DNA of 64,000 nucleotides from Candidatus Aenigmatarchaeota archaeon (lineage in GTDB: Archaea; Aenigmatarchaeota; Aenigmatarchaeia; GW2011-AR5): contig JACQID010000004.1 of the NCBI GenBank assembly GCA_016198685.1, positions 32,001 to 96,000 on the forward strand, written 5' to 3'. This document shows, piece by piece, positions 1-64,000 of this stretch; position 1 is the stretch's first letter, and each line of letters starts with the position of its first letter. Made by a program: the position numbers and the translations under genes. The notes under the pieces are model-generated. The model ran no database searches. It saw only the letters and a list, made by a program, of their open reading frames with translations, and was not told where the DNA came from.

Positions 1-166
1 AGAAGGCTATTTCATCATAGTAGACTGCTCTGCAGAAGGAATTGCAAAGGCACGTGAAATTCTGAAGGATATGATGTTGAAGCATGATAAAAAAGAGATT
101 GTATTGCAGAAAATCGAGGAGCAGGAGAATGCGGCTCTCCAAGGGTTCGGCAGCTTTATGGGATAA
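1..166 (+). CDS. 3' end of a hypothetical protein (partial, ...EEQENAALQGFGSFMG*)
   Basis: Open frame from base 2 to TAA at 164-166, translated by hand; runs off the window edge. Confidence 0.6.
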   Translation, partial: EGYFIIVDCSAEGIAKAREILKDMMLKHDKKEIVLQKIEEQENAALQGFGSFMG

Positions 167-168
167 AT

Positions 169-729
169 ATGGAATCTACTTCTCCTATTACTGACAGAGG
201 GGTAGGCGATTTAGACGATTTTGATGCCTTTCGCGAAAAGAAGTATAATTTTCTTTATCTATGTGAAAATTGCGCAAGAAGTTTTGATTCCATATTGCGT
301 ATGGATATATGCAAGTTTTGCTCATCGCCTCTAAAGCAGCTTTCGGCAAAGCAAAAGCATCCTTTGATCAACGGGGGTTATTTCAGGTATTACTGTCCCA
401 AGTGCGAGAAAAACTTTCTTTCCCCTGTCAAGCATGACGAGTGCCAGATATGCGGGTTTAGAATAATTCATTTCCACAAGTGGGATGATATGCCGCTCAA
501 AGACAAGCTTGCTGTAAAGTTGTTCAAGTTTGTTAATACCACGAAAACAGACAATGATAAAGAATCAGCTATTAAAAAGGCCGCAGAGGCGAAGCCTGAA
601 AACAAGAACCGTCCGATAAACCTCAAATTCCCCGATTTTTCAATGATTCTGGAAAAAGTCAAATCTATGATCCCTGAAAAAAGCCCCGAAACACGCGCGC
701 GCTCGGAAGAAGAATTGCCTACTTTTTGA
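169..729 (+). CDS. Double zinc-ribbon hypothetical protein
   Basis: Four CxxC pairs (CENC/CKFC, CPKC/CQIC) followed by a Lys-rich tail; starts 2 nt after the previous stop. Confidence 0.7.
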   Translation: MESTSPITDRGVGDLDDFDAFREKKYNFLYLCENCARSFDSILRMDICKFCSSPLKQLSAKQKHPLINGGYFRYYCPKCEKNFLSPVKHDECQICGFRIIHFHKWDDMPLKDKLAVKLFKFVNTTKTDNDKESAIKKAAEAKPENKNRPINLKFPDFSMILEKVKSMIPEKSPETRARSEEELPTF

Positions 730-1501
730 CACGCTTCAGGGAAGCGTACATGAACGTAAGAGATGAAATTCCGAAGACTGTAGCGTATGAAAGCATGGTG
801 CTCATGGCAAGGATGCCCAATGATATTACTGTTGCATTGGCCTGAATGGCCTGCGCGGCTGGTATGCCTCCTATCGCCGCCGCTATCGCGGGCCATGAAA
901 ATATTGCGAGGGGAATAAGCGAGACGGCGAAAATTGCCAGTTGTATTCCGGTCAGAACCCACCAGTAGGTGAAGAGGTCAAATTTGTTTCGCATGAAGAT
1001 GCCGTAACTCTCCTTCATGGACTCTATAAGCCCCTTGCTTTCAAGCACGATTATGGGCGTATACATCAGGAACACAAGACCCACGATTATATCAACCGCT
1101 ATGCTTATGAAAGGAAGGCCTACGGCCATGCTTATGGCAGCGCTTATAGTACCCACAAGAATCGTGGCGCCCAGCATCTTGAGATATTTGCTTCTTGCAT
1201 ACTTGTATGAATGATAGATATCAAGATTCTTGCCTTTCCAGTAGTCGTTCGCGTCATGGATATATGCAGTGACAAAGAATATGGCGGCAATGGTCGTGAT
1301 TATCAGTATTATCACGAAAGTCCCTATTGCGGAAAATAACGCGCCCAAGGAGCCGCCTGCAACGCTCACAAGTATGCTCTGAGTTATCATAAGGGCCGCG
1401 AGCAGCATGGCTGCGTTTATTGCGAGCATGGGCACGATCCTGTGTGCTGAGAAGCTGTAGGCCGCCGCCCTGCCGAAAATTTTTCCGTAATCTATTTCCA
1501 T
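719..1501 (-). CDS. Multi-pass membrane protein, paralog of 1503-2366
   Basis: About 6 hydrophobic segments; N-terminus DYGKIFG shared with the neighbour. Confidence 0.75.
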   Translation of the reverse strand: MEIDYGKIFGRAAAYSFSAHRIVPMLAINAAMLLAALMITQSILVSVAGGSLGALFSAIGTFVIILIITTIAAIFFVTAYIHDANDYWKGKNLDIYHSYKYARSKYLKMLGATILVGTISAAISMAVGLPFISIAVDIIVGLVFLMYTPIIVLESKGLIESMKESYGIFMRNKFDLFTYWWVLTGIQLAIFAVSLIPLAIFSWPAIAAAIGGIPAAQAIQANATVISLGILAMSTMLSYATVFGISSLTFMYASLKRVKK

Positions 1502-1502
1502 A

Positions 1503-2366
1503 TTATCGCCTTGGGTGCCTCAACTGGGCATACAGATACGATACCGACGCCATATAAAATACCTGTATATATGCCATGATAGCGGCGATAACAAGCATAA
1601 GGAAGGCAAACATATGCATGGCGGCTTTTACGGTTGTAACAAGAGACTGGATATCTGTCACGCCCGGCGCGAGGGTGATTATGGCAATCAACACTATGAG
1701 CATAAGCGGAACGATTAATATCATGGCCATGACAATCCATATCAACGAGTAGATGACTATCGCTTTGATGTTTTTACGGAACGTGCCGAAGCTTTCCTTG
1801 AGCGAGTCTATCAGGCCCTTGCTCTCCAGAACTATTATGGGCAAATAGAGGAGCAGGGCCAATGAGATTGCGATGTTCACTGCATTTTCTATTATAACCC
1901 TTGCTATCAGGAGGCCGATAGAATCGTCGAATATGCTGGCGATAGAAAGAGGATAGAGGACAATACTGGCAGCAAATGTGACCACATATGTGATCACGAT
2001 GGCTCCCAACGTCTTCAGATACTTGGTTTTGGCATAATGATACGAAGCAGAGAGCTTCTCATAGCGGCCTTTCGAGTGCTGGAATGCATTATGAATGTAG
2101 GCTATGACCAGAAATGTGGAAACAAGGAGAATCGCCACGAAAACGGGGACAAACAGCACAATGCTCCCTATTAGGGAGAGTGCAAAGGTCGTTGTCGCGC
2201 CATAGGAATCCAATATTATGCTTCCCATAAACAGGATGAAAAGGAGCATCGCGGCGTATAGCGTAAACATCGGCAGAATCTTATCGACGGAAAATGCGTA
2301 TTTCAGAGCGCCGCCGAATATTTTGCCGTAATCAACACCCATAAGGACTATATCATCGGATAGCAT
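1503..2366 (-). CDS. Multi-pass membrane protein, paralog of 719-1501 (start may be M-GVDYGK)
   Basis: Shares DYGKIFG, AYIH.A, AKTKYLK/ARSKYLK and PIIVLESKGLI.S.KES motifs with the neighbour. Confidence 0.75.
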   Translation of the reverse strand: MLSDDIVLMGVDYGKIFGGALKYAFSVDKILPMFTLYAAMLLFILFMGSIILDSYGATTTFALSLIGSIVLFVPVFVAILLVSTFLVIAYIHNAFQHSKGRYEKLSASYHYAKTKYLKTLGAIVITYVVTFAASIVLYPLSIASIFDDSIGLLIARVIIENAVNIAISLALLLYLPIIVLESKGLIDSLKESFGTFRKNIKAIVIYSLIWIVMAMILIVPLMLIVLIAIITLAPGVTDIQSLVTTVKAAMHMFAFLMLVIAAIMAYIQVFYMASVSYLYAQLRHPRR

Positions 2367-2400
2367 ATTTAAAGGTGGCTATTCGTATCAATACTTCGTC

Positions 2401-3348
2401 TTAGTAAGGCGACCAACTTATAACATAATTCTCGTAAACGTTGGCCACATCGTAATAGTTATATTCTTTGCCGAACTTTTCCTTGAAATTGTTGAGTATT
2501 TGCCTTAGCACGATTTTATTTTCCACGTGAAGTTCGATGCACAAATCATATCTTCCCAGAACTTCAAAAATGAAGATCACTTTATTCGTCTGGTAGAAAA
2601 ACTGGATTACGTTTGGTATGGAACTATGACTCTTCATATTTATCATTATTTCTATAAATTCAAGCCCAAGCTTGTCAAAATTAGGCATTGCCGAATAAGC
2701 AAATATAATTCCCGTCTGTTCCAGTTTTTTCATCCGATATTTTACTACTCCAGATTCAATCTTTATCATCTTCGCCAACTCTACAAGCTTAAGCCTTCCG
2801 TTAGTGGCCAATGCCTTCATTATAGCTGTGTCAGTTTCATCTGCCCGGTAATGACCAATATCAGTATTGTCAAAAGAACGCCGAGTGCCGGCGCCATTAT
2901 GAAGAAAATGATTGCCGAATTTATGTGTTCTTGCTATGATATGCATATCTTTGGTTGAAAAATACTTTCCGAAATTATTTTTAATGCCAAAAAGAAACTG
3001 TTTGAAGTCTTTCAGTTCCTTCACGGCGATAATAAAATCCAGATCATGCGCCCCGTCACATATCCTCAATTGTAAGCAATTTTTGCTCTCCTTTACGTAA
3101 GATATCAGTTTTTTCTCTATATCCGGCGTTGTATCTACGAAAACCATTGAAAGCTTGTAAAATTTATATGCCATTTTAGCGGCATTGAAAATTGTGTAGA
3201 ATTCTTTTATGTACTCTTGTTCCATGAGTTTGTTTATCCTGAAATTTACCGTTTCCTTGGAACTTCTCAGCTTTTTTGCGATTCGGGTTACAGGAGCTCT
3301 TGCGTTCAAGTCTAACTCATAGATGATCTTTTTGTCAAGAACATCCAT
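2401..3348 (-). CDS. Tandem (double) Lrp/AsnC-family transcriptional regulator
   Basis: Two wHTH+RAM units: LDKKIIYELDLNARAPVTRIAKKL... and DTAIMKALATNGRLKLVELAKMI...YRMKKLEQTGII. Confidence 0.85.
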   Translation of the reverse strand: MDVLDKKIIYELDLNARAPVTRIAKKLRSSKETVNFRINKLMEQEYIKEFYTIFNAAKMAYKFYKLSMVFVDTTPDIEKKLISYVKESKNCLQLRICDGAHDLDFIIAVKELKDFKQFLFGIKNNFGKYFSTKDMHIIARTHKFGNHFLHNGAGTRRSFDNTDIGHYRADETDTAIMKALATNGRLKLVELAKMIKIESGVVKYRMKKLEQTGIIFAYSAMPNFDKLGLEFIEIMINMKSHSSIPNVIQFFYQTNKVIFIFEVLGRYDLCIELHVENKIVLRQILNNFKEKFGKEYNYYDVANVYENYVISWSPY

Positions 3349-3536
3349 GTAATAATAACACGAAAAAAACTTATAAAAACATTTTTTTGTGCAATAATTG
3401 AAATGATATTTTTATATGAAACGAAAGGCAATTAGAAATATAAGACAAAAATTCAAATGCTATATTTGTTCATTTGATCTGCATCAAGGCTCAATTTCGC
3501 AGATTAAGAGATTTTCATACGGCCTATATGAAATTA

Positions 3537-3597
3537 TGCGGCGGGCGCATCGGGCGTTCGCTAAGCCAGATAAAGGCCTATAATGCCGCAGGGGTGA
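3537..3597 (+). promoter_or_regulatory. Candidate structured 5' leader (three-way junction) ending at a GGGGTGA Shine-Dalgarno
   Basis: TGCGGC/GCCGCA closing stem enclosing GGGCGC-ATCGG-GCGTTC and GCC-AGATAAA-GGC hairpins, folded by eye. Confidence 0.3.
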
Positions 3598-3602
3598 AGA
3601 TT

Positions 3603-3680
3603 ATGGCAACAGAGGCGCAGGATGATGCGAGGAGACGCAATATAAGAAAGGCGCAGGAAGCTAGAAAGAGACAAGACTAG
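3603..3680 (+). CDS. 25-aa basic micropeptide MATEAQDDARRRNIRKAQEARKRQD
   Basis: SD GGGGTGA just upstream; resembles the N-terminus of ORF 4419; a GGC-GAAA-GCC hairpin follows the stop. Confidence 0.5.
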   Translation: MATEAQDDARRRNIRKAQEARKRQD

Positions 3681-3870
3681 GGCGAAAGCCTTTCCCAAAG
3701 CTTACATCATTTCAGCTTCCCTTATCGGGGGCTTTGGGATTTTGCGGGCAATCAGGGACTTATTTTAGATCATAGTTCCAAATAGTATTTTTCATAAAAG
3801 TCTTTAATGCAAAATATGCATAGGTTTGAATATACAGGATTTCTCGAAGAACGAAAATTTCCTGCCTAAA

Positions 3871-4206
3871 TCACTCTGATTTTTGATGGCCTTGCCGTCT
3901 CTCTTGCTTCGCTTGCGTTCTATCTTCAGTCTCTTCATCGTCGGTCATTTCTGGATTCTCGCCCATTCCTTTTTTTGCACTACTCTGATTGGACTCTTCA
4001 GCGCTCGTTTGCTCACTTTCTTGATCTGCTGCTTGCATCTTTTCTCCGACTTCATCGTCGCGTTGATTTTTATTTATGTATTGTTCTGGGCTCTGGGCAA
4101 ACATATCCCTCGATTTCTCGTTGGAGAAATAATATGTTTTGCCATTGTGCGTTGCCGTAATGTCTTCTTTTCCTTCCATGCCGTTTACAGGATCTTTATC
4201 TACCAC
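3871..4206 (-). CDS. YHS-domain protein with an acidic low-complexity tail
   Basis: DPVNGM...HNGKTYYFSNEKSRDMFAQSPEQY is a YHS pattern; GTG start at 4206 follows SD GAGGTG (track ORF starts at 4260). Confidence 0.7.
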   Translation of the reverse strand: MVDKDPVNGMEGKEDITATHNGKTYYFSNEKSRDMFAQSPEQYINKNQRDDEVGEKMQAADQESEQTSAEESNQSSAKKGMGENPEMTDDEETEDRTQAKQERRQGHQKSE

Positions 4207-4418
4207 AGCCTTCACCTCGTTTTGTTTAGAATGCACGACTGAGAAATTTTTGGTGTGCAAACAAAATGTATGATGGATAGAACTCTCTTAGGAATATTAC
4301 GCTTGCAATTTATAAATAATTATTCTATTTTCTGGGTTCCCAACCTTAATCTTCTATAAAAAGTTTGAAGATAAAGTAGTTATATTCCTTTTCACCCTCT
4401 TCGAATAGAGGTAATTTA

Positions 4419-4856
4419 ATGACTACGGAATCACAAAGGCGTGCGGCTAAAGAAAATATAAAGAAGGCCCAACGCAGATGGCGTGAAATGAGCAAAAATG
4501 CTAGGTCAATGAAACAGCCAGAGGACCCTAGCCGAAAGCGGCCCGGACAAGAGGGACGCGGCGATTACTACAGGATCATCATACTGCCAAAGACGCGTTT
4601 TACGACGTTCAGAATACATGATGTTGGTCGCCCCAACCATAGTAAACGGCTTTCTGGCATGAAAAAGGACGGCACATGGGAAACGCAGGCTTGGTTGATC
4701 AATAAGCAAGACGGGCATATAGAAAGAGGTAAATTAGTTGCGCATGATCCATCGGCCAGGAGGATATTAAATCAGATAGGAGATGTAAGAAGGAAAAAAG
4801 GTGATATTTTCTATATAAAATCCAAAAGAAAGGATCGCCGCAAATCTTCGCGTTAG
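4419..4856 (+). CDS. Highly basic conserved hypothetical protein
   Basis: SD GAGGT before ATG; Arg/Lys-rich 145 aa ORF. Confidence 0.75.
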   Translation: MTTESQRRAAKENIKKAQRRWREMSKNARSMKQPEDPSRKRPGQEGRGDYYRIIILPKTRFTTFRIHDVGRPNHSKRLSGMKKDGTWETQAWLINKQDGHIERGKLVAHDPSARRILNQIGDVRRKKGDIFYIKSKRKDRRKSSR

Positions 4857-4927
4857 TGAAAATAAACAATACATACCGTTCATTCTGTATTTTTGACTGC
4901 TTTGCTGCCTTGCATCTCTAAATTATA

Positions 4928-5458
4928 ATGAATTTGCTACTGCTGATACCGTTGAGTCTGGTTATTGGCATCTTTATTTACTTCTTGATCGGCGGCTATA
5001 TTCTTGCCATTGTATTTTTCCTGATATGGCTTGATAATCTTGTTCTTAGGTTTCTGATTCCCGGCATGACAGGGATAGAATTCATAACACTCGGCACCGT
5101 ATTAGCGGGCATTGTAGCGGGTCCTACTGTCGGTGCTATTCTGATGTTCATTACAATCCCGCTTATTGGAGGCATTCGTTCGGTCATTTTACCTTCCATG
5201 TCGGATATTCCACCTTTTGTTCCTGCGCCCGCCAATATAATTGATGCTCTTGTAGCGTTTACTGCCGGTTATCTTTCTCATGCGCCTTTGACTCTTCTTT
5301 TGCCGTTACTCCTTCTTTTGAAAATTTTAGCCAATGCCCGGATAGAGAAAACGATTTACGATAAACCCATCAATATAACGGAAGCCGTAGCTAAATTCAT
5401 TTTTAATGTGATTTTTATTTACTTCTTCGGAAATCAAATAAACGCGCTTGTGAGTTGA
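4928..5458 (+). CDS. Membrane protein of unknown function
   Basis: Hydrophobic 176 aa ORF with about 5 TM segments. Confidence 0.7.
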   Translation: MNLLLLIPLSLVIGIFIYFLIGGYILAIVFFLIWLDNLVLRFLIPGMTGIEFITLGTVLAGIVAGPTVGAILMFITIPLIGGIRSVILPSMSDIPPFVPAPANIIDALVAFTAGYLSHAPLTLLLPLLLLLKILANARIEKTIYDKPINITEAVAKFIFNVIFIYFFGNQINALVS

Positions 5459-5569
5459 TGTAAGGCTAATGCGGAGATTAGTTAGGTGTTTTGAATCATT
5501 CAACTGTTGTAGTATTGGATCCTGCGGCTCTTAAAAATTGAATATAAAAAAGAAAGAAAATACTCGCAC

Positions 5570-5977
5570 TCAAGATCTTTCATGTGTAAGGCTATGAAAA
5601 TGTTTTTCCCTTGCAACCTGAATGAACAGAGTATTCACAGCTGCTATATGTTCTGGCAGTAAGGCAGTCGTTGCATAGATACTTTCAATTGCCGTTTTGC
5701 ATTTGCTGTATACATCGGCAAATTCGGCTATTGTCGGATCTATCTTTGTTGTTTCTGCGCCTTGGGGTTGTGGCTGCTGTTCTGGTTGTTCTTCTGCACT
5801 CCAGCCGCATTTTGTATGTCGCTGCCATGATTTAGGTATCCATCCTTCACATTTTGGGCAGTTCTTCCATTTCTGCTTCTGCTGAGGTGCTAGTGTTTGT
5901 TGCGGCATTGTTTCATCTCTTCTTACACTCCGGAAAAGAAGTAAATTTTGGAGCTGGTAAACATATTCACTCATCAA
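5570..5977 (-). CDS. Hypothetical protein with a CxxC-H-C zinc knuckle and Gln/Pro-rich linker
   Basis: CPKCEGWIPKSWQRHTKC motif; T-rich tract downstream on the minus strand. Confidence 0.55.
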   Translation of the reverse strand: MMSEYVYQLQNLLLFRSVRRDETMPQQTLAPQQKQKWKNCPKCEGWIPKSWQRHTKCGWSAEEQPEQQPQPQGAETTKIDPTIAEFADVYSKCKTAIESIYATTALLPEHIAAVNTLFIQVAREKHFHSLTHERS

Positions 5978-6089
5978 AATATTTAAAATTATAGAGATTT
6001 TGCGAAGAAAATACCATGGAATGCAGGCGAAGAAACGTGATGACGGGAATTTTGGCGGGGTTAGTGAATATTTTTGTTTTCAGGCGCGT

Positions 6090-6611
6090 TCAGGCTCTGC
6101 ATTCGCTGCAGAGGAACTTGCTGTCCAGTTCTTCGACGTCGTCAGAGTAGTTCCCGCACGACTCGCATTCCGAGAACTCCATCCGCTCCTGTTCCGCTTC
6201 CGGCTCGGAAATAGTCTGCATTTTTTCAAGGAGGATCTCAAAGAGCGAAGGCTGAACCTTCAGTATATCCGTAGCGGTCACGATCCCCACTATCTTGTCG
6301 CCGTCCAGCACCGGGAGCTTTTCTATGTTTTTCTCGGCAAGCAGCTTGGCAGCCTGTTCAATCGTCTTGTTGGGCGATATCGTTATCACGGGAGAAGTGG
6401 CTATGTCCTTTACATGGCTTCCCTTTCCTTCAGCGACATGTTTGTATATTATGTCCGTGGCCGTAATGATGCCTATCGGATAACCTTTTATGAGCAGTGA
6501 CCCTATTTTTTTATCCTTCATTACCTTTGCCGCATGGGTTATCGTGTCTTCTAATGCGACCGTTTCCACGCCCTTGTTCATGATTTCCCGTACTGTTGGA
6601 TATAATTTCAT
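6090..6611 (-). CDS. CBS-pair protein with a C-terminal zinc ribbon
   Basis: VREIM...IGIITATDI and LPVLDGDKIVGIVTATDIL CBS repeats, then CESC...CSEC; likely start is ATG 6611, not 6764. Confidence 0.9.
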   Translation of the reverse strand: MKLYPTVREIMNKGVETVALEDTITHAAKVMKDKKIGSLLIKGYPIGIITATDIIYKHVAEGKGSHVKDIATSPVITISPNKTIEQAAKLLAEKNIEKLPVLDGDKIVGIVTATDILKVQPSLFEILLEKMQTISEPEAEQERMEFSECESCGNYSDDVEELDSKFLCSECRA

Positions 6612-6669
6612 ACTGACCCTTGTGTAAAACATGGCGAGATTCTTCTTAAAGCTGAATTCCTTGCGTTGT

Positions 6670-6870
6670 CGCGGAGCTATTGCGCTCACGAAGTGGAGGA
6701 GCCCCGTAAATCGTGCAGGACCTGAGTTTTCTTGATGGATACCTTTCGACGGGAAAGGAAACATTCTGTTTGGCGCACTTGATGTCCCATTATTACGTAT
6801 TCATGCGGCACGGCGAAACGGAGTTCTGCAGAAGGTGCACGGCGCGAGGGATAGCTTAGTACTCCCCGTA
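6670..6870 (+). ncRNA. Candidate structured non-coding RNA, family unknown
   Basis: Nested helices 6674-6680/6851-6857, 6681-6685/6842-6846, 6714-6721/6823-6830, 6735-6742/6797-6804 and 6742-6747/6753-6758, with G-U pairs valid on the + strand. Confidence 0.45.
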
Positions 6871-6879
6871 TATTAATTG

Positions 6880-7740
6880 TTATATGTTTCCGTACAAGGC
6901 GTCAAAATTTTTAGAGATGCTGTCCAATATATAGCCAAGTTTAGCCGCGGGTATCTGCGGCACGTACATCTCCATTACGGCGTCGTCTGGCATATGGTTT
7001 AAAAGCCGTCTAGATTCCCTTTTCGTAAGCATATCTCCTCTTTCATTTACTATCTGAATAATGCCTTCCCGAATCGCGTTTTTCAATTTCTTGTCCCTTT
7101 GAAGAAATACGCGTCTTGTAAGACGATCTCTTGTGGTTGATGAACTATCATCCCTTTTCCCCATATATACTAATGCAGAACGAACACGCGGCTTAGGATA
7201 GAAGGATTCTGGGGGAATTGATTCATGAATGCGCACATCATAAATTGAACGAAGCATCATAGCAAGTTTTGTATAGTCGTTGTCTTCAGAAGACGATATA
7301 ATACGGGTGACAAAATCTAGTGGCAAGATAAGACTGGAGGCAGCAGGCTCCTGAACAAAAAGTTTCTGTAAAAGTGGTTCAGAAATCCGGTATGGCACAT
7401 TCGACATGAATTTGTGGGCGGCTGGCCACGGGACGCGAAGAGCATCTCCTGTTATAAGATAGAAATTGTGATAGGATGCCAACTCTTTCGACAACAATTC
7501 ACTAAATCTTGGATCTTTTTCTATTGCATATAATGAATGTGGCATGTCGTTAAGGGCCAATCTTGCAAGATTTCCGTATCCCGGTCCCACTTCGAGAACA
7601 TTATCATAGGAAGTTATCCCGAGTAAATAGACAGTTTCTCTGGATACCGCCGAATCAATAAGGAAGTGCTGGTCCAGATTGACCGTGTCTTGCGATATGC
7701 GATTGTATGCTATTTTATCGGAACCGTCTGGAATTGTCAT
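6880..7740 (-). CDS. KsgA/Dim1/Erm-like adenine N6-methyltransferase (paralog 1)
   Basis: QHFL, VLEVGPGYG, AIEKD, GDAL, SNVPY, SFYPKPRV.SA motifs. Confidence 0.85.
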   Translation of the reverse strand: MTIPDGSDKIAYNRISQDTVNLDQHFLIDSAVSRETVYLLGITSYDNVLEVGPGYGNLARLALNDMPHSLYAIEKDPRFSELLSKELASYHNFYLITGDALRVPWPAAHKFMSNVPYRISEPLLQKLFVQEPAASSLILPLDFVTRIISSSEDNDYTKLAMMLRSIYDVRIHESIPPESFYPKPRVRSALVYMGKRDDSSSTTRDRLTRRVFLQRDKKLKNAIREGIIQIVNERGDMLTKRESRRLLNHMPDDAVMEMYVPQIPAAKLGYILDSISKNFDALYGNI

Positions 7741-7757
7741 TTGTACACCGTATTATT

Positions 7758-8663
7758 CTAAAACATGGCATCGCCATAGCGACTCTGCCAGCTTCGCCCG
7801 CCGCCTCTTGGTTTGTGACTGCCGCCCCATATCCTTTTGGGCTTGGCAGAAGACAAATATTCGAAAAATCTGGTAAATTCATAGCTTGTCAGGGCATCTA
7901 CCCTTTTGTCCATATAGGGGTTTTCAGCTCGCGTTTCCTGAACATATCTATCTATTCCGGCGTCCTGTTCTTCGGTATACTGACTCAAAGCCGCACGAAA
8001 GGCATCTTGAAGGGGCCGTTTATTCTGGTCCCAAACGCACCTCAAAGTGAATAGTGGGAAATCCTTCTTCATAGACATTTTTTCCCGGGGATATAGTCCG
8101 ACTAATACAGCGTTTGTTGAAGGTTCAGGATCGAAGCTTTCGCTCCCGACGTCCATTAAATGTTCGGGACTGAAGTAGGCATTGGTGAGAAGTCCCAGTC
8201 TTGTATCTTTTCTTCTGCAGGCGGAATTCGCGAAATTTTCCCCTACCAACAGGAAGGAAGGAGCAGGTTTTCCGTTAAATAACTTCATCATTAGCGGCTC
8301 CGTTATGTTGAACGGGATATTGCCGACCATCTTATCGTGTTTCGGAAACCTTGCAGTTATGGCATCTCCGTAAATCACGGAAACATTGGGGTGTTCCCTC
8401 TGCACATCTTCGAGGTATTGACGCATTCGAGCGTCCTTTTCTATAGCCACTACCCGGCCTGCGAACAAGGCAATTTCACGAGTAATTGACCCCTTTCCCG
8501 GGCCGATTTCTAATGCAGTTTCATAGGAATCTACATCGGCATGAAGAACCATCTGCCTCGGAATTTCACTATCTACTAGGAAGTGCTGATTTAGGACTTC
8601 TGTCTGGTTAGACGTTGTCATATGATAACCGCAATTAACATCCAGACAAACTTTATAAACCAT
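7758..8663 (-). CDS. KsgA/Dim1/Erm-like adenine N6-methyltransferase (paralog 2; start may be 8621)
   Basis: QHFL, LEIGPGKG, AIEKD, GDA, GNIPF, SFDPEP motifs. Confidence 0.85.
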   Translation of the reverse strand: MVYKVCLDVNCGYHMTTSNQTEVLNQHFLVDSEIPRQMVLHADVDSYETALEIGPGKGSITREIALFAGRVVAIEKDARMRQYLEDVQREHPNVSVIYGDAITARFPKHDKMVGNIPFNITEPLMMKLFNGKPAPSFLLVGENFANSACRRKDTRLGLLTNAYFSPEHLMDVGSESFDPEPSTNAVLVGLYPREKMSMKKDFPLFTLRCVWDQNKRPLQDAFRAALSQYTEEQDAGIDRYVQETRAENPYMDKRVDALTSYEFTRFFEYLSSAKPKRIWGGSHKPRGGGRSWQSRYGDAMF

Positions 8664-8722
8664 AGTCTGGTATCTGCCTTCTGACCGCAGAGTCTTTTTA
8701 TTTTTTCGGGATAACCAATTAT

Positions 8723-9409
8723 ATGCAAAAAATCGTTTCTCTCGTTTCCGGTGGCATGGATTCCTGCACTACAATGGCGAAAGCAGCGATGGATGGAAAT
8801 CATATATATCCATTATTTTTTAATTATGGCCAAAAATCCGCCAAAATGGAGGTTACAGCGGCCCAGAATTACATCAACGAATTGAGAAAACGGTCAGTGA
8901 ATATAAATACGCTTCAAATAGTGACGATTTCGATGCCGTTTCTGAGAGTTGCGCTCACGGGAACAGGAAACATTACAAAGGCGGCGGACAAAGACTTTCA
9001 TTCCATGGAATCGAAGAAGATAGATTGGGTGCCGGCCAGAAATGTAATTTTCCTTACTATTGCCAGTTCATACTGCGAAATTGTAAAGGCGCGATGCATT
9101 ACCATAGGCGCTTATAAGGAGGACGAAATGCCGCCGTATCCAGATTCGTCCCGGGAGTTTTTCGATTCCATGGAAATATCGTTGAGTAGAGGCATTTATG
9201 GCGACAAATTTGAAATAAGAACTCCGTTTTTGCATAATTTCAAATGGGATATGATAACATTTTCGAAGGCTAACGGGCTTCCGGTTGATGTGACGTGGTC
9301 GTGCTATGAATCCGGAGAGAAGCATTGTGGGGCATGCAGAAATTGTCTCGACAGAAAGAACGCCTTTGAAAAGGTCATGGCGCCGGACGTCACAGAGTAT
9401 GTCGTCTGA
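8723..9409 (+). CDS. queC: 7-cyano-7-deazaguanine synthase
   Basis: PP-loop SGGMDS, FNYGQK, VPARN, YPDSS, Zn site SCY-x5-HCGACRNC. Confidence 0.95.
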   Translation: MQKIVSLVSGGMDSCTTMAKAAMDGNHIYPLFFNYGQKSAKMEVTAAQNYINELRKRSVNINTLQIVTISMPFLRVALTGTGNITKAADKDFHSMESKKIDWVPARNVIFLTIASSYCEIVKARCITIGAYKEDEMPPYPDSSREFFDSMEISLSRGIYGDKFEIRTPFLHNFKWDMITFSKANGLPVDVTWSCYESGEKHCGACRNCLDRKNAFEKVMAPDVTEYVV

Positions 9410-10207
9410 TCAGTTTCTAAATTTTTTCCTGACAGAATAGACATCAAAGAGTGCTTGGGATACCCATCCGAGAGTATATGCCGAGTTCCATGCAAGCATG
9501 TAGGCCGCTACATCTAAGCCTTTTTTTGATGCTATGTCGATTTCCTTATCGTAAAACGCACCCAGACCCTTCATCAGGTTTTTTTCCACGCCAATGCGTT
9601 TTCCTACGCCATATCTCCATGCGCTCCGTAAATCTGTACAGGGTGTTAGTGGCGGATGATTTATGGTAGCCTCTACTATGTAGTTTATAGGTATATCATT
9701 TATCTGAACCCGGCGATCGAATTCGGCATCTTCCACCCAGTGGATATCCCTGTCGTACAGATAGCCCCCTATATCACTTTTTATAGATCTTCGCATGGCC
9801 AGTGGAGGTTTATAGGCGGTGATTCTGTCCGATGTTGTGTATTCTCTCGCTCTGGCTATTACATGACTAGGGTAACCCTTGGTTTGGAAAAGAACCCTGC
9901 CTTTTGCGAGTTTATAACCCTCGAGACCCTCGTAGAGCATCCGTATTGTTCCGGGATTGAATGTGCAATCCGAGTCTATAAGCAGAACCCTTTCGTTCGA
10001 TGCCGCATGTATACCTTCATCAAGAGCCGCGCCCAAGTTCCTCTCGGCAAGTTCACATGAATCCCTGCCAGATTCTTTAACTATCCGTTTTATGTCTGGA
10101 GTGGGGCCATTCATAGAAACGATTACTTCCACATCTTCATCGATGCTCTGGAGACAGTCCCTTAAGCGCAGATCGTTGGCGACAGGAATTATGATCGATA
10201 TGTCCAT
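9410..10207 (-). CDS. Glycosyltransferase family 2 (GT-A fold)
   Basis: ISIIIPV, DSD (DxD), GGYLYD, EDAEF motifs. Confidence 0.9.
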   Translation of the reverse strand: MDISIIIPVANDLRLRDCLQSIDEDVEVIVSMNGPTPDIKRIVKESGRDSCELAERNLGAALDEGIHAASNERVLLIDSDCTFNPGTIRMLYEGLEGYKLAKGRVLFQTKGYPSHVIARAREYTTSDRITAYKPPLAMRRSIKSDIGGYLYDRDIHWVEDAEFDRRVQINDIPINYIVEATINHPPLTPCTDLRSAWRYGVGKRIGVEKNLMKGLGAFYDKEIDIASKKGLDVAAYMLAWNSAYTLGWVSQALFDVYSVRKKFRN

Positions 10208-10220
10208 TTAAAATTACTAT

Positions 10221-10898
10221 ATGTCAATGATTATATGCATGGTATTTAACAATACTGTTATGGTTTTTGCCGCTCACCCGGACGACGAATCTATAGGATG
10301 CGGGGGTAGTATGGCCAAGTATGCTAGTCAGGGACGTCGACTGTTTCTGACATGCATGACATCATCGAATTCGCAAGACGCGAGAGAGATACGCGAAACG
10401 GAAGCCCATAATGCTGCCAAAAAATTGGGTGTGGAAGAGTTGTTCTTTCTTCGAGAACCCGATAGATTTCTTGAGTATAATAGAAATGCATTGATACCCA
10501 CAATCAACCTCCTAAGGCGAACGCGACCGGATTATATATTCATTCCGCATCCCGATGAGCATGATCGTGACCATAGGTCTGCATACGACATAAGTAGCGA
10601 AGCCGCATGGTTGTCTTCAAGTCCTTATATGCCGGAATTGGGCAAGCCCTGCGATATCAAAGGCATATTTATGTATGAAGTATGGACACCAATACAACAC
10701 CCTCAATATTTTGAAGATATTACAGGATTTGTCCAACAAAAGAGGAGTGCCATAGAGTGCTATGGGTCGCAGATATCGCATGTCAATTATGCGGATGCGG
10801 CTATCGGCCTGAATAAATTTCGGGGCATAATGAGTGGTACAGGTGATTTTTCCGAGGCATTTCTGATAAAGCGTTTAAGAGATGTCTGTATGAAATGA
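10221..10898 (+). CDS. PIG-L/LmbE-family N-acetylsugar deacetylase
   Basis: AHPDDESIGCGG, RETEA..AA..LGV and H.DH metal-binding motifs. Confidence 0.92.
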   Translation: MSMIICMVFNNTVMVFAAHPDDESIGCGGSMAKYASQGRRLFLTCMTSSNSQDAREIRETEAHNAAKKLGVEELFFLREPDRFLEYNRNALIPTINLLRRTRPDYIFIPHPDEHDRDHRSAYDISSEAAWLSSSPYMPELGKPCDIKGIFMYEVWTPIQHPQYFEDITGFVQQKRSAIECYGSQISHVNYADAAIGLNKFRGIMSGTGDFSEAFLIKRLRDVCMK

Positions 10899-10902
10899 TG
10901 CC

Positions 10903-11604
10903 ATGAATGGCGTTACCTGGGTGAAGAATATACTGCATACGACATATACCAAAATTTCCAATGATTTTATAAGGTCGGACCTTTCGACAAACAAATACGC
11001 TCCTGCGGAGAATGTTATAAAGACCCTGAGAGAGTCTATACCCAGAATTTCGGCGTATCCCGACAGGAATTGGTCGTTATTGACGAAGAAAATAGAAAGT
11101 TATACGGGAATTTCGGACGATCATATGTTGACGACCAATGGTCTCAAAAAGGCAATAATCTCATTGTAATGAGAAATTTCTCAAATCTTTTGGTCTGGCC
11201 GGTATGCGGCTGGGATACATCATAGCGCATCCTGAAACGGTAGACATGTTGCTGCGGTTGAGGCGCCATCGAGAGTCAATATGATGGTGCAACGCGCGGC
11301 CATAGCTTGCAATGATAGCGTTGATTATTATGCAAGCACATGGGTAAAAGCGAAAAAGACGGTAAAGAGACTTGTAGATGAATTGACCGTTATTGGACTA
11401 TATGCCGAACCTTCTGCAACGAATTTTGTGTATATCAGAACTTCTCGCGCGGAGGCAATATTTTACCATCTCTGGAAAAATAAAATCTCGGTGTTCCCTT
11501 CATGGGACTCCGAATTTATAGATGCGGATCGCGATGGGCTCAGAATAGTCGCTGGCCTGCCGGACGAGAATATCGCATTATTGAAAGCATTGAAAACCAT
11601 GTAA
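10903..11604 (+). pseudogene. HisC-like class I/II PLP aminotransferase, internally deleted and frameshifted
   Basis: YPD and TNG motifs, then directly NNLIVMRNFS(K)SFGLAGMRLGY across frame changes; the central NPNNPTG/DEAY segment is absent; C-terminal PSATNFV and LRI motifs present. Confidence 0.8.
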
Positions 11605-11616
11605 GGCGGCATGATT

Positions 11617-13317
11617 CTATTTCTCAATCATGAAATCACCGATGAAAAGGTAATCCATGCCGCTTCCATACATAGTGCGTAGTGCATCTCTGGGACTACA
11701 TACAAGCGCCTCTCCTTTTACATTAAGGGAAGTGTTGACGACTACCGGAACACCCGTGATTTCGCCCACATTTTCTATGAGTTTCCTATATCTGGGATTG
11801 CTTTTTTTATCAACCGTCTGAGGCCTAGTTGTACCATCTACGTGAACTACCGCAGGTATATCTCCGGCCCGATCTTTGCGGACATCAAATCCTAATATCA
11901 TATATGGTGAAGAATGCGGTTGTTCCAGATAATTGGCCGCCGCTTCATCGAGCATCGAAGGGCCAAATGGCCTGTACCACTCTCTGTATTTTACTGCTTC
12001 ATTCAGTCTGTTTTTCATATCAGGATTTCTTGGGTCGGCAAGTATGCTTCTGTTGCCCAATGCTCTGGGTCCCCATTCCATGCCACCTTGAAACCAGCCT
12101 ACTATTTTTCCGTTTGTGATAAGCTGCGCGGCCATGCCTTCGGGATCATCTTGGTATTTGAATGGTATCTTGAGCGATAGTAGCTCCCTTTCAATGGCTT
12201 CTTCTGAGAATGCCGGCCCCAGATAGACATTCGGAATAATTGTTCTGGCGTTGTATCCCAGTCGGGAATAGAGCTCTAGAGCGGCGCCCATACTGCATCC
12301 CGCGTCATTGGCAGCCGGTTGGATAAATATATCATCCACAATACCGGAACGCAATATCTTGCCGTTGGCGACGCAATTCAATCCCACACCCCCGGATAGT
12401 GACAGGTTCTTAGAGCCAGTTTCTTCAACAGCAATTTTGGCAAGATATAACATCATATCTTCGACTATGGCTTGTGCCGAAGCGGCGGCATCCATATAAA
12501 CCGGGGTCATGATAGTTTCACGCGCGAATTTTTTCGCATCTTGGTCATAGATGAATGAAGGCGCATTGGCCCTTCCAAATCGGCTGGAGAATAATTTTAC
12601 CCATTGCTCGCGTATTTGGGTTTCTTCATCGCTGACTCCGTCTTTTCCAAGTACTATTCCCGACCTGTTTATATTGGACCTATAGCTTTTGCCGTTAGTT
12701 GTGAAAGCGTCTGACAGTGACATTCTTCGTCTGCCGTATGCTGCAAGCCCCATAGTCTTGCCAGGTTCGTTGGGTTCTAAGCCCACGAATCCCGTCGAGG
12801 CCTCGTAAAAATATCCCAATGAATCAGGTATGCCTATTTTTCTGACTAATTTTATTTGGTTTCCGTCTCCATACCACAAGGAAGTGGAGACGTCTTCGCC
12901 CTGCCCGTCCGCCACTACAATGGCGCTTTTGTCGTAGCCCGAGACTCGGAATGCGCTTGAAGCATGCGACAAATGATGCTCGATGAAAGAAATCCGCGGA
13001 GATTTACCATAATCAAACATTGTTCTGGGGAATATTTGTTCTGGGAGAGTACTTTCATCTAGGCGGTCCGTCATGCCTCTAATTTTATAATGATACGGCC
13101 AGTCCCAGTAAACCGCTACATGATCTATTTCGTTGACTCCTATGCCGGCGACATCAAGGCAGTACTTGATGGAATTATGAGGCAATGTGTCGTATGAATA
13201 CTTTTTTCTGATCAGTTTTTCCTCTTCTACCGCAGCTACAATTTTGCCGTCTTTTAGAAGCGTTGCCGACGCATCATGACCTCTATCGTTCCAGCCTGCA
13301 ATACCAAGTATGTACAT
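11617..13317 (-). CDS. O-carbamoyltransferase (NodU/CmcH/TobZ family)
   Basis: HDAS, HHLSHA, DGQGE, GKTMGLAAYG, GGVGLNC, NDAG, GPRALGNRSIL, RPFGP, HVDGT.RPQ, NTSLN motifs; likely start MYILGI at 13317. Confidence 0.95.
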   Translation of the reverse strand: MYILGIAGWNDRGHDASATLLKDGKIVAAVEEEKLIRKKYSYDTLPHNSIKYCLDVAGIGVNEIDHVAVYWDWPYHYKIRGMTDRLDESTLPEQIFPRTMFDYGKSPRISFIEHHLSHASSAFRVSGYDKSAIVVADGQGEDVSTSLWYGDGNQIKLVRKIGIPDSLGYFYEASTGFVGLEPNEPGKTMGLAAYGRRRMSLSDAFTTNGKSYRSNINRSGIVLGKDGVSDEETQIREQWVKLFSSRFGRANAPSFIYDQDAKKFARETIMTPVYMDAAASAQAIVEDMMLYLAKIAVEETGSKNLSLSGGVGLNCVANGKILRSGIVDDIFIQPAANDAGCSMGAALELYSRLGYNARTIIPNVYLGPAFSEEAIERELLSLKIPFKYQDDPEGMAAQLITNGKIVGWFQGGMEWGPRALGNRSILADPRNPDMKNRLNEAVKYREWYRPFGPSMLDEAAANYLEQPHSSPYMILGFDVRKDRAGDIPAVVHVDGTTRPQTVDKKSNPRYRKLIENVGEITGVPVVVNTSLNVKGEALVCSPRDALRTMYGSGMDYLFIGDFMIEK

Positions 13318-13365
13318 ACAAATAACACGATTTTTTATTCTTAAACATCTTCGCATATTGTCATT

Positions 13366-14139
13366 ATGGGGAAAGGTGTTGATGCATCGTTTTGGGATAA
13401 AGTGGGTTCGGAGATAGGATACGACTTTACATCATTGCGCTTATACCGCGAAGGCGAAAATTGTGAGGAAAAATTCAGGCGACTTGTCACGAATAATATC
13501 TGCCAAAACAGCGTAGCAATTGACATAGGGGTCGCTGACGGCTCGTTTGATATTAGTTTATCCGATAAGCTGAAATTTATCGTAGGCATTGACACTTCTA
13601 CAAAAATGATTGAAAAAGCGCGCCAAAAACTCGCGATTTCCGGATCAAGAAACGTATTCTTATCCATCTCGGACGGTAGGGAATTACCGTTTGCTGATGC
13701 ACAATTTGACATTTCGATTAGTAGGAGAGGACCCAGTACTTCCAGCATGGAATTTCTTCTGGAAACCAAGCGTATTTTGAACAGGGGCGGGATATTTCTA
13801 GAGATAACTATAGGTGAGAAAGACAAAGAAAATATAAAGAGAATATTCGGAAGAGGGCAGAATTATACGGCGCTGATGGCAGGCAGAAGCGAAATGTTAA
13901 GAAAAAAGGCCATGCTGCAAAAAGCGGGTTTCGTGGACATAGAAGTGAGTGAAATGAATTCGGCGGAATTCTACGAGTCCGTGGAGGATATTATGTTTCT
14001 CCTTCGCAACACCCCGATAATTCCCGACTTTAACAGGATTAATGACATGGAGTATATTCATAAACTGATGAAAGACGCAAAAACGGAGAGGGGAATACGC
14101 ACGAATAGCCATCGAATTATCATATCGGCAAGGAAATGA
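13366..14139 (+). CDS. Class I SAM-dependent methyltransferase
   Basis: DIGVADG motif I, GIDTS, LPFADAQFD, RIL..GG motifs. Confidence 0.9.
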   Translation: MGKGVDASFWDKVGSEIGYDFTSLRLYREGENCEEKFRRLVTNNICQNSVAIDIGVADGSFDISLSDKLKFIVGIDTSTKMIEKARQKLAISGSRNVFLSISDGRELPFADAQFDISISRRGPSTSSMEFLLETKRILNRGGIFLEITIGEKDKENIKRIFGRGQNYTALMAGRSEMLRKKAMLQKAGFVDIEVSEMNSAEFYESVEDIMFLLRNTPIIPDFNRINDMEYIHKLMKDAKTERGIRTNSHRIIISARK

Positions 14140-14140
14140 T

Positions 14141-14899
14141 TCATCTGCCCCTATCCGACCCCCATAGAAGAATATGTAATCTCGGCGTGAATCCGTATCC
14201 AGATGCTTTGCACGTCTCCACGATGAACCGGGATCTGCGGAGTACATCCTCACGTGTCGTGCCCTCCGGCATTAATAGGACCTTGTTTTTTTGGATTTTG
14301 TAACGCGCGACAATATCGTTGATTCCGTAGATATCGTTCTCAGAGCAAACTACAAATTTAAACCATGCGGTATTAGCATTTGAAAAAAAGGACAGAGCTG
14401 CGGCATTTTCTCTCATAATAGCCCTGTTTCCAGAGGATTCGAGTTTGGGCGAAACATTCCATTGTTTTATGCTGGCAGAAAAGAGCTCATTTGGGACTAT
14501 GGTGCCGTTCGTTTCCGTTTCGATATAGTAGCCTAATTCATTAACACAGTTTAGGAATTTCAAGAGCTCCGGATCTTTTTGCTGCAGCAATGGTTCCCCG
14601 CCTGTAAGTACTATGCGTTTACAGTCAAATTTCTCTATAGTTTGTATTAACTCTTCGGATAGCATATCGATACTTTCTTTGAAGGGGTGATAGAGTTTGG
14701 TATCCTCTCTGGGGGCGGAAGAATTGTCCGTAGTAGCCTTCTCAACGTTCTTTAGCATTTGTTTGCTGAAAAGCCATGTATATTTTGTGTCGCACCACCA
14801 GCAATGTAAATTGCATGAAGAAAGCCGGATAAAAATCGAAGGAATGCCGAGAGAGCGACCTTCGCCTTGCACGGAATAGAATACTTCATTTACCTTCAT
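14141..14899 (-). CDS. queE: 7-carboxy-7-deazaguanine synthase (radical SAM)
   Basis: FYSVQGEG, CNLHCWWCDT (CxxxCxxC), TGGEP, ETNG, SPKL, PRLH; ATG at 14899 overlaps the queD 3' end. Confidence 0.95.
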   Translation of the reverse strand: MKVNEVFYSVQGEGRSLGIPSIFIRLSSCNLHCWWCDTKYTWLFSKQMLKNVEKATTDNSSAPREDTKLYHPFKESIDMLSEELIQTIEKFDCKRIVLTGGEPLLQQKDPELLKFLNCVNELGYYIETETNGTIVPNELFSASIKQWNVSPKLESSGNRAIMRENAAALSFFSNANTAWFKFVVCSENDIYGINDIVARYKIQKNKVLLMPEGTTREDVLRRSRFIVETCKASGYGFTPRLHILLWGSDRGR

Positions 14900-15257
14900 T
14901 GTCTTTCCAGTATTCCGCATATTGATTTTGGGATTCCCAAACCCTTACCCTCTCCAGATTTTTGATGCCCTTGTCCTCCAGTTTATGGAATAATATTTTC
15001 GAGACATTCTCGGCCGTAGCATTGTTTCCCAGAATGTTATTAAGATGATTGTGGTCAAATTCGCTCAGACATGATCGAAGCCCACTTTTTAATTCTATGA
15101 AGTCAGAATTTTCTAAAATCCCATTGGAATCTGTAGTTTGACCTGTTACGAACACTTCCACTTTATACGTATGTCCGTGGAGGTTTCTGCATTTCCCAGC
15201 ATGCCCAGGTATGCTATGTGACGCGTCAAAATGGTCCTCTATGCGCAATCGAAACAT
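14886..15257 (-). CDS. queD: 6-carboxy-5,6,7,8-tetrahydropterin synthase
   Basis: FDASH, C-x3-HGHTY, DH..LN, TAEN, WES motifs; ATG overlaps the upstream TAA (TAATG). Confidence 0.95.
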   Translation of the reverse strand: MFRLRIEDHFDASHSIPGHAGKCRNLHGHTYKVEVFVTGQTTDSNGILENSDFIELKSGLRSCLSEFDHNHLNNILGNNATAENVSKILFHKLEDKGIKNLERVRVWESQNQYAEYWKDNEGK

Positions 15258-16021
15258 TATAACGTCCCCTCCCATTGCGAAGAGATGTTATGATCATGGA
15301 TTGACTCGAAGCTTATGCACTTGATATGACATTGCCTTCGCGGATATTCGGCCTTCAGTTCAGCCGCGCATTTACGTACAACGTCCTCCACAAACATGGG
15401 GTTTTGGTGGATTTTTTCCACAACCGATTTTTCTTGCGGGCGTTTCAGCAAACTATATGTCGGTGAACTAAAGCACGAATTGCATATATCAATAAGATAA
15501 GCGTGATTTATTGGGGCCCCCGTAGTGTCCAATCGTAGTTGCAATTCACCGCGTTGGTTATGCGTCAGCCCACCAGTCAATTCTTTTGAACATGGGCATG
15601 CTAAGATGCCTTTCAATGAAAGCTCTATGGTTCTTTGCTTTGTTCTCGTATCATAAGTAGCGCAAACGTTTACTATAGCAGTTTCCTTTCCCCCAGAAAC
15701 GTTTCTTTTATGAAATGGCATTATGCCAGAAACCTTCGTTTCGCAATGATAGTGGTGTTTTTCCAGTATGCTCTTTGCAAGGGTCTCCGCGACGTCTTCA
15801 ATGGAATGCATATTTGAACTCAGGTTGTGTATAGATTCAATGAACCTGCTCATGTGGGCACCCCTTTGATGAGCCGGCAAAGTGACGTATGCGTCAATGG
15901 ACATTACGCATTGATATGCATCTGAGTCACTGCCTACAATTATGAGTTTTTTTACGTTTTCTACCCCCACGCGGGATAGCTCTAATGGATTTGCGGGTAC
16001 AGAATTTTGAACATCTATCAT
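15257..16021 (-). CDS. folE2: GTP cyclohydrolase type IB / MptA family
   Basis: DVQ, VGV, HMSRF, CPCS, HNQR, PMFVEDVVR, ESIHDH motifs. Confidence 0.9.
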   Translation of the reverse strand: MIDVQNSVPANPLELSRVGVENVKKLIIVGSDSDAYQCVMSIDAYVTLPAHQRGAHMSRFIESIHNLSSNMHSIEDVAETLAKSILEKHHYHCETKVSGIMPFHKRNVSGGKETAIVNVCATYDTRTKQRTIELSLKGILACPCSKELTGGLTHNQRGELQLRLDTTGAPINHAYLIDICNSCFSSPTYSLLKRPQEKSVVEKIHQNPMFVEDVVRKCAAELKAEYPRRQCHIKCISFESIHDHNISSQWEGTL

Positions 16022-16143
16022 TCTTTATCTATGTAGTTCAACAATTAAAATCTTCTATTCAGCAATATATTGCAAATTCGAGAAAATAACCACTTCGGCA
16101 TCAATGATAAGTTTCGAGAGGTACTTTTTGGCGGGGTGACTCA

Positions 16144-16264
16144 TGCACCATCCGGGATTTGAACCCGGATCACGAGCTGTTTCCATGCTATTTTAATACA
16201 GCATACGATGCAGCGAAGTTGCGGGCATTGGGAAGCTCGAATCCTGCCATTAGACTAATGGTGC
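16144..16264 (-). tRNA. tRNA-Gly(CCC) with a 50-nt intron at 37/38
   Basis: Acceptor GCACCAT/ATGGTGC, anticodon stem CGAGC/GCTCG, T-arm CCGGG-TTCAAAT-CCCGG; BHB with TTCC/GGAA helix and CAA/ACA bulges. Confidence 0.95.
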
Positions 16265-16291
16265 TTTTCTGATAAGTTTTCTAGAAAATAC

Positions 16292-16615
16292 TTAAGTGTG
16301 ATTTCTAGTCCTAAGCAGGCGGATCCTTTTCGAGAATAAAATTTTTTCAAGAACTTTTGCATTATAATCCGGCTGGCCATCAGAGTTGAAAATGCCAGAA
16401 TAAAAAGCTCTTACGGTCCTATATTGCTCATGTCTTGGAACTTTGGCATTCGATGCCATAGGCTCGATCTCCAATGTATAGCCTATATGGTCCTTAGGCA
16501 TTTCCCTTGACACTACAAAATAATAGACAGCTATTTTGTTTTCTCCTTCGCTTGTCCATACTACTTCATGAACGGTACCCCTGCGTCTGACATAGATCGG
16601 CCCATCCGTAGACAA
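16292..16615 (-). CDS. Hypothetical protein (start uncertain)
   Basis: 107 aa ORF from a TTG start; the frame stays open to about 16696 without ATG; no motif recognised. Confidence 0.4.
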   Translation of the reverse strand: MSTDGPIYVRRRGTVHEVVWTSEGENKIAVYYFVVSREMPKDHIGYTLEIEPMASNAKVPRHEQYRTVRAFYSGIFNSDGQPDYNAKVLEKILFSKRIRLLRTRNHT

Positions 16616-16796
16616 GAAATATGATTCATGGTTGTCTATGACAGTATAGAAATCGGAGCTATAGGCTCTTGCCCGAAAGCCGTTACGCCTGAGTCTTCAT
16701 GCAAATTCAGACGGCATTATGAAGGTAACTTTTAGAATAATGCATATTCCAGGAGAATAAAATAATATCATATGCGATTAGTTCCTTAAGAAAGAA

Positions 16797-16919
16797 TCAG
16801 CCTTTGCCGTATTCTGCGGCGCATTTTTTGCAGACATACGTCTTCGTGCCGTAAAATCTGTGCTCATTCATATCCTTTTCGTCAAATTCGCCGCCGCAGG
16901 AATCGCATTCTTTGCGCAT
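16797..16919 (-). CDS. 40-aa zinc-finger microprotein MRKECDSCGGEFDEKDMNEHRFYGTKTYVCKKCAAEYGKG
   Basis: Translated by hand (below the track cutoff); two CxxC pairs. Confidence 0.7.
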   Translation of the reverse strand: MRKECDSCGGEFDEKDMNEHRFYGTKTYVCKKCAAEYGKG

Positions 16920-16950
16920 CCTACAAAATTAGCCTTGCCGCTTTATATTC

Positions 16951-18321
16951 TTGTCGCCCGCTTGCAACATTATAAACGGATATGCGGATAGTAGGCCTAT
17001 GCGGCTCAGAAGAACTGTGGGTGTCTGGGGCGCGACATCCGTAGGAATTGCTAATATCATTGGCGCAGGCATATTCGTACTGAGCGGTGTCGCCGCAGGC
17101 ATTGCCGGGCCATCCGTTATATTATCATTCTTTATCGCAGGCTTCATAGCGTTGATGACCGCGCTCTCGGCAGCCGAACTTTCATCGCTAATAACCGAAA
17201 CAGGTGCCAGTTATGCCTTTACCAAGAAAGCTTTCGGCAGGTTTTGGAGTTTCCTCGTAGGCTGGTTCAAGTATTTTGATTATACTGTCGGTGCCGCCGC
17301 TGTATCCGTAGGCTTTGCAGCGTATTTTGCCGCGTTTTTCGGAATGAACGGGCCCACTGCCTTGGCATTATCGGCCGTTGGCTTGCCGGTCGCGCTTACT
17401 ATTCTGAATCTGATTGGCGTACGTGAAACCGCCCGGGCTACTGCAGCGATGGTTTTTGTTAAAGTCTTTGCGCTAGTCCTGCTTGTGATGCTCGGGATTT
17501 TTTATCTTGGGCAGAATTTCAATGCCTCTCATTATACGCCGTTTTTTGTCAATGGCTTGGGCGGCACACTTGAAGCTGCTGCTGTAGTATTCTTCGCGTT
17601 CCTTGGGTTCAATACCGTGAGCATGATGTCCGAGGAAACGAAAAATCCTGAGAAGACTATTCCGCGTGCATTAATGATAGCTTTTTTCGTCTCATTCATA
17701 CTTTATATGGCAATAGCGGTGGTGGAAATCGGAGTTCTGGACTGGAACACCATGGGATCAACAGCATCTCCCTTGATAGAACTTGCGGCAGCGTTGACGT
17801 CTAACCGGATGTTCATGGACTTTATTGCATTCTCTGCCATGGTAGCAACAGGTTCTGTAGCCCTGAGCTCAATGATAGGTGGCACGAGAACGAGCTATGT
17901 GATGGGGCGCGATGGCCTTCTTCCGCGCCAGTTCGAATCTGTCAGCAAACGGTTCGGAACGCCTTATATTTCCATACTTGTCAGCGGCATGATAATTACA
18001 GTACTTGCAGGACTTTTCGCTGATAATATAGCACTCATAGTTTCAATCGTGAATTTCGGAAGCCTCTTCACTTACATGTTTACTCATTTATCGTTAATAA
18101 GATTGCGCCACCTCATGCCTAAGGCAAAGCGTCATTTCAGAGTTCCCGCTTATCCAGTCGTGCCTATTATCGGAATAATAAGTTGCCTTTTTTTCATGTT
18201 TTATCTCAGTGTTGATGCCAAGGTGGCAGCAATGTTATGGGCAGCTATAGGGATTGTTGCATATGCGGTTTTTCACACTAAAAGAAGCAAAGTTCCTCTA
18301 GGATTTTTAGTCAAGGATTAG
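16951..18321 (+). CDS. APC-family amino acid permease (start probably the ATG of MRLRRT)
   Basis: IIGAGIF, ELSS...TG.SY, FLGF..VS..SEETKNPEKTIPRA and R..Y.MGRDG motifs; 12 TM. Confidence 0.93.
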   Translation: MSPACNIINGYADSRPMRLRRTVGVWGATSVGIANIIGAGIFVLSGVAAGIAGPSVILSFFIAGFIALMTALSAAELSSLITETGASYAFTKKAFGRFWSFLVGWFKYFDYTVGAAAVSVGFAAYFAAFFGMNGPTALALSAVGLPVALTILNLIGVRETARATAAMVFVKVFALVLLVMLGIFYLGQNFNASHYTPFFVNGLGGTLEAAAVVFFAFLGFNTVSMMSEETKNPEKTIPRALMIAFFVSFILYMAIAVVEIGVLDWNTMGSTASPLIELAAALTSNRMFMDFIAFSAMVATGSVALSSMIGGTRTSYVMGRDGLLPRQFESVSKRFGTPYISILVSGMIITVLAGLFADNIALIVSIVNFGSLFTYMFTHLSLIRLRHLMPKAKRHFRVPAYPVVPIIGIISCLFFMFYLSVDAKVAAMLWAAIGIVAYAVFHTKRSKVPLGFLVKD

Positions 18322-18347
18322 GGTATTGTTTCTTAGAATAAATTTAA

Positions 18348-18420
18348 TGGGCCCGCTGTGATTTGAACACAGGCCTCGGCCACCCCAAGGCCGGATCCTA
18401 CCAAGCTAGACTACAGGCCC
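18348..18420 (-). tRNA. tRNA-Pro(GGG)
   Basis: Acceptor GGGCCTG/CGGGCCC, anticodon arm CGGCC-TTGGGGT-GGCCG, T-arm CTGTG-TTCAAAT-CACAG. Confidence 0.95.
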
Positions 18421-18719
18421 CGCATTTTGTATAATTAGTCCGGCAGCAAAATATAAGTATGGATGAAATAACCTGCGTACTTGGGAGGAAGATAGGATTC
18501 ACGAAGGAAAATGGCTACATATCGTGATGCGCCATCCTGAGATGGAAGGCAAGGAGACGGAAATAGCGGAAACTCTCAAGAATGCCGATTTTGTGCAGAG
18601 AAGCGCGTACAGCAGTGATGCGCTTCTCTATTACAGAGGCATCCAAATCAAACGGTATTTTGTGGTTGTGGTGGCTTTGTTTAAATACTTTTAGAAAATT
18701 GAGTATAAGGGTGTTAAAT

Positions 18720-19508
18720 GTGCCTTTAGGTCATGGCGAAATTATTATTCCAAATATGATGGATATGCAATTACTCATGGATATTTATAATGTATCTCCA
18801 AGTAGCCGTAGAGGCCTAGATAGCGGAGAGTTGTCTGCATTGAGAGTAATTTCAAACGCCCCAAAAACGAGTAATGTATTCTACGGAATTGAGATCGGGC
18901 CGTTTGGCGGGCAGACCCGCCCATATACTGCGCATTTTGCGGATCTTCAGCCGCATGACAAGCCCCTTACAATGAGAGAATTAGTGGGGCTGTTCTATGG
19001 ACTTTATGGTGTTGCACCTTCAAATGATGTGATAGACAGTATTGTCCGTATTCAAGATTTGGTGGATCAAGATCGTGCAAATCCGCCATTTTTCCGCAAA
19101 GGATTAACTCCGCATGAATACGCAGATTCTTTAATTGTGGACGGAAGAACATGCATACAAAGACCTATAATACAAATGACTGGTGCTGATAGGATAGACT
19201 ATGCAGGAGGAGATAAATCAAGAATAAAACTCCCGCCCTCGGGATGGGTAGGTGAATTTGATGAGACGGGTCTTCCCTACAAAACTTTCCGTAATAGGCG
19301 TGATGCTGAACAAGCCTTAGGTAATCACGCGCCTTATTTTGACGGCAACTTTCGCAAGAACGGCGCAAATGTTTTAGTGCGAGCTTATAACATGAAAAGA
19401 AAAGCGCCGTTCACAATAACCGCCGTGCCTTTGAATCAACGAGATCCGGAGATAGGCGTACGGAAAACAGCCCTATACATAGCACCTTCTGCAGTTAACG
19501 CTGTTTGA
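18720..19508 (+). CDS. Hypothetical protein (orphan)
   Basis: Long open frame; GTG 18720 after GGGTG, or ATG 18756, is more plausible than the track start 18582. Confidence 0.6.
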   Translation: MPLGHGEIIIPNMMDMQLLMDIYNVSPSSRRGLDSGELSALRVISNAPKTSNVFYGIEIGPFGGQTRPYTAHFADLQPHDKPLTMRELVGLFYGLYGVAPSNDVIDSIVRIQDLVDQDRANPPFFRKGLTPHEYADSLIVDGRTCIQRPIIQMTGADRIDYAGGDKSRIKLPPSGWVGEFDETGLPYKTFRNRRDAEQALGNHAPYFDGNFRKNGANVLVRAYNMKRKAPFTITAVPLNQRDPEIGVRKTALYIAPSAVNAV

Positions 19509-19674
19509 AACGTTGCAGTTTAGCCCTTTTCGTGTTTTAGCGGAAAAGATAGTGCAGGCGTTTGCGATTGATATAATTGATTTACAATAATTAAGTTAGG
19601 CGCCCTTGCGTGCTTTGTTGCCGGATCTTAGCGATAATGCCGATATTCATAAACTCAACGTGACAAAGTATGAT

Positions 19675-20907
19675 ATGACAAATTTGCCGAAGCGTGAATT
19701 ACCTGCCAACAGCGGCTTCTCCGAAGAATTCCGAATCATGGGGACTTTTTACATTATAAACTTCCTTGAAGGGGCGGCAGCTCTCATACTGCCTTATTGG
19801 GTGCTTTATTTCTCGGAAATCGGGCTTTCATTTACCCAGATTTCCCTCTTAATCTCTGCATCATTTATGGCATCGCTTTTCTTTGAGGTTCCTACAGGCA
19901 TCATAGCTGATGTATATGGGCGCAAGGTTTCCGTTGTGCTAAGCTTCTTTCTTTGCGGCTTTGCGTTGATGGCAATATCATTTACGCGAGAATTCGGGAT
20001 TATCGCGGCATTGTTCTTCTTCATGCAGGCATCGAATACATTATCTACAGGAGCATGGGATGCATGGCTGGTTGATTATGCGAAGCGCGAAGGGGGGCGA
20101 AAGCTAGTGAATACGGCAATCTCAAAAGCCCATGCATTCACCCTTGCAGGCACATTTTTAGGGTTTCTAGTTTCCGGCCTCCTCGTTACGGCTATCGGAC
20201 TTTCAATGCTTTGGGTTATTACAGGGTTGCTTACCATGGCAGGAGGAATCTATGCTCTTCTATACGGGAAAGAATATTTCGTTCGGCGCAGAGTAAAGAT
20301 GTCCGATTTACTGAATCATGCTGTTCGGCAAAGTGTAAAGGGCAGCAAATACATGGCATCGCATAATGTGATTTTGTATCTCGTGCTAGGAACCGCATTC
20401 TTAGGTTTTTTCACGGCAGGTGAGATAGCATGGCAGCCCTTCCTCAAAGACATAGGCATGCCAATAGCTTATTTAGGCCCGCTTTTCGCCGTAGCATCGC
20501 TCATAGGAATCATATTCTCTGCATTGAGCCCTACGTTTGTTCGTTTGGTTGGCTCCCAGAGGAATGCTCTCATAATTTCCATTGTCATGATGAGCATATT
20601 ATTCCTAATTATCAGCGTTGTTTCCGATTATTTGCTTGCAGCCGCCATATATGTTGCTTTGGCATCCATAGGGGCTCTATACTATCCTTTGCGCGAGGCG
20701 TATTTCCATAAATTTGTTCCTTCGCATAGCAGGGCAACTATGGGCTCGATAAAGAATGTGGTTTACAGCATCGTGGGCATAATCGCATTATTCATAGGAG
20801 GGGTGATAGCCGATTCCTACGGGCCTCAGGCAGCTTTGGTCGCATGTTCGATATTGATATTGCCTGCGATATTTTTCTATGGAATGATAAAGGAATCAAG
20901 GAAGTGA
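19675..20907 (+). CDS. MFS transporter
   Basis: FEVPTGIIADVYGRK (MFS motif A), GAWDAW, RATMGS; 12 TM. Confidence 0.92.
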   Translation: MTNLPKRELPANSGFSEEFRIMGTFYIINFLEGAAALILPYWVLYFSEIGLSFTQISLLISASFMASLFFEVPTGIIADVYGRKVSVVLSFFLCGFALMAISFTREFGIIAALFFFMQASNTLSTGAWDAWLVDYAKREGGRKLVNTAISKAHAFTLAGTFLGFLVSGLLVTAIGLSMLWVITGLLTMAGGIYALLYGKEYFVRRRVKMSDLLNHAVRQSVKGSKYMASHNVILYLVLGTAFLGFFTAGEIAWQPFLKDIGMPIAYLGPLFAVASLIGIIFSALSPTFVRLVGSQRNALIISIVMMSILFLIISVVSDYLLAAAIYVALASIGALYYPLREAYFHKFVPSHSRATMGSIKNVVYSIVGIIALFIGGVIADSYGPQAALVACSILILPAIFFYGMIKESRK

Positions 20908-20917
20908 TATACGCGGC

Positions 20918-21349
20918 TTATTCTCTGCCCTTTATTTTCATTGCTTCAGGCATTTTATTCTCATCCATGTAGAAAATTTCCCATATATGACCGTCAAGAT
21001 CTTCGAATGCTCCTCCATACATCCATCCACTATCCTCAATCGGCCTGAATTCTCGGCCGCCTGCCTCGATAACTTTCTTCATCATTTCATCGACTGCCTT
21101 TTTGCTATCGAGAGTCAGAGCGTTGAGAACTTCTGTACTTCTTTTCGCATCAGAAATTTCTTTGCCCGGAATAAATGTCTTGAAGAATTTCTCAGCTAAA
21201 AGCATGGCATATATGCCTTTTCCAAGGATAAGACAACCGGCATTTTCATCTGTAAATTCAGGTCTAAAGGTAAATCCAAGTGCGGAGAAAAACTGCTTTG
21301 TTTTGTTAATGTCTTTTACTGGCAGATTGACAAAAATTTCTTTTACCAT
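20918..21349 (-). CDS. VOC/glyoxalase-family protein
   Basis: IFVNLPVKD, FFSALGF, MYG..FEDLDGHIWE motifs. Confidence 0.9.
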   Translation of the reverse strand: MVKEIFVNLPVKDINKTKQFFSALGFTFRPEFTDENAGCLILGKGIYAMLLAEKFFKTFIPGKEISDAKRSTEVLNALTLDSKKAVDEMMKKVIEAGGREFRPIEDSGWMYGGAFEDLDGHIWEIFYMDENKMPEAMKIKGRE

Positions 21350-21395
21350 ATTGATACAACACTTTGAATCTTATTAAAGTTTTATTCTCGAAATA

Positions 21396-21953
21396 TTATT
21401 TACTATTATTTCTGAAACAGGTCTTTAGATGGTCGTTCGTCATGCCTGTTGCCTGCATGAAAGCATAACATATGGTCGAGCCGACAAAGCGAAAACCTCT
21501 TTTTCGCAGTTCTTTGCTGATGGCATCGGATTCATCGCTTGTTGCCGGTATCTGGGAAACCGAAGTAGGAGTTCTATGTTTTTTGTTTGCGAATTTCCAT
21601 ATATATTTGTCAAATGAGCCGAATTCTTTTTGGACGGCAAGAAATGCTCTTGCATTTGTTATTGCAGCCTTGATTTTGAGTTTGTTCCGTATTATCCCGG
21701 GGTTGGAAATAAGCTTCTGAACTTTCTTTTCATTATACTTGGCTATTGTGTTAGCGTCAAAATTATCAAATGCCATGCGGAAATTCTCCCGCTTTTTGAG
21801 TACAGTCGACCAGCTAAGGCCGGCTTGGAAAGCTTCCAGAATAAGGAACTCGAAGAGCTTCTGGTCATTATGCACAGGAACGCCCCACTCCTTGTCGTGA
21901 TAATCTACCATTAAAGTATCCGTGCCGGCCCATTCGCACCTTTGCATGTACAA
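21396..21953 (-). CDS. tag: DNA-3-methyladenine glycosylase I
   Basis: RC.W, YHD.EWG, FQAGLSW, IIRNKLKI, GFRFVG, NDH...C motifs. Confidence 0.95.
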   Translation of the reverse strand: MYMQRCEWAGTDTLMVDYHDKEWGVPVHNDQKLFEFLILEAFQAGLSWSTVLKKRENFRMAFDNFDANTIAKYNEKKVQKLISNPGIIRNKLKIKAAITNARAFLAVQKEFGSFDKYIWKFANKKHRTPTSVSQIPATSDESDAISKELRKRGFRFVGSTICYAFMQATGMTNDHLKTCFRNNSK

Positions 21954-21994
21954 TCTTAGGTGAGAAATTTAAAAAACAAGCGCCAATACATCAT

Positions 21995-22417
21995 ATGAAA
22001 TGGTTTATTATGACTTTGACAGCCGTTATATTGATTATTTTTATCCTGGCGCCCCTTGACGGCAGCGAAGCGGAATTGAGTTCGGTAAGAGTGGGAAACA
22101 TGGAGTACAAAGTGGAAATTGCAGATTCCTATGACGAAAGAACAGCGGGTCTGATGCATAGGCCTTTGCTTGAAGAGGATCATGGAATGTTGTTTGTATT
22201 TCCGAACGAAGATTATCATCCTTTCTGGATGAGGAATACTCTGATACCGTTGGATATAATATTTATATCGGCCGATCTTCGCGTCGTGGATACAGTTTCG
22301 CTCCGGCCATGTGTTGAAACCTGTGAAGCCTATGTGCCTAAAGAGAAGGCCTTATTCGTGCTTGAAGTTAATAGTGGCTCAGGAATAGCGAAAGAAGAAA
22401 ATGTTGTTATAGGATAA
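21995..22417 (+). CDS. DUF192-family exported protein
   Basis: N-terminal TM; EIAD...R..GLM.R, GMLFVF, FWMRNTLIPLDIIFI, VLEVN motifs. Confidence 0.9.
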   Translation: MKWFIMTLTAVILIIFILAPLDGSEAELSSVRVGNMEYKVEIADSYDERTAGLMHRPLLEEDHGMLFVFPNEDYHPFWMRNTLIPLDIIFISADLRVVDTVSLRPCVETCEAYVPKEKALFVLEVNSGSGIAKEENVVIG

Positions 22418-22429
22418 GAGAGCGGATAA

Positions 22430-23032
22430 TTACCCGAGGGCCTTTTGTATGTCACTGAAAACTACGTCAACCGCCCGCATAGCATCTATTGTCTTCAGGA
22501 TTTTCTTTTTCTTGTAATAATCAATGAGCGGTTTCGTTTCTGTGTGATAGATTTCCAGCCTTTTTTCCATTGCCGCTGGCTTGTCATCGTCCCTCTGGTA
22601 TAATTCCCCGCCGCAGGCGCCGCATTTTTTCCTCCCTTCAGAATATATCTTGCCGCAATCCCTGCATTGGCGTCTTTTGGACATCCTCTCGATAGCTATT
22701 CTATCGTCCAATTCAAGAAGTATGGCGGCATCAAATTTTTCATTGAGCATCTCTGCCTGGCGCGTATTGCGGGGAAATCCGTCAAGTACTACGCCTTTGG
22801 AAGAATCTCCCTTTGAAAGCCTTTGCTTGAGTATGCCAACCGTCAATTCATCCGGCACGAGCTTGCCTGCATTCATTATTTCTTTCATTTTCTTGCCGAT
22901 ATCGGTGTTGTTTTTTACTTCTTCCCTCAGAAGATCTCCCATGGAAATGTGAGGGAGTCCGTATTTTTCAGAAAGCATGGACGCTTGAGTTCCTTTGCCA
23001 GAGCCAGGAGGGCCTAGAAGCACGATTTTCAT
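22430..23032 (-). CDS. adk: Adenylate kinase (bacterial type, Zn-LID)
   Basis: GPPGSGKGT, GDLLR, LVPD, LDGFPR, CxxC..CxxC LID, RDDD motifs. Confidence 0.95.
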   Translation of the reverse strand: MKIVLLGPPGSGKGTQASMLSEKYGLPHISMGDLLREEVKNNTDIGKKMKEIMNAGKLVPDELTVGILKQRLSKGDSSKGVVLDGFPRNTRQAEMLNEKFDAAILLELDDRIAIERMSKRRQCRDCGKIYSEGRKKCGACGGELYQRDDDKPAAMEKRLEIYHTETKPLIDYYKKKKILKTIDAMRAVDVVFSDIQKALG

Positions 23033-23041
23033 TGTTCCACC

Positions 23042-23593
23042 TTATTCATCGTATTGAGTTGTTTTGAAAAGTTTATCAACCTTTTCATACAATTCTCCAA
23101 GAGTTCCGTTGTTATTTATCTTGAAATCATCATATTGCAAAGCCTGGGTATATCCCAATTCCTCCTCCCGTTTCTCCTGCCCTTCAAATTCTTCAAGAGT
23201 CTGCGGGTCTCCGGCTCTGCCGCGCGCAAACATCCTTTCAAATCTTTTTTCTGCGTCGGCTTCTATCAGAATTATTTTCATCTTGCGAAACATATTCTTC
23301 AGCGGAAGCACATCACCTTCTGTTCGCATTTCCTTGATAATGATTTTTGGGCCGCTTTCCGCCACTTTTTTCATGATTATGTTCGTAAAATAGTCGCCCC
23401 CGTACCGATCGCGATATTTCTTGCTTACTGCCTGCATGTTAGCCCTGGTTAGTTCAAGGCCCTCTTTTTCGGTCACTTCTTTCACGGCATCCCGGAATGC
23501 GACCACCGCATAGCCGTACTTTCTTGCGATGTATTCGGCAACAGTATCCTTGCCAGCGCCTATTCTCCCGATAATGCCGATTATTTTCTGCAT
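23042..23593 (-). CDS. Dephospho-CoA-kinase-like P-loop nucleotide kinase
   Basis: GRIGAGKDT Walker A; RFERMFARGR.GDP and I.NNGTL motifs. Confidence 0.8.
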   Translation of the reverse strand: MQKIIGIIGRIGAGKDTVAEYIARKYGYAVVAFRDAVKEVTEKEGLELTRANMQAVSKKYRDRYGGDYFTNIIMKKVAESGPKIIIKEMRTEGDVLPLKNMFRKMKIILIEADAEKRFERMFARGRAGDPQTLEEFEGQEKREEELGYTQALQYDDFKINNNGTLGELYEKVDKLFKTTQYDE

Positions 23594-23620
23594 TAGATCA
23601 TTTGCCCTTTAACCCTTAAA

Positions 23621-24465
23621 TCAGAACGAAAGCGCGATTATGCCTGCTACTATGAAAAACAGCGCAAGATATTGATGGCTATCGAGCTTCTCTTTGAGGA
23701 AGAACCGCGCGTAAAGAACGCTGATTACGGGAGCCGCAAATGCAAGCGGCCCTACTATACTGACATCGGCTGCGACAATGCCTGCGTTATATGCTCCCAC
23801 ACCTACAGCCGCAAGAAGGCTTACTATGACTATGCTCTTTGCAGCTTTTCCGTTTATAGGCTTCAATTTACCCGTTCCGACCGCAATCAACGCCGCAAAA
23901 CCCCCTACACCTGCCTGCGTCACAATTGCGGTAAACATCGGCCCCATTCCGGAAGCAGGATACTTCAAAAGAAAGAAATATGCGCCCCACAAGATAGATG
24001 TGATAAGAGCGTAATGCACGCCTGCGTGACCGTTCTTCAGGTCGCCGGGCTTAAGAGACACAAGTATTACTCCAAAAATTATGGCAGCTACTGAAAGAAG
24101 CTGCAGCCCGGCAAGGACTTCTCCAAGAATCAGACCGAAAATATCGCAGTAAACACACCGGCAGAATTTGCAACAGGCACGATGACGCCTATTTTACCAG
24201 CTTCCAACGCCTTATAGAATGTGAACAATGGCGCAACGCCAAGAAGGGCTATTCCCATGGCTATGATTATATGCTCTATTGACAATATGAAACCTGCAGG
24301 ATATAGCAGAAATGCTGGGACAAGCAACGCTGCGCTTATCAATGACTGGTATACGATGAGGTTCAGTTCGCCGGTCTTTTTTACGACGTTTTGAACCAAT
24401 GCATTGTTAAGGCCGAACCCTATCATGGCAAGAATACCAAGCAGTATTCCGGTCTCGGCAGCCAT
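23621..24465 (-). pseudogene. EamA/DMT transporter split by a 1-nt frameshift near 24131
   Basis: Adding one C (TCG GTC [C]TG ATT CTT GGA GAA) joins both ORFs into ...IFSVLILGEVLAGLQLLSVAAIIFGVILVSLKPG..., a full two-repeat EamA. Confidence 0.8.
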
Positions 24466-24515
24466 CTTATGAAATGGCATCGTGGCGTTTTAAAGCATCG
24501 CTGGTAATTAGGATA

Positions 24516-25337
24516 ATGTCGCTGCGCGACCTTTTGATAAAGAAATTGGGAAAAAGCGAAGTTGCGTTGGTGCCTTCTTCTTTTGACGTTATCGGCAACC
24601 GTGATAAGGCAGTTGCTATAATAGAGATTCCTGAAGAATTGCGGAAAAAGAAAAAGATCATAGCAGAAGCTCTGATGGAACAGCATCCTAATGTGAAAAC
24701 AGTTCTTGAGAAGGCGTCCCCAAGAAAGGGGGTCTATCGCACCCGCACGCTAAAAATCATCGCGGGCTCGCGCAAGACTGAAGTCATGCATATTGAGAAT
24801 GGGTGCCGTTTCTTTGTAGATCCTCGCAAGGCATATTTCTCCCAGAGAGAAGCAACTGAACGGGCGCGGGTTGCAAGTGAAATCCATGAAGGCGATGCAA
24901 TAATGGTATTTTTTGCCGGCGTAGGTGCTCTGCCTATCTTAATGGCAAAAAAGGCGCGGCTAGCGCGTTGCGTCGGAATAGAGATAAATCCAGATGCCGT
25001 GGAATCTTTCAGGAAAAATATGATCCTGAATAAGACTGCCAATATTGAAGCCGTGTTAGGGGACGTCAGGGAGAAGCACATGGCATATAAGGATAGTTTT
25101 GACAGGGTTCTTATGCCGCTTCCGGAAACAAGCGAAGAGTTCCTGGCCGAGGCATTGTCTGTTCTGAAGCGGGGCGGCATTGCAAGCGTTTATTTTTTCG
25201 CAGCCGAAACAGAATTAAAGGAGCGGGAGAAAGATATTGCAGGCAAGCTCAACGGGACAGTATTCAAAACAGTCCGGGTCTTGCCATATGGGCCGAGGAT
25301 ATGGAAATACCGGACTGATGTGGTAGTGAAAAAATGA
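24516..25337 (+). CDS. trm5: Trm5-family tRNA (m1G37) methyltransferase lacking the D1 domain
   Basis: FDVIG, HIENGCRF.VD...YFS, FFAGVG, EINP, RVLMPLP motifs; likely start MSLRD. Confidence 0.8.
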   Translation: MSLRDLLIKKLGKSEVALVPSSFDVIGNRDKAVAIIEIPEELRKKKKIIAEALMEQHPNVKTVLEKASPRKGVYRTRTLKIIAGSRKTEVMHIENGCRFFVDPRKAYFSQREATERARVASEIHEGDAIMVFFAGVGALPILMAKKARLARCVGIEINPDAVESFRKNMILNKTANIEAVLGDVREKHMAYKDSFDRVLMPLPETSEEFLAEALSVLKRGGIASVYFFAAETELKEREKDIAGKLNGTVFKTVRVLPYGPRIWKYRTDVVVKK

Positions 25338-25921
25338 AATTCTATCTTGTCACGGGCATTGTAGCGGGGTTTCTTGCTATATATGCGCTTTCCATCGTTA
25401 CCGGCAATGCAGTTGCGGAAGCTCAAACGCATTCTTTGCCCCGAATACCAGAACCTGTAATCGAAGAAAGATTTTATCATGCGCATGCCGATTTCAAGGT
25501 TTTCATTGACGGCAATGAAATGGATTTTGCAAGAAAGAAATATGACTACAAGGACCATAATATCCACCTGCACATCAACAATCCCTATGGCGGCTATGTC
25601 ATGCATCTTGAAGGTGGCGGCGCTGAGCTTGCAAATTTCTTTGCGTCGCTGGGGATGATATTCAATTCAACATGTTTTGCGACCGAAACGGAAAGCTACT
25701 GCAATACTGGATTCTCCAAGTTGCGGATGCTCGTGAACGGCAAGGAGAACCAGGATTACGGCAGTTACATACCCCAGGATCTTGACAGAATTCTGGTAAC
25801 TTACGGTAACCAGACTGAAGAGGAAATAAGCTCTCAGAAAAACTCGATAACTTCTGTTTCCTGCGCCTTTTCGGGCGTTTGCGCGATACCTGAGGAACTT
25901 GTAGGGGTGGAGCTTCTTTAG
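25334..25921 (+). CDS. Membrane-anchored hypothetical protein
   Basis: N-terminal TM; HAHADF and IHLH..HLE His clusters. Confidence 0.75.
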   Translation: MKFYLVTGIVAGFLAIYALSIVTGNAVAEAQTHSLPRIPEPVIEERFYHAHADFKVFIDGNEMDFARKKYDYKDHNIHLHINNPYGGYVMHLEGGGAELANFFASLGMIFNSTCFATETESYCNTGFSKLRMLVNGKENQDYGSYIPQDLDRILVTYGNQTEEEISSQKNSITSVSCAFSGVCAIPEELVGVELL

Positions 25922-25977
25922 ATATTTTTAAATATTTGCAGGCCGAAGGTATGAGAAAGTATGAAAGAGGTGTTTAA

Positions 25978-26862
25978 ATGGAACTTTTGATTTTGGCGTT
26001 CGACCACAGAGGCTCATTCCTCGAAAAGATGTTCGGTATAAAGGCAAGGGAGCCGACTCAGGAGGAGACAGAAACAATCTGTGATTACAAGAGGATGATT
26101 TACGAAGGCTTTGTTGAGTCCGTGAGAGACAAAAAAGAGGGCAGAGGCATACTAGTCGATGAGCAGTTCGGGTCGGGGATACTTGAGGATGCCAAGAAAA
26201 ACGGCATAATATTTGCCATGCCTTGCGAAAAATCCGGTCAGGACGAGTTCGATTTTGACTATGGCTCAGCTTTCCCGGTGCATATACAGAAATTCAATCC
26301 GGACTATGTGAAAGTGCTTGTCAGATTCAATCCGGAAGGAAACGACGAGATAAATTTCAGGCAGATGGAGAAATTAAAGAAGCTGGATAATTACCTCAAA
26401 CTTTCCGGAAGAAAATTACTTTTTGAGCTGCTTGTCCCTGCAACAGAAAGGCAGCTTGCAGGCGGCAAAGAAAAATATGATGCAGAAATAAGACCAAAGC
26501 TCATGGTAAGGGCCATGAAGATGATACAAGATTATGCAATCGAACCTGATATATGGAAACTTGAAGGTGTTGACAAGGCTGAAGATTCTCAAGCTCTTGT
26601 GACCCAGGCTCAAGCGAGCGGCAGGAATGCGGGCGTTGTGACGCTCGGCCGCGGCGAAAGCAAGGAGAAAGTAGCAGAGTGGCTGAAGGTTGGTGCCAAG
26701 ATTCCCGGCATAATCGGGTTTGCTGTCGGCCGGACGATATTCTGGGAACCGCTTGAAGGGTACAAAAATAATAAATTCTCACGAGACGATGCTGTGCGTA
26801 TGATAGCTGACAATTATTCCGGATTTGTGAAACTTTGGCAGGATGAAAAGAATGGACAATGA
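25978..26862 (+). CDS. DUF2090 / LacD-like class I aldolase-fold protein
   Basis: LAFDHRGS, ILVDEQFG, VKVLVR.NP, PDIWKLEG (Schiff-base-type Lys), GFAVGRTIF motifs. Confidence 0.85.
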   Translation: MELLILAFDHRGSFLEKMFGIKAREPTQEETETICDYKRMIYEGFVESVRDKKEGRGILVDEQFGSGILEDAKKNGIIFAMPCEKSGQDEFDFDYGSAFPVHIQKFNPDYVKVLVRFNPEGNDEINFRQMEKLKKLDNYLKLSGRKLLFELLVPATERQLAGGKEKYDAEIRPKLMVRAMKMIQDYAIEPDIWKLEGVDKAEDSQALVTQAQASGRNAGVVTLGRGESKEKVAEWLKVGAKIPGIIGFAVGRTIFWEPLEGYKNNKFSRDDAVRMIADNYSGFVKLWQDEKNGQ

Positions 26863-27790
26863 AATACTGCATGGTCTTCTGAATGCAACTCAAAGGGCCG
26901 CCATAGCTTCGTATGACTGGATAGGCAGGGGTGACTCGAAGGCAGCGGACGCTGCGGCAGTCAAGGCGATGCGTGAGGCCATGAACGCCATGGATTTTGA
27001 CGGAAGAATAGTCATAGGCGAGGGTGAGCGGGACGAAGCGCCCATGCTCTATATAGGCGAGAAACTCGGCAAGGGCGGAAATCCTGTGGATATTGCAGTA
27101 GACCCGCTCGAAGGGACGGATATAACAGCGCGCGGCGATTATGGATCTTTATCAGTTCTGGCGGTCGCATCGCGCGGCATGCTGCTGGAGGCGCCTGATA
27201 CTTACATGGAGAAAATAGTTGCCGGCCCTTCTGTCGGCAAGAACGTTTCATTATCAATGAGCGTTGAAGAAAACGTGAAAGCTGCGGCTCATGCACTGCA
27301 AAAACCCGTAAGCGACCTTCGAGTTACGGTTCTTGACAGGGAACGGCACAAGGAATTGATAGCATCATTAAGGAAAACCGGATGCCGTGTCATATTGATA
27401 AGAGACGGGGATGTGCATGGCGCAATCGGGACTTGCATGGGAACATCCGATTTACTGATCGGGACAGGCGGAGCCCCGGAAGGGGTGCTTGCCGCATCGG
27501 CAATCAAATCGATGGGAGGATACATGGAAGGAAGGCTGGTATTCCGCAATGACGACGAAATCAAGCGTGCAAGAAAGCACGGAACATCGGAGGCAATAAT
27601 CAACGGCAAGATAATGCCCATGGACGAGATGATAAGAGACAACAGGTCGGTATTTATTGCATCCGGCGTGACCGAGGGCACTTTCCTTAAGGGAGTGAAG
27701 AAGCACGGCAGTGCCGCAGAAGTCCATTCCGTCATAATAAGAGGTGGAAGCACGATGTTCGTGAAAAATTCTTTGAGGGATGCTATATGA
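26843..27790 (+). CDS. glpX: Fructose-1,6-bisphosphatase class II
   Basis: IGEGERDEAPMLY, DIAVDPLEGT, YMEK, DGDV, GGAPEGVL motifs. Confidence 0.95.
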   Translation: MKRMDNEILHGLLNATQRAAIASYDWIGRGDSKAADAAAVKAMREAMNAMDFDGRIVIGEGERDEAPMLYIGEKLGKGGNPVDIAVDPLEGTDITARGDYGSLSVLAVASRGMLLEAPDTYMEKIVAGPSVGKNVSLSMSVEENVKAAAHALQKPVSDLRVTVLDRERHKELIASLRKTGCRVILIRDGDVHGAIGTCMGTSDLLIGTGGAPEGVLAASAIKSMGGYMEGRLVFRNDDEIKRARKHGTSEAIINGKIMPMDEMIRDNRSVFIASGVTEGTFLKGVKKHGSAAEVHSVIIRGGSTMFVKNSLRDAI

Positions 27791-29115
27791 ATGAGCTGAT
27801 GTGCGTAGATGATCTGAAAGAGCATCAGGTCAAAGGAAAGAATGCGCTTGTCCGCGTTTCATTTGACGCATTTGACAAGGAAGGCAACATACAGGACAGC
27901 CTGCGAATAGAGGCATCGGAAGGCACTATCAGGACCCTGAAGAAGCTGGGCGCCAAAAGAATCATACTGATGTGCTATGCAGGAAGGCCCGAAGGCTATG
28001 ACGCATCGCTTTCCATGAGGCCTGCGGCCAACTTTCTTTACGGATTATTCAGGGAACGGATGCATTTCCTTCCTTCGGCCGGCAAGGACGGAAAACTCAT
28101 GGCATACAAGGATTATATTCAGCATGTGAAACAATATATGGAGAAGGACATGGAAGACGGTGAAGCGGTGCTTCTTGAGAATCTTCGTTTCTGGCCCGAA
28201 GAGAACAAGGGCGATGAGGAATTCGCAAAATATATCGCTTCGCTCGGCGAGATTTATGTCCAGGACGGCTTTGCCCAGGCACACAGGCTTGGGAACGCTA
28301 CTGTAGGAGCGATAACGAAATATGTAAAGACAAGAGTCATGGGCGTACAGTTCAAGAAGGAAGTCACTTACCTCAAGGCAGTTTCTGAAAATCTGCTCAA
28401 GGAGGGGAGGAAGCCTTTCATTTTTATAATAGCAGGCAAAAAGGTTGAAACCAAGCCTGGAATAGTCTCCAAGATAACGGTTGCAAGCAAACTCATGGAT
28501 AACATGAAGCGTGGCGATAAAATAATGATAGGTGGGGCAATAGCATATCCTTTCATAATCGCCAAGGAGTTTACAGGCAAAGCGCCGTCTATAAGGGACA
28601 TGCGTAACGCGATAGGAGAATCCTTCATAGAGGAGAATCAGGTATATGATCACATGAAAATGGCCGAGGAGATATTCTCTAAAGCCAGCAAGAATGGCAT
28701 AGAAGTCATGCTTCCTGTGGATCATGTTGTCAAATGCAGAGATGGTATAAAGACCGTTGCGCATATAGAGCAAGGCATGATGGCAGCGGACATAGGCGAA
28801 AAGACCGTAAATGAATGGAAAAATAATCTTTCCGATGCAGGTACTATAATCCTGTCCGGCCCTGTGGGATGGTACGAAAATCCTCTATTTTCATCGGGCA
28901 GCCTCGAAATAACCAAGGCGATGGCCAAGGCAACTTCAGGCGGCACGGTGACGGTTGCCGCAGGCGGCGACACGTCTTCCATGGTAAGGAAGTTCGGCTA
29001 CGAGAGGAATTTCTCGCTGCTTTCCATAGGTGGCGGGGCAACTCTTGAGTTCCTCATGCACGGAAAGCTTCCAGTAATGGATGTTCTTGATACAAAAGAA
29101 ATGATCAAAGTCTGA
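27787..29115 (+). CDS. pgk: Phosphoglycerate kinase with a divergent substrate site
   Basis: LLENLRF, AHR, GPVGWYE, AAGGDT, SIGGGATLEF motifs. Confidence 0.9.
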   Translation: MNELMCVDDLKEHQVKGKNALVRVSFDAFDKEGNIQDSLRIEASEGTIRTLKKLGAKRIILMCYAGRPEGYDASLSMRPAANFLYGLFRERMHFLPSAGKDGKLMAYKDYIQHVKQYMEKDMEDGEAVLLENLRFWPEENKGDEEFAKYIASLGEIYVQDGFAQAHRLGNATVGAITKYVKTRVMGVQFKKEVTYLKAVSENLLKEGRKPFIFIIAGKKVETKPGIVSKITVASKLMDNMKRGDKIMIGGAIAYPFIIAKEFTGKAPSIRDMRNAIGESFIEENQVYDHMKMAEEIFSKASKNGIEVMLPVDHVVKCRDGIKTVAHIEQGMMAADIGEKTVNEWKNNLSDAGTIILSGPVGWYENPLFSSGSLEITKAMAKATSGGTVTVAAGGDTSSMVRKFGYERNFSLLSIGGGATLEFLMHGKLPVMDVLDTKEMIKV

Positions 29116-29116
29116 G

Positions 29117-30136
29117 GTGGAGAAAATGAAAGTGTGCGTTAATGGTTACGGAACCATAGGAAAGAGAGTGGCTGATGCCGTAGCAATGCATCCGAAACTC
29201 GAGTTGGTCGGAATTTCAAAATACACCCCTGATAATCACGCCAAGATGGCCGAAAGACTCGGCTACGGCATTTACGTTCCTGCGGAAAAGAAAGCGGATT
29301 TCGAGAAAAAAGGAATCAACATTAGAGGCACAGTTGAAGAAATGATAAAGGCTTCTGACATAGTTGTGGACGCTTCTGCAGACGGAAAGGGAGGAGAAAA
29401 CAGGAAGCTTTATGAAAAGCTCGGCAAGCCTGCCATATTTCAGGGAGGCGAAGATGACTCTGTAGGTAGGAGTTTCAATGCACGCAGCAACTTTGATTCT
29501 GTGAAGGGCGAAAAATTCATACGCGTAGTGAGCTGCAACACGACAAGCTTCTGCCGTATTCTGAAGCCGCTGCAGGAAAAATTCAAAATCAAGCGCGTGA
29601 ACGGATTTCTCATCAGGCGAGGGGCTGACCCTGACGATGTCAAAGGTTCTCAGATTAATTCCATAGATTGGAAGGCCAACAGCCACCATTCTCATGACGT
29701 GAACACGATAATCGATGTGCCTATGACAAGCCTTGCTTTCAAGGCTCCCCATACGCTGGCCCACGTCAATTCGCTCTATATTCATTTCGACGGCGAGCCG
29801 TCTAAAGAGGAAATAATCAATGTCCTGAAGGCCGAGAACAGGGTAATCGTAGCGAAGGCTGATTCCACATCGCAGATCATCGAGGTCGCAAGGGATCTTG
29901 GACTTAAGAGATACGACCTTTACATGCCTGTCATGATATCCAACAGCGTGATGGCAGAAGGCAATACGGTTTTCTTTAGCATAGTAGTGCCCCAAGAATC
30001 CGTAGTCGTAGCCGAGAACATTGATGCCATCGTGGCGCAGGGAGGCCTGATGGCCAAGGAAGAATCGATGCGCGTCACGGAAAAGATACTCGGTATGGAC
30101 AGGATAAAGAAGGACGTTGAAACGGTGCTCGGTTAA
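29117..30136 (+). CDS. gap: Glyceraldehyde-3-phosphate dehydrogenase, archaeal type II
   Basis: NGYGTIGKRVADAV, FQGGE, VSCNTT, RRGADP, QES.V..ENIDA motifs. Confidence 0.95.
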   Translation: MEKMKVCVNGYGTIGKRVADAVAMHPKLELVGISKYTPDNHAKMAERLGYGIYVPAEKKADFEKKGINIRGTVEEMIKASDIVVDASADGKGGENRKLYEKLGKPAIFQGGEDDSVGRSFNARSNFDSVKGEKFIRVVSCNTTSFCRILKPLQEKFKIKRVNGFLIRRGADPDDVKGSQINSIDWKANSHHSHDVNTIIDVPMTSLAFKAPHTLAHVNSLYIHFDGEPSKEEIINVLKAENRVIVAKADSTSQIIEVARDLGLKRYDLYMPVMISNSVMAEGNTVFFSIVVPQESVVVAENIDAIVAQGGLMAKEESMRVTEKILGMDRIKKDVETVLG

Positions 30137-30137
30137 G

Positions 30138-30803
30138 ATGAACAAGATAATTGCAGCTAACTGGAAGATGAATAAGTCATCGAAGGAGGCGGAGGATTTT
30201 CTCAGGCGTATTGAAATTTCGGATAAGAACACTGTAATAATATTTCCGTCATTCACTGCGCTTCCTGCCGTCAGTTCCATCATTGGCCGTCATCATTCCG
30301 GCGCCCAGAATGTTTTCTATGAGGAGAAGGGCGCATATACAGGCGAGATATCGCCTGTAATGGTCAAGGAATTCGCGGACTATGCACTTATCGGACACTC
30401 AGAAAGGCGGGCGCTCTGGGAGACTGATGAAATAATCAACAAGAAAGTCAAAGCCGCCCAAAACGCGGGATTGAAAATTTTATTGTGCGTTGGCGAAGCC
30501 AAGGGCCAGGATCGAAACAGGACCCTTGAAACCCAGCTTAGAAAAGGTCTCATGGGAGCCAATGAAAAAAATATTGTCATAGCCTACGAGCCTGTATGGG
30601 CCATAGGTACTGGTCTCACCGCGAAAACGGCAGAAATTGCAGAAGCGGTTTCCTTCATAAAAACCCTGCATAAATGCAGCGTTATTTACGGAGGAAGCGT
30701 GAATGCGTCGAACGCAAAAGACATGCTTTCTGTCTGTGATGGTCTTCTCGTAGGCGGCGCGTCTTTAGACGCAGAAGGTTTCCGCAACATTATACAACTG
30801 TGA
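30138..30803 (+). CDS. tpiA: Triosephosphate isomerase, bacterial type
   Basis: AANWKMN, GAYTGEIS, IGHSERR, AYEPVWAIGTG, YGGSV, LVGGASL motifs. Confidence 0.95.
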   Translation: MNKIIAANWKMNKSSKEAEDFLRRIEISDKNTVIIFPSFTALPAVSSIIGRHHSGAQNVFYEEKGAYTGEISPVMVKEFADYALIGHSERRALWETDEIINKKVKAAQNAGLKILLCVGEAKGQDRNRTLETQLRKGLMGANEKNIVIAYEPVWAIGTGLTAKTAEIAEAVSFIKTLHKCSVIYGGSVNASNAKDMLSVCDGLLVGGASLDAEGFRNIIQL

Positions 30804-31731
30804 CGCGATAGTTTTTGCCCTTGCCGATCGCCTGTGGCATAGTCAGCAAGCCGTTCTGGGCGCCTATCTTGCGTACAGTACTTTGCGCGTTTGCCGTTGC
30901 TATCTTCAGGGCCTGCTCAATACTTTTGTTTCTTATCAGGGATGCGACAAACCCAGAGAAGAAAGCGTCTCCTGCTCCGGTTCTTTCTGTCGTTCTTGTG
31001 TGCTTAGGCTGTATTTTGTACAGCTTGCCATCATAGCAATACGACGGCTTTGCTCCATCTGTCATGCAGACTATCTTAGGACCCAGTCCATGGATTTTCT
31101 TTATGATCCTTTCCCTATCGTTCTTTATGCCGGAAAGCGCCTCGGCTTCTTCTTTGTTCAGGGAAAGGATATGGCAATTCTTTACTATTTCTAAGATTCC
31201 TTTGCTTATCATATAGAGACTTGGATTATACGCTATCTTTATTCCTTTTTTTTCTGCGGCACCCGCCAGCTTCTTTTGCGTTTTTAAGGATTCGCCAAGC
31301 ATGGAAGAAAAACACAGCCACCTTGCTTTCATAGCGGGATTTGAATTGCGGACTGAAAGGCTGTCATTCATGCCCCTGCTTCCGATTATCGAGCGGTCAA
31401 TTCCGTCGCCGTCAAGAATTATGGAATAGCCGCAGGCTCCATGTTTCACGGCACCCGCAAACTTCACTTTGTGGTCCAGAAGCGAATGCCATATTATATT
31501 TTTGCCGTAATCATCGCCAAGAATCCCGAGAAACGAGGTTTTGATTCCCATCTTGGAAAGGCCTGCGGCAACATTCGCGCCGCCTCCGCCTGCATGAAAC
31601 TCAATTTTTTCAGCAAGCATCTTGCCGCCTGCAGGATACGCAAGATAATTACGAGATCCGTTTTTTATTTTTTTGGCGTTCGCGTAGATGAACATGTCTA
31701 CAAACGCAGAGCCTACGGCAACGGCTTCCAT
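30790..31731 (-). CDS. PfkB/ribokinase-family carbohydrate kinase
   Basis: GGGGANVAAGLSKMG, LNKEEA, ERTGAGDAF motifs. Confidence 0.92.
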   Translation of the reverse strand: MEAVAVGSAFVDMFIYANAKKIKNGSRNYLAYPAGGKMLAEKIEFHAGGGGANVAAGLSKMGIKTSFLGILGDDYGKNIIWHSLLDHKVKFAGAVKHGACGYSIILDGDGIDRSIIGSRGMNDSLSVRNSNPAMKARWLCFSSMLGESLKTQKKLAGAAEKKGIKIAYNPSLYMISKGILEIVKNCHILSLNKEEAEALSGIKNDRERIIKKIHGLGPKIVCMTDGAKPSYCYDGKLYKIQPKHTRTTERTGAGDAFFSGFVASLIRNKSIEQALKIATANAQSTVRKIGAQNGLLTMPQAIGKGKNYRVTVV

Positions 31732-31763
31732 GCAAAGAATATGCCGGGCGGAGTTAATAAACT

Positions 31764-32144
31764 CTACTTCTCAAGCGGGCATCCGGTGAGCGCGCCCAAT
31801 TCTGCTGAACTTAATCTTCCCTGTTTCCTTGTGCCGTCAGCAAATTCCCACGTCGGGTATTTGTTCACGCCTGCATCGCTGCATATTCCAGGATTATTGA
31901 TTTCCATGGCGCAGTCAGTGGCATTGATATTCTGCCAGCTCAGCCCGAATTCCTTCTGCTGTTCTGTGCACTCCTTGCACCAGTATGTTCCGTAGAATTT
32001 GACGCCTTTTTCCGTGAGACACTCGGAGAACGCGTCATAATCAATCTTGGTTGCATGGCCCGTGGGAGGCGTAATCATCGTTGTTAGAAGGAAAGTCGCG
32101 GCAACGACAAATCCGGCTATAATGCCGACTTGGAAGGGTTTCAT
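31764..32144 (-). CDS. Membrane-anchored thioredoxin-like protein
   Basis: FYGTYWCKEC (CxxC), YPTW; N-terminal TM. Confidence 0.85.
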   Translation of the reverse strand: MKPFQVGIIAGFVVAATFLLTTMITPPTGHATKIDYDAFSECLTEKGVKFYGTYWCKECTEQQKEFGLSWQNINATDCAMEINNPGICSDAGVNKYPTWEFADGTRKQGRLSSAELGALTGCPLEK

Positions 32145-32166
32145 GGCTATAGCTGTCCAAAGAAGG

Positions 32167-32964
32167 TTAAATTTCTTTCATTTTCAAATCCACGACATAA
32201 TGAACCCTTCTCGGTGCAACGTCCTTGACTTTTTTCTTTGATATGACATGGAAATCTCCTATCTCATGATGTATTTTCCGGAGTTCATCCCCCCAAAGTT
32301 CGCTTTCATCGCATATATCATGATAGTGTATTATTGTGCCGCTCTTCGCCATCGTTAGGGCGATCTTAAGGAATTTCTCTGTTCCCGGAAAATATCCCAT
32401 GATTATCCTGTCTGCTTTCTCAGGTATCAAGACTTCGCGGTTGTCTGCGTTGATTACTTGCACGTTGCCAAGCTTGTTCAGTTTTACGTTTTCTTCAAGA
32501 TAGTGAAATGCGTCAGGATTTTTTTCGATGGCGATGACGCGCTTCGCTTTTTTTGCAATGCCGATGGTAAAATACCCTATGCCGGCGAACATGTCTATGA
32601 CGGTTTCTTCTGGCATAATCGAACTCAAAAGACGTTTTCTTTCGGTCAGATTACCCTTGGAAAACATGATTTTTGCAGCGTCAAGCTTGTAGATTATGCC
32701 GCTTTCCCTGTGCAGTGTTTCCGTGCCGTTGCCTGCAATCTTTGTGATTATCGGCTGCCTTAGTTCTCCTGTAACAGAAGAGATATCGCATACTGTTTTA
32801 ACATACGGCAATATTTGCATTATTCCTTTGGCGGCATCTGCCTTTTCCTCTTCGCTGAGGCGCAACATCTTGGCAAGGAAGACGTGCCCCAGCACCTGAT
32901 ACGACGCCGGAAGCCGCTCTTTCGGTATTCCCGTCATCACCGACAGCTTTTCAACGAAGCGCAT
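32167..32964 (-). CDS. taw2: Taw2-like tRNA wyosine aminocarboxypropyltransferase (Met-10+ family)
   Basis: MFSKGN..ER, DMFAGIGYF, EKNP.AF, DRIIMGY motifs. Confidence 0.75.
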   Translation of the reverse strand: MRFVEKLSVMTGIPKERLPASYQVLGHVFLAKMLRLSEEEKADAAKGIMQILPYVKTVCDISSVTGELRQPIITKIAGNGTETLHRESGIIYKLDAAKIMFSKGNLTERKRLLSSIMPEETVIDMFAGIGYFTIGIAKKAKRVIAIEKNPDAFHYLEENVKLNKLGNVQVINADNREVLIPEKADRIIMGYFPGTEKFLKIALTMAKSGTIIHYHDICDESELWGDELRKIHHEIGDFHVISKKKVKDVAPRRVHYVVDLKMKEI

Positions 32965-33014
32965 AGCACTAAGAAAATCGCAGAAGATAAAAGCTTTCTT
33001 TGCGATGTGGAAGT

Positions 33015-34355
33015 ATGCCCGAAGACCTTACAGTCGTGATTGTTGATGGCGGAGGACGGGGGCATGCGATTTCTGAAGCGTGGGAAAGCCATCCGGAGGT
33101 CAAGCGAATAATCGTCACTCCGGGAAATGATGGAATTGCCTATAACCGGCAGAAGGAAGTCGTAATAGACAGGCGGGGAAACCTGAAGGATGCGGATTCT
33201 ATATTGGAAGTTGCAAGAAGGCACATAGGCCTGCGGGAACGTCATCTGGTTGACGTGGCTCAGGATGACGCAATCGCCGCCGGCACTGTGAACAAACTCC
33301 GTGCCGCGGGTTACAATGCATTCGGTCCCACTGCAGAGCAAGCGTGGATAGAATCTCACAAGGGACATTCCAGGGACTTCATGGAAAGGCACGGAATACC
33401 GCATCCGGATTATCGCATTTTTGATTCCGAGGACGGCGCCATCGCATACGTGAGAAGGGTATACGAAAAAAATCCGAAGAAGGCAATGTATGTTAAAGCA
33501 TCTGGTCTCGCACAGGGCAAGGGCGTTTTGATGGCAGAATCTTTTGATCAGGCTATAGACCGCATATATGCGATGAAATCTTTCGGCGCGTCTGGGCATA
33601 ATTTTGTCATAGAAGACGCGCTTTTTGGCGAGGAATTTTCGGCATTCGCGCTTGTCAACGGCCGCGATTACGTCCTTCTCGGCAATGCGCAGGACAATAA
33701 ATTGTCGGAAGACGGTGATAAAGGCCAACAAACAGGAGGCATGGGAGGAAATTCGCCTGCAATGGTCACTATGGGAATAGAAGATGCTGTGGATAGGGAA
33801 TTGTTCAGAAAAGCGATAGAAGGCATGTAGGGCGAAGGCTATTCATACGAAGGAATTTTATACGTAGGCGGCATACGGGTAGGAGACGATCTGTGGAACA
33901 TAGAATACAATGCAAGATGGGGCGATCCCGAGGCGCAACTTGTTCTGCCGTCCCTCCGTAACTATCCGCATATGGTTCTTGACAGCATGAATGGCAAGCT
34001 CAAAGGCGCTGCTGTATTGAAGGACGGGAAAGCGAGGGCCGGAGTCGTTGGCGTTTCCAAAGGCTATCCCGGAGATTACTCAGCCGTGAGAGGCAAGGAA
34101 ATATACGGAATAAAGGAAGTGGCGGAAATGCCCAATATCAGATTCTATAGCGCCGGAATATCCATGCAGGACGGACGATTTTATGCCGACGGGGGAAGAC
34201 TGTTCACGGTCGTCGGCGAAGGCAATGACATTCTGGAAGCCCGCGACAGGGCGTATGATGCAATGAATTACATATCAATAGAAGGCGGCAATCTGCATTA
34301 TCGCAGGGATATAGGAAGAAGGGACGTGGAGAGGTTTCTTGGCATATTGCGCTAA
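33015..34355 (+). pseudogene. purD: Phosphoribosylamine-glycine ligase interrupted by an in-frame TAG at 33828-33830
   Basis: GGGRGHA, PGNDG, VKASGLAQGKGV, QTGGMG; reading through the TAG gives GEGYSYEGILYVG...EYNARWGDPEAQ, in frame with the second ORF (GGRLF, YRRDIG). Confidence 0.88.
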
Positions 34356-34393
34356 TAACCAGTTAAAAAGCTTTTTCTTTAGTTATAGAGTAT

Positions 34394-35428
34394 ATGCTTC
34401 CAGTACTCAACAATCCAGTTGCACAGGCAAAAGAACCCCTTTCAGATTGGGTTCCGGCATGGATGAAAAGAAAAATAGGCATAGTTGAGCGTGCCGGCTA
34501 CAGAATAGTGGGGCCTCACAAGCATTCTGCAGTAAAGATATGCCATTATACAAAACAGGATATACGAGGAAAAGATGTTTGTTACAAATGTAAATTTTAT
34601 GGCATATCTTCCAGCCGTTGCCTCCAGTTGACTCCTGTTGAATTTTTTTGTTCGATGAACTGCAAATTTTGCTGGAGAAACCTAGGATATATAATGCCTC
34701 CGGAGAATTTTCCATGGGACTCGCCGGATGAAATACTTGACGACGCGATAAGAGCGCAGCGAGAGCTTCTAATGGGCTTCTGGGGTTCGGATGCTGACAA
34801 GGAGAAGATGGCGAAGGCGATGGAGCCTAAGCACGTGGCCATATCATTGTCCGGCGAGCCGTGTCTTTATCCCTATCTTCCGGAATTCATAGACAATATC
34901 ATAAAGAAGCGTGATATGACCGCATATCTTGTCACAAACGGTGCGCATCCTGAGATGGTAAAAAAGCTCATAGGTCATCAGCCAACGAATCTTTACATTT
35001 CTGTGTACGGGCCGGATGCCGAGACATATCAGAAGACCTGCATGCCTAACGTCCCGAATCCGTTCCCGAAGGTCATGGAATCGCTTTCGCTAATGAAACA
35101 CTTTGCATGCAGGACGGTCGTGCGATTCACCATGACAAAGGATTTCAATTTCAAGGAGCCCGAGGCATACTCCAAAATCATAAGCATGGCACAGCCGCAG
35201 TGTGTTGAAGTCAAGGGTTACATGAACGTCGGCGGCGCGCGGGCGCGCCTCACAGCCGGCAACATGCCGACGCATGACGAGATAATAAAATTCGCGGAGA
35301 TACTCGAAAAGAACACTGATTACAGGATCATGAACCAGAAGGCGAATTCTCGTGTTGTACTTCTCCAGCGCCCGGATATGAATCTTACGCCTGAGGAAGT
35401 CATGAGCGATGATGCGTTTACAGGTTAA
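34394..35428 (+). CDS. taw1: 4-demethylwyosine synthase (radical SAM)
   Basis: HSAVKICHY, CYK.KFYGI.S.RC, CSMNCKFCWR, AISLSGEP, EVKGYM.VG motifs. Confidence 0.95.
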   Translation: MLPVLNNPVAQAKEPLSDWVPAWMKRKIGIVERAGYRIVGPHKHSAVKICHYTKQDIRGKDVCYKCKFYGISSSRCLQLTPVEFFCSMNCKFCWRNLGYIMPPENFPWDSPDEILDDAIRAQRELLMGFWGSDADKEKMAKAMEPKHVAISLSGEPCLYPYLPEFIDNIIKKRDMTAYLVTNGAHPEMVKKLIGHQPTNLYISVYGPDAETYQKTCMPNVPNPFPKVMESLSLMKHFACRTVVRFTMTKDFNFKEPEAYSKIISMAQPQCVEVKGYMNVGGARARLTAGNMPTHDEIIKFAEILEKNTDYRIMNQKANSRVVLLQRPDMNLTPEEVMSDDAFTG

Positions 35429-35620
35429 GCAAATACACTATTTTTTGGCATGCTCCGTCTTTTCCATAAACCCGAGGGAAACCGCAACTTTTAATGATTT
35501 TTTCATGACGGTTGGATTTCTATAGTCCGCGTATTACATTATATCCTGCTCAGATTGGTTTTTTATAATGAAAGTCTTAAGGTGAGACTTTCTTCCATAA
35601 TAATCGATTTCATCAAAGAA

Positions 35621-36166
35621 TTAATTCCTATCCTCGGCTATGACTTTCTTCCCGCTCGCTTGAGGCTCTATCTTGAGTTTTGCCTTGGGGAATTTCCTGT
35701 CAAGCTCCTTGCCTTTGAAATATTCGTGCAATATCACTGCAAGAGCAGCAACTTCGCTGTGGGGCTGGCTGCCTACGGCAATGTTATAGTCTGCGGCAAT
35801 ATACATCTGGCCGGGAACTTTTGCGCCGCCGACTGCAATCATAAGGTTCTTTTCCTTTCGTATAGCAGAAATTTTCTTTTGAAGCGGCTCGCCGTACATC
35901 GTCAAGTGGACTATTTTTACCCTCTTTTTTTTTGCTTCTTTAATCGGCTGTTTCCAGTCTTCGATATAGCTTACCTTGAACTTTCCGCCCCATTTTCCGG
36001 CAACTTCGGTAACGCTTGCAAGCATGGCATCATCTTTTTCATCAGTGTATATGACTTCATTCGCGCCAAGGGCGCGTGCAGTAAGACCCACGTGTGTAGA
36101 GAGCCTGTCGTCCCTGTGCAGGCGATGTCCAAGGCGCAAAACAGTGACTTTGCCCATAATTATCAC
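35621..36166 (-). CDS. trm56: tRNA (cytidine56-2'-O)-methyltransferase
   Basis: LRLGHR..RDDRLSTHVGLTARALGA, VHLTMYG, VG..KVP, NIAVGSQPHSEVAALA motifs. Confidence 0.95.
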   Translation of the reverse strand: MIIMGKVTVLRLGHRLHRDDRLSTHVGLTARALGANEVIYTDEKDDAMLASVTEVAGKWGGKFKVSYIEDWKQPIKEAKKKRVKIVHLTMYGEPLQKKISAIRKEKNLMIAVGGAKVPGQMYIAADYNIAVGSQPHSEVAALAVILHEYFKGKELDRKFPKAKLKIEPQASGKKVIAEDRN

Positions 36167-36502
36167 TCAGAAAACCGTTTCTCCCGGCGTCGTTATTGAT
36201 ACATGAGCGAATTCCTTGTCTTTTGATCCGTGCCAGTGCCTCTCGCCTGCAGGAACGAACACAACCATGCCAGGCCTTACAATATTTTCCTCCTTTTCGG
36301 TGGCCAGCACGCCCTCCCCTTCTGTAATGTAAAGCACCTGTTCATGAGTATGATGGTGGAGCTTAGTCCTTGCGCCGGGCGAGAACTTCACCAGTGCAAG
36401 ACGTATATTCCGGTCAACAAGCGTTTTGACAGTCACATGCCCCTCAAAAATATCAGAAGGATTGGTCTTTTCTTCGGCTTTTGCGATATCAATGACATTC
36501 AT
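36167..36502 (-). CDS. Cupin-domain protein
   Basis: HHHTHEQVLYITEGEG and VPAGERHWHG motifs. Confidence 0.9.
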   Translation of the reverse strand: MNVIDIAKAEEKTNPSDIFEGHVTVKTLVDRNIRLALVKFSPGARTKLHHHTHEQVLYITEGEGVLATEKEENIVRPGMVVFVPAGERHWHGSKDKEFAHVSITTPGETVF

Positions 36503-36579
36503 GAAAATACATTAAAGTGACGGTTTTTATACCTATTTTTGCCATTTATTAGTTCTCTGGTTTCATTGAAAAATAAAAA

Positions 36580-36652
36580 TAGCCCCGAGCGGATTCGAAC
36601 CGCTGTCCGAGGTTCCAAAGACCCCTATCCTTGGCCGCTAGACGACGGGGCT
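36580..36652 (-). tRNA. tRNA-Gln(TTG)
   Basis: Acceptor AGCCCCG/CGGGGCT, anticodon arm GGGGT-CTTTGGA-ACCTC, T-arm AGCGG-TTCGAAT-CCGCT. Confidence 0.95.
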
Positions 36653-36714
36653 ATAGGCTCTGATTAGAGTCTTAGATTTTTAAAGTTAGCCAAGCAAGAA
36701 GAAAAGAGGCATTT

Positions 36715-38403
36715 ATGAAAATATTATTGATACATTCGGATTTCATACAATTCGAGGCGTGGCAGAAGGCCATAAAACAGGCCGAGGAATGGCAGAAAGG
36801 TCAGAAGACGCGCGTTGATGATTGCCTTGTTGTCTTTACAGCCGTGGAAAAACGCGATGAAGGCAACATTGCCCAGGTCACCAAGAATATGATCGACGAA
36901 GTCGAAAAGGTGGCCAAGGAAATTAAGGCAGATAAACTTGTGTTTTATCCATATGCGCATTTGAGCAAAGATCTTTCCTCGCCTGCAACAGCTTTAGAAG
37001 CCTTGCGAAAAGCAGAAGAAACCGCCAAAGAACGGGGATTTGAGTCATTCCATGCGCCTTTTGGCTGGTACAAGGCTTTTGAAATAAAGGCAAAAGGTCA
37101 TCCTCTGTCTGAACTTTCGCGGGAAATTACGGTCGAAGGACCTGCGGCAAGCGCAACAAAGAAGAAGGGTGGCGCGCAGCTAACGCAAGCTGGAGAAACA
37201 AAAGAGCTTAGCGAAGATGATCATAGGCTCCTTGGCAAGAAGCTTGATCTTTACAGCTTCCATGATGTTGCGCCAGGCATGACATTTTTCCACCCAAAGG
37301 GCATGATAATCAGAAATGAACTTATGAGCTTTTGGCGCAGTGAGCATGCAAAACGTGGCTACTCGGAAATCAATACACCTCTTATAATGAACAAGTCGCT
37401 CTGGCAGATGTCGGGTCACTGGGATCATTACAAGGAAAACATGTTCTTTACAACTATTGATGATGTGGAATTTGCAGTCAAGCCCATGAACTGTCCTGGT
37501 GCAATAACGGTTTTTAACAGTTCTACTCGCAGTTATCGCGATCTGCCTATGAAGCTTGCCGAACTGGGCCAAGTCCACCGTAACGAGCTGTCGGGGGTTC
37601 TTTCCGGCCTTTTCAGGCTGCGCTATTTCACGCAGGATGATTCCCATATTTTTGTCCGTGAAGACCAGCTTGAGCAGGAGATAATGAATGTCGTTGATAC
37701 AATAGAACATTTCTACGGCATTTTTGGCTTCCAGTATCACGTTGAGCTATCGACAAGACCGGATAATTCGATAGGCTCAAAGGAGATATGGGACAAGGCC
37801 GAGAAAGCTCTGGAAGACGCGCTTAAGGCAAAGAAGATGAATTACAAGATTAACCCGAAGGATGGCGCATTCTACGGCCCGAAAATAGACTTCCATATCA
37901 AAGATTCCTTGGGCAGGACATGGCAATGTGCAACTTGCCAGGTTGATTTCATGCTTCCTGAAAGATTTGACGCCAAATACATAGGCGAAGACAACAAGCC
38001 GCACCGTCCGGTCATAATACATCGTGTAATATACGGTGCAATAGAGCGCTTCATAGGCATATTGGTTGAGCATTACAAAGGGGCATTCCCTGTCTGGCTA
38101 TCGCCTGTTCAGGTCCGTGTTCTCGCATTGACGGACAATAACAATGCTGCCGTGGAAAGGATTGTGAACATGCTAAGGAACCAAGCCATCAGGGCGGATA
38201 CGGACATGCGGCCCAGCACAGTAGAATATCGCGTAAGGGAAGCCGAACTGCAGAAGATACCCTATATTATAGTAATCGGCGAGAGAGAAGAGCAGTCAGG
38301 TACGGTTGCGGTAAGGAGCCGTGGCACAGGCAAGGTACAATTTGGCGTAAAGCCGGATGCATTCCTTGCAAAGCTAAAGGAAGAAATAGAAAAAAAGGCC
38401 TGA
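36715..38403 (+). CDS. thrS: Threonyl-tRNA synthetase (archaeal editing domain plus bacterial-like catalytic domain)
   Basis: YPYAHLS, APFGWYK, KGHPLSELSR editing domain; DHRLLG, SGHWDHY, KPMNCP, HRNELSG, AFYGPKID, IHR catalytic core. Confidence 0.96.
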   Translation: MKILLIHSDFIQFEAWQKAIKQAEEWQKGQKTRVDDCLVVFTAVEKRDEGNIAQVTKNMIDEVEKVAKEIKADKLVFYPYAHLSKDLSSPATALEALRKAEETAKERGFESFHAPFGWYKAFEIKAKGHPLSELSREITVEGPAASATKKKGGAQLTQAGETKELSEDDHRLLGKKLDLYSFHDVAPGMTFFHPKGMIIRNELMSFWRSEHAKRGYSEINTPLIMNKSLWQMSGHWDHYKENMFFTTIDDVEFAVKPMNCPGAITVFNSSTRSYRDLPMKLAELGQVHRNELSGVLSGLFRLRYFTQDDSHIFVREDQLEQEIMNVVDTIEHFYGIFGFQYHVELSTRPDNSIGSKEIWDKAEKALEDALKAKKMNYKINPKDGAFYGPKIDFHIKDSLGRTWQCATCQVDFMLPERFDAKYIGEDNKPHRPVIIHRVIYGAIERFIGILVEHYKGAFPVWLSPVQVRVLALTDNNNAAVERIVNMLRNQAIRADTDMRPSTVEYRVREAELQKIPYIIVIGEREEQSGTVAVRSRGTGKVQFGVKPDAFLAKLKEEIEKKA

Positions 38404-38437
38404 TTATCTTTTTTATAGCGCGAGATCAAATTAATCC

Positions 38438-38830
38438 ATGGCATTTGAGCTTCTCCCCCAGGAATTTCTAAATGGGGCAGGATCGGCGTTTTTCATTCTT
38501 GCATCACGACCCGAGACTCTAATACTTCTTGTCGGCTTTGGGATTAGCGCTTTATCGGGCTTTGGTTACGAACTTCTTTTGCATTCGTACATACAACGAA
38601 TGAAAGAAAAACGGCATTTCACAGAGATAGTTTCACGTTATTTCCTGCTCGTTGTACTGGTTCATGCTTTTACATCGGTTTACTTCATCATAAGAATGAG
38701 CCAGTCTCTGACCCCAGGAATGCCGGATTATCTGCTGGCGGACATTGGAATGATATTCATTCTTTTGGTCGTGGTCGCAACTGCCACGAACAACCTCTCG
38801 ATAATAAGGTCATTCGTAGATAAGGGATGA
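38438..38830 (+). CDS. Small membrane protein
   Basis: Three hydrophobic segments; SD GGGATG(A) couples it to the next gene. Confidence 0.6.
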   Translation: MAFELLPQEFLNGAGSAFFILASRPETLILLVGFGISALSGFGYELLLHSYIQRMKEKRHFTEIVSRYFLLVVLVHAFTSVYFIIRMSQSLTPGMPDYLLADIGMIFILLVVVATATNNLSIIRSFVDKG

Positions 38831-38834
38831 TGAC

Positions 38835-39161
38835 ATGGAACTCCTGAACTTTGCCGTTGTGGTTTATGGGCTTCTCGCAGTCATGCTACTCTTTTTCTTC
38901 ACATACATGGAAGCATACAGGCACGCGAAGAATCTTACAGGAGTTTACCGTAATTTCATAATTTCACTTCTGCATTCCGCGTTGTTTGTCGACCTTGCAG
39001 GAATATTATATTTCGGGCTTCGTCTTCACCAGCTTAACGCAGGATTTGACGGCTTTCTAATCGCAGATATAATGATGGCAATAATTTCAACGATTCTTTT
39101 TGCATTGTCCTACCCGTATCTTCTTGACAAGATAAAAGAGATGGAGAACTTGTACGGCTGA
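38835..39161 (+). CDS. Small membrane protein
   Basis: Three hydrophobic segments. Confidence 0.6.
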   Translation: MELLNFAVVVYGLLAVMLLFFFTYMEAYRHAKNLTGVYRNFIISLLHSALFVDLAGILYFGLRLHQLNAGFDGFLIADIMMAIISTILFALSYPYLLDKIKEMENLYG

Positions 39162-39371
39162 TCAAACAAGGCCTGCAAGCGTCGTCTGCAATTCCTTCTG
39201 CTTTGCTTCGCCAAACGAGGCCTTTAGTATTGCAAGATCCTTTTCCTTCTTTTTCCTGAAAGTTTGCAGCTCTTCAAGCTTGGCAACCGTTTTGCTCATG
39301 TCTTTGTCAATGCCTGCGATTTCATTCTCGAGCCTGCGTATCTCGGACCGCATCTCGTCTTCGAGAGTCAT
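39162..39371 (-). CDS. Small coiled-coil protein
   Basis: Heptad pattern, 69 aa, abuts its neighbours. Confidence 0.65.
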   Translation of the reverse strand: MTLEDEMRSEIRRLENEIAGIDKDMSKTVAKLEELQTFRKKKEKDLAILKASFGEAKQKELQTTLAGLV

Positions 39372-39411
39372 TGCTATATTTTTTCTGATTTCTTTTAATT
39401 CTCGCCGGTTT

Positions 39412-40566
39412 TCAGGGTAAATGCATCTTTAAATGAATATTAAGAGGGATCTTGTAGGCAATTCTTCCGCCTATGACGCCTATTTCCTTCCTTCCGAAGT
39501 CATAACCGGCTATTTTTGCTGCTACATCGCCATAAGAAGTAGGAATGCATATTCCATCAGAAAAATTATTGTCGAGCCATTGCATGTATTCGGTTGCTTG
39601 GAATCTTTTCTCGGCGTCCCAGTATAGCGAATACGTAAACTCCCCTGTAGGGTATATCCGAGGATTTTTTATCCTCTCGGCGCCCCACTTTGATTTCATA
39701 TAGGCGTCCATTTCAGGGCTTATGTTTTCCCATAAAGGCAATATTCGCATAATCTCGTCAGGACTGTCAGCATGAATCACCGCATTGGGCACAGGCGTTC
39801 TATACGTCACATTTGCAATCAAGCCATTCGGGCCTTTGCGGAAAAAGAGATCGGTTTTGTAATGTATTAGGCGGCCTTCTGGCGTGGGGACTTCTATGCA
39901 GGAGACATTTTTCAATGCCGTTCTTATGATATCTCGTGTGGCTTCAGGTAGCATATGAATTTCAATGGAGGTTCCTATTTCCGCGCCTAATGCTTTTATG
40001 TAAAGTTCTGGCCGGTTGGCATGAGCTCCTGCAACAAATTTTAAGCTGGATAAAGGCTCCACAAGGCCTTTTTGTATGTCTTTGCTCAGGTCTGCGGCGG
40101 TCTGGCGCATGCGTATAATGCCATGCAAGTCTCCCTTTGAGAGATAAACTCTCCCGTCATTGACAAAGGATTTTACTGCGCCCGAAGAGGCAAGGGCATT
40201 TACTTCCTCCGGGCTCATACTTCTCAGATTCACAAGCTCTTCACTATTGAGAAAATCAAATTCCGGGTTTTCAAGATCTCTGAGCATATTAGCTATCAAG
40301 GGCTCACCGCAAGCCATCGCTCTTTGGGTATCATCTGATGCAAGCGTGGCGGCTTTTTCTTTATCCAAACCCCTAAGCAAGTAATCCCATTGCCGGTAAA
40401 TTTGAAAGGCTTCTTCCGCATTTAACGCACCTCGTTCAATAATTGGCATCATGCCCGTTTCTTCGAAATAACCGAATCCCGGCAGAATTTTTCTTATTTC
40501 ATCAGCGTCTATTCGGTTTGCTCTTTCATCAATCATATGCGTTTTTTCTGTGGAAATCATTTTCAA
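39412..40566 (-). CDS. Hypothetical protein (orphan, 384 aa)
   Basis: Long ORF with normal composition; no motif recognised. Confidence 0.7.
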   Translation of the reverse strand: MKMISTEKTHMIDERANRIDADEIRKILPGFGYFEETGMMPIIERGALNAEEAFQIYRQWDYLLRGLDKEKAATLASDDTQRAMACGEPLIANMLRDLENPEFDFLNSEELVNLRSMSPEEVNALASSGAVKSFVNDGRVYLSKGDLHGIIRMRQTAADLSKDIQKGLVEPLSSLKFVAGAHANRPELYIKALGAEIGTSIEIHMLPEATRDIIRTALKNVSCIEVPTPEGRLIHYKTDLFFRKGPNGLIANVTYRTPVPNAVIHADSPDEIMRILPLWENISPEMDAYMKSKWGAERIKNPRIYPTGEFTYSLYWDAEKRFQATEYMQWLDNNFSDGICIPTSYGDVAAKIAGYDFGRKEIGVIGGRIAYKIPLNIHLKMHLP

Positions 40567-40574
40567 TGTCTCTA

Positions 40575-42101
40575 TTAAAAATATTTAACCATATAATATC
40601 CGTCCGGCTTATAGCCGAATTTCTTGTAATATTCGCGTGCGCCTACACCTGACGTGACTGCAATTTTAATTTTGCCCCTTTCTTTTGCGATTTCTTCCGC
40701 CCTTTCAAGGAGGCGGCGACCATAACCCTTGTGCTGATAGGCTCCTTCTCCATGTATAGGTACTTGGATACCATAGACGTGAACTTCTCTGACCTTGGCC
40801 GTATCTGATTCATCGATTCGCAGGCGCAGAAAGCCTATCAGAATATCCTGCTCCTGATCTTCAAAGCTCAGGAAGATCTCCTGTCCGCCTCCGGCTTCAT
40901 AGCTATTTTCGAGAAGTGTGATGTCTTTGGGTGTTCTGCCGGAGACCCCTACTTCCCTGCAGCGTATGCACCTGCATTTCATGCCGCGTTCGCTAGCGAG
41001 CTGCCGAAGGTTTGTTGTCCTTGCGCCTGCCGCGGCTTTATGTTCCGATATGTCGCGCATTATCCTCTTTATCCTGACATAGGGAGGCACAATTCTTTTC
41101 ATTTCTATGAGCAATGATATCATTTCTTCTTTTTCAAGCGGGGCATATTGCCCGTTCTTCCATTTGTCGTGGAGCTCTGTTCCAGGTATGACTAAAGTAG
41201 GGTATATTTTCAACTCGTCAGGCATGTAATCCGGATTTGAAAACAGTTCGCTAAAGAATTTCAATTCTCTTTCAAAATCAACTTTGCCAAGAAGACCTGT
41301 GAGCCCAGGCATCCAGTGTGCCGTAATCTTGATTCCTGCCTCGCGCAAACGGCGGAACGCTTCCTTGTTTTTTTCACACCCGTGCCCGCGGTTTACGAGC
41401 AACTGGAGGGTTTCATCTGTCGTTTGGACTCCTATCTCCACTCGTGTGGCGCCATAACGAAGCATTTCATTTACGTAAGAATCGTTGCAATAATCGGCAC
41501 GGGTTTCTATTGTAAGTCCTATGACACGGTTGCCTGCAGTTTCGTTCAATGCCTTGGCGTCTTCGAGAGACTGCGAATCTTTTCCGTTGAAAGCGTCAAA
41601 TGCGCGCTTTATGAAATTCTCCCGATTCAATTTGTCCCATGCCATGAAAGTCCCGCCCATTATTATAAGCTCGCACTTGTCCGTGACATGCCCTATGCCG
41701 TTGAGCTGCTTGAGACGATTCGAGACCTGCTTGAAGGCATCATATTCATTGCGTTTGGCTCTTAATGTAGTCGGTTCAACGCCGGTATAGGATTTCGGAG
41801 AATATTCTCCTTGAGGACAGAATATGCACGAAAAGGGGCAGGAATAGGAATTTTCCCCAAGCCACATTATCGCAATATTGGCAACACCCGATAGCGTGCG
41901 CACGGGTTTTGTCTTGAGTAGTGCAATAGCATCATGAAAACCGTTCTTCTCGGCATATGCGATCAGCTCTGCATTCTTCATTATGTTGGGCAGTGCATAT
42001 TTACCTGCGAGCGTAGTCTTGGCTTTCTCGAGTTCCGAATGGCTCGATATTTCCCCTCGTTTTATTTTTTCCAAAAGTTCTTGATGTGCTTTTTGTGGCA
42101 T
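40575..42101 (-). CDS. elp3: tRNA uridine(34) acetyltransferase Elp3
   Basis: KPVRTLSGVA, CPFSCIFCP, KSYTG.EP, IMGGTF, ETRADY, LKIYPTLV, RELHVYG-like, QHKGYG motifs; start MPQK at 42101. Confidence 0.95.
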   Translation of the reverse strand: MPQKAHQELLEKIKRGEISSHSELEKAKTTLAGKYALPNIMKNAELIAYAEKNGFHDAIALLKTKPVRTLSGVANIAIMWLGENSYSCPFSCIFCPQGEYSPKSYTGVEPTTLRAKRNEYDAFKQVSNRLKQLNGIGHVTDKCELIIMGGTFMAWDKLNRENFIKRAFDAFNGKDSQSLEDAKALNETAGNRVIGLTIETRADYCNDSYVNEMLRYGATRVEIGVQTTDETLQLLVNRGHGCEKNKEAFRRLREAGIKITAHWMPGLTGLLGKVDFERELKFFSELFSNPDYMPDELKIYPTLVIPGTELHDKWKNGQYAPLEKEEMISLLIEMKRIVPPYVRIKRIMRDISEHKAAAGARTTNLRQLASERGMKCRCIRCREVGVSGRTPKDITLLENSYEAGGGQEIFLSFEDQEQDILIGFLRLRIDESDTAKVREVHVYGIQVPIHGEGAYQHKGYGRRLLERAEEIAKERGKIKIAVTSGVGAREYYKKFGYKPDGYYMVKYF

Positions 42102-42170
42102 GAAAATATAGATAATGAAAGTCTTATAAAATAAAGAAATTCTTATAAAGATTTGGGTTATAGATGACTG

Positions 42171-42758
42171 ATGGGCATATCTCAATTATCTTCCGGCCTG
42201 TCAGTGGTGCGCTATGATATCGAGCGTAAATTCAACGAAGGACTCAGAGAAGATGCCAATCGGCAGGTAGGGGATATTGTCAAGGAGCACGGATATCCTG
42301 ATTATCAGGGTCTTTTCATGGGACGTATGAGAGACAGGTATGATGTATTCTTTTGCCTTGGCAACGGAGGCAATAGCACTGCAATAGAGGCTTATGAGGA
42401 CGCACTCAATCTCTGCAAAGCACAAAAATGCACCATCACGCGTAATAACAATCTCTCCAAGTACATGAAACGCGAATTTGATTATATCTTCGGGCAACGT
42501 TTCGAGGGAGGACGTCTTGCCGTCATCGGGGATTCAGAAGTTACGCATCCCGTCACGCTTGCATCTTACGACACAAATAACGGAAACATCATAATGGTGC
42601 CCTTCGGCCTTCGCCCTGAAAATTACGAGACGGCCGAGCGCATCGCAGAATCGCTTGGTATAACGCCCGCGTATCCTATAGCTGACGATGAAGGGATACC
42701 AGGTAATATTCCATTGCCTCCTGCAATAGAGAATTTCCTTAAACAATTGGGCATGTAA
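42171..42758 (+). CDS. Hypothetical protein (orphan)
   Basis: 195 aa ORF; no motif recognised. Confidence 0.6.
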   Translation: MGISQLSSGLSVVRYDIERKFNEGLREDANRQVGDIVKEHGYPDYQGLFMGRMRDRYDVFFCLGNGGNSTAIEAYEDALNLCKAQKCTITRNNNLSKYMKREFDYIFGQRFEGGRLAVIGDSEVTHPVTLASYDTNNGNIIMVPFGLRPENYETAERIAESLGITPAYPIADDEGIPGNIPLPPAIENFLKQLGM

Positions 42759-42807
42759 ACCCGAAAGTTAAAATCCGAATGTTAATATTTTGAAATCAAA
42801 ATAAAAT

Positions 42808-43647
42808 TTATTTCGCGGCCTTAGCATTCTTCCAGAGCATGTTGAACATAGGTTCCATGAAATTAGAAGTCACATGATTGCTCTGGGACCAGAATGCAAT
42901 GTCCTGCGTTGGGTGCGTTTTTGCATCATCCGTGAGCCCGATGACGAACTCTTCGCCATCGACTATGCAAACTCTGCCCATCAGCTTTTCAATGCTATCG
43001 GCGCCATTAAGGTTCTTTATCTGAGCATAGCCGCTAAGAGATTTTATAACTTCCGTGTGCTCATCTTTTAGAGGCGCAAGAATCTGGACCGCAACTCCCC
43101 TTTCTGCCATCTTTTTTATATGAGAAGAGTGGTGTTCTGCGATTTCGTTGAGGCCGCTTTCTGTGGTTATGAGCTTGACGTTCTTCTTCGCCTTCTTCAT
43201 CATCGTACCGAGATGCTGGAGCATTGCAGGCCTGCCCTTCAGAGCGCCGGTTAATTCATCGGCATTGACCGTTTTAATATTATCCTTGTGAAGCTTCTCG
43301 AGTTCCTTTATCGACTCGCTCTTGGAAAGATTTTCCATTCTGATTTCAGCTTCCTTGGCATCATCCATTATCTTGGATTTGGCTCTTTCCAGTGCCTCGC
43401 GTGGAGGAAGTGAGACGTATTTCAGGGGTTTGCCCGGCTGTAGCATTATGAAGCCTTTGCTGCTTAGCGATTCAAGAACGTCATAGCATCTGGATCTAGG
43501 AACTTTTGATATTTCTGCGAGTTCGCCTGCAGTGGCGCTGCCTCTTGAAAGCAGAGCAACCCAAATGTTCCTCTCGTATTTGTTCAATCCTACTGACTTC
43601 AACGCATCCAACGTTTTTTGTGACGCCACCATCATAACACCTCGCAT
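42808..43647 (-). CDS. TrmB-family transcriptional regulator
   Basis: LKSVGLNKYE..IWVALL, S.VPRSRCYDVLESL..KGF, P.KY..LPP motifs. Confidence 0.92.
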   Translation of the reverse strand: MRGVMMVASQKTLDALKSVGLNKYERNIWVALLSRGSATAGELAEISKVPRSRCYDVLESLSSKGFIMLQPGKPLKYVSLPPREALERAKSKIMDDAKEAEIRMENLSKSESIKELEKLHKDNIKTVNADELTGALKGRPAMLQHLGTMMKKAKKNVKLITTESGLNEIAEHHSSHIKKMAERGVAVQILAPLKDEHTEVIKSLSGYAQIKNLNGADSIEKLMGRVCIVDGEEFVIGLTDDAKTHPTQDIAFWSQSNHVTSNFMEPMFNMLWKNAKAAK

Positions 43648-43713
43648 TTTATTATCTTGATTGTTGTTAGGGAAACCTTAAATATGTTACTTTTGAGGAA
43701 GAACACTAAGCCC

Positions 43714-44865
43714 TCAAATCCAGCCGCCTTTTTTCGCCTCTTTCTCTTCTTTTTTATACTGTTTGTGGAGCTCTTCAACGATCTCTTTGACTTCTCCATG
43801 GGCTTTGTAGTCGTCTTTAACGCCGCAGGAATTGCCAACGCCTATAATTATGACCTTTTGGCCCTTGCTCGCGCGATCGACAGCTCTGTCAACGTATGTC
43901 TTGACTTTATCCACGGATTCAAAAATGCTTTTCTTCATCGGCAAAATAGCCTCGTCAATTCCTACTTTTATGACGATGCTGTCTATAGGTATGCCTTTGG
44001 GCAACAGGACGTTTTCTATCATCTCGCGCTGCCCGACTCCGCCCATGGCAAATCCCACGCCCTCTGCAACAGATCCTGTTTTTTCGCCTTCAAGCTTTGC
44101 CCCTGCATCTATAGTAACAACACGGGAAATCTTCTTGCTCTTCATTATTTTTAAAATCGCCTCATCTATTCTTCCCAAATGAGGTGCAGGGCCTGTAGCC
44201 TTGAGAACAAAGCATACTCTGCCGTTTATGACGGTTTCATCAACCACTACTTCTTCTGCTATATTCTTGGGCTTCTTCATGTAAGTTGCCGCTACGAGCG
44301 GTCCTATCGAATCGCCGATAGGCCACCCGTTCACGAACGCTTCGGTGCCTTTGAGTTCGGATTCTGCAATCTTTTCTATGATAGGCAATTGCATCTGAAG
44401 AATCATTGCGATCTGCAGATTCTTGAATTTCTTCGATATTTCAACATAATGACGTACAATTTTGGCCATCTGGCGCAGGCTGACAGCAGCTCGTAGGCCG
44501 TAATTAATTTCCTGCACTTCTTCTTTGTTTTTCGCTATGCTCTGGGCGAACTGGCTGAAACGCTGTTCCATGTTTTTTATGGTTTGATCTATCTTCTTTA
44601 CAAGCCCGAAAGGATCTATGGAAGAAGGCTCGACTACAAATAACTCGGTGAATTCGTGGATAGCATGCTTTGTTGCATGGGTTCCGGTCTTCTTCAAAAC
44701 GAGCCCATTTGCCTTTTCAGACATCCCTTCTATCTTCCTTGCGCTCTGATCTATCTTGGATATGAGCTGCGAAAGCATCATGCGGGGATAAATGTACATG
44801 AAAATGAAAAGCATGGCAAACCATGTTATTATGCCAACAGGATCTGTCGCTTGCATGAATTGCAT
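43714..44865 (-). CDS. DUF1512-family archaeal protein
   Basis: PIGDSIGPLVA, KA.GP, IDAG.KLEGEKTGSVAEGVG.AMGG, IGVGNS.G motifs. Confidence 0.85.
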   Translation of the reverse strand: MQFMQATDPVGIITWFAMLFIFMYIYPRMMLSQLISKIDQSARKIEGMSEKANGLVLKKTGTHATKHAIHEFTELFVVEPSSIDPFGLVKKIDQTIKNMEQRFSQFAQSIAKNKEEVQEINYGLRAAVSLRQMAKIVRHYVEISKKFKNLQIAMILQMQLPIIEKIAESELKGTEAFVNGWPIGDSIGPLVAATYMKKPKNIAEEVVVDETVINGRVCFVLKATGPAPHLGRIDEAILKIMKSKKISRVVTIDAGAKLEGEKTGSVAEGVGFAMGGVGQREMIENVLLPKGIPIDSIVIKVGIDEAILPMKKSIFESVDKVKTYVDRAVDRASKGQKVIIIGVGNSCGVKDDYKAHGEVKEIVEELHKQYKKEEKEAKKGGWI

Positions 44866-44923
44866 TTTTTTACACCAAAATTATTTCTAAAACCTTTTAA
44901 TTTGATAGCTTAAATATATTTAG

Positions 44924-45535
44924 ATGGACTGGAAGATCATAGCTTCTCTTGCTATTGTGATGGCCATAGCTTTTATAGCCGTTTCAAGAACCCCGGAAGT
45001 TTCCCGTTTTTTCGATGATATAGTCGGTTATATTAACCCGGTGCCGGGCAATCTAAGCTTCTCGTTGGTAGGGGTTTATAGCGAGAATGTGACGCTTGCG
45101 ACAACGAATTCTGCCGTGGAAATGACACCAGAGAACGTTTCCCTGGAAATAGGCGGAGGAACTATCGAGTCCGGGAGCCATATATTATTGCGGGGATTCA
45201 AAGGTAATGTCAAGATACATGAAAATACTGCTTATATAGATGGAATAGCATCTGCAGTTGAAGTCGGCGATGCGTCTATTAACTATGCCGGCCGTTCGGT
45301 CAAGGGAACGGTTGGGTTTTCGGCCTTGAAAGTTACGAATGTCACCAGCCGATCGTTCGATCTCAATACTTCTTCGGGAATGCTAAATGCAGGCGACACG
45401 GAAATAACGATAGATGGCAAAATTGTAACCATAGTCGCGCCTCATGCCGATTATTCCTTTGAAACCGGATCTTTGCGTGTCGCCGGAAAGGCAAGAAGAA
45501 TAGAAGTTCCGGATGCCGGACTGAGAATAGAATAG
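44924..45535 (+). CDS. Membrane-anchored beta-rich exported protein
   Basis: N-terminal TM followed by a Ser/Thr/Gly/Val-rich region. Confidence 0.7.
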   Translation: MDWKIIASLAIVMAIAFIAVSRTPEVSRFFDDIVGYINPVPGNLSFSLVGVYSENVTLATTNSAVEMTPENVSLEIGGGTIESGSHILLRGFKGNVKIHENTAYIDGIASAVEVGDASINYAGRSVKGTVGFSALKVTNVTSRSFDLNTSSGMLNAGDTEITIDGKIVTIVAPHADYSFETGSLRVAGKARRIEVPDAGLRIE

Positions 45536-45859
45536 TTATCGTTTGTTGCCTGGCACAAAAACGCCGCCTATCTTTCCTGCTATATCGAGTATTCCATAGA
45601 CAATTCTTGCGAGAATGAACAACATGTACAACCCTATGCCCAAGGCGACGAAGAATATAATTGCATTAAGATCCGTGGGCAGGCTGAATCCTAGGAGGTT
45701 CACGCCAAACGGAAAGACCGCTGATGCTACCGCTATTATACCTATGTTAATTACGGTCTTCACCGCTTGATTCATGACATAAAGGAAAGCGGCAAATACT
45801 ATGACCAAAAGGGCCAGTTGCATGGTGTCAAATGCGCCTATGACGCTTTCAAATACCAT
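45536..45859 (-). CDS. Small membrane protein
   Basis: Three hydrophobic segments; TTTTTATA box about 25 nt upstream. Confidence 0.7.
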   Translation of the reverse strand: MVFESVIGAFDTMQLALLVIVFAAFLYVMNQAVKTVINIGIIAVASAVFPFGVNLLGFSLPTDLNAIIFFVALGIGLYMLFILARIVYGILDIAGKIGGVFVPGNKR

Positions 45860-45873
45860 AATTATATTTCATA

Positions 45874-45897
45874 ATTGAATATAAAAAGAAAAAAAGA
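45874..45897 (-). terminator. Oligo-T archaeal terminator-like tract
   Basis: TTCTTTTTTTCTTTTTATATTCAATT on the minus strand; a near-identical motif lies at about 5536-5560. Confidence 0.4.
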
Positions 45898-46153
45898 ATT
45901 GTTGCTTTCGTTCCAGTCGGGCTTTCTCATTTGCCGCTTAAGCATGGCATACAAATTGTTTCGGTCTAAAACATATTGTTGTACGCCATGTCCTAACCCG
46001 CTATCGTTTTCTGCGCGTGTTATGCCTAGGAGATAGTGCTGCGGACTTATTGTAGCATTTGTCATTGCGGACACCGCAATGATGCCGACAACGCGTTTCA
46101 GGCAATTGTCAGGCTTTCAAAAGTCCGTCTACGCGCCGGACAGTAGGGCTGTC
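45895..46153 (-). ncRNA. Candidate pseudoknotted structured RNA, family unknown
   Basis: Stems 45943-45954/45979-45990, 46062-46070/46074-46082, 46042-46048/46121-46127 and 46013-46018/46131-46136, crossed by 46001-46005/46032-46036; ends in a U-rich tract on the minus strand. Confidence 0.5.
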
Positions 46154-46457
46154 AAAGCTCAGTCACGTTATCAACGATTGTCGTATTCGAATCGTTAATA
46201 ACGATGCCGTTCGTATCGTTTATGACTGGAGCCGTCGTATTGTTGATTTCAGGCATAGGCAGTGTATAATTTGTCATATTTGTTTCATTTATGCCCGGAA
46301 TCGTTGTGTTATTAATCCCTGGAGTCGGAGGCTGTGGAAAAGGCAACGTTGTTGTAGTTGTAAAGGTAGTTGTTGTAGTCGTCTCGCCGTTGTCCATCGT
46401 ACCTGTGCACCCTGCCGCTAGGAGCACCAAGGCCATAAAGGCTGCTATTGTTTTCAT
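46152..46457 (-). CDS. Thr/Asn-rich lipoprotein-like protein
   Basis: MKTIAAFMALVLLAAGC lipobox, poly-Thr linker, many N-x-T sequons; start 46457. Confidence 0.75.
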   Translation of the reverse strand: MKTIAAFMALVLLAAGCTGTMDNGETTTTTTFTTTTTLPFPQPPTPGINNTTIPGINETNMTNYTLPMPEINNTTAPVINDTNGIVINDSNTTIVDNVTEL

Positions 46458-46529
46458 ACTTCTTATTATAGCGCTGAAATTATAAATAAAAAAACGGATT
46501 TTGATTCTTATTCCGTAATTTTTCCGGAA

Positions 46530-46624
46530 AATTATCATGCATATATTTCAATGACATCTTTCATCACCGCTTAACGTCAAGCCAGTCAAGAGGACAATTA
46601 TCATGCATATATTTCAATGACATC
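46530..46624. repeat. 29-bp exact direct repeat (46530-46558, 46596-46624) separated by 37 bp
   Basis: AATTATCATGCATATATTTCAATGACATC twice; the second copy is the 3' end of the GTPase gene. Confidence 0.9.
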
Positions 46625-47386
46625 CCCGTCATCTAATGTATAACCGAGTCCCACCTGCTTGTTCATCCCCTTCCGGCCAATTCTTGCAAAACGGAAATTC
46701 TTAATGAAATCCTTGTGTATAGCCTTTGCAGCGTCCCTTACTGTCGCACCTCTGGCCAATGACATTGGAGTCTTAGTCTTCTTCGTGTAAACCACTATTC
46801 TGCCCAATGCCTTCCATATTCTTTCTTTTACGCTGCTTGGCGTTTCTTCACGTGGATTGACAGTCAATGATTTTGTGCGTATATACTTGTCATCAAGCAT
46901 ACTGCGCAGCATTTTTTCTTCTTTCGGATTTTTTATTACAATAATAACAAGCTCGGCCGTTCTCGCTATGCTGACGTAGGCAGGTTCGAATGTTGAAGGT
47001 ATCTCGATAATCTGTATCTTGACCCCTTTCCAATCCATCATGCCTATCTCGGGCTTCACGGTCGTGTATTCATAAGGCGCGATTTCAGGCTTTGCGTCTG
47101 TGATGGCGGCCAAAAGCTGGGATTTGCCGGAATTTGTGTAACCGAGCAAGCATACTTGGGCGTCTCCTTCTTTTTGTATCCCTACTTTTGTCGTGCCCTT
47201 CTTTTCGCCCTCTTTCTTGAGCTTAGCCAGCCTCGATTTCAATTGCGCATGTGCGTTCTCGCTTCCATGATGACGCGGAAGAAGCGATATCATCTCTTCC
47301 AAAGCCGCTATCTTTTCTTCTCGGTTCTTGGCTTGTGCATACTTCATTTCCGCTTTATAATATTCCGCCGGAGGATTGACTGGCAT
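46601..47386 (-). CDS. DRG/OBG-family GTPase with a TGS domain (shortened G domain)
   Basis: MPVNPP.EY, GYTNSGKS, YEYTTVKP..GMM, TGS HKDFIKNFRFA...L.DGDVIEI motifs. Confidence 0.88.
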   Translation of the reverse strand: MPVNPPAEYYKAEMKYAQAKNREEKIAALEEMISLLPRHHGSENAHAQLKSRLAKLKKEGEKKGTTKVGIQKEGDAQVCLLGYTNSGKSQLLAAITDAKPEIAPYEYTTVKPEIGMMDWKGVKIQIIEIPSTFEPAYVSIARTAELVIIVIKNPKEEKMLRSMLDDKYIRTKSLTVNPREETPSSVKERIWKALGRIVVYTKKTKTPMSLARGATVRDAAKAIHKDFIKNFRFARIGRKGMNKQVGLGYTLDDGDVIEIYA

Positions 47387-47648
47387 ATCTATAACTGCGA
47401 CTGAAGGGATAAATCCGTAAGCTTAGCACCCTGTATGCAGATACACAAAGGATGGCATGGCACCATTGTATCCTTGACAACTAAGCATCGGCAATAAGTT
47501 AAGGCGATAATTATGGCAAGATATGTATTTGTGCAAAATCGTAATATAAAAGGTGATTATACGCCTTTTGGCAAGATAGATTCTTTTTAAGGCAAAGAGT
47601 CGTTTTCTGAAACAGAAAGCTTTAAATATGCGTTATTACTAAAGAGTA

Positions 47649-48023
47649 GTGATATTAATGAGAAAAATGAAAGATATTGATGCTAAGATATGGGGCGGCA
47701 AGCATGATATACCTGATGCAGACTATGCTCTAAGGCATCTTCACGGCAATCAAATGGGCTTGCCTGCAATGGTTTACAATGAAAGAAAGATCGATCCAGA
47801 ATATGGGGGAGAGTATAATTTTGAACACTATAGGTCGTTATTTTTATCAGGGCTTAAACAAATTTTGGAATACGGAATGGAGGAGGCAGGTGATGTGACA
47901 TATGAACGCCTACTCAATATCGCCCATCTGGTGGCGTTGCCGGGAGCATGGGATGATCCTGAGAAATTCAGAGAAGCATATTATATGACTTCCAAGATCT
48001 TAGGGAAAAAGCCTATCTTCTAG
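47649..48023 (+). CDS. Hypothetical protein (orphan)
   Basis: 124 aa ORF after an AT-rich promoter-like region. Confidence 0.55.
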   Translation: MILMRKMKDIDAKIWGGKHDIPDADYALRHLHGNQMGLPAMVYNERKIDPEYGGEYNFEHYRSLFLSGLKQILEYGMEEAGDVTYERLLNIAHLVALPGAWDDPEKFREAYYMTSKILGKKPIF

Positions 48024-48341
48024 ATCATGGAGAGAGAAAGGCTTTTCTAATAGCGAGACAGAAGGGTTTGCCTGCAAACCAATCGGGATGTTTGACTTGT
48101 TGCTATAGATTACTACAACATTTCTTGAAAATCCTCTGCCCACTGCTTTTGTCATTCTTTCGCCTGAACAATAATCAGCGTCAATAATAACGGTGCCGGC
48201 ATAGCCAGGCAGGTCGACGCCTCTCGGTTCATAGCCTGCATTATGGTCTCCATTTTGCAGTCGATATGCAATAATGTCTTGTATAGGTGATCTGCCCACA
48301 AGGAGGATATTTGCGAGTTGCATATGATAATCTGTATTCAA
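48000..48341 (-). CDS. Stand-alone response-regulator receiver-like domain (degenerate)
   Basis: ILLV, VIIDAD, VVVIYS and LLEKPFSLHDL match the CheY-fold beta1/beta3/beta4/beta5 pattern. Confidence 0.6.
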   Translation of the reverse strand: MNTDYHMQLANILLVGRSPIQDIIAYRLQNGDHNAGYEPRGVDLPGYAGTVIIDADYCSGERMTKAVGRGFSRNVVVIYSNKSNIPIGLQANPSVSLLEKPFSLHDLEDRLFP

Positions 48342-48745
48342 AATATAAAAAGCATCAATGTATTAATTATAAGTATCAATAGCTTTCATGGTTACTGTTT
48401 TGGGAAGTCAATTTACGTTTGTACGGCACAGCCCAAAAATCTTTCAATTCATGATGACCACATATTTTCCTGAAGACATTCCGCGCAACAAGGCTTCGTA
48501 CATGAGCCACATTCTGTGCAATGGATTTTTGCCAATACTGAATCCGGAGATGGGTTATGTTGAAATAGGCACTCCCAGCTTAGAAGCAGGCTCGTAAGGC
48601 TTGCAAATGATGATTCTCTGCCGGATGACGGAATGACGGGGAGAGGATACTTGAATACGTAAGGTGTCTGGGAAACGTGAGTCCTCGTGATGAAGATGGG
48701 CTAAGAAATCTTTATGAGAAGGGCATAAACATGCAGAGGGAGAAT

Positions 48746-49342
48746 CTAGAGAAATGTCATAGATATCAAAATAAGCTCTTCCCATTCGATTTTTTCCCTC
48801 TTAATTACAGATGCTTTGAACCCATATCTATTGCATAGTGCCAGAACTTCTTTTTCTCCACTAAGAGAAGAGATAATGAAGAATATCATTCCATCCTTCT
48901 TAAGATAAGTTGCCGCTTGGTTCAAAAAAGCATATATCGTCTCCCTTCCTGTCGGGCCGCTTACCAGTTGAGCTTTAGAATTGCCTAAGTATTTATCACT
49001 CTCATCTGCCGGTAGATAAGGCGGATTGAAGGCTATTATGTCAAATTTGCCTTCTATGGAAGAAAATAGGTCAGATACTATAGTTTTGATATTCACGTTG
49101 TTGAAATTGGCATTCTTTCCCGTTGCAGTCACTGCGTCTTGATTTATATCTATAGCGGTTACAGTTGCTCCTTTTTTTGCAGCAACAATCGAAGAAAGCC
49201 CTGCGCCGCATCCTATTTCCAGGAAGGCCGTGCCTTTCTTCACTTTTTCAGAAACCACTTCTGCGAGGAGCAGTGAATCTTCTTCAGGATAATAAACTGA
49301 ATCGGGCACTTCGAGTTTTATGCCTTTATAATTAAATTCCAT
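48746..49342 (-). CDS. HemK2/Mtq2-family release factor glutamine methyltransferase
   Basis: VYYPEEDSLLL, LEIGCGAG, DIN, SDLF, FNPPYLP, GRETI motifs. Confidence 0.9.
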   Translation of the reverse strand: MEFNYKGIKLEVPDSVYYPEEDSLLLAEVVSEKVKKGTAFLEIGCGAGLSSIVAAKKGATVTAIDINQDAVTATGKNANFNNVNIKTIVSDLFSSIEGKFDIIAFNPPYLPADESDKYLGNSKAQLVSGPTGRETIYAFLNQAATYLKKDGMIFFIISSLSGEKEVLALCNRYGFKASVIKREKIEWEELILISMTFL

Positions 49343-49365
49343 GGATTATATTGCGAAGAAAGCGA

Positions 49366-50013
49366 TTAAACATAACCGCTGTTTGTTGTAGCCTCAATGA
49401 AGCCTGTGATAAAGCCTGCAATAGCTATAAACACAAAGAAACCAACCGCCAAGCCTGTGCAGGCTGTAAGAAGCACCGCTCCTGCAGCTTTGCCCATACT
49501 CATATTATGAAGAACAGACATACCGACTATACTTAGATATAGTGCATAGAAACCGCAAATTGTCCAAATCAAAAGCCATACCATTGAACCTATTGCAGGT
49601 ATCCACATAATAGGGAATAAAAGAGCTGTAATTTGGTGAGGAGTATTACTATATACTACAGCTTTGTATGTTTCTGAATAATAATTCTTTGCGCCAAGGA
49701 TTTTTGCAAATGCATGCAACATTCCGGCAGCGATGAATCTCCATACTATTCCCGTTATCCAGACAAAGCCAAAAACTACAATATTGATAATGCTTCCAGC
49801 TACAGCCGTTTCTCCCAGCGCCCCTTGATAAAGAGAACTCATCGCAAGACCCAAAATAAGGGCAAGCAAGGTTGTTGCTATAGCAGGAATAAGCGAAATA
49901 GAGAAGTAATACTTGAAGGCATCGCCAATTCCCTTCTCCTTCTTGGCAGAAGCGAAGAATTTTGACGGGGTTAAAAGAATGCTGCTAATTTTTAGAAGAA
50001 TTCGGGCATTCAT
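49366..50013 (-). CDS. Yip1-family membrane protein (copy 1)
   Basis: LLTPSKFF, LHAFAKILG, Y.ETYKAVVYS, Y..YL.I.G.SVLH.MSMGKA motifs. Confidence 0.85.
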   Translation of the reverse strand: MNARILLKISSILLTPSKFFASAKKEKGIGDAFKYYFSISLIPAIATTLLALILGLAMSSLYQGALGETAVAGSIINIVVFGFVWITGIVWRFIAAGMLHAFAKILGAKNYYSETYKAVVYSNTPHQITALLFPIMWIPAIGSMVWLLIWTICGFYALYLSIVGMSVLHNMSMGKAAGAVLLTACTGLAVGFFVFIAIAGFITGFIEATTNSGYV

Positions 50014-50021
50014 TTTCTAGC

Positions 50022-50573
50022 CTATGCTACTGCCTGTGCGCCGGCAGCAAGTATAGCAAATATGACTGTTCCGACTAATGCCAGAACTGCAACCATGGCC
50101 AGTAAGAGCGGAACAAGAATCACGGCCGCAGCTCTTCCCATGCTGATATTCTGAAGAACTGAAAGACCCTTGATATTTAGATAAATAGAGTATAATGCCG
50201 CTATTATAGACACTAACGGCAGGAAACCTACAAGATATACCGGAGTCGTAGCATACATTCCTGCTTTCAATGTTTGGCTGTATCCATTCTTTCCTCCTGC
50301 TAAGATAACCAATATATGCGTTATCGCTGCTGCAATAAACTGAATAATGATAAAGAAAACTGGCACTATTAGAGATGTTAGGATAATAGCTACGATATCG
50401 AAGCTTGCTATAAGGGAACTTATAGACATGCCAAGCAAAGATCCGACTATGCTAAGCACTGCAGTATATTTGATGACTTCACCATACCCTTCTTCTTTCT
50501 TGACAGATACGAAGAATTTGTCTGGATTGGTAAGAACCAGCTTGATTTTGTCTATTAGAGTAATAGTTACCAT
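50022..50573 (-). CDS. Yip1-family membrane protein (copy 2)
   Basis: LTNPDKFF, THILV..AGGKNGY, IKGLSVLQNISMGRAAAV motifs. Confidence 0.85.
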   Translation of the reverse strand: MVTITLIDKIKLVLTNPDKFFVSVKKEEGYGEVIKYTAVLSIVGSLLGMSISSLIASFDIVAIILTSLIVPVFFIIIQFIAAAITHILVILAGGKNGYSQTLKAGMYATTPVYLVGFLPLVSIIAALYSIYLNIKGLSVLQNISMGRAAAVILVPLLLAMVAVLALVGTVIFAILAAGAQAVA

Positions 50574-50859
50574 TTCATTCTAATGTGTAGCGCATATATA
50601 AATAGTTTTCTATGAATGGGCAAAAGAAAGGTTTAATTGAGATTATCAGCGAAAAAACAGTACAAGACGTTATGAGAGGCCTTAATTCTAAGATATACGA
50701 AAATCAGGCTGCAGCTTCCATGCCGGCGAGAGCTACAAGATAAGTAAGCACAGCAGCTCCTGCAATTATAAAGCCTATGATTAAGGCAAGTAAGAGCGGA
50801 ACAAGAATCACGGCCGCAGCTCTTCCCATGCTGATATTCTGAAGAACTGAAAGACCCTT
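50101..50859. repeat. 71-bp identical segment shared by Yip1 copies 2 and 3 (50101-50171, 50789-50859)
   Basis: AGTAAGAGCGG...GAAAGACCCTT is identical base for base. Confidence 0.9.
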
Positions 50860-51291
50860 TATCGTGAGATAAAGGCTGTAAAGTCCTGCCAAAAATCCTA
50901 TATAAGGAACCCAGCCAAATAAATTTTTTGCAGTCGACCCATATGCAGTCGCTTTATATGTTTCTGTATAGCCATTTCTGCCTCCAAAGAGATATACGAA
51001 GACATGCATTACTGCGGCTCCGACAAAGGAAAGTAAAATTCCGAGTATCCACAAAAGAACAATGGCCATGGCACCCATGCCTCCTAGGAACATTTGGTAA
51101 GTGGGGTTATAGGAAACCATATCTGCTGCGATATTTATCAGAATTATAGAAGCAATCGTGCTAACGAGGGATGTTATTATAAGATATTTTACAGGCTGTC
51201 CAAGTGCTTCCTCTCTTTTAACGGAATTGAAGAATTTTTCAGGATTGGTTAGAACAGTTTTGATCCGTTCTAACAAAGAAAATGTTGCCAT
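50704..51291 (-). CDS. Yip1-family membrane protein (copy 3)
   Basis: LTNPEKFF, MHVFVYLFGGRNGY, IKGLSVLQNISMGRAAAV motifs. Confidence 0.85.
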   Translation of the reverse strand: MATFSLLERIKTVLTNPEKFFNSVKREEALGQPVKYLIITSLVSTIASIILINIAADMVSYNPTYQMFLGGMGAMAIVLLWILGILLSFVGAAVMHVFVYLFGGRNGYTETYKATAYGSTAKNLFGWVPYIGFLAGLYSLYLTIKGLSVLQNISMGRAAAVILVPLLLALIIGFIIAGAAVLTYLVALAGMEAAA

Positions 51292-51322
51292 TTATATTTC
51301 AATGTTCTGAAATATATAAATG

Positions 51323-51443
51323 CTTTTCCATACCGGAATGCTTAAATCAAGTAGGCAACATAGATTTTTTCCTGTGTTTGATCGGTCTTGAAGACGAAAC
51401 CTTTTCCATACCGGAATGCTTAAATCAAGTAGGCAACATAGAT
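51323..51443. repeat. 43-bp exact direct repeat (51323-51365, 51401-51443) separated by 35 bp
   Basis: CTTTTCCATACCGGAATGCTTAAATCAAGTAGGCAACATAGAT twice, just before the gltX ATG. Confidence 0.92.
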
Positions 51444-51449
51444 ACAGTA

Positions 51450-53096
51450 ATGGATGATATTAACGCACTCATAAGACTGTATTCTCTCGCAAATGCCGTT
51501 GAACACGAAGGTCAGGCATCTCCGAAAAGCGTCTTAGGCAAGTTATTGGCTGAAAGGCCTGAGCTTCGCGCGAGCGTACAGCAAATAAGCAGCATGATAG
51601 ACGAAGAAGTGCGAAAAATAAACAAGATAGCCTTAGAAAAGCAGAAAGAAGAGCTAGACCAGATGGATTATCAAAAAGAGGAAAAGAAAGAGGAAAAGAA
51701 AGAGCTGCCTGAACTTGACATAGGCAGGAATGGTCTTGTAGTCAGGTTCGCCCCTAATCCTGACGGGGCACTGCATCTTGGGAATGCCAGACCGGCAATA
51801 ATATGCCACGAATACTCCAGGCGTTACAAGGGAAAGTTCATTCTGCGTTTTGACGATACTGATCCTAAAATAAAAGTTCCTGAAAAGCGATATTATGAAT
51901 GGATACGGGAGGATCTTAAATGGCTGGGCATAACGCCTGACAAGGAAGTTATTTCCTCTTCGCGTCTTACAATTTACAATACTTATGCGACAAAGCTTGT
52001 GGAATTGGACGCGGCATATGTATGCACCTGCGGGGAAGCTTGGAAGAAATACCGTGACAATGCTAAACCATGCCCTTGCCGTTCTCTTGATAAGAAAGAA
52101 AATATGAAACGCTGGAAAATGATGATTTCGCATAAATACAAGGAAGGCGAAGCTGTTCTCCGAGTCAAGACAGAGATTGATGCCAAGAACCCTGCTACAA
52201 GAGACTGGCCTGCAATGCGCATCGTCGATAAGCCTGACCATCCAATGAAGAAAACGCACCTCTGGCCTCTGTATAATTTCGCGTCTGCCATAGATGACCA
52301 TCTCCTCGAGATCACGCACATATTCCGTGGTCAGGAGCATTCGACAAATGAGGTTAAGCAACGTTATCTTTATGAGCATTTAGGCTGGAAATATCCGGAG
52401 ACGATCATACTCGGCCGTTTCTCGCTCTCTGACATGATGCTCAGCAAAAGCTCGATACGCGAGGGCATAGAAAAGGGCGATTTCCATGAATGGGACGATC
52501 CGGGTCTTGGCACGCTTCGTGCATTGCGCAGGCGCGGCTTCGTGCCAGAAGCGATACGCAAGATAGTTGTTGAAGTAGGTTCAAGACCCAATGATATTAC
52601 AATATCGTTTGAGAACCTAGCAGCTTACAACAGGAAGATAATTGATCCTAAAGCCAAGAGATATTTCTTTGTCGCTGAGCCCAAACTGATACTTCTTAAA
52701 GACGGGAAGAAAGCCGTGGTAAAGGCGAAGGTGCATCCTGCCGGTGAAAAGACCAGAAGCATAGCTGTAGGCGACAGGATTTACGTGGAGAAAGATGATT
52801 ATGACAAGTACAAGGGGCTGGAAATAAGGCTCAAGGATTTCTGCAACGTGAAACTAGGCGATACGGCCGAAGTGACAGGGTATGAAATGAAGCCTACTCC
52901 TAAGATACATTGGGTCCCGGAAAAGCATATTGTGGTGCGTGTTCTTATGCCAGGCGGAGAAACCTTAACAGGCGTAGGCGAACCCAACATACTGAAATCC
53001 AAGAAGGGAGAAGTCGTGCAGTTTGAAAGATTCGGATTCGTCCGTATTGAAGGCAAAGAGAAAAGCAGTGTAGGCGCGATATTTTCTCATTCTTAA
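51450..53096 (+). CDS. gltX: Glutamyl-tRNA synthetase (archaeal)
   Basis: YSLANAVEHEG, RFAPNPDGALHLGNAR (HIGH-like), RFDDTDP, THIFRGQEH, LSKS, QFERFGFVR; start 51450, not 51282. Confidence 0.96.
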   Translation: MDDINALIRLYSLANAVEHEGQASPKSVLGKLLAERPELRASVQQISSMIDEEVRKINKIALEKQKEELDQMDYQKEEKKEEKKELPELDIGRNGLVVRFAPNPDGALHLGNARPAIICHEYSRRYKGKFILRFDDTDPKIKVPEKRYYEWIREDLKWLGITPDKEVISSSRLTIYNTYATKLVELDAAYVCTCGEAWKKYRDNAKPCPCRSLDKKENMKRWKMMISHKYKEGEAVLRVKTEIDAKNPATRDWPAMRIVDKPDHPMKKTHLWPLYNFASAIDDHLLEITHIFRGQEHSTNEVKQRYLYEHLGWKYPETIILGRFSLSDMMLSKSSIREGIEKGDFHEWDDPGLGTLRALRRRGFVPEAIRKIVVEVGSRPNDITISFENLAAYNRKIIDPKAKRYFFVAEPKLILLKDGKKAVVKAKVHPAGEKTRSIAVGDRIYVEKDDYDKYKGLEIRLKDFCNVKLGDTAEVTGYEMKPTPKIHWVPEKHIVVRVLMPGGETLTGVGEPNILKSKKGEVVQFERFGFVRIEGKEKSSVGAIFSHS

Positions 53097-53102
53097 AACT
53101 TT

Positions 53103-53675
53103 TTGCATCTTACTGCATGCATGGAACCAATAGAGTTCATAGTAGCTGCATCAAGAACGCGCAGAACTTTGCCTTTTGGGATGAAGGTTAACGAGAGTGT
53201 TCTGGTATGTGACAGAGATGATGTTTTTGCCGTGTCTTTCAGGCAAACAAGAAACGGGAAAATGAAGGAATCTTTCATGGCCGCATCTGAAGAAGGTGCG
53301 GATCGGTATATGGACTTTGTCAGAAAGCGGATGGTCGAGCGCTTTGAATTCGTGTATCAGGACATCGTTCGGCATATGAATCATTATGATATAAATATTT
53401 TGACAATGAATCCTCATATAGAGGCCAGGACAAAGAAAGATTTTTTTGCAGAATTTTTGCATCGTCGTGGCTATAGCAAAGATGCAGGGGACGATGCTGC
53501 AGAGGGCGTTTATGGGAAGGGGATGCCATCTGGGAAAAAATACATGTGTATTAGCGGCAACGCAAAAAATGGAGATAATTATTATTTATGGTCCGTTTTC
53601 GATGCCGATACTTTCGCGAGAAACAGGGAATATCTGCGTTCCCGTTTGCAGGATTGCCGAGCAAAGCTTTCATGA
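53103..53675 (+). CDS. Hypothetical protein (orphan)
   Basis: About 190 aa ORF filling the gap; no motif recognised. Confidence 0.55.
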   Translation: MHLTACMEPIEFIVAASRTRRTLPFGMKVNESVLVCDRDDVFAVSFRQTRNGKMKESFMAASEEGADRYMDFVRKRMVERFEFVYQDIVRHMNHYDINILTMNPHIEARTKKDFFAEFLHRRGYSKDAGDDAAEGVYGKGMPSGKKYMCISGNAKNGDNYYLWSVFDADTFARNREYLRSRLQDCRAKLS

Positions 53676-53792
53676 CGGCACCGGCGCAAAATAATGCTTA
53701 AAAGCATTTCCCGACTAAATTCAGTGAATGGGGAAAATCGGTAGCCTCCTGGCTTTTATGTACAAGACGTTCATGCCAATGGTAATGATGTT

Positions 53793-54458
53793 CTACATTC
53801 TTCTTGTATTGCTGACGCCGCTTAACTTCGAGCCAATATGGTTCGTGCTCGCGTTTTTCCTTGACATATTCAACGAAATAAGGGAATGAATTTGCTCAAG
53901 CGTTATCGGACCCTCTCGCAAAATCTTGTCATTTTGGACGTCGTATATCGTTGACGGTCTTCTTTTCGGCAGATTTCCGGCATCAATTATGGCATCTATT
54001 TTTCCCTCAAATGCCTTCACGACATCGCTAATATTGTATAGAGGGTCTGCGCCTGAGATATTGGCGGATGTCGCAGTGATCGGTCTTTTAAGTGCCGCCG
54101 AAAGCTTACGTGCAAAGCCGTGAGCAGGAACACGAAATGCTATTGTGCCTGTATCGTCTGCCGGAACGACAAGCGTCAGGGGCCCGGGCATGAATTGCTT
54201 GCATAATAGCTGCGTTTCAGGGGTTATCTTGGCGTATCTTTTGATCATTGCAACACGCGAAACTATGACAGAAAGCGGTTTGTCCCGATTACGCTCCTTT
54301 ATATCATATATCTTTTCTTTTGCGTCTTCATTTGAAAAATCGGCGCCTATGCCATAGCTCGTTTCTGTAGGGTATATTATGATGCCGCCTTTTTTGAGGA
54401 CGACGGCAGCTTGTGCCAGACTTTTTTTTTCTTGTGCCAGAAGTATCATAGTTTCCAT
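53793..54458 (-). CDS. sua5: Threonylcarbamoyl-AMP synthase
   Basis: YPTETSYGIG, K.R.RDKPLSV, PGPLTLV, PITATSANISG, PSTI motifs. Confidence 0.93.
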   Translation of the reverse strand: METMILLAQEKKSLAQAAVVLKKGGIIIYPTETSYGIGADFSNEDAKEKIYDIKERNRDKPLSVIVSRVAMIKRYAKITPETQLLCKQFMPGPLTLVVPADDTGTIAFRVPAHGFARKLSAALKRPITATSANISGADPLYNISDVVKAFEGKIDAIIDAGNLPKRRPSTIYDVQNDKILREGPITLEQIHSLISLNMSRKNASTNHIGSKLSGVSNTRRM

Positions 54459-54460
54459 GT

Positions 54461-55072
54461 TTATACCCAGTATTTTAATTCATTTATGTTTTCGCCTTTT
54501 AGACGCACAAAATTTGTATTGGCATGATATGCTGCTTTGGCATCGTGCTCGGTGTCACCTATATACAAAGAACGACAGGGCTTTACGTCAAGCGTCTGAG
54601 CGCATTTTAAGAGCGGTTCAGGATGAGGCTTGTGATTTTTCACATCTTCTCTGCCAATGACAGATGAAAAATAATGCGATATTCCGTGTTTTTGAAGAAG
54701 ATATTGAAGCGACTGGTTGCCCCTGCTGCTTACGATGCCCTGGGAGCATATTTGTGCAACGTATTCGAGCGCTTCTATTGCCCCTTCGTAGAGGGATATA
54801 TCATCCCATGTATGCTCGGATATTCTTCTTCTCGTATTCTCCACGGATTGAGAAAGTTCCAAAGGCACGCCGCCTACCCTTTTTTTGATTAGTGCATCGC
54901 GCATTTCCGGCGCAGTGAGGCCATTAAGTTCAAGAATCTCCTCGGAGGAGGGTATGGAAAGTCCATGATGATAAAATGTTTTCTGTAATGCCAATATGGT
55001 ATGCTGCTGCGAATCGGCAAGCACTCCATCGAAGTCCCACATGACAGCCTCATATTGCGGACGATACAACAT
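54461..55072 (-). CDS. HAD-superfamily phosphatase (Gph-like)
   Basis: WDFDGVLADS (motif I), VSS, KPHP, YIGDT.HD motifs. Confidence 0.92.
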   Translation of the reverse strand: MLYRPQYEAVMWDFDGVLADSQQHTILALQKTFYHHGLSIPSSEEILELNGLTAPEMRDALIKKRVGGVPLELSQSVENTRRRISEHTWDDISLYEGAIEALEYVAQICSQGIVSSRGNQSLQYLLQKHGISHYFSSVIGREDVKNHKPHPEPLLKCAQTLDVKPCRSLYIGDTEHDAKAAYHANTNFVRLKGENINELKYWV

Positions 55073-55196
55073 AAATCGGCTATATCTGAGAGTTTTTATA
55101 AGTTATATTTATCTTTTTGGCGTATATAGAAATATGGAATCAATACAATCTATTTCTATGAATTCTGATACAGTTTCTTTGAAATGAGGTGAATCT

Positions 55197-56723
55197 ATGC
55201 CGGCGATGATACCTATAGGTGAGTTACAAGAGAAAGGAAAAATAATTCATGAAATAAAGGGATACTTACCGTCTGCATATGCAAGATACATTGATTGGAA
55301 CAACATAAAAGAGCCTCAAGCAATTCAGTATACTTCACCTGAAGCGATGCACGCGTATAATCTTGCAGCAATCCGGAGCTATGTGAGCACTCTGGCAAAT
55401 CATGATGCCATTCCTAGGGATGCCGGGGAAGAAATAAGCCAGAAACTTACACGAGAAAATGTCACGTTTCTTTCTGCAGACGAGTGGGAGAGTATACTGC
55501 GCCATGACGTTCGCGGTCTGGTTAGGGCATGCCAGGATAAGCTTAGCGAGAAGGCGACAAGGTGGCTTTATCTTGGGCTTACAAGTTATGATGTCATAAA
55601 CACCGCGCAGAGCGCCGCACTACGGGATGTTGCATATGAACTTATTATTCCGGAAGGCGTGAAGCTTGGTAATACGATGATAAGACGGGCAAAGGAACAT
55701 AGGGATACGGTGATTGCAGGCCGAACGCACAGGCAGCATGCAGCTGCGACCACTGTAGGCCACTGGATCGGAGAGACGCTTGATGGATATGTTCCTGCAT
55801 TGAATCTTTCTGCAGATCGTACTGATGAATTAAAGGGAAAAATACAGGGTTTTGTGGGAACAAGAGCCGCTCCTCATGCTTTATTTCGCGACAGGATAAA
55901 TCCCAGAACCCTTGAAACAGAAACTTTAGCTAAACTTGGGCTTGAGCCTTCACTTATTTCCTCGCAAGTCTTGCATCCTTATCATTACGCACAGTACTTT
56001 TTCCCGTTTATTCTTCTTTACGGCAGCATGGCAAAGTTTGCCAATGATGTAAGGAATTTTCAGCAGACTGAAGTCGGGGAAATATATGAAGCAAGACTTT
56101 CCGAGAGGGTGGGTTCTTCAACCGGCGCAACAAAAAGAAATCCCATAACCTCAGAAAACATAGGAGGCCATTGGAGGCAGCTCAAGCCCAAGGTTATCAG
56201 TATACTTGACGATTATATTACTGACTTCCAGCGTGATCTACAGGATTCTGCAAACAAAAGATATTACATGAATGAAGTTCCCCAGATAGTTCTGCATGGA
56301 ATCAGGAGTACTGAAAGGATAGCAAATAATATGACGATAAGGGCTGACCGGGCGCTCCAGAATCTTGGCGTAACGCAGGGTCTTATACTCGGAGAGCCTC
56401 TCCAGTTGTATCTTCAGGTTCATTGTGCAGAGAGAGGAATGAACGTTGATACTCATGAGCATGTCAGGTTGCTTGCCGATCGCGCGATAGAAGACGGCGA
56501 ACCTTTTTTCGAATACATGCAGCGGGATAGTCTCGTGCGTGGCATGCTCAATGAGATGCATCCGGAAGACAAGGAAATGCTTCTCAATCCTGAAAAATAT
56601 CTTGGAACTGCAAAAGAAGACATGGACAGAGCGATAGGGATATGGGAGCGCGATCTTGATGTTCTTAGCAACAGAGCTCAAGCGTATAAGGAAATGAGGT
56701 TGCAGAGAGTCAAATCCAGTTGA
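55197..56723 (+). CDS. purB: Adenylosuccinate-lyase-family enzyme, divergent
   Basis: RHDV, GLTSYDV, GRTH.QHA..TT.G.W, G.VGT, GSST...KRNP..SE motifs. Confidence 0.82.
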   Translation: MPAMIPIGELQEKGKIIHEIKGYLPSAYARYIDWNNIKEPQAIQYTSPEAMHAYNLAAIRSYVSTLANHDAIPRDAGEEISQKLTRENVTFLSADEWESILRHDVRGLVRACQDKLSEKATRWLYLGLTSYDVINTAQSAALRDVAYELIIPEGVKLGNTMIRRAKEHRDTVIAGRTHRQHAAATTVGHWIGETLDGYVPALNLSADRTDELKGKIQGFVGTRAAPHALFRDRINPRTLETETLAKLGLEPSLISSQVLHPYHYAQYFFPFILLYGSMAKFANDVRNFQQTEVGEIYEARLSERVGSSTGATKRNPITSENIGGHWRQLKPKVISILDDYITDFQRDLQDSANKRYYMNEVPQIVLHGIRSTERIANNMTIRADRALQNLGVTQGLILGEPLQLYLQVHCAERGMNVDTHEHVRLLADRAIEDGEPFFEYMQRDSLVRGMLNEMHPEDKEMLLNPEKYLGTAKEDMDRAIGIWERDLDVLSNRAQAYKEMRLQRVKSS

Positions 56724-57681
56724 CTTCCACCTCATCCGTCCTCCAGTTCTGCCAGAAGTCTGATTTTTCAATTGGCTTTGCGCCGTTTTTATATTGAACC
56801 AATCCGGTATAAGCGATATTCGCGCCGTTGTCGCCTGCAAACTCCATTGGGACAGGATAAAAAATTGCATTGCGCTCCTCGCACATTATGCGGCACATTT
56901 CCTGCAGGCGTTTGTTTGCGGCAACGCCGCCGACAAGGAGGAGCTCATTCTTGCCGGTGTGGGCCATTGCCCGTTCTGCAACTTCAACGAGCATCGAAAA
57001 GCAAGTTTCCTGGAAAGAAAATGAGATGTCTTCCAGCTTTTGCGAAGCAAGCTTGTTTTTAGCGGCAGTGAGTATTCCGGAAAACGAGAGATCCATGCCT
57101 TTCACGACATAAGGCATCTCGATATACTTCCCTTCCTTTGCCAGTTTTTCCATGACAGGGCCGCCCGGGAATTGCTTTCCGGCAGCCCGCATCAGCATGT
57201 CTATCGCATTGCCGATCGCAATATCCTGGGTCTCCCCGAACACGCGATACCGGCCGTTAAAGTAGCCAATGATCTGCGTATTGCCGCCTGAAACGTAAAG
57301 CATTATCGGGTCTTTCGCTCCTGTGCATAATTTGCCTATCTCTATGTGCGCAACGCAATGGTTCACTGGTATCAAAGCCTTTCCGTATTTTTCAGCAAGC
57401 GCTCCTGCAAATTCTGCTGTCACTCGAAGGCACGGAGGAAGTCCGGGTCCTGCCGAATAAGAAATGATGTCAGCGTCTTCTATGCTTATTTTTGCTTTCT
57501 CAAGCGCCCTCTTCAACATTTCATCTTTCAACTCAAGATGGTGCTTCTTGGCCTCCCCTGGATGAATGCCCCATCCTTCAGGAGGCTTGTACATATCGCG
57601 TTCATTTGCGAGAATTTTCCCATCCATGGCAATCCCAACACCGAGCGTATGAGACGTGCCCTCTATTCCTATTGATATCAT
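56710..57681 (-). CDS. kae1: tRNA N6-adenosine threonylcarbamoyltransferase Kae1
   Basis: GIEGTSHT, GPGLPPCL, NHCVAHIEIG, VSGGNTQ, GETQDIAIGN, GMDLSFSG, DNGANIA motifs. Confidence 0.97.
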   Translation of the reverse strand: MISIGIEGTSHTLGVGIAMDGKILANERDMYKPPEGWGIHPGEAKKHHLELKDEMLKRALEKAKISIEDADIISYSAGPGLPPCLRVTAEFAGALAEKYGKALIPVNHCVAHIEIGKLCTGAKDPIMLYVSGGNTQIIGYFNGRYRVFGETQDIAIGNAIDMLMRAAGKQFPGGPVMEKLAKEGKYIEMPYVVKGMDLSFSGILTAAKNKLASQKLEDISFSFQETCFSMLVEVAERAMAHTGKNELLLVGGVAANKRLQEMCRIMCEERNAIFYPVPMEFAGDNGANIAYTGLVQYKNGAKPIEKSDFWQNWRTDEVEVNWI

Positions 57682-57732
57682 GACAAAATCAAATGCTCAT
57701 CAATATAAAAAACTTCCCCCACAACTCTACTT

Positions 57733-58101
57733 ATGTTCCATCCTGGCAGAGTTCTGGAAGTTTTTCCAAGCAAGCACAAGGAAATCAATTCCGGCAACGC
57801 TTCTACGCAAGTCATGCTCGATATGTGGGACGAGAATCTTATCACGGTTGTTGTTGATCCAAAGCTCGCGGCAAAGATAAAGAAGGACGATGTCGTGCTT
57901 GTCGATTACACTCCTATGCAAGACAAGCCCGGTCCGACGCTTTCTGTAACAAAAATACTGAAAGGCGCGATAGCCAAGAACACATGGTCAACTTACAAGG
58001 ATCATCACAAGAAAAAGAAAGGCGGAGGAAAGAATATAGTTCAGATTCCTCAAGGCATCCAAATAGAACAGCCCGCCCAGGCGCAGGCTTACGTGGGCTG
58101 A
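57733..58101 (+). CDS. Hypothetical protein
   Basis: 122 aa ORF with beta-rich N-terminus; TATA-like AATATAAAAA upstream. Confidence 0.7.
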   Translation: MFHPGRVLEVFPSKHKEINSGNASTQVMLDMWDENLITVVVDPKLAAKIKKDDVVLVDYTPMQDKPGPTLSVTKILKGAIAKNTWSTYKDHHKKKKGGGKNIVQIPQGIQIEQPAQAQAYVG

Positions 58102-58170
58102 CTATATATCACGGAAACGGACGTGTATAATTGTCATTAGTTTAGAAGCACGATGGATAAAATAAAGAAC

Positions 58171-58797
58171 CTAACCATCCTCGAAAAATAAAATAACAAA
58201 AATACCTTTGCTGTTTTCTTTTTCTATTTCTTTAACAGAAGATAACAATTCATTTAAATTACTTATAAGGTACTTAGTCGCATATTTAATCACGCTATCG
58301 ATAATGTCTTCGGTTAGATTTTTAGTCATCATCTCTACAGTTACTTCCTTCATCTTTTTCTCGTGCAACATAACGTCTGATGTGTAATGTGTTAAATAAG
58401 CGGAATTTTCTGTGACAAAACGTTCAGTTACAAATTCGGAAACTCGGTTCTTTAGATTCGGTTCCAATTTTTCTAGTTCGTCTTTAAATTCTGTCAATTC
58501 GTTTGGTGTAAGAAATCCTATAATTTCTTCCCACATACTGCCGGGTGTCATACCACGTGGCAATGTAAGGCTCTTTGAGCCTAATTTCATTTCAATATTT
58601 TTCGCTTTTATGTTTGGGTTAGGAAATAAATTTTCAAGAAGCTCCTTCAGATTCCTGGATTGAATGGACAGGAATTTCTCTAATAGATACATTTCCGAAT
58701 AATGTGCAGAGGGGTGATGACCGTCCCATAAAATTAGCTCATGTCTTTTTGGCTCTTCTAGAACATAAAGTTTGCTTAAACTAATATCCGAACCCAT
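58171..58797 (-). CDS. AT-rich hypothetical protein (probable recent acquisition)
   Basis: 208 aa ORF, much lower GC than flanks (13/60 G+C at 58201-58260). Confidence 0.7.
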   Translation of the reverse strand: MGSDISLSKLYVLEEPKRHELILWDGHHPSAHYSEMYLLEKFLSIQSRNLKELLENLFPNPNIKAKNIEMKLGSKSLTLPRGMTPGSMWEEIIGFLTPNELTEFKDELEKLEPNLKNRVSEFVTERFVTENSAYLTHYTSDVMLHEKKMKEVTVEMMTKNLTEDIIDSVIKYATKYLISNLNELLSSVKEIEKENSKGIFVILFFEDG

Positions 58798-58956
58798 TTC
58801 ACTCTAGAACTTCGTGTTCATACACGTATTTATACCTTAAATAGAGGCATTTAGTGGACTCAAAATTTCTTATCGTCAACTCCAATTCAAGCCAGTGTTG
58901 CTGTTTTGTATTCAAGTAGATGACGTTTACTTAAAAGTTCGCACAAATCAAGAAAG

Positions 58957-59232
58957 CTACGCCTTCTTGGTGATCTCGGACCAGTGGCATTTGCCGCAGT
59001 ATTTCCTGTTTTGATAAGCAGCGATGAAAGTGCCGGGGCCGCATCTTGGGCAGGATTCGTTCTTTCTCTTGACAGCGCCGCCTTCAACCTTGTAGAGTTT
59101 CCATGCTTGGACCTTGGCATGCTTCTTCTTGGATTTTGGCCTGTCCTTCTGGCTCTTCTTCTCTTTTTTCTTCTCTACCGGTTTCGGGGCTTCTTCAACT
59201 TTAACTGCTTCCTTTGGTGCTGGTTTTGCCAT
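58957..59232 (-). CDS. rps27ae: 30S ribosomal protein S27ae (eS31) with a Lys-rich N-terminal extension
   Basis: RKNESCPRCGPGTFIA...RKYCGKC zinc ribbon. Confidence 0.95.
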   Translation of the reverse strand: MAKPAPKEAVKVEEAPKPVEKKKEKKSQKDRPKSKKKHAKVQAWKLYKVEGGAVKRKNESCPRCGPGTFIAAYQNRKYCGKCHWSEITKKA

Positions 59233-59245
59233 TGATCATCAACCT

Positions 59246-59521
59246 CTATTCTTTCTTTTCTTCAGCAGGCTTCGGCTTGCTGAGATCCTCGACCTTTTTC
59301 TCTTTCCATACATAAGCCTTGCCTGTAGAAACACCTATCCCATTTTCCGAGTGAATGCTGAGTATCTGAACGTTCTCGGCATCCTTCTTTGTTTCCTTGG
59401 CGATTTCAGCCTGCACGACTGCCTTGGAAGGCGTTGCGTTTTTGTCGTGAGTTAACTTTACGGTAAGCTCCTTCCTTTCCATATAAGGATTCTCTTTTTC
59501 GTTGATAATAGACATTTTCAT
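59246..59521 (-). CDS. rps24e: 30S ribosomal protein S24e
   Basis: KENPYMERKEL, H..NATPSK motifs; conserved position. Confidence 0.9.
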   Translation of the reverse strand: MKMSIINEKENPYMERKELTVKLTHDKNATPSKAVVQAEIAKETKKDAENVQILSIHSENGIGVSTGKAYVWKEKKVEDLSKPKPAEEKKE

Positions 59522-59531
59522 ATTTTTTCAC

Positions 59532-59711
59532 CTACACTCTTATCGCGTAAGTTCCCGGCGCGCTTATGCCAAGCTTTTTTGCGATTTCTGAATTTACATC
59601 GAATATCATCACAGCGCCTTGGAAGCTGCTAGTCAGTTCTGAAGTTTGGCATACCGGGCACACTGAGCCTTCCACAATTCTTTTGCACTTCCTGCACGCT
59701 CTTCTTGCCAT
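59532..59711 (-). CDS. spt4: Transcription elongation factor Spt4 (RpoE2)
   Basis: Hand-translated MARRACRKCKRIVEGSVCPVCQTSELTSSFQGAVMIFDVNSEIAKKLGISAPGTYAIRV; missing from the ORF track. Confidence 0.95.
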   Translation of the reverse strand: MARRACRKCKRIVEGSVCPVCQTSELTSSFQGAVMIFDVNSEIAKKLGISAPGTYAIRV

Positions 59712-59728
59712 TCTTCATTCACGTCCAA

Positions 59729-60301
59729 TCATTTTTTCTCTTCTTTCTTCGGTTCCTTAGTCGTCTTCTTCTTGTCTCTTTCGAGCCATTCAAGAGCGCC
59801 CATGCAAGGCTGTCTCATGGTAAGTGAGATCTTGCTTCTTCCCTTGCCGAGGGACACCCCAACAACTCTTGCGCGTATTATATTGCCTTCCTGCAGCTTG
59901 TTGCCGGTTTTCTTTCCGGTAAATACAGAGTTCTTCGGGTCATACGCCATTTTGTCGTCCATAACCTGAGAAACATGAATAAGTGCATCTATCGGGCCTA
60001 TTCTTGTGAATGCGCCGAACTCGGTAACATCAACAACTTCTCCAAGAACCATTTCATTGACTTCGGGCCTGTATACAAGGATCTTAAACTGGGCAGGATA
60101 GTGTATAGCGCCATCTTCAGGCACGATAGATCCTTCGCCTACTTCCATGACATCCGTTACAGCCAGCAAAACACCGAGTTCTGGAAATATCTTGCCTTCT
60201 ATTGTCTCCTGAAGGCTTTCCTTGATTGCATCGTTAATTTCAAGGCCAAATTTGGCTGGGAGTACCCTTACGTTATCCTTTATCGTTACAGTTTTGAACA
60301 T
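59729..60301 (-). CDS. rpoE1: RNA polymerase subunit Rpo7 (E')
   Basis: VRVLP..FG, I.P.DGA, TEFGAF.RIGP.D.LIHVSQ, LTMRQP.MG..EW motifs. Confidence 0.97.
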   Translation of the reverse strand: MFKTVTIKDNVRVLPAKFGLEINDAIKESLQETIEGKIFPELGVLLAVTDVMEVGEGSIVPEDGAIHYPAQFKILVYRPEVNEMVLGEVVDVTEFGAFTRIGPIDALIHVSQVMDDKMAYDPKNSVFTGKKTGNKLQEGNIIRARVVGVSLGKGRSKISLTMRQPCMGALEWLERDKKKTTKEPKKEEKK

Positions 60302-60306
60302 ATTTT

Positions 60307-62277
60307 TTACACCAATGAAAACGTGACTATCACATGCACAAATATGATAGCTATTACGTTCATAACCTTTATTAATGGATTGATAGCCGGGCCTGAAGTG
60401 TCCTTAAAGGGATCGCCCACAGTATCGCCGACTACTGCAGCCTTATGAGCATCAGAACCCTTGCCTCCAAAAGCGCCTTTTTCGATATACTTCTTTGCAT
60501 TATCCCATGCGCCGCCAGCTGTTGTCATGAGTATTGCCATGAGAAAGCCGGTGACTATGGAGCCCATGAGAAGGCCTCCAAGTGCTACAGGGCCAAGCAA
60601 TATGCCGACAAGCAGAGGCGATGCTACAGAGAGGATGCCGGGCAATGCCATTTCTTTCAGAGCAGACGTTGTGACGATATCGACGCATCTGCTGTAATCC
60701 GGTTTTGCCTTGCCTTTGAGTATGCCCATCTTGAATTGAGCTCTGACTTCTTCAACTACGCCGTAAGCGGCCTTGCCGACGGCAGCCATTGTCATGGCAG
60801 AGAATAGGAACGTTACTATGCCTCCAATCATGAGGCCTGCGAGCACGAACGGATCGTCAATCTTGAAGGAAATTATCTCAGTGATTCCTGCACTTGCACG
60901 GGCAGAATTCACTTCTGAAACATACGTCGCAAATAGCGTCAATGCCGCGAGCGCGGCAGAGCCTATTGCAAATGCTTTAGTCACGGCTTTGGTCGTATTA
61001 CCTACTGCATCCAGAGCATCGGTGACTTCCCTGATATTCTTGTCAAGCTTGGACATCTCGGCTATTCCGCCGGCATTGTCTGTGATAGGACCGTAGGCGT
61101 CCATGGTTATTACTATGCCTGTAAGGGACAGCATCGCCATGACCGCAACAGCGACTCCATAGATCCCTGCCAGATAATATGAAACCAGTATCCCTCCTGC
61201 AACTATCAATGCAGGCAATGCCACGGACTGCATTCCCACCGCAAGGCCGGCGATCATTGTTGTAGCCGGTCCGGAGCGCGATGACTCAGCTATGTAGCGC
61301 ACAGGCGCATGTTTTTCAGAAGTATAGTATTCGGTCACTGCGAAGAGAAGCACTGAGATGCCCAACCCTACAAGAGAGGAATAGAAGATATTTCCTTCAA
61401 GGACGAAGTAAAGTATAATTGCCGAAAGTATTACTGATGTGAAAAGGCCCCTGTAAAGGGCGCCCATTATGCTCTTTCCGCCCCGTATTGCGTATACGCC
61501 TATGACTGATGCCGCGAGCGCAACAGCCCCTATGATTAAAGGCGTTTCAGCTGAGAAGCCCAGCAAAGATCCTATGAGCATTGCACCGAGAGCCGAAACA
61601 ACGTATGTTTCGAAAAGATCCGCGGCCATTCCTGCGCAATCGCCGACATTATCGCCCACATTGTCTGCTATTACGGCCGGGTTTCTTGGGTCGTCTTCAG
61701 GTATGCCTGCCTCAATCTTGCCTACAAGATCAGCGCCGACATCGGCTGCTTTGGTGTAGATGCCTCCGCCGACTCTGGCAAAAAGGGATATTAACGAAGC
61801 GCCAAAACCAAGGCCGATAAGCATGAACGGATCATTATAGATATAATAGAAAGATGTCAATCCCAAAAGCGCGAGTCCTGCAACGAACATGCCTGTGACT
61901 GCGCCTCCCTTGACGGCCGTGTCAAGGGCTCTCGCAAGGCCGTGCTTGGCTGCGGCTGCCGTTTTGACATTCGCGCGTACAGATATCTGCATGCCCACGT
62001 ATCCTGCAAGTGCGGAAAGAACCGCGCCCGCAGCAAATGTTATTCCAGTAGGAATACTGATGAATGCTGCAAGGAGAACGGCAATGGCAGCTGCAAAAAC
62101 AGCCACGGTTTTGTACTGTCTTTTCAGGTAAGTATTAGCGCCAACTCGTATGGCTGCAGCAATCTCTTCCATCTTGTCATTGCCGCGCTCGCGAAGGAGC
62201 ACGTTGCGAGCCAGAAAGCCGGAAAATGCAATAGCAAGCACGCTGGCGGCAAAAGGTAATTCAAGCATTCTTATCAC
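60307..62277 (-). CDS. hppA: Membrane H+-translocating pyrophosphatase, predicted K+-independent
   Basis: DVGADLVGKIE, DNVGDNVGD, LDAVGNTTKAVTK (Lys at the determinant site), GDTVGDPFKD motifs. Confidence 0.96.
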   Translation of the reverse strand: MIRMLELPFAASVLAIAFSGFLARNVLLRERGNDKMEEIAAAIRVGANTYLKRQYKTVAVFAAAIAVLLAAFISIPTGITFAAGAVLSALAGYVGMQISVRANVKTAAAAKHGLARALDTAVKGGAVTGMFVAGLALLGLTSFYYIYNDPFMLIGLGFGASLISLFARVGGGIYTKAADVGADLVGKIEAGIPEDDPRNPAVIADNVGDNVGDCAGMAADLFETYVVSALGAMLIGSLLGFSAETPLIIGAVALAASVIGVYAIRGGKSIMGALYRGLFTSVILSAIILYFVLEGNIFYSSLVGLGISVLLFAVTEYYTSEKHAPVRYIAESSRSGPATTMIAGLAVGMQSVALPALIVAGGILVSYYLAGIYGVAVAVMAMLSLTGIVITMDAYGPITDNAGGIAEMSKLDKNIREVTDALDAVGNTTKAVTKAFAIGSAALAALTLFATYVSEVNSARASAGITEIISFKIDDPFVLAGLMIGGIVTFLFSAMTMAAVGKAAYGVVEEVRAQFKMGILKGKAKPDYSRCVDIVTTSALKEMALPGILSVASPLLVGILLGPVALGGLLMGSIVTGFLMAILMTTAGGAWDNAKKYIEKGAFGGKGSDAHKAAVVGDTVGDPFKDTSGPAINPLIKVMNVIAIIFVHVIVTFSLV

Positions 62278-62633
62278 TCTATGAATATACGCTTCTTTTG
62301 TTTAAGCCGCAAAACTTTAATACCTGATTCCTTGAGTTTTTTTATCAACGCAGCGTCATTCGTGGCGACGGCGTAGCCTTTTTCGGCTTTTTCCATGAGG
62401 CTAAAATCTGTGTTACCGGAGGCTTCGATAATTTTGACACCCTTTTTTTGCAAAAGCTCAAGTGCCACACGAGCTGCCGGGGCATCTTTCTTCCTGCTTC
62501 CCGCGAGCTTTTCAAGTTCTTGGATGCACGAACTTAATGTAAACAGATCGTTGCCCTGAAGTTCTCCGAACACATCGGCTTTGAACTGGGCTACTGCCAT
62601 GAGGAAATTGGTATCAAGCAGGATTTTCATCAT
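62274..62633 (-). CDS. PIN-domain protein (Fcf1/UTP23-like)
   Basis: ILLDTNFLM, EL..L, VATND..L motifs; conserved neighbour of rpoE1. Confidence 0.9.
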   Translation of the reverse strand: MMKILLDTNFLMAVAQFKADVFGELQGNDLFTLSSCIQELEKLAGSRKKDAPAARVALELLQKKGVKIIEASGNTDFSLMEKAEKGYAVATNDAALIKKLKESGIKVLRLKQKKRIFIE

Positions 62634-62703
62634 TTATATATAAGAAACCCCTTTTTAAGGGCCAATATGTTTATATATATTTACTATTTAGTAGTCATGA
62701 AAT

Positions 62704-63786
62704 ATGTCATTAAACCATCATGAATATGGAATCGGTGCCCGTCATTATGGACCTCCGTTATTGATACCAGATACGTCAGCTTTGGTAAAAGCAGGCCAGA
62801 ATGACATGGGCGTGTATTCGTCCCTGGCTGAAATGAGGAAGGAATTATCTGGGATGGGCATGATGCCAAATTCTAGGATTGCGGATACTGTATTTTTACG
62901 GAGAGTTTCTGAGGAATATCATAGGTTGCATGAGAAAGGAGCGAGGAATGAGTACGGAATCCCTAAGGCATGTTATGCGATGCTGGAACAGGGAGACATC
63001 ACAGAATTTCCGGAGAGCCTGAAACCGGCTCTTGCACAGACAAGAAAGCTCTGGAAGTCGACTTCCAGGAAAGCATGGCAAGGGAACGGCCCTGGGAAAA
63101 CAGACGAGGATATAATCACGTTGGCTCTCTACCATGCAAGAAACGGATCTATTTGCTACGTCATGACATACGATGACGATATACGCGCGCCGCTGGCGCA
63201 GGCGATGAAGGAGTATACGAATTTGCGTCTCTGCAGACAATCTCTTCATCCGGCAGGCGCCATAGTCATGGAAATGGAAGAACGCGGAGAAGCGTTATTG
63301 TTTCCTCCAGAGATATTGGGTGCCATATATGGAATGGCTACGCCGAGAGCGCCTGAATATTATCTTCTCGCCGCAAAAGTTCCTTTGGCGGGTAAACTGG
63401 AAGAGGCGGCACTTTCCATACATCCCATACAGGATTGCATCAGGAAGGAAGAAAGCGGGGTTTCACGTTACCGGATTTTCCCGGTCGATTTAGACGAAAT
63501 AAGGGGCAAGGCAAATGCGGAGAGAATAAAGAAGGACTATGCGAAGCAGTCAACGGAGCGGCTTTCCGGCCCAATGATTCTTAAGATAACGAAAACGCGT
63601 AAATACGGCGTGATGGAGATGCGAGTAGATAGAATTGACAATAAAATCCGCGGAGGCCGTGTGGTGACAAGCTATACCACCGATATCCCGAGGCCATGGA
63701 TACATGTAGAAAACAGATACCTAAAAGAATTCTCGCCGGAAACCCTCGAAGCAATAAAAGAAGCGAAAAGCCGCCATCCAAAATAG
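62704..63786 (+). CDS. PIN-like domain fused to an unknown C-terminal domain
   Basis: LIPDTSALV, V.EE, DEDIITLA and VMTYDDDI acidic PIN-type positions. Confidence 0.6.
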   Translation: MSLNHHEYGIGARHYGPPLLIPDTSALVKAGQNDMGVYSSLAEMRKELSGMGMMPNSRIADTVFLRRVSEEYHRLHEKGARNEYGIPKACYAMLEQGDITEFPESLKPALAQTRKLWKSTSRKAWQGNGPGKTDEDIITLALYHARNGSICYVMTYDDDIRAPLAQAMKEYTNLRLCRQSLHPAGAIVMEMEERGEALLFPPEILGAIYGMATPRAPEYYLLAAKVPLAGKLEEAALSIHPIQDCIRKEESGVSRYRIFPVDLDEIRGKANAERIKKDYAKQSTERLSGPMILKITKTRKYGVMEMRVDRIDNKIRGGRVVTSYTTDIPRPWIHVENRYLKEFSPETLEAIKEAKSRHPK

Positions 63787-63908
63787 ATGCTTCGTAAAAC
63801 ATACAGATTTTCCGTATAAAAACTTATCGAGTCAAGAATTATGTATAAATATTACAACAAAGCCCTATTGCTACAATGTACTGATGGGCTTTTGATTACG
63901 GTGTAAAA

Positions 63909-64000
63909 ATGGTTACAGTGGATAAAGCCGTCATAGCACGGCTGGATAAAGGGGGCAAGCATTTTGAGGTGCTTGTGGACCCGGAACTTGCCTACGCCTT
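63909..64000 (+). CDS. sdo1: Ribosome maturation factor SBDS/Sdo1 (5' part)
   Basis: MVTVDKAVIARLDKGGKHFEVLVDPELAY matches the SBDS N-terminus. Confidence 0.92.
   Translation, partial: MVTVDKAVIARLDKGGKHFEVLVDPELAYA

Follow-up and report, generated by a model that had tools for sequence, protein, structure and literature searches.

A block of 11 genes in the genome of a tiny Candidatus Aenigmatarchaeota archaeon of symbiotic type (positions 6880-16021 of the 64,000-nucleotide window analysed here; Table 1) probably constitutes a single cluster for the synthesis of a small molecule in which 7-deazaguanine is joined to an amino sugar, rather than a tRNA or DNA modification system. From gene content, homology and co-occurrence, on which all of the chemistry discussed here is based, the product is most likely a methylated 7-deazaguanine carrying a carbamoylated hexosaminyl group, and it may inhibit the ribosome. 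The cluster family has no member with a known product.

In the proposed pathway, FolE2, QueD, QueE and QueC would convert GTP to preQ0. At the guanidine-like N2 of the base, the GT2 glycosyltransferase would attach an N-acetylhexosamine whose donor is probably UDP-GlcNAc, PIG-L would take the acetyl group off the sugar, and the TobZ-like enzyme would O-carbamoylate the sugar with carbamoyl phosphate and ATP. The SAM-dependent methyltransferase would methylate one of two positions: O6 of the base, which is methylated in huimycin, or the sugar amine left free by deacetylation, by analogy with NodS. Acceptor atom, sugar donor and methylation site are assigned by analogy only. Two extra methylases of the KsgA/Erm family, RrnaAD1 and RrnaAD2, probably modify the producer’s own rRNA, in which case the likely target is the ribosome.

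Table 1. Genes of the block and its right-hand boundary.
Feature	Position	Strand	Basis
RrnaAD1, extra KsgA/Erm-family adenine-N6 methyltransferase, 286 aa	6880..7740	-	PF00398 E 1e-34
RrnaAD2, cluster-linked KsgA/Erm-family methyltransferase, 301 aa	7758..8663	-	PF00398 E 2e-34
QueC (7-cyano-7-deazaguanine synthase family)	8723..9409	+	PF06508 E 2e-46
GT2 glycosyltransferase	9410..10207	-	PF00535
PIG-L/LmbE-family de-N-acetylase	10221..10898	+	PF02585 E 2e-27
Class I/II (HisC-like) aminotransferase pseudogene	10903..11604	+	remnant pieces vs intact 357-aa orthologue
TobZ/NodU-type carbamoyltransferase, 579 aa	11617..13356	-	PF02543 + PF16861
Class I SAM-dependent methyltransferase	13366..14139	+	PF13649/PF08241/PF13847
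QueE (7-carboxy-7-deazaguanine synthase, radical SAM)	14141..14920	-	PF04055
QueD (6-carboxytetrahydropterin synthase family)	14886..15275	-	PF01242 E 1e-29
FolE2/MptA-type GTP cyclohydrolase IB	15257..16021	-	PF02649 E 6e-62
tRNA-Gly(CCC), 50-nt intron; right-hand block boundary	16144..16264	-	aragorn, introns allowed

The preQ0 genes

An earlier note on this DNA described nine genes in which FolE2, QueD, QueE and QueC bracket the tailoring enzymes, and all of the coordinates agree with that first reading. It overlooked the two KsgA/Erm-family genes, both of which are assigned to the block here. Neighbouring genes between 8723 and 16021 overlap or stand 0-59 bp apart, but the block is not one operon, since its genes lie on alternating strands.

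Most of the que genes here fall under the NCBIfam equivalog cut-offs. QueC scores 132 bits against TIGR00364 (cut-off 150) and QueD 88.8 against TIGR03367 (cut-off 89.25), while the best five NCBIfam models for QueE are all QueE types, each scoring under its cut-off. QueC retains its PP-loop (SGGMDS) and zinc site (CGACRNC), and QueE its cluster motif (CNLHCWWC).

The absence of TGT, ArcS, QueF and DpdA, previously noted for the window, extends to the whole genome (935 kb, 93.7% complete), which has no match to PF01702, PF17884 or PF14489. A true QueC is found in none of 40 relatives of the same order, and only one of them has a TGT. The block is therefore no part of archaeosine housekeeping. 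The archaeosine (aTGT/ArcS) and Dpd (DpdA) systems use the same four preQ0 enzymes, but the transglycosylase on which they depend is found neither here nor in 39 of the 40 relatives. According to a published rule, a complete set of 7-deazapurine pathway genes in the absence of both DpdA and TGT is a sign of secondary metabolism (bioRxiv 10.64898/2026.04.15.718813).

A conserved neighbourhood in two domains of life

The block was compared with 18 loci encoding a GT2 that is 34-65% identical to that of the window. A carbamoyltransferase adjoins the GT2 in all 18, PIG-L is mostly present, and que genes lie within 10 kb of the GT2 in 16. The archaeal carriers, among them DPANN archaea, are Aenigmatarchaeota, Woesearchaeota and a MAG labelled as Methanosarcinales; the bacterial ones are Shapirobacteria and Saccharibacteria (CPR), Bacillus, Paenibacillus, Metabacillus, Defluviitaleaceae and Micrococcus, with 16 Bacillus cereus-group plasmids among the Firmicutes. 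The pairing of que genes with GT2 and carbamoyltransferase thus spans two domains of life.

In bacterial versions, ABC or MFS exporters take the place of RrnaAD, and those of CPR bacteria additionally have a YhhQ-family transporter and a QueF-like protein. The bacterial versions also carry a DUF5591 protein, a domain that among the genomes profiled finds matches only in the archaeal controls M. jannaschii, H. volcanii and M. acetivorans; DUF5591 is the archaeosine-synthase domain, with which ArcS acts on the nitrile of preQ0. An exporter dedicated to the cluster is lacking in the archaeal version: a nearby MFS gene also occurs in a relative without the block, and the permease is not kept in other versions of the cluster.

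The search across archaea, CPR bacteria and viruses suggested in the earlier note found carriers in the first two, and neither IMG/VR nor a set of 50,697 phage records contained a relative of the GT2. The note had left two outcomes open, a small molecule or a hypermodified RNA or DNA base; the bacterial exporters and the lack of viral GT2 relatives favour the former and make the latter less likely. Its central proposal, a deazaguanine-glycoside cluster, is supported. The que genes are indeed the only set in the genome, but a TGT that could use their product is absent. Instead of grouping with ordinary orthologues, QueC belongs to a subfamily of its own: 16 cluster-linked proteins are 53-61% identical to it, and every other QueC is at most 38% identical. 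Finally, GT2, PIG-L and carbamoyltransferase genes co-occur with que genes in at least five phyla.

The putative sugar-tailoring enzymes and their precedents

The GT2 has a DSD motif (residues 78-80) that is invariant across alignment A1, and its AF2 model (pLDDT 93.6) has a GT-A fold. Its subfamily comprises 188 cluster representatives at E ≤ 1e-30, within which the glycosyltransferase of a streptothricin-type cluster from Streptomyces globosus (40% identity, E 7e-45) nests in the tree. PIG-L contains the zinc motif AHPDDE; BshB1 is its nearest NCBIfam model, and its closest solved structures are BC1534, BshB1 and diacetylchitobiose deacetylase. The carbamoyltransferase matches TobZ (PDB 3ven) over its full length (E 2.8e-119). 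The SAM methyltransferase has orthologues in four related loci (L025, L027, L029 and L030; 38-49% identity) and no related solved structure at E ≤ 1e-5. For donor supply, the genome encodes a carbamoyl-phosphate synthase and seven sugar nucleotidyltransferases.

The S. globosus plasmid cluster is called streptothricin-type on the basis of its gene content and a streptothricin cluster reported for S. globosus (PMC13248635), and its glycosyltransferase stands in for StnG. Like the block, it groups a GT2, a PIG-L (34% identical to that of the window) and a TobZ-type carbamoyltransferase. According to Guo et al. (2015; cited in PMC10156733), the guanidino-N-glycosyltransferase StnG, the N-acetyl-gulosamine deacetylase StnI and a carbamoyltransferase form a cassette that builds a carbamoylated amino-sugar, carbamoylated D-gulosamine, on a guanidino nitrogen. 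In a ribosome structure, the cyclic guanidine of the antibiotic streptothricin, which is the published acceptor in that pathway, is described as a guanine mimetic that pairs with 16S C1054, and the carbamoyl sugar touches A1196 (PMC10187937). However, the block lacks the VioC/VioD-like streptolidine genes, lysine 2,3-aminomutase, adenylation domains and GNAT resistance gene, all of which have counterparts in the S. globosus cluster, as well as an epimerase. Its base would come from FolE2, QueD, QueE and QueC, and protection would be through KsgA/Erm-family methylases instead of acetylation.

Huimycin, an N2-GlcNAc glycoside of O6-methyl-preQ0, is made by the huiA-G cluster of Kutzneria albida (PMC7439116; MIBiG BGC0002354), an actinomycete cluster alongside which one for dapiramicin has been proposed. 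The hui cluster shares with the block the combination of preQ0 genes, a SAM methyltransferase and a glycosyltransferase, and huiG even adjoins a carbamoyltransferase gene, KALB_4074, which is dispensable for huimycin (PMC7439116). However, the hui cluster has a type I FolE instead of FolE2 and lacks both PIG-L and an rRNA-methylase gene. The earlier note had named huimycin as a product of preQ0 methylation and GlcNAc transfer, but HuiG belongs to PF13439 (GT4, GT-B fold) and is thus not homologous to the GT2. As judged by sequence, the homologous precedent for the GT2 is the streptothricin sugar cassette.

The extra KsgA/Erm-family methylases

Erm-family rRNA adenine dimethyltransferases confer self-resistance in macrolide producers. 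The genome has three RrnaAD genes, two in the block and a housekeeping copy elsewhere (G000:C1:243963-244499), while its relatives have at most one. As in Erm/KsgA self-resistance, extra copies are thus linked to a biosynthetic cluster, and they keep the PF00398 fold together with an intact SAM motif and an intact N-[IV]-P-[YF] motif (LEVGPGYG and NVPY in RrnaAD1, LEIGPGKG and NIPF in RrnaAD2). A branch with 100/99 support separates the cluster-linked copies from the housekeeping clade, although they are not resolved as a single clade. RrnaAD1 is on a long branch, placed weakly with the cluster-linked copy of L033, and lies within the stretch that is absent from the same-genus relative G003. 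RrnaAD2 groups with the copies found in the clusters of L036, L025 and L029 (44-48% identity) in a clade supported at 100/99. Neither Erm nor KsgA is clearly nearer to the block methylases, and the RrnaAD2 clade is distinguished by a C-terminal domain of its own and by a basic HKPRGG tail. The two proteins may protect the producer’s own ribosome, and RrnaAD2 may be the self-protection gene. The KsgA/Erm-family genes might instead be tailoring enzymes.

Alternative explanations

The block might be a chance juxtaposition of a surface-glycan module and unrelated que genes. Glycan loci do hold such enzyme sets, and a second carbamoyltransferase in this genome (on contig C1) sits in one, beside a GDP-mannose dehydratase, GT1/GT4 enzymes and a sulfatase. 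But it is this paralogue that is common to the relatives, and the window copy shares just 36% identity with it, compared with 38-58% with the GT2-adjoining carbamoyltransferases of all related loci. That constant association, usually with que genes, and the gain or loss of the block as a single unit leave the idea close to refuted. Hypermodification of rRNA, tRNA or DNA without a TGT-family enzyme, with the KsgA/Erm-like proteins as part of the machinery, would explain why a family known only for action on rRNA travels with the cluster and why the cluster comes without a clear exporter in archaea. It is distinctly improbable: the genome has no base-exchange enzyme, GT2 enzymes, whose substrates are nucleotide sugars, are unable to insert a base, and exporters replace RrnaAD in bacteria; the GT2 has no relatives in the viral collections, and the homologous streptothricin cassette yields a small molecule. 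Alternatively, QueC could be a RoyL-like ligase joining 7-carboxy-7-deazaguanine (CDG) to an amine, such as the one that PIG-L would free on the sugar; the base would then be linked through an amide, not an N-glycosidic bond. RoyL-type QueC homologues do make CDG amides (bioRxiv 10.64898/2026.04.15.718813), in clusters that, like the block, are secondary-metabolite settings without TGT (roseomycin A). The cluster QueC is divergent and under the TIGR00364 cut-off, and glycosyl transfer, deacetylation and ligation on the free amine would follow the logic of bacillithiol, for which BshB1 as the nearest PIG-L model is suggestive. The RoyL-type clusters attach amino acids to CDG through an amide, carry ATP-grasp and TauD enzymes and lack the glycosyltransferase, deacetylase and carbamoyltransferase of the window. 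Against amide ligation here, the RefSeq annotation pipeline names the Bacillus plasmid protein QueC, those plasmid clusters add the DUF5591 protein, whose domain ArcS uses on the nitrile of preQ0, and the GT2 would need another acceptor, which is not encoded. Amide ligation is thus rather improbable.

The deazaguanine amino-sugar reading could hold for the family while the block in this genome, a relic in decay, has ceased to yield a product. The aminotransferase, which the earlier note rightly called broken, has lost residues 88-210 (~370 bp) relative to the intact 357-aa orthologues of L025 and L029 and is frameshifted at ~11266, leaving pieces at 10918-11157, 11177-11266 (in another frame) and 11266-11601. 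No QueC was found in four congeners, and G003 lacks exactly 6681-16167. Homology with G003 ends at 16168, so that the final ~24 nt of the tRNA-Gly, at its 3' end, are missing from G003, and the 5' end of a CBS gene is also clipped, which indicates a deletion rather than an insertion. The dead aminotransferase and the deletion in a congener suggest that the pathway may be decaying. A relic is nevertheless unlikely, as the other ten genes are full length compared with their orthologues and have intact catalytic motifs, and the aminotransferase is outside the core, being absent from the bacterial and CPR versions. With that step lost in this genome, the product, if still made, would be a trimmed version.

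Gene Content and Integrity of the Block

The block is best read as a gene cluster for 7-deazapurine biosynthesis, found in DPANN archaea, that uses the sugar cassette of streptothricin. Pfam and NCBIfam scans recovered all nine genes of the earlier note at the same coordinates, along with two KsgA/Erm-family genes directly upstream of QueC, RrnaAD1 and RrnaAD2, that it had overlooked. Neighboring genes are 0–59 bp apart or overlap. The preQ0 pathway is complete, with PF02649, PF01242, PF04055 and PF06508 each above the Pfam cut-off. The que enzymes score under the trusted cut-offs of the NCBIfam equivalogs, with QueD borderline (88.8 vs. 89.25), and the best NCBIfam models for the PF04055 protein are QueE types. 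Intact motifs are found in QueC (PP-loop SGGMDS and Cys zinc site CGACRNC), QueE (CxxxCxxC, as CNLHCWWC), GT2 (catalytic DSD at residues 78–80) and the PIG-L deacetylase (catalytic motif). The aminotransferase is indeed broken, as had been claimed: compared with the intact 357-aa orthologs in two other cluster loci (L025 and L029), it is missing residues 88–210 and has a frameshift near 11266.

Coordinates of the block and of related features (positions in the window unless a locus is named)
Feature	Position	Strand	Remark
RrnaAD1	6880-7740	-	PF00398
RrnaAD2	7758-8663	-	PF00398
QueC	8723-9409	+	PF06508
GT2	9410-10207	-	PF00535
PIG-L deacetylase	10221-10898	+	AHPDDE motif
HisC-like aminotransferase, two remnants	10903-11604	+	pseudogene
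TobZ-type carbamoyltransferase	11617-13356	-	579 aa
Class I SAM methyltransferase	13366-14139	+	broad family PF08241
QueE	14141-14920	-	PF04055
QueD	14886-15275	-	PF01242
FolE2	15257-16021	-	PF02649
tRNA-Gly(CCC)	16144-16264	-	50-nt anticodon-loop intron; right edge of block
Junction in same-genus relative G003	L068 (G003:C11) 16021-16074		matches gap at window 6681-16167
Second TobZ-like carbamoyltransferase, host contig C1	G000:C1:116462-117961 (L069 7403-8965)		surface-glycan locus
B. cereus plasmid pBc138-312k version	L070 5538-16469		DUF5591 and BpsA-type aminopropyltransferase
Micrococcus version	L065 6298-18105		DUF5591 and BpsA-type aminopropyltransferase

The carbamoyltransferase is homologous over its full length to TobZ, which O-carbamoylates aminoglycoside sugars. 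A confident structure model gives GT2 a GT-A fold. When the model was compared with solved structures by Foldseek, it matched generic GT-A enzymes (WrtF, AvpGT, TarP and hyaluronan synthase) with a TM of about 0.55–0.6, and a profile search against PDB sequences gave a match confined to the N-terminal nucleotide-binding half; neither comparison pointed to an acceptor. No solved relative of the methyltransferase was found at E ≤ 1e-5. Since the host genome (G000) encodes a carbamoyl-phosphate synthase and seven sugar nucleotidyltransferases, the supply of donors is plausible.

Conservation of the Neighborhood

GT2 defines a distinct subfamily, for which 188 cluster representatives were counted at E ≤ 1e-30. 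A branch with 98% support separates this subfamily from outgroup GT2s. The combination of que genes, GT2, PIG-L and carbamoyltransferase, which the earlier note had proposed to look for elsewhere, recurs across archaea, CPR bacteria, Firmicutes and Micrococcus. Among 18 loci with a GT2 that is 34–65% identical to that of the window, a TobZ-type carbamoyltransferase adjoins GT2 in every one, PIG-L is present in most, and 7-deazaguanine genes lie within 10 kb in 16, the two loci without que genes being one short contig and one contig end. Two Aenigmatarchaeota MAGs have the identical nine genes in identical order, with the aminotransferase intact, and the nearest homolog of the cluster is in a MAG titled Aenigmatarchaeota. 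The other archaeal hosts are uncultured archaea, a Woesearchaeota MAG and a contig binned as Methanosarcinales; the bacterial hosts are Shapirobacteria, Saccharibacteria, Metabacillus, Paenibacillus, Defluviitaleaceae, Bacillus and Micrococcus. Sixteen plasmids of the Bacillus cereus group, large and for the most part conjugative, carry a 13-gene version with all genes on one strand.

The GTP cyclohydrolase of the window is FolE2; the bacterial versions use FolE type I, as does L048, an unassigned 93-kb metagenome contig. The QueC proteins of the bacterial clusters are only 25–29% identical to that of the window. Given these differing origins of the que genes, the tailoring cassette is the constant part of the cluster, with the base supply recruited locally. 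The closest relatives of the window QueC are 16 proteins at 53–61% identity, with all other QueC proteins at 38% or below, and by this measure it is judged not to be an ordinary ortholog.

The CPR versions include an additional YhhQ-family transporter and a QueF-like protein. The bacterial versions add a DUF5591 protein, either stand-alone or fused to a SAM decarboxylase, a BpsA-type aminopropyltransferase, an ABC or MFS exporter and sometimes a SAM decarboxylase. DUF5591 is the archaeosine-synthase domain, which ArcS uses on the preQ0 nitrile; in the profile search, it matched only the three archaeal control genomes. The bacterial pairing of DUF5591 and aminopropyltransferase points to a possible amidine or polyamine tail, which would be missing from the archaeal version.

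The Streptothricin Sugar Cassette

The link to streptothricin came from a plasmid collection, in which two Streptomyces plasmids carry a member of the GT2 subfamily. In the annotated record of the S. globosus plasmid, this gene occurs together with a PIG-L deacetylase and a carbamoyltransferase, and the same locus encodes a lysine 2,3-aminomutase, VioC-like and VioD-like enzymes, adenylation domains, an epimerase and a GNAT protein. Judged by this gene content, the locus is a streptothricin cluster, and S. globosus reportedly has one (PMC13248635). The window GT2 is 40% identical to the S. globosus glycosyltransferase over 209 residues (E 7e-45) and the window PIG-L is 34% identical to its counterpart (E 4e-34), while the carbamoyltransferase is 42% identical over only the 72 residues present in the S. 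globosus locus. In the tree, the Streptomyces GT2 nests among the que-linked members of the subfamily. The window block has no streptolidine, β-lysine or adenylation genes; what it has in common with a streptothricin cluster is the sugar cassette alone, and it is not itself one.

According to Guo et al. 2015 (cited in PMC10156733), the streptothricin cassette glycosylates a guanidino nitrogen and deacetylates and carbamoylates the amino-sugar. 7-Deazaguanine has the same cyclic guanidine as the acceptor of this cassette. In the ribosome structure of streptothricin F (PMC10187937), the streptolidine is a guanine mimetic that pairs with C1054 of 16S rRNA, and A1196 is the bonding partner of the carbamoyl sugar. 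Because streptolidine mimics guanine and the carbamoyl sugar contacts A1196, a ribosomal target, with adenine methylation as protection, would be an attractive idea for the product of the block.

Dapiramicin is an N2-glycoside of O6-methyl-preQ0. Huimycin is the N2-GlcNAc glycoside of the same base (PMC7439116) and had been put forward in the earlier note as the precedent for the block. This holds for the chemistry, N2-glycosylation of preQ0, but not for the enzyme: HuiG belongs to PF13439 (GT4) according to a preprint (bioRxiv 10.64898/2026.04.15.718813) and is no homolog of the window GT2, a PF00535 enzyme of the GT-A type. The huimycin methyltransferase HuiC and that of the window fall in the same broad Pfam family, PF08241. 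The enzyme set of the block is not described for any cluster in the searchable literature, where searches for a carbamoyltransferase together with preQ0 or a deazapurine led to the huimycin paper and, for preQ0, also to a B. subtilis annotation review. A 2026 survey of 7-deazapurine clusters covers bacteria only and mentions neither carbamoyltransferases nor PIG-L.

KsgA/Erm-Family Methylases

Both RrnaAD1 and RrnaAD2 retain the SAM motif and the catalytic N-[IV]-P-[YF] motif. The host genome has a third copy of this family on contig C1, and none of its relatives has more than one. A maximum-likelihood tree places the C1 copy with the single copies of the relatives in a housekeeping clade (support 100/99), and RrnaAD2 forms a clade with the in-cluster copies of L025, L029 and L036 (support 100/99). 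Woesearchaeota, Shapirobacteria, Saccharibacteria and the 93-kb metagenome contig also have RrnaAD-family genes within the cluster or next to it. The Firmicutes and Micrococcus versions have no RrnaAD gene and carry an exporter instead, an either-or pattern that would be expected of alternative self-protection genes. A search of the literature for 7-deazaguanine together with self-resistance by rRNA methyltransferases returned nothing.

A basic C-terminal tail, HKPRGG...W...YG, is common to the members of the RrnaAD2 clade; among the aligned sequences, neither the housekeeping copies nor the remaining cluster-linked ones have it.

Absence of Archaeosine and Related Pathways

The absence of TGT, ArcS, QueF and DpdA, first noticed in the window, extends to the whole host genome (935 kb in 8 contigs, 93.7% complete). 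A search with the TGT profile (PF01702), which was detected in 14/14 known genomes as a positive control, found no match, nor did those for ArcS (PF17884, DUF5591) and QueF (PF14489), and there was no PF01702-like match to represent DpdA. The genome has only one real QueC. Of 40 relatives from the same order, one has TGT. A true QueC is missing from all 40, in which the weak matches are other PP-loop enzymes of 320–630 aa. A housekeeping role in archaeosine synthesis is rejected, since TGT and QueC are missing throughout the order, and the block is not a nucleic-acid modification system of known type. Relatives of GT2 were not found in IMG/VR by an alignment-based scan, which is pattern-based and so of limited sensitivity, and the GT2 protein had no match in 50,697 phage records.

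Loss of the Block

In the same-genus relative G003, the flanks are 84–91% identical to the window, and exactly window 6681–16167 is missing. The tRNA-Gly(CCC) gene at the right edge was missed by the default tRNA scan of the window, which gave tRNA-Pro and tRNA-Gln only. G003 is without the last ~24 nt, the 3′ end, of this tRNA and, on the opposite side of the gap, without the first ~28 codons, the 5′ end, of a CBS-domain gene. Because these ends are also gone, the G003 state is best read as a deletion; insertion of the block at the tRNA was considered and rejected, since the clipped genes fit a deletion. G003 may therefore be without a working tRNA-Gly(CCC) copy at this site. The G+C content of the block is 0.44, compared with 0.452 for the genome. 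The deletion and the dead aminotransferase together suggest relaxed selection on the block within the genus. The block is a single unit that is undergoing loss.

An APC-family amino-acid permease (window 16951–18321, +) adjoins tRNA-Pro(GGG) at 18348–18420. It is missing at the syntenic site in G003, and the relatives have only a paralog that is 30–33% identical. The site represents a second, separate indel beside a tRNA.

Proposed Pathway and Alternatives

The most likely mechanism, read from gene content, homology and co-occurrence, would start with the conversion of GTP to preQ0. GT2 would then attach a HexNAc at N2, PIG-L would expose the sugar amine, and the TobZ-like enzyme would carbamoylate a sugar hydroxyl. 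The methyltransferase might act on O6 or on the sugar amine. Calculated from elemental composition, the predicted masses along this route are 175.0494 for preQ0, 336.1182 once hexosamine is attached, 379.1240 with the carbamoyl group and 393.1397 with the methyl group ([M+H]+ 394.147), to which the bacterial versions would add aminopropyl units.

Chance adjacency of que genes to a surface-glycan module is nearly excluded, because the glycan carbamoyltransferase of this genome is a separate paralog on C1, the copy common to the relatives. That C1 locus also encodes a GDP-mannose dehydratase, an epimerase, GT1/GT4 enzymes, a sulfatase, a phosphodiesterase and a methyltransferase. The block might also be a relic that makes no product in this genome, which is unlikely: the dead aminotransferase speaks for this reading, and the intact motifs of QueC, QueE, GT2 and PIG-L speak against it.

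QueC could instead have an amide-forming role like that of RoyL, which we regard as improbable; in the searchable literature, RoyL appears together with QueC only in the 2026 preprint. Modification of nucleic acids by a route independent of TGT is given still less credence. Returning to the glycoside pathway, a bolder and rather unlikely extension is that the product of this family is a streptothricin-like inhibitor of the ribosome, with a real 7-deazaguanine in place of the guanine-mimicking streptolidine. Protection of the producer would then come from the cluster-linked KsgA/Erm-type methylases, through N6-methylation of the rRNA adenine touched by the carbamoyl sugar (the counterpart of A1196 in helix 34, or a base close to it), making this a cross-domain antibiotic family of ultra-small DPANN/CPR symbionts and Bacillus plasmids.

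Significance

To our knowledge, 7-deazapurine natural products come almost only from actinomycetes. The present cluster family, which has no known product, spans archaea, CPR bacteria, Firmicutes and Actinobacteria. The streptothricin scaffold is under renewed study against drug-resistant Gram-negative bacteria. If the product were a ribosome inhibitor, it would be a rare example of antibiotic-type chemistry in symbionts with reduced genomes that protect themselves at the target site, and it would put the “guanine mimetic” model for streptothricin binding to a natural test. Cultured strains of Bacillus mycoides, B. toyonensis and B. cereus carry the cluster on plasmids, which opens the family to direct testing.

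Other Members of the GT2 Subfamily

Elsewhere, members of the GT2 subfamily adjoin genes for other GTP-derived heterocycles. In L050 (3409–9807), a 181-kb metagenome contig, a subfamily member is found with GTP cyclohydrolase II, two PIG-L genes, FemAB/acetyltransferase-like genes and an NpmA-like 16S rRNA methyltransferase; the locus resembles a further cluster for a purine-derived glycoside, again partnered by an rRNA methylase. L064 (5586–11235) and L067 (7398–10852) share a Rieske oxygenase, a PTPS (QueD-like) protein, a 2OG oxygenase and a subfamily GT2, which in L064 is fused to an APH-type kinase; this set is possibly a pterin or deazapurine glycoside pathway. In L066 (3049–20816), with no further que genes within the 20 kb shown, QueC and a subfamily GT2 lie amid about 10 radical-SAM/SPASM genes, together with a second GT2, a methyltransferase and a UbiA prenyltransferase.
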